From Steroidobacteraceae bacterium (lineage in GTDB: Bacteria > Pseudomonadota > Gammaproteobacteria > Steroidobacterales > Steroidobacteraceae), in NCBI GenBank assembly GCA_049687855.1, contig JBAVJR010000182.1:1-33763 (forward strand): a DNA stretch of 33,763 nucleotides, given 5' to 3'. The notes under the pieces were generated by a model. That model was not told the DNA's origin, made no database searches, and saw only the letters and a list, made by a program, of their open reading frames with translations. Shown here piece by piece: positions 1-33,763 of this stretch. Every line of letters starts with the position of its first letter. The stretch's first letter is position 1. Position numbers and translations under genes: made by a program.

Positions 1-2
1 TG

Positions 3-710
3 CGCATTCCGGTCGCGGACGGCGAAATCCCTGCATATCGCGCCATGCCCGCCAAGGGCAAGCACTTCCCGGTCGTGCTGGTCGTGCAGGAGATCTTCGG
101 TGTGCACGAGCACATCAAGGACGTCTGCCGGCGCTTCGCGAAGCAGGGTTACTGTGCCATCGCTCCTGAACTCTATGCGCGCCAGGGCGACGTCTCGAAG
201 ATCAGCGACTGGAAGCAGATCTTCGCGGAAGTCGTCAACAAGGTGCCCGACGCCCAGGTGATGTCCGATCTCGACGCGGCTGCTGCCTGGGCCGTCAAGT
301 CGAGCAAGGGCGACGAGCGCAAGCTTGCCATCACCGGGTTTTGCTGGGGCGGCCGCATCACCTGGCTCTATGCCGCGCACAACAGGGATCTGAAGGCCGG
401 CGTCGCCTGGTACGGCCGCCTCAAAGGCGAGGCAACAGAGCTGCAGCCGAAGTACCCGCTCGATGTCGTCGCCGAGATCGACGCGCCGGTGCTGGGCCTG
501 TACGGCGGCAAGGACCAGGGTATTCCGCTGGCTGACGTCGAGGCCATGCGTGCCGCACTCAAAGCGGAGGACAAGCCGTCGGAGATCGTGGTGTACCCCG
601 AAGCGGGCCACGCGTTCCTCGCGGACTATCGGCCGAGCTATCGAGCGGACGACGCGGCGGCCGGCTGGGCTGCGTGCCTCGCGTGGTTGCGCAAGCACGG
701 CGTGGATTGA
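3..710 (+). CDS. Dienelactone hydrolase family protein (carboxymethylenebutenolidase-like), 5' end truncated by the window edge
   Basis: The frame is open from base 3 ([40 protein letters not shown]...), so the ATG at 45 is probably internal. A G-x-C-x-G nucleophile elbow is present (ITGFCWGG). Length and layout are typical of DLH. Stop TGA at 708-710. Confidence 0.85.
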
Positions 711-714
711 GGCG

Positions 715-3054
715 CTAGAACTTCCAGAGCACGCCGACCGAGGGCACGAGCGGCAGCCAATGCCGCAGTTCGCGGTCCAGCGTCGGCGTGCCATCGACGA
801 CGTCGTATTCAATGTCGGTGCAGCACGGGTTGCGCCTGTCGAATGCGTTGGTCACCTCGCCATGGACGGTCAATGTGCCGCGCGGCAGCGTCCATTCGTA
901 GCTCACGCGCGCGTCGACGGAACCGTAGTCGGCGTAGCGAGCCCCGTTGCGCTTGCCCTGCACCACGTTGCCTTGCGTATCGAGCGCGATCGGCGTGACA
1001 GGCCAGCCCGTGTGGAATTGCGCGGCGAGCGTCGCCTGCCACGGTCCGGACGACCAGAGCACGCCCGCGTTCAGGGTGTGCGTCTGGTCCCAGCTGCGTG
1101 TGACATCGCCACCGTCGACATCGTCGGTGACGCGGGACCACGCGTAACCGAACCAACCGCTCCACGCATCGACAGGTTTGCGGGTGAGCAGCAATTCGCC
1201 GCCCTCGGCCAGGGCCGATGACGGCGAGATGGCGACCCGGTCCCAGCGCAACTCGGGTGCCAGCGAGAGCGGGTCGTACAGGCTCTCGTAGCGCGTGCGC
1301 AGGTCATTGTAGCGCTTGCGGTAGGCCTCGACGCGCAGTGAATACCCGGGCGTCAGGTCCTGTTCGAGCCCGAGGATCAGGTGGTCCGCGCTCTGCGCAC
1401 GCGCGAACTCGTCGACGCCGTCCTCTACCGGCAGTTCCTCGATGCCCTGGTACTGCTGGTAACGGCCCCAGCTCGCCAGCAGGCGCGTACGGTCGCTGGC
1501 GCGCCACGCGAGATTCACGCGCGGCCCGAACTGGTCGTCGGAATCGGCGCCGTAGGTTTCCTCGTCCCAGCGCAGTCCGGCTTCGGCCGTGAGCGAGTCG
1601 GTCAGCTTGCCGCGCAACGTGTAGTACGCGGCGAAATGTTCGCCGGAGGGTTCCGGCTCGAGCGTGCGCGAAATGTCCTGCGCACCGGCGCCCGGGTAGG
1701 GATAGTCCGGCGCGAAGTCGACGCTGCCTGCGTAGTCGTAGGTGGCATCGAGCCTGCGCACGTCGATGCCGGCGCGCTGCAGCCAGCGGTCGGTCGTGTA
1801 GCTGGCATCGAGCTTGAGGCCCAGCACGTCATAGTCCCGCTCGTCGTCGACGGTGCCGACACGGCTGCCCGGTTCGAATACCTCGGCATTGCGCTCGGCA
1901 GATACGTCGGTGAACGACACCAGCGCCGTCGTGCTCAGTCGCTCGGACCAGCCATGCGTGAGCGTGCCCCAGACGTAGGCGTTCGAATACTCCGCGACCG
2001 CCTGCTCGGTGCCGGCCGAGTTCGTGATCTCGGCGTGATCGCTCGCGAGCAGCACGTGCAGACTGCCGCGTGTCGCGGGCGACCACTCGTAGTCGACGCG
2101 GCCGAATCCGTCGACGTATTTCGGTTCGCCGAGGTCCGAGTCCAGGATGCTCGCAACCTCGCCGAGATTGCTGCGGCGGACCGAGGCGAGCCACTGGCCG
2201 CGCCCGTCCGCGAACTTGTGCGAGGCGAGCGCGTTGGTGTGCATCAGGCTCAGGCCCAGCTCGTAATACGCAGCGGCCTCCGGCCTGAGCGAGCGCATGT
2301 CGATGATCGCGCTCATGCGGTCGCCGTACTCGGACGTGAATCCGCCCGCATAGACGTCGAGGCCATCGACGATCCGCTCGTCGAGCACGCTGGAGGGGCT
2401 CTGCAGCAGGCGGAGGTGAAACGGCTCGTAGAGCGGCAGCCCGTCCAGCAGGACTTGGGTTTCGTTGGCGTCGCCGCCGCGCATATGTGCGAGCCCGGCG
2501 AGCCCGTTGCTGGCGGCGCCCGGCAGGCGATGGACGGCCTTCAGCGCGTCCTCGGCCAGGCGTGGCAATGCCTCGAGTTCGTCCTGTGACAGGAAGGCAT
2601 GCACCTCCGGCACGTCGGAGGCAAGCGAATACCGGCTGGCCGTCACGACGACGTCAGCGATCAGTTCCTCGCGCGGATCGGTGGCGGGCAGCGGCCGCGC
2701 AGACGTGTCCTTCGATTCCTTTGCCGGGACGATCGAGTAAACGCGTCCCTCGATGCGCTGCAGTTTCAGTCCGAGCGGGGCGAGCACCTGCGCGATCGCC
2801 TCGAGCGCGGGCCCTGCCGTGAGTTCCGTGGCGACGGTCGCTGTCGCGGGAACGACGGCTGACGTGTAGACGAGCTGGACGTTGGCCACGGCGGCCAGCT
2901 CGTCGAGGACGGCATCGACGGAGCGTCCGCGATAAGGCGCAGCTGCCTGCACGGCGCTGACGCCCAGGCACGCAAGCAAGCCCACCGCGGCGCGGAGCGC
3001 GCGGTGCGGAGCGGTCGAAGCACGATGGGAAGGACGTGGCTGGCGGGTGGGCAT
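715..3054 (-). CDS. TonB-dependent outer-membrane receptor with an N-terminal STN signalling domain (FecA-type transducer)
   Basis: 779 aa with a signal peptide (..GLLACLGVSAVQAAAP). An N-terminal extension of about 80 aa resembling an STN domain (VDAVLDELAAVANVQLVY...RVYSIVP) precedes the plug region (ADVVVTASRY..., LRVLPG-like HRLPGAASNG, GGDANETQVLLDGLPLYEPFH). The beta-barrel end is a terminal aromatic residue (..VGVLWKF). Confidence 0.9.
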   Translation of the reverse strand: MPTRQPRPSHRASTAPHRALRAAVGLLACLGVSAVQAAAPYRGRSVDAVLDELAAVANVQLVYTSAVVPATATVATELTAGPALEAIAQVLAPLGLKLQRIEGRVYSIVPAKESKDTSARPLPATDPREELIADVVVTASRYSLASDVPEVHAFLSQDELEALPRLAEDALKAVHRLPGAASNGLAGLAHMRGGDANETQVLLDGLPLYEPFHLRLLQSPSSVLDERIVDGLDVYAGGFTSEYGDRMSAIIDMRSLRPEAAAYYELGLSLMHTNALASHKFADGRGQWLASVRRSNLGEVASILDSDLGEPKYVDGFGRVDYEWSPATRGSLHVLLASDHAEITNSAGTEQAVAEYSNAYVWGTLTHGWSERLSTTALVSFTDVSAERNAEVFEPGSRVGTVDDERDYDVLGLKLDASYTTDRWLQRAGIDVRRLDATYDYAGSVDFAPDYPYPGAGAQDISRTLEPEPSGEHFAAYYTLRGKLTDSLTAEAGLRWDEETYGADSDDQFGPRVNLAWRASDRTRLLASWGRYQQYQGIEELPVEDGVDEFARAQSADHLILGLEQDLTPGYSLRVEAYRKRYNDLRTRYESLYDPLSLAPELRWDRVAISPSSALAEGGELLLTRKPVDAWSGWFGYAWSRVTDDVDGGDVTRSWDQTHTLNAGVLWSSGPWQATLAAQFHTGWPVTPIALDTQGNVVQGKRNGARYADYGSVDARVSYEWTLPRGTLTVHGEVTNAFDRRNPCCTDIEYDVVDGTPTLDRELRHWLPLVPSVGVLWKF

Positions 3055-3134
3055 AGCTCTGCCCGAGTCGCCGCAGCGGCCGGACGCCGTGATGGTAGCC
3101 GAGTGCCGCCGACCCGCCTACCGTGGCATGCCGT

Positions 3135-4157
3135 TCAGCGGTTGGCACGCTCCACGCGAATCTGCCCACCTGCGATCTGTTGCCGCAGCCCCGGCTCCGA
3201 GGCGAATACGGCGGCGATCGCAGCTTCGGGCGCGAGGCCCGCTATCGATCCTTTCAGCTGCGTCGATTCGGCTTCAAGCGCGGCATCGGCCGAGGTATAG
3301 ACGATCTTGCGGCCCGTTTCGCGGCCTGCCCACGTGAGGAATTCGTCGAGCGAGCGTCCTGCGATGGAAAATTCGGGCGCGACGGACTCGGCCCAGCGCC
3401 ACGATTCGCCATACACGTCGAGCTGCCTGCGGCTCACCGCGCCATCGCGCGCGATCGTCAACGACTCACCGGCGCGAGCTAACGCGGGCATCTGGCCCTT
3501 GTCGATCGCAACGCTGCCTTCGCGCACGGCCACCTGCAGCATGTCGTCCCGGATCGAAGCGACGTATTGCGTGCCGAGGTGCCGCACGTCGCCGTAGGGC
3601 GTGCCGATCACGAACGCGGCATTGCCCGAGCCCGGTGCGCCCGCGTCGACGTAGACACTTCCCGTCGCGAGCGACGCGCGGTTGTCATTGTTGAATGCGA
3701 GTTGCGTGGCCGTATTGAGACGCACTCCGAGACCGTCAGGGCGACGCAACGCCACCCGGCCGGCAGCCTCCGTGCGGATTTCATCGCTGGCGGTGATGCT
3801 TGAACCCGCCGTCAGGGGCTGCCACGCGCCGTCGGCCGAATGACGAACGGCAGCCGCGCCGGAGACGCGGGCAACGGTGGCCACCGGGTCGCCCGCACCA
3901 ATCCACCGCGGCAACGCGATGCCAACCGCGATTGCGACCGTTGCGACCGACGCTGCCATCGCCATCCAGGGCTGCACGACGCGACGCCTCGCTGGTTGAC
4001 GGGCCGCGACCGTTGCGCGCCATTCAGCAGCAACCCTGGCGCGCACTTCAGCCGCGACATCCGCTGGCGGCTGCACGCGCGGACCGACTGCGCGCAGCAA
4101 AGCCGCGAGATCGGCGTCGTCGCCAGGTTGCCCGTGATTCTGTTCGTGATCGTTCAT
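3135..4157 (-). CDS. FecR-family transmembrane anti-sigma factor / sigma regulator
   Basis: The tracked ORF (3135..4457) overlaps the sigma gene in another frame. The internal ATG at 4155-4157 (MNDHEQNHGQ...) lies 10 nt after the sigma stop. Layout is a short cytoplasmic N-terminus, one TM segment (WMAMAASVATVAIAVGIAL), then a periplasmic FecR-like domain and C-terminal region (..FLTWAGRETGRKIVYTS..). Confidence 0.8.
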   Translation of the reverse strand: MNDHEQNHGQPGDDADLAALLRAVGPRVQPPADVAAEVRARVAAEWRATVAARQPARRRVVQPWMAMAASVATVAIAVGIALPRWIGAGDPVATVARVSGAAAVRHSADGAWQPLTAGSSITASDEIRTEAAGRVALRRPDGLGVRLNTATQLAFNNDNRASLATGSVYVDAGAPGSGNAAFVIGTPYGDVRHLGTQYVASIRDDMLQVAVREGSVAIDKGQMPALARAGESLTIARDGAVSRRQLDVYGESWRWAESVAPEFSIAGRSLDEFLTWAGRETGRKIVYTSADAALEAESTQLKGSIAGLAPEAAIAAVFASEPGLRQQIAGGQIRVERANR

Positions 4158-4167
4158 CGTTTCGTTC

Positions 4168-4791
4168 TCATGCCTCGAGGCTGGCGAGCACGTCGCCTGC
4201 CGACGCGCCGAACACGGCCTCCACCCCTTCCCTGAAAGCGATCCGGGCCCTTGCCAGCAGCGACTGCGCCGCCGTCTGGCCGATACCCAGCCGCTCGCCG
4301 ATCTCCTCGACCGAGCGGCCTTCGACGTATTTCCATTCCAGCGCTTCGCCGTACCGGCTGGGCAGCCGGTCGAGCACCGCGTGCACCAGGCGACCGAGCT
4401 CTGCGCGATCCGCGCCGTGCAGCGGGTCGTCGGTCGATGGCGCCGCAATGGACTCAAGCGCGGCCCGGACTTCCTCGCTGTCGTCGATCAGGGCGACCCT
4501 GGAGGAATAGCGACGCTCGCTGCGCACGTGATCGGCGATCTGCCGCCGGCAGATCTGGCACAGCCAGGTAAACAGCGCTGCCTCGCCGCGCCAGTCCCCG
4601 ACCGCGCGCATCGCCCGGATCAGCGTGGCCTGCACGACGTCCTTGGTGGCGTCGGCGTTGCGGTTCATGCGCGGCAGGGCAAAGCGGTAAACGCGCGGGA
4701 AATACGTCTCGAAGAAGGTCGTGAACGCGCGCTCGTCGCCGGCGAGCATCGCTGCGACCAGTTCGCGTTCTTCCTTCATCGGTCCGCCCAT
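4168..4791 (-). CDS. ECF (sigma-70 family, group 4) RNA polymerase sigma factor, FecI-like context
   Basis: A sigma region 2-like stretch is present (ERAFTTFFETYFPRVYRFALPRMNRNADATKDVVQATL...FTWLCQICRRQIADHVR), as is a region 4 HTH (LPSRYGEALEWKYVEGRSVEEIGERLGIGQTAAQSLLARAR). The true start may be the ATG at 4779 (MKEERE), which has GGCGGA a few nt upstream. The gene is immediately followed by the FecR and TonB-receptor genes. Confidence 0.88.
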   Translation of the reverse strand: MGGPMKEERELVAAMLAGDERAFTTFFETYFPRVYRFALPRMNRNADATKDVVQATLIRAMRAVGDWRGEAALFTWLCQICRRQIADHVRSERRYSSRVALIDDSEEVRAALESIAAPSTDDPLHGADRAELGRLVHAVLDRLPSRYGEALEWKYVEGRSVEEIGERLGIGQTAAQSLLARARIAFREGVEAVFGASAGDVLASLEA

Positions 4792-4994
4792 CGTTGCATG
4801 CGAGTAAGACGCGCCCGCGGCTGCAAATCAATCGCAGCTCGCCAATGGTCGTGGCCGGAAACCCTAGTGCATTGAAAGTAAACGGTTTTTACTGAATGCG
4901 ATTGATTTCCACGGCCACCGGCGTCTTACCGCCGTCCACGCAGCAAGGCAGGCTGCGACAACCCCCGGGAGCCGACTTGGAAGCCACCAACCTC
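4792..4994. promoter_or_regulatory. Divergent intergenic control region between the ECF sigma gene and the plus-strand five-gene operon
   Basis: This is the only conspicuously AT-rich stretch of the window (attgaaagtaaacggtttttactgaatgcgattgatttcc). It carries the inverted repeat listed separately. I could not identify a convincing -35/-10 pair by eye. Confidence 0.5.
4825..4908. repeat. Perfect 12-bp inverted repeat AAATCAATCGCA (4825-4836) / TGCGATTGATTT (4897-4908), arms 60 bp apart
   Basis: Read directly from the sequence: the two arms are exact reverse complements. One arm is proximal to the sigma gene and the other to the plus-strand operon. Each arm contains the tandem tetramer AATCAATC. 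Confidence 0.8.
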
Positions 4995-5669
4995 ATGATC
5001 GAAGCCCCGCGCAAGATGACGCTGCAGCAGCGGGCGGCCGACGAGCTGCGCACGCCGGGAGACAGGCTGCACCTGCACCCGGTTCGTGCCGGCGAAGCGG
5101 GCCGCGACGACCTCGAGGCCTATGTCCGCACCCGGTTCGCCGCCAAGCACGGCGCCGAAGTCCGTACGTTCATGCCCACGCTCATCTCGTTCCGTGACCG
5201 CCAGGGTGAGCTGCGCGGTGTCGCGGGCATCCGCGGTGCAGAAGAGAGTCGCCTGTACCTCGAGCAGTACCTCGACCGACCCATCGAAGAACGACTGGCG
5301 GCAGGGCTGCGTTCGCTTCCGGTCGATCGCGGCGGCGCGCGCGCTGTTCGGCGCGACGAAATCGTCGAAGTCGGCAACCTTGCCGGTGCCAGCTGTCGCG
5401 CCGCGGTGCGCATGGTGGCGCAGCTGCCTGTGTTCCTGATGAGCCAACGCTACTCGTGGATCGTCTTTACGGCCACCGGCGCGCTGCGCCAGATTCTCGA
5501 AGGCTTCGGCGCGCCGCTGATCGAGCTTGGCCGTGCCGATCCGTCGAGCGTCGCCACCGCGGCGGACTCCTGGGGCCGCTACTACGAGACCGATCCGCGC
5601 GTGTTTGCCGGTTACCTGCCCGATGCCGATCGGCTCGCCGGCTTTGCGCACAGGACGCCGGGTCACTGA
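4995..5669 (+). CDS. Thermostable-hemolysin family (T_hemolysin, GNAT-like fold) protein, putative acyltransferase
   Basis: The translation (..LHLHPVRAGEAGRDDLEAYVRTRFAAKHGAEVRTFMPTLISFRD..GELRGVAGIRGA..LYLEQYLDRPIEE..IVEVGNLAG..WIVFTATGALRQILEGFGAPLIELGRAD..WGRYYETDPRVFAGYL) matches my recollection of this roughly 200-230 aa family. The tracked ATG at 4896 lies inside the inverted repeat, so the ATG at 4995 (GGAAG upstream) is preferred. The stop overlaps the next start (TGATG at 5667-5671). Confidence 0.72.
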   Translation: MIEAPRKMTLQQRAADELRTPGDRLHLHPVRAGEAGRDDLEAYVRTRFAAKHGAEVRTFMPTLISFRDRQGELRGVAGIRGAEESRLYLEQYLDRPIEERLAAGLRSLPVDRGGARAVRRDEIVEVGNLAGASCRAAVRMVAQLPVFLMSQRYSWIVFTATGALRQILEGFGAPLIELGRADPSSVATAADSWGRYYETDPRVFAGYLPDADRLAGFAHRTPGH

Positions 5670-7150
5670 TGCTGCTGGATGCGCTGCGCTCCGCGCCTCC
5701 GGGCGCAATCGCTCTCGTCGACGGGCGACGCACGATTTCCTATGGCACCCTGCAGTCGCTGATCGAACGCGAGATCGAGTGGCTGCGACAGGGCGGCGCT
5801 GAGCGTCACGCCGTGCTGGCGGACAACGGCGTGCCGTGGGCGCTTGCCGACCTCGCGCTGCACGTCGGGGAAATGCTCTCGGTGCCGCTGCCGGGTTCCT
5901 TCACGCCCGCGCAGATGATCCATGCGCTCGACGATGCAGGAGTCGATGCGGTCCTCACCGATGACGACGCGCGCGCGCAGGCGCTCCTGCAGGGCTGGCG
6001 GATGGACGGCACCTCGCCGGTCTCTGGTCTGCACCGGTTCCGTCGGCAGCTCGACCTCGCGAGCCGGGCCGTTGCGCCTGCGGGCACGCGCAAGATTACA
6101 TACACCTCGGGCAGCACCTCGCACCCGAAGGGTGTGTGCCTCTCGGGCCCTGCGCTCGAGGCCATAGCGGAGTCCGTGACCTGCGCCACGCGCGAACTTC
6201 CTATCGATCGCCACCTCTGCATCCTGCCGCTCGCAACGTTGCTCGAAAACGTCGCGGGCCTGTACGCGCCCTTGTTGCGTGGCACAACGTGCATCGTGCC
6301 GCCGAGTACGGTCACGGGCATGAGCTACGGCGGCGTGGATGCGACCCGGTTGCTCGGGACGTTGTCGCGCGAGCAGCCCAACAGCCTGATCCTCGTGCCC
6401 GAACTGCTGCAGGTGCTGGTCTTCGCCGCCGAGCGTGGCTGGCAGCCGCCTGCCTCGCTGCAATTCGTTGCCGTGGGCGGCGCGAAGGTCTCGCGCGAGT
6501 TGCTCGCACGGGCTGACGCCGTCGGCATCCCTGTCTATGAAGGTTACGGTCTCAGCGAGTGCGCGTCGGTCGTTTGCCTTAACACGCCGGCAGCACGTCG
6601 CGCAGGTACCGTCGGCCGTCCATTGCCGCACGTGCGCGTGCGTGTCGATGCCTCCGGGCAAGTGCATGTCGCCGGCAACGCCATGCTTGGCTACCTTGGC
6701 GATGCGCCGCGCGCGCCGCTCGATGAAATCGCGACCGGTGACCTTGGGGTTCTTGATGCCGACGGGTACCTCCAGCTGCACGGTCGCATCGGCAATCGGT
6801 TCATCACCAGTTTTGGCCGCAATGTGTCGCCGGAATGGGTCGAGTGCGAAATCTCGCAGCGCCTCGCTGGCGGGCCGGTGCTGGTCTATGGTGAGTCACG
6901 GCCATACGCCGTTGCGCTCGTTGGAGCGTCCGCACAAGAAGCTCCCGACGCTGTCGTCGAAGCCGCCATCGACGCGGCGAATGCCGCACTGCCGAACTAC
7001 GCGCAGGTGCGCCACTGGGCGCGCGCCCCCGGTTCTTTCACGTCTGCCGACGGCACGCTGACGGCGAACGGTCGCCTGCGCCGCCAGGAAATTCATGCAC
7101 GTCTCGGTGCGCTGCTCGATGACCTCTATCGTGCAGAACTCGCATCCTGA
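5669..7150 (+). CDS. AMP-dependent synthetase/ligase (ANL adenylate-forming enzyme), stand-alone
   Basis: ANL core motifs are present: ITYTSGSTSHPKGV (A3), EGYGLSECASV (A5), ATGDLGVLDADGYLQLHGRIGNRFI (A7/A8). The start ATG at 5669 overlaps the upstream stop. The 5' part of the tracked ORF (5456-5668) is the out-of-frame tail of the preceding gene. Confidence 0.9.
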   Translation: MLLDALRSAPPGAIALVDGRRTISYGTLQSLIEREIEWLRQGGAERHAVLADNGVPWALADLALHVGEMLSVPLPGSFTPAQMIHALDDAGVDAVLTDDDARAQALLQGWRMDGTSPVSGLHRFRRQLDLASRAVAPAGTRKITYTSGSTSHPKGVCLSGPALEAIAESVTCATRELPIDRHLCILPLATLLENVAGLYAPLLRGTTCIVPPSTVTGMSYGGVDATRLLGTLSREQPNSLILVPELLQVLVFAAERGWQPPASLQFVAVGGAKVSRELLARADAVGIPVYEGYGLSECASVVCLNTPAARRAGTVGRPLPHVRVRVDASGQVHVAGNAMLGYLGDAPRAPLDEIATGDLGVLDADGYLQLHGRIGNRFITSFGRNVSPEWVECEISQRLAGGPVLVYGESRPYAVALVGASAQEAPDAVVEAAIDAANAALPNYAQVRHWARAPGSFTSADGTLTANGRLRRQEIHARLGALLDDLYRAELAS

Positions 7151-7170
7151 CCCATTTACGGAACCCATAG

Positions 7171-7863
7171 ATGCACCTGTACGAACAACTGCAGCGCGAC
7201 ACCGTCGCCGACCGTAACTATCTGCTGGCTGCTCCCGCGATCCAGCGCTCGCTCGCTGGCGACATTACCCGCGAGCTGTACATCGAGTTCCTGACGCAGG
7301 CCTACCATCACGTGCGTCATACCGTGCCGCTGATGATGGCCGTCGGCGCCCGCATCCCTGCGCGCTGCGCGTGGCTCCAGGAATCGATCCTGCACTACCT
7401 CGACGAGGAGCGGGGCCACGAGCAGTGGATCCTCAACGACATCGAGCATGCAGGCGGCGACCGCGCGGCCGCGGCGGCCTCGCAGCCGTCGCTCGCGACG
7501 GAATGCATGGTCGCGTACGCCTACGACACGATCCAGCGTCGCAACCCGCTCGGCTTCTTCGGCATGGTGTTCGTGCTCGAAGGGACCAGTGTCGCGCTGG
7601 CGCTCAACGCCGCCGACCGGATCAAGTCGACGCTGCAGCTGCCGACGCAGGCGTTCAGCTACCTGCGCAGTCATGGCGAGCTGGACCAGGAGCATGTCGG
7701 CGACCTCGAGAGCATTCTTGGCCGCCTGACGGACGCAGAAGATCGCGAGGCGGTCATCCGTTGCGCGAAGGGCGTGTTCTGGCTCTACGGCAACATGTTC
7801 CGGGGTCTCGAGGCCGACGTCGCCGCGAAGCGGGACGCTGCGCCGGTGAGGCTCAGCGCATGA
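7171..7863 (+). CDS. Heme-oxygenase-like diiron (HDO) / iron-containing redox enzyme family protein (TenA/PqqC/CADD-like fold)
   Basis: 230 aa and helical. The candidate ligand set has HDO-type spacing: E80-x2-H83 (DEERGHEQW), E137 (FVLEGTS), H168-x3-D172-x2-H175 (SHGELDQEH). Confidence 0.75.
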   Translation: MHLYEQLQRDTVADRNYLLAAPAIQRSLAGDITRELYIEFLTQAYHHVRHTVPLMMAVGARIPARCAWLQESILHYLDEERGHEQWILNDIEHAGGDRAAAAASQPSLATECMVAYAYDTIQRRNPLGFFGMVFVLEGTSVALALNAADRIKSTLQLPTQAFSYLRSHGELDQEHVGDLESILGRLTDAEDREAVIRCAKGVFWLYGNMFRGLEADVAAKRDAAPVRLSA

Positions 7864-8687
7864 AAGCCGCAGGGATGCGAGCGTTGATCACCGGTGCCAG
7901 CGGCGGCATCGGCCGCGCGCTGGCGCAGGAACTGCATGGCCGCGGTGCGAGCGTGCTGCTCGTGGGCCGGAATGAGCAGGCGCTTGCACGCGCGGCTCAG
8001 GAACTCGGCGGCCGTGCGGCGCGCGTCGACTGGTGTGCGGCCGATCTTGCGACAGCCGGCGGGCGCGCACGAGTGGTCGAAGCTGCGAGTCGCTGGGGCG
8101 GGAGCGGCATCAACGTGCTGGTCAACAACGCGGGTCTCGGCGATTTCGGCATGCTCGACGAACTCGACGATGCAGCGATCGAGCGGCTGTTTGCGATCAA
8201 CGCCATCGCGCCCATGCAGCTCACGCGGGCGCTCCTGCCGCAGCTGCGCTCGCAACCAATGGGCGCGATCCTCAATATCGGTTCGGTGTTCGGCAGCCTC
8301 GGCTATCCCGGGTTCACCGCGTACTCAGCCACGAAGTTCGCACTGCGCGGCTTCACCGAAGCATTGCGACGCGAGCTGGCCGACTCGACGATCGGCGTGC
8401 ACTACTTTGCGCCGCGCGCGACGAAGACCGGCATGAACGCATCGGCCGTCGACCGCATGAACGTCGAGCTGAAGGTTGCAATGGATCCGCCCGCCCAGGT
8501 GGCAGCGGCTGCCTGCGCCATGCTCGAGGCCGGCAAGACCAGCGCCGTCTTCGGCTGGCCCGAGAGACTGTTCGTCCGCCTCAACGCGCTGCTGCCGGGA
8601 GTCGTCGACGGCTCGCTCCGCAAGCAGCTTCCCGTCATCCGCCGACACGCTGCAGCCGCCGTCGCTGCGCGTGCGGCACAGTCCTGA
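7860..8687 (+). CDS. Short-chain dehydrogenase/reductase (classical SDR)
   Basis: The start ATG at 7860 overlaps the HDO stop (ATGA). SDR motifs are present: TGASGGIGRALA (TGxxxGxG), NNAG (LVNNAGLG), catalytic S...YSATK (YxxxK). The tracked ORF start at 7371 is an out-of-frame overlap with the HDO gene. Confidence 0.9.
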   Translation: MKAAGMRALITGASGGIGRALAQELHGRGASVLLVGRNEQALARAAQELGGRAARVDWCAADLATAGGRARVVEAASRWGGSGINVLVNNAGLGDFGMLDELDDAAIERLFAINAIAPMQLTRALLPQLRSQPMGAILNIGSVFGSLGYPGFTAYSATKFALRGFTEALRRELADSTIGVHYFAPRATKTGMNASAVDRMNVELKVAMDPPAQVAAAACAMLEAGKTSAVFGWPERLFVRLNALLPGVVDGSLRKQLPVIRRHAAAAVAARAAQS

Positions 8688-8696
8688 GGAGAAACC

Positions 8697-17098: not shown

Positions 17099-19792
17099 TC
17101 AGCTTTCGACGGCCTGCGTTTCCTTCGGCGGCACCGGCGAGAAATAGCCGATGGCGAGCAGCAGCACGCCGACGCCGAGAAATGCCACGATCCGGCCGAG
17201 GCCGCGCAGTTGCGACAGGTCGAAGAGGAACAGCTTCAGCACCACCACCCCGAGCAGCAGCGCACCGGCGAGCCAGGCGAGGCGCTGCGCGCGCCGTGCC
17301 GCCTGGAACATGACCGTCACCGCCAGGACCGACCAGAACACGGTCAGGGCGGTCTGGACGATCTGCGAATGCCACGTGGCTGGCGTGGCGAACGGCGTGC
17401 CCACCCAGTGGTGCAGCGCTCGCAGGAGCATGGCATTGGCCAGAACGAATCCCGTCAGGCCGAGCGCCACGGCGGCGCGGAACGACGCATCGGGCAGGGT
17501 GGACGCGAGTCCCGCGGCCAGCGCGGCCTTGTGCCATCGCCATAGCGTCCACAGCACGAACAGGCTCGCCAGCTCGAGCGGGTTCAGGATCGGCAAATAC
17601 AGCGGCAGTGCTGTGCTGCCGTCGCTGACGGCATTGGCGAGGAGCACGCCGAGCCACAGGGTGCCGACCAGCAGCGGCGCCGTGATCCGCAGGTGCATAC
17701 GGCCGTGGATGCCGAGCGGCCAACGCGACGTCGCCGACTGTTCGGTCAGCAGGAGCAGCACCGACGCCGGAACCAGCAGGCTCACGACGATCCGCCACGT
17801 GGCGGCGTCCGCGAACACTCGAGCGACGGCCCAGCGCGCCTCGATCGTCGCCAGCAACGTCACGAGGCCGACCGCGCCGGCATGCAGCCCCGGGGCGAGC
17901 CGGCGCATCAGCGCGCTGTCGTCTTCGTGTCGGTGCAGGAACCAGAGCAGCACTGCGAACGCTGCGGGCCACGCCACCGCGCCGCCACCAGCGGCGGGGT
18001 GTGCGAGTCCGTAGATTGCCAACTGCACGAACGCCAGCACGCAGAGTGCAGGCAGCAACAGCACAGGTGGGACTTGCGCGATTTCCCAGTCGAGCGCCCT
18101 GCGCAACTGCATCGATGCGGCCGCCGTCACTGCCGCCAGGCCGACCAGGGCCGCCGGGACATACGAATGCGGCGCGAAGTCATCGATCTCGTGGGCACCG
18201 CCTGCGACGAGGTAGGCGCAACCCAGCAGGTAGAGACCGTCGGACAGGTATTGCGCCAGACCCCTGTCCTGGATGGGCGCGAGTTGGCGTGCCGTGAATC
18301 CTGCCGCGAGCCCGAGCAGCAGGAACCCGAGACAGGTGCTGTTCAACAACGGCATCCGGGCTGGCGGCTCTTGCCAGTGCCAGAAGAACGCAATGGCCGC
18401 GAGACCCTGCAGCGCCACGCCAAACCATTGGGCCGGCCGCTGCCGTTGCCGCGTCGCGACCCATACGATCGCCGCTCCCTCGATGGCCCACAGTGCGGAG
18501 GTCGCCCGTGCATCGAAGTAGAGCGGGATCGCGAGCGTGCCGAAGCAGACGCCGATGGCCAGGAACGCGTCTGACAGCAAACGCATGCTCGGGTGCACGC
18601 TGCGCTGGCGCAGCGCGACAGCCAGGCCGAGGTAGATTGCAGCGAACAGAACCGCAGCCCCGGCCAGGCCGTTCTCCATGTCCTGCAGCAACGGCGCCAG
18701 CAGGCCGAACACCACCAGCGGCGTGCCGAAGACGATCGTGCCGTCGACGTAGTGCTGCAGTTCGATGGAACGGTGGCGCGCATAGAGCATGGCGATGCCG
18801 AGGTACTGGACGAAGAACGCGAGCAGGAACGGCCCCGTGCTCCAGAGGTGCTCGGGGCGGTAGGCGCTTGTGACCCACAGCAGTTGCAGCAGGAACGTGA
18901 ACGCGAACCCCAGCAGGTTGAGTGGTCGCCAAGTCTTCGCGAACGCCAGACCGAGCACTCCGAGGTTGAGCACGACGAAGTAGCCGAGCAGCAGCTGGAG
19001 GTTGCCGCTGCCGGTGGAAGCGAGAATGGGTGCTAGAAAACCGCCGGTCGTGCCGAGCATGGCGAGAGCGAGCGAGTCCTGCCGTACGGCGAGTGCGCCG
19101 GACACGGCGACGATCGCCAGCATCAGCGCGAAGGCCACGGTGGGCGGCAGCAGCCCGTACAGGCGGAACGCCGCGTAGATCGTAATGTAGAAGATGCCGA
19201 TGCCGCCGCCCTGCAGCGACAGCGCATAGCCCGGGCGACGCTCACGCAACCGCCAGCCGAGCAGCACCAGGCCGAGGCCGCCGAGGGCGGCACCGCCGAG
19301 GCGGGCTTCGATCGGGAACGTGTAGCGCTCCGCGACGAACTTCAGCAGGAACGCCACGCCGAAGAACAGGACGATCACGCCCGTGCGCACGAGCGTGTTG
19401 CCGCCCATGAACCACTGCAGCCAATGGGGCGAGCGGGTTGCGATGGACGGCGCCGGTGCGGGTGGCCACGGGCGGGCAGCCGGCGCCTCGGCCGCAGGCA
19501 CTGCCTTGCGGGTAATCGCGTTGGCCGCTGCCGCAGGTTCATCGATCGCAGCCGGCGTTGCCTGCGGCACGGGAACGGCGACGGGTTCCACGGGCGTCGT
19601 TGCGGCGGCCCCAGGCGCGGCAGCACGGGAGGCGAGCGCCTTGCGTTCGAGTTCGTGGACGCGAACCAGCAGTTGGCCGACTACCTGCTGCAGGTGCTGC
19701 AGCTGCTCGAAGGATTCGCGCTTCCACGCGCGCTCACGGTTGTACAGCGCGAAGAGCCCCGCGATCACGGCCAGCAGCAAGATCGACCCCAT
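17099..19792 (-). CDS. DUF2339-type large polytopic membrane protein, function unknown
   Basis: 897 aa with a strong RBS (AAGGAGG). Layout: N-terminal TM, coiled-coil-like segment (FEQLQHLQQVVGQLLVRVHELERK), Ala/Pro-rich linker, then more than 20 hydrophobic segments. The overall layout matches my recollection of DUF2339. Confidence 0.75.
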   Translation of the reverse strand: MGSILLLAVIAGLFALYNRERAWKRESFEQLQHLQQVVGQLLVRVHELERKALASRAAAPGAAATTPVEPVAVPVPQATPAAIDEPAAAANAITRKAVPAAEAPAARPWPPAPAPSIATRSPHWLQWFMGGNTLVRTGVIVLFFGVAFLLKFVAERYTFPIEARLGGAALGGLGLVLLGWRLRERRPGYALSLQGGGIGIFYITIYAAFRLYGLLPPTVAFALMLAIVAVSGALAVRQDSLALAMLGTTGGFLAPILASTGSGNLQLLLGYFVVLNLGVLGLAFAKTWRPLNLLGFAFTFLLQLLWVTSAYRPEHLWSTGPFLLAFFVQYLGIAMLYARHRSIELQHYVDGTIVFGTPLVVFGLLAPLLQDMENGLAGAAVLFAAIYLGLAVALRQRSVHPSMRLLSDAFLAIGVCFGTLAIPLYFDARATSALWAIEGAAIVWVATRQRQRPAQWFGVALQGLAAIAFFWHWQEPPARMPLLNSTCLGFLLLGLAAGFTARQLAPIQDRGLAQYLSDGLYLLGCAYLVAGGAHEIDDFAPHSYVPAALVGLAAVTAAASMQLRRALDWEIAQVPPVLLLPALCVLAFVQLAIYGLAHPAAGGGAVAWPAAFAVLLWFLHRHEDDSALMRRLAPGLHAGAVGLVTLLATIEARWAVARVFADAATWRIVVSLLVPASVLLLLTEQSATSRWPLGIHGRMHLRITAPLLVGTLWLGVLLANAVSDGSTALPLYLPILNPLELASLFVLWTLWRWHKAALAAGLASTLPDASFRAAVALGLTGFVLANAMLLRALHHWVGTPFATPATWHSQIVQTALTVFWSVLAVTVMFQAARRAQRLAWLAGALLLGVVVLKLFLFDLSQLRGLGRIVAFLGVGVLLLAIGYFSPVPPKETQAVES

Positions 19793-19867
19793 GACTGCCT
19801 CCTTGGTCTGCGCGGGCCATGGCTGGCGCGACTCGAAAAGCCCGGCCTTGCCGCGCGCCCCTGGACC

Positions 19868-21379
19868 TCAACCCCTGAGCAGAGCCCGCGCCGCATTGCG
19901 GCCCGGCGTGCCGCTGATGCCGCCACCGCCGTGCAGGCCCGAGCCGCAGAGATGCAGGCCGTCGATCGGCGTGCGGTGATTCGACCAGCCCGGCAGCGGC
20001 CGCATGAAGAAGATCTGGTCGAGGATCAGCTGGCCGTGATTGAGATCGCCTTCCGTCAGGCCCCAGGACTGCTCGAGATCGAGCGGCGTGACGGACTGCA
20101 CCGACTGCAGCGAGTCGCGGAATGAGGGGAAGTGCAGCGCGAGCGTGTCGAGCGCACGCCGCTCGAGCTCGGGGCGCATCGTGCTCCAGTCGGCGTTGCG
20201 CAGGGCATAGGTTGCGAACTGGAAGTGGATCGCCACGTCGGTGCCTGACGTCGTCACTTCGAGGTAGGGGTGTTGCGACACCTCGCCGTACTTGGTCGAG
20301 TCGTAGGCACGCTCGAGGTACTTGAGTGTCGGCGCGATCGCGACCGTGCCCGCGGGCAGGCCATGGCGCCCGTCCGTCCTCACGAACAGCTTCGCCACCG
20401 AACCGCGCATGCGGATCGACTGCGTCTGCCACACGAACTCGGGCGGCAGTTCAGGCGCGCCCACCAGTCCGAGCAGCGTGCGGCGTGGATCAGCCGACGA
20501 CACGACCGCAGCTGCCTTGATCTCTTCACCGGTCGCGAGCCGCACGCCGAGGACACGCTGATGCTCGACGAGGATCTGCACGACCTTCGCGCCCGTGCGG
20601 ATCTCGCCGCCGTTGGCCTGCACGGCTTGCGCCAGCGCATCCGCCAGTCCCTGCGGTCCACCGGCGACCGTTCGATGCGCGAGACCGCCGCGGTTCAGCC
20701 AGTTGTGGATCAGGGTGAACCCTGTGCCCGCCGACATCGCGCCCAGTGTCACGCCGTGGATGGCAACGCCGGCGATGGCTGCATTGAGCGGCTCGGATTC
20801 GAACCATTCGTCAGTGAACTCGGCGGCCGACATCGACAGACTGCGCATCACTCGGAACATGTCCTTGCCACCCATGCGCCGCAGCTTCAGTGCGAGCGAG
20901 GCCAGCGGCACGCCGTCCGAGCGCAGTTCGATCCGCGGCAGGCGCGGCATCGTCGTCGCATACGCGGCGTCGAGGAACGCCGCGGCGCGATCCATGAACC
21001 CGACGAACTCAGGCCAGCGTTCGGCATCGCGCGGCGAGAGCCGGCGGATGGCGTCGATAGTCGACGCATCATGCGCACTGGACACCACTCGCAGCGAACC
21101 GCCATCCGGCAGCGCCGCGACGTAGGCCGCATCGGCGGCACTCGCCGCGAGGCCGTGCCGCGCGAGGCCGAGTTCCTTGACGATCGCAGGGCGCAGCTGG
21201 CCCGACGGATACAGGCCCGGCACGACGGTGCCCGACGCGAGCGTGGCACCCGCAAGCTGGCCGCCCGTCATCGCGCGTTGTTCCAGAACAAGTACTTTCC
21301 TGCCAGCCTGTGCGAGGTAGGCAGCAGCGACCAGGCCGTTGTGGCCCGCGCCGACGATCAGGATGTCGGGGTTCGTCAT
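19868..21379 (-). CDS. NAD(P)/FAD-dependent oxidoreductase, phytoene-desaturase (CrtI)/amine-oxidase-like
   Basis: N-terminal dinucleotide fold DILIVGAGHNGLVAAAYLAQAGRKVLVLEQ. C-terminal FAD motif LHLCGSGLHGGGGISGTPGRNAA. Paralogous to the upstream gene. Confidence 0.85.
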   Translation of the reverse strand: MTNPDILIVGAGHNGLVAAAYLAQAGRKVLVLEQRAMTGGQLAGATLASGTVVPGLYPSGQLRPAIVKELGLARHGLAASAADAAYVAALPDGGSLRVVSSAHDASTIDAIRRLSPRDAERWPEFVGFMDRAAAFLDAAYATTMPRLPRIELRSDGVPLASLALKLRRMGGKDMFRVMRSLSMSAAEFTDEWFESEPLNAAIAGVAIHGVTLGAMSAGTGFTLIHNWLNRGGLAHRTVAGGPQGLADALAQAVQANGGEIRTGAKVVQILVEHQRVLGVRLATGEEIKAAAVVSSADPRRTLLGLVGAPELPPEFVWQTQSIRMRGSVAKLFVRTDGRHGLPAGTVAIAPTLKYLERAYDSTKYGEVSQHPYLEVTTSGTDVAIHFQFATYALRNADWSTMRPELERRALDTLALHFPSFRDSLQSVQSVTPLDLEQSWGLTEGDLNHGQLILDQIFFMRPLPGWSNHRTPIDGLHLCGSGLHGGGGISGTPGRNAARALLRG

Positions 21380-21386
21380 CTTGCGC

Positions 21387-22970
21387 CTACTGCCAATCCT
21401 TGAGGATCTCGGTCGCGGCCATCTTGCCAGCCGCGCCCATCACACCGCCGCCCGGATGCGCGCCCGCAGCACCGAAGTAGTATCCCGGCAGCGGCGTGCG
21501 GAAATCGGCCCATTGCGGGGCCGGACGCATGAAGAACAGCTGATGCAGCAGCAGCTCGCCGTGGAAGATGTTGCCACCGGTGATGCCGGCGATGCGCTCG
21601 ATGTCATGCGGCGTGATCACCTGCTTGCCGACGATCACCTTGCGGATGTTCGGCGCGTACTTCTCGATGGTCGCAATCACCGTCTCGCCGAACGCTTCTT
21701 TCCTGGCATCGTCCCAGCCGCCCGCGACGTCGTACGGTGCGTATTGCACGAAGCACGACATCACGTGGTGTCCCGGCGGCGCCATGTCGCGGTCGATCAT
21801 CGACGGAATGATGATGTCCATGTAAGGCTGCCGCGAGAAGTTGCCGTACTTGGCGTCGTCGTAGGCGCGCTCGACGTACTCGATGCTGGGGCTGATCGAA
21901 ATTGCGCCACGGTGCAGCGGTCCTTCGCCGGGCAGGCACGTGAAGTCCGGCAGCCCGGAGAGCGCGATGTTGACCTTGCCCGACGACCCGCGCACGCGGA
22001 AGTTGCGGATCGCCCGCACGAACTCGTCCGGAAAATGCTGCTGGTCGACGAACTGCAGGAAGCTGCGCTTGGGATCGGCGGCCGACATCACGACCCTGGC
22101 CGCGAGTTCGTCGCCGTTCGCGAGCGCGACGCCCGCCGCACGGCCGCCGCGGACGATCACCTTGTCCACGGCCGCGCTGGTGCGGATCTCGACGCCGAGC
22201 GCGCGAGCGGAGGACGCGATCGCCGCCGTCACGCCGCCGGTGCCGTTCTTGGCGAAACCCCAGGCGCGGAAGGCGCCGTCGATCTCACCCATGTAATGGT
22301 GCAGCAGCACGTACGCCGTGCCCGGTGAACGCGGGCCCAGGTACGTGCCGATGATGCCGCTCGCAGCCTTGGTGCCCTTGAGCGGGTCGAGCTCGAACCA
22401 TTCCTCGAGCAGGTCGGCGGACGATTGCGTCACGAGCTTCGCGATGCGGTAGATCTCGCGCTCGCTCAGGCTGCGGGCGTATTGCCCGAGCTTGAGCAGG
22501 CCCTTCAGGTCGCGCCAGCTCAGCGACGACGGATCCGGCGGCACCAGGCCGATGATCGGCTTGATGGCCTTGGCGGCGCGCGCCATGACGCGCGAATACT
22601 CGTCGTAGGCCTCGGCGTCCCTGGGCGAATGCCGATAGATCTCCCGCCGGGTCAGGTCGTGATCGTCCCAGCCCGCGAGGTAGTCGCCGTTGTCGAGCGG
22701 CGTGACCGTGCTCGGCAGCGGCAGGATCTTGAGCCCGTGCCGCGGCAGCTCGAGATCGCGGATGATCTCGGGCCGCAGCAGGCTCACCACGTAGGAGAAC
22801 TCGCTGAAGCGGTAGCCCGGGAAGATTTCCTCGGTGACGGCTGCACCGCCCACGATCTCACGGCGCTCGAGGACGACCACCTTCTTGCCGGCCCGCGCGA
22901 GGTACGCGGCCGCGATCATGCCGTTGTGGCCGGCGCCGATGACGATTGCGTCGTACGTGTTGCTGGCCAC
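21387..22970 (-). CDS. NAD(P)/FAD-dependent oxidoreductase, phytoene-desaturase (CrtI)/amine-oxidase-like (paralog)
   Basis: The GTG start at 22970 lies 2 nt after the upstream TAG stop. DAIVIGAGHNGMIAAAYLARAGKKVVVLERRE. C-terminal YFGAAGAHPGGGVMGAAGKMAA. The tracked extension to 23294 overlaps the GcvT-like gene. Confidence 0.85.
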   Translation of the reverse strand: MASNTYDAIVIGAGHNGMIAAAYLARAGKKVVVLERREIVGGAAVTEEIFPGYRFSEFSYVVSLLRPEIIRDLELPRHGLKILPLPSTVTPLDNGDYLAGWDDHDLTRREIYRHSPRDAEAYDEYSRVMARAAKAIKPIIGLVPPDPSSLSWRDLKGLLKLGQYARSLSEREIYRIAKLVTQSSADLLEEWFELDPLKGTKAASGIIGTYLGPRSPGTAYVLLHHYMGEIDGAFRAWGFAKNGTGGVTAAIASSARALGVEIRTSAAVDKVIVRGGRAAGVALANGDELAARVVMSAADPKRSFLQFVDQQHFPDEFVRAIRNFRVRGSSGKVNIALSGLPDFTCLPGEGPLHRGAISISPSIEYVERAYDDAKYGNFSRQPYMDIIIPSMIDRDMAPPGHHVMSCFVQYAPYDVAGGWDDARKEAFGETVIATIEKYAPNIRKVIVGKQVITPHDIERIAGITGGNIFHGELLLHQLFFMRPAPQWADFRTPLPGYYFGAAGAHPGGGVMGAAGKMAATEILKDWQ

Positions 22971-22972
22971 GG

Positions 22973-24199
22973 CTATTTCTTCTTCCACTCGGGGTCGTAG
23001 AACGGCAGCGCGACGACCGTCGCCGGCGACTTGCGGCGGTGGTGTTCCACCGTGACTTCGATCTCGACCTTCGTGCCCGGTGCATGGAACGGCTGCTGCA
23101 GGTGCACCAGCGCGATGTACTTCTTCAGCACCGGTGACCAGGTGCTGGTCGAGGCATAGCCAACCTGCCGTGGTCCGGTGTAGATGGGGATGCTGCCGCG
23201 GACGGCCGACGCCGGGATCTGCGGGGGCATGCCGACCGCGGCGTATTCGCGCTCGAGCCCTTCCCAGTCGATCTCCAGGCCGACCATCCTCCACGACGAG
23301 CCTTCGCGGTGCTCGCGCTCCAGCGCGCGACGACCGACGAAGTAACCGTGCTTGTCCAGGTTCACGGTCCAGCCGAGGCCCATTTCATAGGGCGAAGAGC
23401 GCTGGCCCGCAATCCACGCATGGCTCGCGGGGGTGTAGTCGACGTCCAGCATGAAGAGGCCCGCTTCGACGCGCGCCATGTCCATCGCGAGGATGCCGGT
23501 GGGCGTGATGCCGTAATCGTGACCCGCGGCCATCAGCGCGTCCCAGATCACGAGCGCATCCGCAGCGTCCATCCAGATCTCGTAACCGAGATCGCCCGTG
23601 TAACCCGTGCGCGAGACCGAGACCGCCTTGCCGGCGATGCGGTTGAAAGCCATGCGGAAATACTTGAGCGAATCGACCGGCTGCTCGCACGCGAGGTTCA
23701 GGATGGTGCGCGACTTCGGCCCCTGCAGGCTGAGTGCGGCCATCTGCTCGGTCAGTTCGGTGACCTGCACCTGCATGCCGACAGCGTTCATCGCGAGCCA
23801 GCGGAACTGCGGTTCGGCCGCGGTGAGCCGGAAGCTCTGCTCGCCGATCCGCGTGACGGTGCCGTCATCGAGCAGCTTGCCGTCGTCGTCGCACCAGCCG
23901 GTGTAGTAGACCTGCCCGACCTGCATCCTGTGGATGTCACGCGGGGTCAGGCGGTGCAGCAGGCGCGCGGCATCGCGACCCGTGATCTCGTATTTGATCA
24001 GCGGCGAGATGTCGATCAACGCCGCGTGATTGCGGATCGCCCAGTACTCGCGGTCGAGACCGAGGTCGTAGGAGCCGACGGCGATGCAGCCGCCCCAGCG
24101 CCGCCAGTTGTGCGGCAGGCACAGCTGGGACGTGCGCGCGTGAAAAGGGGTCCTGCGCAGCTGGTACAGCGGATGGTGAACGGTGGAAATCTCAGGCAC
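22973..24199 (-). CDS. Aminomethyltransferase (GcvT) family protein, folate-dependent
   Basis: 408 aa with a GTG start at 24199 preceded by GGGAGCG. GcvT-family features: EYWAIRNHAALIDISPLIKYEITGRDAARLL, DDGTV, SLQGPKSR, SRTGYTGDLGYEIW, and a C-terminal barrel. Confidence 0.82.
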   Translation of the reverse strand: MPEISTVHHPLYQLRRTPFHARTSQLCLPHNWRRWGGCIAVGSYDLGLDREYWAIRNHAALIDISPLIKYEITGRDAARLLHRLTPRDIHRMQVGQVYYTGWCDDDGKLLDDGTVTRIGEQSFRLTAAEPQFRWLAMNAVGMQVQVTELTEQMAALSLQGPKSRTILNLACEQPVDSLKYFRMAFNRIAGKAVSVSRTGYTGDLGYEIWMDAADALVIWDALMAAGHDYGITPTGILAMDMARVEAGLFMLDVDYTPASHAWIAGQRSSPYEMGLGWTVNLDKHGYFVGRRALEREHREGSSWRMVGLEIDWEGLEREYAAVGMPPQIPASAVRGSIPIYTGPRQVGYASTSTWSPVLKKYIALVHLQQPFHAPGTKVEIEVTVEHHRRKSPATVVALPFYDPEWKKK

Positions 24200-24378
24200 G
24201 AGACGCTCCCGGCGCTCTCTGTTCCTGACGCAGGGGTTCCGGCGCCGACCCGGTCACTGTCGGAGCGAATCCGGGCCGGGCGCGACAATATGCCGCACTG
24301 GCTCGATTCGGGCCAGTCTTGCGCCTGGCGCGGGTCTAATGGCTGAGGTGGACGCCGACCGGTGCGGCCAGGCGGGGA

Positions 24379-25047
24379 TCAGCGGCGGTCGCGGATGTCG
24401 ATGAAGGTCAGGAACTCGTTGCGGGTCCGGGCATCGGACCGGAACGAACCCAGCATCTTCGAGGTGATCATCGACACGCCGCGCTTGTGGATGCCGCGCG
24501 TGGTCATGCATTCGTGGGCGGCCTCGATCACCACGCCGACGCCCTGGGGCTGCAGCACGTCGTTGATGCAGCGGGCGATCTCGGCCGTCATCTTTTCCTG
24601 CACCTGGAAACGACGGGCAAAGACGTCCACGACGCGCGCCAGCTTGCTGATGCCCACGACCTTGCCCGTGGGCAGGTAACCCACGTGGGCCCGGCCGATG
24701 ATCGGCGCCATGTGGTGCTCGCAGTGCGATTCGAACTCGATGTCGCGCAGCACGACCATTTCGTCGTAACCCGCGGTTTCCTCGAACGTGCGGCGCAGGT
24801 AGTCCTTCGGGTCGATGCCGTAGCCCGAAAACCAGTCGGTGTAGGCATCGACGACGCGCTGCGGAGTATCGAGCAGGCCTTCGCGGGCGGGATCCTCGCC
24901 AGCCCAGCGCAGCAGCGTGCGCACGGCCTCTTCGGCCGAGTCCCGGCTGACGTTGTTGCGCCTCAGCAAGCGAGCTTCGCTTTTCGTGCCAGGGGTTGCC
25001 ATGCCCGACTTGTTTCGGCGGGGCTTCGATTTCGGATGCACGGCCAT
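24379..25047 (-). CDS. folE: GTP cyclohydrolase I (FolE type)
   Basis: The ATG at 25047 is preceded by [17 protein letters not shown], the diagnostic [40 protein letters not shown]. The tracked 5' extension overlaps the rhomboid gene. Confidence 0.92.
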
Positions 25048-25049
25048 GG

Positions 25050-25673
25050 TCACTGTCCTCCTGATCGCGGCCGGGGCTGGCGGCGCCAGCGCAGCAGCAG
25101 CACGAAACCTGCCACCATGCCTCCCAGGTGCGCGAAATGCGCCACGCCCTGGCCCGACCCGGTGACTCCCAGATACAACTCGAGCAAGCCATAGAGCGTG
25201 ACGAACAGCCACGCCGGCATCGGAATCGGCGGGAACAGCAGCATGATGCGCCGCTGCGGGTAGGCCATGCCGAACGCCAGCAACAGGCCGAAAACGCCGC
25301 CGGAGGCACCCACCGTGGGGATGGGCTGCATCTCGACATTGCTGAGCACCAGCAGCTGCGCCAGCGCCGCGCCCACCACGCAGACGAGGTAGAACGTGAC
25401 ATAGCGCCGGCTGCCCAGCAGGCGCTCGACTTCGCTGCCGAACATGTACAGCGCGAACATGTTGAAGAACAGGTGGGTGAGGCTGCCGTGCAGGAAGCCG
25501 TACGTCAGCAACTGCCAGACCTGGAACGCGGGCGCGCCCGGGAACTGGGCCGATGCCGGCGGCCAGAGGGCGAACGGCCGCAACAGCAGGTCGCCAGTGA
25601 GGTACTGGACTGCGAAGATGGCGACGTTGATGAACAGCAGGACCCGCGTGGCGGGAGGCATCGAAGCACGCAT
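25050..25673 (-). CDS. Rhomboid-family intramembrane serine protease (GlpG-like core, 6 TM)
   Basis: [20 protein letters not shown] (HxxxN), [10 protein letters not shown] (catalytic Ser), [10 protein letters not shown] (catalytic His). The stop lies 2 nt before the folE start. Confidence 0.9.
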
Positions 25674-25754
25674 GGGTGCATCCTAGCCCAATCTAGTGGC
25701 GAGGATCGCCGGCGCCGTGTACGTTGCGCGGCGCTACGGAGAGACAAGCTCGAC

Positions 25755-33763: not shown

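Follow-up and report, generated by a model that had tools for sequence, protein, structure and literature searches.

Positions 715 to 9359 of this contig bring together a FecIRA-type trio of genes on the minus strand and a five-gene operon facing it on the plus strand, which raises two questions: whether the trio controls the operon, and whether the product of the operon is what the receptor senses. The original prediction suggested that both might hold and that the block could be a self-contained locus producing, sensing and importing a metallophore or signal. We followed this up in the window (the whole stretch of DNA analysed, 33,763 nucleotides) and in related genomes. The best explanation overall, to which we give a probability of about 75%, is a cell-surface-signalling trio whose sigma factor drives both the trio and the divergent operon.

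Gene content and organisation of the locus

The presence of the trio and its FecIRA-like order, as originally described, are confirmed by domain evidence, fold evidence and coordinates (Table 1). The sigma factor is matched by the Pfam families Sigma70_r2 (PF04542, 45.8 bits), r4_2 (PF08281, 44.3 bits) and Sigma70_ECF (PF07638, 41.7 bits), all above threshold, and by TIGR02937 (94 bits for a cutoff of 42.9). Its best NCBIfam models are generic ECF ones (PRK11922, 102 bits, under its cutoff of 204), and it is 26% identical to FecI over 149 aa. Translation probably starts at the second ATG (4779, giving 203 aa) rather than at 4791, because of the conservation of the upstream alignment and the modal distance of 25 nt from the promoter motif described below. 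The sigma stop is separated by 10 nt from the gene for the FecR-type regulator, which over 119 aa is 28% identical to FecR of E. coli. The N-terminus of the regulator is short and cytoplasmic, a single hydrophobic segment can be read from the sequence at about residues 62-84, and the FecR domain (residues 125-216) is periplasmic. The bond at which E. coli FecR cleaves itself, Gly181-Thr182 (PMC9249621), aligns with Gly195-Thr196 of the regulator, a candidate cleavage site. The last 92 residues of the regulator, where a C-terminal STN-like domain contacting the receptor would lie, gave no Pfam match.

Sequence and structural model together identify the receptor as a TonB-dependent transporter whose N-terminal STN domain precedes the TonB box and plug. 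The STN match (PF07660) covers the full length of the family (1-52/52, E 2e-4) at 21.5 bits for a cutoff of 28.4, the plug match lies slightly under the Pfam threshold (23.0 against 23.9 bits) and the barrel domain gave no Pfam match in this protein; its homologues carry PF00593/PF07715. In the AF2 model (pLDDT 69 overall) the STN-like domain and the barrel are confident and the plug is low, with pLDDT below 50. The best Foldseek matches of this model are full-length signalling transporters, namely FpvA (2o5p, E 8e-22), FoxA and FecA, with about 843 columns aligned, and identity to E. coli FecA is 24% across the signal peptide, STN domain and plug. Among 27 orthologues the STN residues Y41, G43, L61, Y63, P69, E77, L96 and Y106 are invariant or near-invariant. 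The same holds for V136 (near-invariant) within a stretch that we take to resemble the BtuB-type DTLVVTA box, and S140, R141 and Y142 just after it are invariant.

The operon occupies 4977-9359, and the next gene past it, RluA-like and on the minus strand (9340-10320), is convergent. We place the start of the first operon gene at TTG 4977 (RBS GGGAG) and not at ATG 4896, because its homologues are about 230 aa long. With the start moved to this position the divergent spacer measures 185-197 bp, which agrees with the distance of about 200 bp stated in the original prediction; the coordinates given there yield 104 bp.

Table 1 Features of the trio, the divergent spacer and the operon, in window coordinates.
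Feature	Position	Strand	Evidence and remarks
TonB-dependent transducer, 779 aa	715..3054	-	Signal peptide, STN, TonB-box-like stretch, plug, beta-barrel; C-terminus ...VLWKF
TonB-box-like stretch IADVVVTA, residues 132-139, start of plug	2638..2661	-	Read from the translation
STN signalling domain, residues ~41-110	2725..2934	-	PF07660; AF2 pLDDT 74-87 for the segment
FecR-type anti-sigma/sigma regulator, 340 aa	3135..4157	-	PF04773, 50.8 bits
Gly195-Thr196 of the regulator (candidate)	3570..3575	-	BLASTP alignment, HLGTQ versus ALGTE of E. coli FecR
ECF sigma factor	4168..4791 (4779 if the second ATG is used)	-	Sigma70_r2, r4_2, Sigma70_ECF, TIGR02937
Predicted ECF promoter toward sigma-fecR-receptor	4805..4833	-	GATTGATT 4833-4826, N14, CGTCTTA 4811-4805
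Predicted ECF promoter toward the operon	4900..4928	+	GATTGATT 4900-4907, N14, CGTCTTA 4922-4928
PF12261 'thermostable hemolysin' family protein, 230 aa	4977..5669	+	PF12261, 166 bits; GNAT fold
Acyl-AMP/CoA ligase	5669..7150	+	PF00501, 156 bits; ATG overlaps the preceding stop (TGATG)
Haem-oxygenase-like diiron oxidase (HDO)	7171..7863	+	PF14518, 102.5 bits
Short-chain dehydrogenase/reductase (SDR)	7860..8687	+	PF00106, 168 bits; NF006565, 338 bits; 4-nt overlap with the HDO stop
Secreted TPR protein	8697..9359	+	TPR families; N-terminal signal peptide read from the sequence

The AF2 model of the PF12261 protein (pLDDT 78) has FeeM (2g0b, E 1.1e-6) as its top Foldseek match, followed by TofI, LasI, MesI, RpaI and BjaI, with TM values of 0.5-0.65. 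This fold similarity points to an acyltransferase resembling the synthases of N-acyl amino acids and AHLs; at the sequence level no similarity to FeeM or AHL synthases was found. The nearest solved relatives of the ligase are MenE, oxalate-CoA ligase and FadD13. For the HDO, in which the motifs E-x-x-H and D-x-x-H can be read, the sole related solved structure is 3dde, itself of unknown function, and the TPR protein has a weak BstC-like match (51 bits). The operon most likely yields a small molecule or lipid that is N-acylated and then tailored by oxidation. A search of the literature returned no described counterpart for such an acyltransferase coupled to an HDO, an SDR and a TPR protein.

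Conservation of the layout in related genomes

Conservation was counted over the 72 species-level genomes with sufficient upstream sequence. The whole eight-gene layout is kept in 53 of them, and it persists in 20 loci that have a different outer flank, lacking DLH (the DLH flank is conserved in 35/55 loci). Because the arrangement recurs in 53 of the 72 species-level loci, it is not due to chance. The same layout is found on metagenome contigs with independent gene calls, and in OY970244.1 the whole block is present as two copies. All the trio-bearing loci belong to one family-level lineage, the Steroidobacteraceae and relatives. Out of the remaining loci, 16 have no receptor within 10 kb of the operon; such receptor-free operons occur in Pseudomonas (every locus with sufficient upstream sequence), a betaproteobacterium and several Steroidobacter or Peristeroidobacter genomes. 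A dedicated adjacent receptor thus does not accompany the biosynthetic genes everywhere. At one locus (L066) the operon is immediately preceded, in the same orientation, by the gene for an STN-bearing receptor (43% identical) with neither sigma nor FecR, an arrangement that lends weak support to a direct tie between receptor and operon product.

Two inverted copies of an ECF-type promoter motif in the spacer

The 185-bp spacer contains two inverted copies of an ECF-type promoter motif, GATTGATT-N14-CGTCTTA, one pointing toward the sigma gene and one toward the operon. This pair, with one copy per direction, is new here. The two copies are the only matches in the 33.7-kb window, where 0.03 would be expected. 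The motif aligns and is conserved in 23 diverse loci, with the flanking spacer sequence diverging around it. In 80 loci plus the window we counted 135 sites, of which 128 have the 14-nt spacer, and shuffled sequences gave none. Both copies are present in nearly all trio-bearing loci, including nearly all of the 53 full layouts, and in Acidibacter both occur as variants, the sigma factor there being only 42% identical (orthologues range from 42 to 100%, median 79%). The distance from motif to start codon is about 25 nt for the sigma gene and about 50 nt for the operon; the gap between the two copies varies among loci, from overlapping to about 150 bp. No promoter motif was found in the 80 bp that precede the receptor gene, nor upstream of the operon in the Pseudomonas and betaproteobacterial loci that have no trio. 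The motif does precede the operon in six genomes without a trio within 10 kb (L050, L061, L062, L064, L065 and L067), in which the sigma gene was not located, and adjacency of trio and operon is therefore not obligatory.

Since the layout is kept in 53/72 genomes, nearly all with both motif copies, regulatory coupling, with an autoregulated sigma factor driving the operon, is strongly supported at the level of sequence. The sigma factor encoded by the trio would itself read the motif, although binding by a different ECF sigma or some other regulator is conceivable. Under the main reading, a ligand would bind the transducer at the outer membrane, the STN domain of the receptor would relay this signal to the regulator on its periplasmic side, and the regulator, with its Gly-Thr site, would presumably be degraded, so that the sigma factor is freed or activated. 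The latter would then guide RNA polymerase to promoters of the form GATTGATT-N14-CGTCT(T/A)A, of which the window has exactly two, back to back. From one of them would come a sigma-fecR-receptor transcript, which amounts to positive autoregulation and would include the receptor gene, itself without a motif; from the other would come the five-gene transcript. The ligase would supply the FeeM/LuxI-like N-acyltransferase, the HDO and SDR would tailor the product and the secreted TPR protein would handle it in the periplasm.

The motif upstream of other genes in relatives

In relatives the motif recurs 25-35 nt ahead of the start codon of several other types of gene. These encode LtaS-like membrane enzymes (11 metagenome contigs and loci L030, L043 and L054), TlpA-like redoxins (8 metagenome contigs and L062, L067 and L070), EptA/B-like phosphoethanolamine transferases (3 metagenome contigs and L054, L057 and L066), Omp85/POTRA-PAP2 proteins (L066 and L043) and multihaem cytochromes (4 metagenome contigs). 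In L043, fecR is separated from the receptor gene by an insertion of LtaS-like and Omp85 genes that have motif copies of their own. Single metagenome matches (ArnT-like, LAB_N, GT9 and DUF2282) may be due to chance. None of these additional envelope, redoxin or cytochrome targets is present in the window.

Candidate ligands and alternative readings

The recurrence of the motif before envelope and redox genes, and the insertion of such genes within the trio of L043, fit a reading in which the ligand is external (a metal species, a chelate of foreign origin or a compound from a competitor or host) and the operon is among the outputs of a response directed at the envelope. The product might then be an N-acyl lipid of the membrane or surface, produced together with modifications of lipid A and the envelope. 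That the operon works receptor-free in other lineages and ends with a gene for a periplasmic TPR protein of weak BstC-like similarity is in line with this. Set against it are the window, with no extra targets, the single metagenome matches that are perhaps chance, the arrangement of L066, and the close, almost universal pairing of receptor and operon, which the reading does not demand. We consider an external ligand plausible, at somewhat less than even odds.

The other candidate ligand is the operon's own product, a possibility whose odds are clearly below even. In its metallophore (or signal) form, the product would be exported, bind metal and be sensed and imported by the receptor, inducing its own synthesis as pyoverdine does with FpvA, FpvR and PvdS. 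HDOs are able to make N-oxygenated metal-binding groups, the receptor is linked to the operon in 53/72 genomes and stands beside it even in L066, and a sigma factor driving itself and a biosynthetic operon is the positive feedback expected of self-sensing. There is also precedent, in that FpvI and PvdS of P. aeruginosa start transcription of the pyoverdine synthesis and transport genes (PMC9249621). Against this, metal-responsive control was not found: with Fur and Zur consensus sequences, no Fur or Zur box was seen at the promoters, the best Fur-box-like match in the window spacer being 10/19, equal to shuffles, and the best across 58 spacers being 10-12/19, again the same as shuffles. The block has no inner-membrane importer, exporter or reductase, and no uptake system or exporter lies between 45 and 11799; the OPT transporter (11777-13819) is encoded on the opposite strand, and many loci lack it. 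Known siderophore enzymes (NRPS, IucA/IucC-type NIS or similar) are likewise missing from the operon, which consists of PF12261, AMP-binding, PF14518, SDR and TPR genes and whose first enzyme is instead like N-acyl amino acid and AHL synthases. The receptor-free operons and the motif ahead of envelope-modifying genes also argue against it. We therefore regard a self-sensed metallophore as doubtful, and a role of the locus as an iron siderophore system as unlikely. In all, the functional tie between the trio and the divergent operon stands, by adjacency and dual promoters, whereas the proposal of a self-contained locus whose metallophore product is imported by the receptor is not supported.

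A related reading is an autoinduction circuit in which cell-surface signalling replaces a LuxR-type receptor. If it were true, the FeeM/LuxI-like enzyme with the CoA ligase, HDO and SDR would make an N-acylated, possibly metal-binding signal that leaves the cell, is recognised by the TonB-dependent transducer and acts through FecR on the ECF sigma, inducing its own synthesis and sensor, plus envelope and periplasmic redox genes in relatives; we judge this improbable. Very improbable is that the adjacency is inherited synteny without regulatory meaning and the motif the operator of another regulator: the confinement of the trio loci to one lineage, the frequent retention of DLH and a sigma-motif tie drawn from sequence are compatible with it, but the 14-nt spacer of the bipartite motif is fixed and its CGTC element is of the kind typical for ECF -10 regions, each copy lies as far from the gene start it faces as a promoter would while the interval separating the copies varies, one copy precedes the sigma gene itself, and the block outlives changes of flank and has been duplicated as a unit.

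Comparison with known systems

E. coli FecI/FecR/FecA corresponds to the trio part for part and shares its gene order, the aligned Gly-Thr bond and the N-terminal signalling domain, although identity is only 24-28% and over partial lengths. In E. coli, fecIR is repressed by Fur and does not regulate itself, and the transport genes fecABCDE are driven by FecI (PMC9249621). Here, in contrast, a predicted promoter lies ahead of the sigma gene itself and no Fur box was found there, the inner-membrane transport genes are absent and the other promoter serves a biosynthetic operon. The canonical wiring, with Fur-controlled sigma and regulator genes and a sigma-dependent promoter before the receptor gene, is thus not what we see, the motif being upstream of the sigma gene.

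The FpvA/FpvR-PvdS/FpvI system of P. aeruginosa is similar in that a transducer/anti-sigma pair controls both biosynthetic genes and the receptor gene, and FpvA is the best structural match to the receptor model. Pyoverdine is however NRPS-made and Fur-controlled, with two sigma factors for one anti-sigma factor; the present locus has one sigma factor, an operon with neither NRPS nor NIS and no Fur box found, and its relatives have extra envelope targets. For the biosynthetic side, FeeM and the LuxI-type and CoA-dependent AHL synthases are the best matches to the PF12261 model by fold, sequence similarity not being detected, and the neighbouring acyl-CoA ligase would suit an acyl donor in CoA form, as with RpaI and BjaI.

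Ralstonia PrhA/PrhR/PrhI, P. aeruginosa VreA/VreR/VreI and the SusC-like/anti-sigma/ECF systems of Bacteroidetes polysaccharide loci use a three-part trans-envelope logic with non-iron outputs, namely virulence or glycan-utilisation genes. The trio appears to share this logic. We know of no Prh-, Vre- or SusC-type system that drives an N-acyltransferase/HDO operon or lipid A modifying genes. We read the locus as a cell-surface signalling system in which a probably autoregulated sigma factor feeds a biosynthetic operon, a departure from textbook Fec.

The signalling trio and the divergent operon

A three-gene module of ECF sigma factor, FecR-type regulator and STN-type TonB-dependent receptor had been read from the DNA alone in the original prediction, and domain searches, a structure model, Foldseek and comparison with the Fec proteins all agree with this assignment (see table). 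Judging from conservation in the alignment and the modal promoter-to-start distance of 25 nt, the second ATG (4779) is the probable start of the sigma factor. The FecR-type protein has a short N-terminus and a single hydrophobic segment, and its G195-T196 aligns with Gly181-Thr182, the self-cleavage bond of FecR (PMC9249621). Against Pfam the receptor scored 23.0 for Plug (cutoff 23.9) and 21.5 for STN (cutoff 28.4, yet a full-length match), and the beta-barrel family gave no match. Despite these weak scores we identify it as a signalling TonB-dependent transporter, because its homologues bear PF00593 and PF07715, its AlphaFold model (27 orthologues) is confident both for an N-terminal alpha/beta domain (residues 41-110) and for the barrel, and a Foldseek search with this model put full-length signalling transporters on top (FpvA, E 8e-22, FoxA and FecA, with about 843 columns aligned). 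Aligned directly with the three proteins of the window, E. coli FecI, FecR and FecA are 26%, 28% and 24% identical, respectively, over partial lengths.

In sequence, every solved transporter is far removed from this receptor family, whose profile matched only Cir, weakly, among solved structures. The plug region (residues 139-256) contains many invariant residues, yet its AF2 pLDDT is below 50. An invariant Cys-Cys pair, C744 and C745 (NPCCTD, 742-745), lies near the C-terminus of the barrel.

Features of the window and motif-preceded genes in related loci
Feature	Position	Strand	Remarks
TonB-dependent receptor, 779 aa	715-3054	minus	C-terminal ...VLWKF; 80 nt beyond fecR gene
FecR-domain protein, 340 aa	3135-4157	minus	FecR domain 50.8 bits; 10 nt downstream of sigma gene
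ECF sigma factor	4168-4791	minus	Sigma70_r2, r4_2 and Sigma70_ECF above threshold; TIGR02937 94 bits
ECF-type promoter motif toward sigma gene	4833-4805	minus	GATTGATT-N10-18-CGTC match
ECF-type promoter motif toward operon	4900-4928	plus	GATTGATT-N10-18-CGTC match
Operon gene 1	4977-5669	plus	PF12261 'thermostable hemolysin' protein
Operon gene 2	5669-7150	plus	AMP-ligase; start overlaps stop of gene 1
Operon gene 3	7171-7863	plus	PF14518 HDO
Operon gene 4	7860-8687	plus	SDR
Operon gene 5	8697-9359	plus	secreted TPR protein
RluA-like pseudouridine synthase	9340-10320	minus	beneath artefact ORF 9529-11799
SDR outside operon	10107-10880	minus	beneath artefact ORF 9529-11799
Alpha/beta hydrolase, ~297 aa	about 10906-11799	plus	true gene within ORF 9529-11799
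Motif-preceded envelope/redox genes	L066 14250-19223; L043 1199-4907; L062 14392-14919
Motif-preceded envelope genes	L054 4023-5687 and 15118-17109; L057 3957-5642

The window has a G+C content of 66-70%, and its nearest relatives come from Steroidobacteraceae and from unclassified gammaproteobacterial MAGs. The genes of the divergent operon are densely packed. Since homologues of the first product are about 230 aa long, gene 1 starts at TTG 4977, with a GGGAG ribosome-binding site, and not at ATG 4896; with the corrected starts the divergent spacer measures about 185-197 bp. The next genes, encoding an RluA-like protein and an SDR on the minus strand, converge on the operon, which therefore ends at 9359. 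A 756-aa ORF (9529-11799) was rejected as a sixth operon gene: its first ~460 residues are a wrong-frame, high-GC artefact over these two genes.

Modelled with a pLDDT of 78, the PF12261 protein is nearest to FeeM, an N-acyl amino acid synthase, followed by LuxI-type and CoA-dependent AHL synthases, while a sequence-profile search of solved structures returned no match. This model and the adjacent acyl-CoA/AMP ligase gene point to an N-acylated product, which the HDO and SDR enzymes would tailor. The only solved structure matched by the HDO was 3dde, a structural-genomics protein from Shewanella. The TPR protein weakly resembles BstC, an outer-membrane sterol-transport protein (NCBIfam, 51 bits, cutoff 350), a possible hint at a role in moving a hydrophobic product through the periplasm. 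Our literature searches found no paper on PF12261 or on the five-gene operon, and nothing pairing thermostable hemolysin with HDO, gene-cluster terms, or ECF and TonB, N-acyl amino acid synthase with HDO, or cell-surface signalling with phosphoethanolamine transferase; papers on 'delta-VPH' merely list the gene as a virulence marker.

Conservation of the divergent layout

We scanned genomes for the PF12261 protein and annotated the 10-kb flanks of 80 species-representative loci by tblastn with the window proteins. Upstream sequence of 5.3 kb or more was available for 72 loci, and in 53 of these the receptor, FecR and sigma genes lay on the opposite strand, directly divergent from the operon, so that the adjacency of trio and operon noticed in the window is kept in related genomes; two further loci had a partial trio and 17 had none. 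Among trio-bearing loci identities fell as low as 42% for sigma, 27% for FecR and 31% for the receptor. The dienelactone-hydrolase gene that flanks the receptor in the window is absent from 20 of the 55 trio-bearing loci, and the block of eight genes thus outlasts its surroundings. The entire block is present twice (L030 and L049) on the 3.1-Mb chromosome of the complete genome OY970244.1, and metagenome contigs found through a sigma orthologue showed the identical layout with independent gene calls.

The operon ranges more widely than the trio, into Steroidobacter, Peristeroidobacter, Pseudomonas and a betaproteobacterium, where its neighbours are unrelated and no receptor lies within 10 kb. 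The sole exception is L066, which has neither sigma nor FecR but in which the gene of a 43%-identical STN receptor directly precedes the operon on the same strand. In the Pseudomonas spp. (L075-L080) and the betaproteobacterium (L078) the operon is 40-56% identical and no motif of the type described below was found upstream of it. The five-gene operon thus appears to be a widespread, uncharacterised cassette.

A duplicated putative ECF-type promoter in the spacer

Alignment of the spacers of 23 diverse loci revealed mostly diverged DNA except for two nearly invariant blocks. On the plus strand the block reads CGATTGATTT, 13 nt, CGTCT(T/A)AC, and the block nearer the sigma gene is its reverse complement; we write the consensus as GATTGATT-N14-CGTCTaA. 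The two matches to the relaxed pattern are the only ones in the 33.7-kb window, against 0.03 expected. The 80 loci and the window together hold 135 sites, with an internal spacing of 14 nt in 128 and 13 nt in seven, and shuffled sequence gave none. Both copies occur in nearly all trio-bearing loci, as slight variants even in Acidibacter, where the sigma factors are far more diverged. The gap between the copies varies from overlapping to ~150 bp, but each copy stands at a promoter-like distance from the gene toward which it points.

Autoregulated ECF promoters are recognized by a bipartite motif whose spacing is fixed, by CGTC in the -10 region and by the presence of a copy ahead of the sigma gene. 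As all three are found here, we infer that the sigma factor would transcribe sigma-fecR-receptor on one side and the operon on the other. The motif was not found in the 80-bp gap ahead of the receptor gene (3055-3134), which is therefore probably co-transcribed with sigma and fecR. No sigma-70-like consensus promoter was found between positions 600 and 9600. In six Steroidobacteraceae genomes without an adjacent trio the motif still precedes the operon, which suggests that the sigma factor is encoded elsewhere in these genomes. All orthologues returned by a sigma protein search were at least 80% identical, a range that did not extend to the Steroidobacter and Peristeroidobacter genomes with a motif-bearing operon and no adjacent trio.

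The centre of the spacer (4840-4895) is an AT-rich island (..CCCTAGTGCATTGAAAGTAAACGGTTTTTACTGAATG..) within a 67% G+C genome, and a TAAC-N4-5-TTGA pattern is kept there in at least 75% of the 23 aligned spacers. The island, which has no Fur-box match, may serve as a basal promoter or bind a second regulator.

Other genes behind the motif

Further high-scoring sites within the 80 loci precede genes for EptA/B-type phosphoethanolamine transferases (L054, L057, L066), LtaS-like sulfatase-family membrane proteins (L030, L043, L054), Omp85/POTRA proteins (L066, L043; in L066 followed by PAP2 and cytochrome b561 genes) and TlpA-like redoxins (L062, L067, L070). In L043 a separate copy of the motif precedes both the LtaS-like and the Omp85 gene, which are inserted between fecR and the receptor gene. 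Beside the LtaS-like gene of L030 (15874-17796) is a second, nearly identical divergent motif pair, 15635(-)/15716(+), suggesting that the promoter region was duplicated locally.

A metagenome scan with the exact motif yielded 152 sites on 120 contigs, located ahead of sigma genes (36), the operon (33), LtaS-like genes (11), redoxins (8), multihaem cytochromes (4), EptA-like genes (3), flavin monooxygenases (3) and cytochrome c/PKD proteins (2), as well as several genes with a single site, which may be chance. At recurrent sites the start codon follows at 25-35 nt. The cytochrome, Cys-rich-protein, flavin monooxygenase and single-match sites belong to metagenome loci L089, L114, L098, L146, L117, L153, L110, L151, L176, L137 and L140. 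Among them, the recurrent MtrC-like multihaem cytochromes, which are secreted, mostly have the motif 27-37 nt upstream, as do the cytochrome c/PKD proteins and a secreted Cys-rich protein; the flavin monooxygenases and one of the multihaem sites show a wider spread, 8-168 nt. In so large a collection some matches to an 18-base pattern may arise by chance, and singletons (ArnT-like (PMT_2), LAB_N, GT9, DUF2282 and low-GC contigs) were therefore left out of the regulon. None of the extra targets was found in the window. Across the wider lineage the predicted regulon looks aimed at the envelope and periplasm, which suggests envelope remodelling.

What does the receptor sense?

The original prediction had proposed that the locus may be a self-contained unit producing, sensing and importing a metallophore or signal. 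Its regulatory half, the tie between trio and operon, is well supported by the duplicated promoter and the layout; the metallophore and its import are not. In the spacers of the window and 57 related loci the best matches to a 19-bp Fur consensus reached 10-12 of 19 positions, the same as shuffles, and on these scores we rejected iron control at the divergent promoter region. Furthermore, genes for an inner-membrane importer, an exporter, a reductase or a known siderophore enzyme are all absent from the eight-gene block, and the operon exists in other lineages without a receptor. An OPT transporter (11777-13819) was dismissed as importer, being on the opposite strand and missing from many loci that keep the block.

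That the ligand comes from outside, with the operon as one output, is a serious possibility, somewhat short of even odds. Self-sensing of a compound made by the operon is favoured by the near-obligate pairing of receptor and operon, the L066 arrangement with a receptor beside the operon, the positive-feedback wiring and the precedent of pyoverdine (PMC9249621); we regard it as less likely than not, a little behind an outside ligand. The duplicated promoter and conserved layout leave very little room for mere synteny, or for the motif being an unrelated operator.

Comparison with known signalling systems

Among uncultured Steroidobacteraceae of soil and wastewater the system is widely conserved, and its sharply defined promoter makes the regulon predictable from sequence. 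This promoter also offers a regulatory handle to activate the orphan operon, which ranges out to Pseudomonas, and so to identify its product. Cell-surface signalling is known almost wholly from the uptake of iron carriers, in which Fur controls the sigma gene and the sigma factor activates transport genes. The present locus has the matching parts (sigma, FecR and STN receptor), but the sigma factor appears to be self-amplifying, in a wiring that differs from the iron-carrier systems. In the canonical system fecIR is under the control of Fur and does not regulate itself (PMC9249621), whereas this locus is predicted to be autoregulated and no Fur box was found in its spacer. Its main predicted target is, unlike in the textbook Fec wiring, a biosynthetic operon, built on an AHL-synthase-like acyltransferase and a haem-oxygenase-like oxidase, with envelope genes as further targets in relatives. 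The closest functional analogue is FpvA/FpvR/PvdS, which, in contrast to the system described here, is under iron control, relies on NRPS and has two sigma factors.
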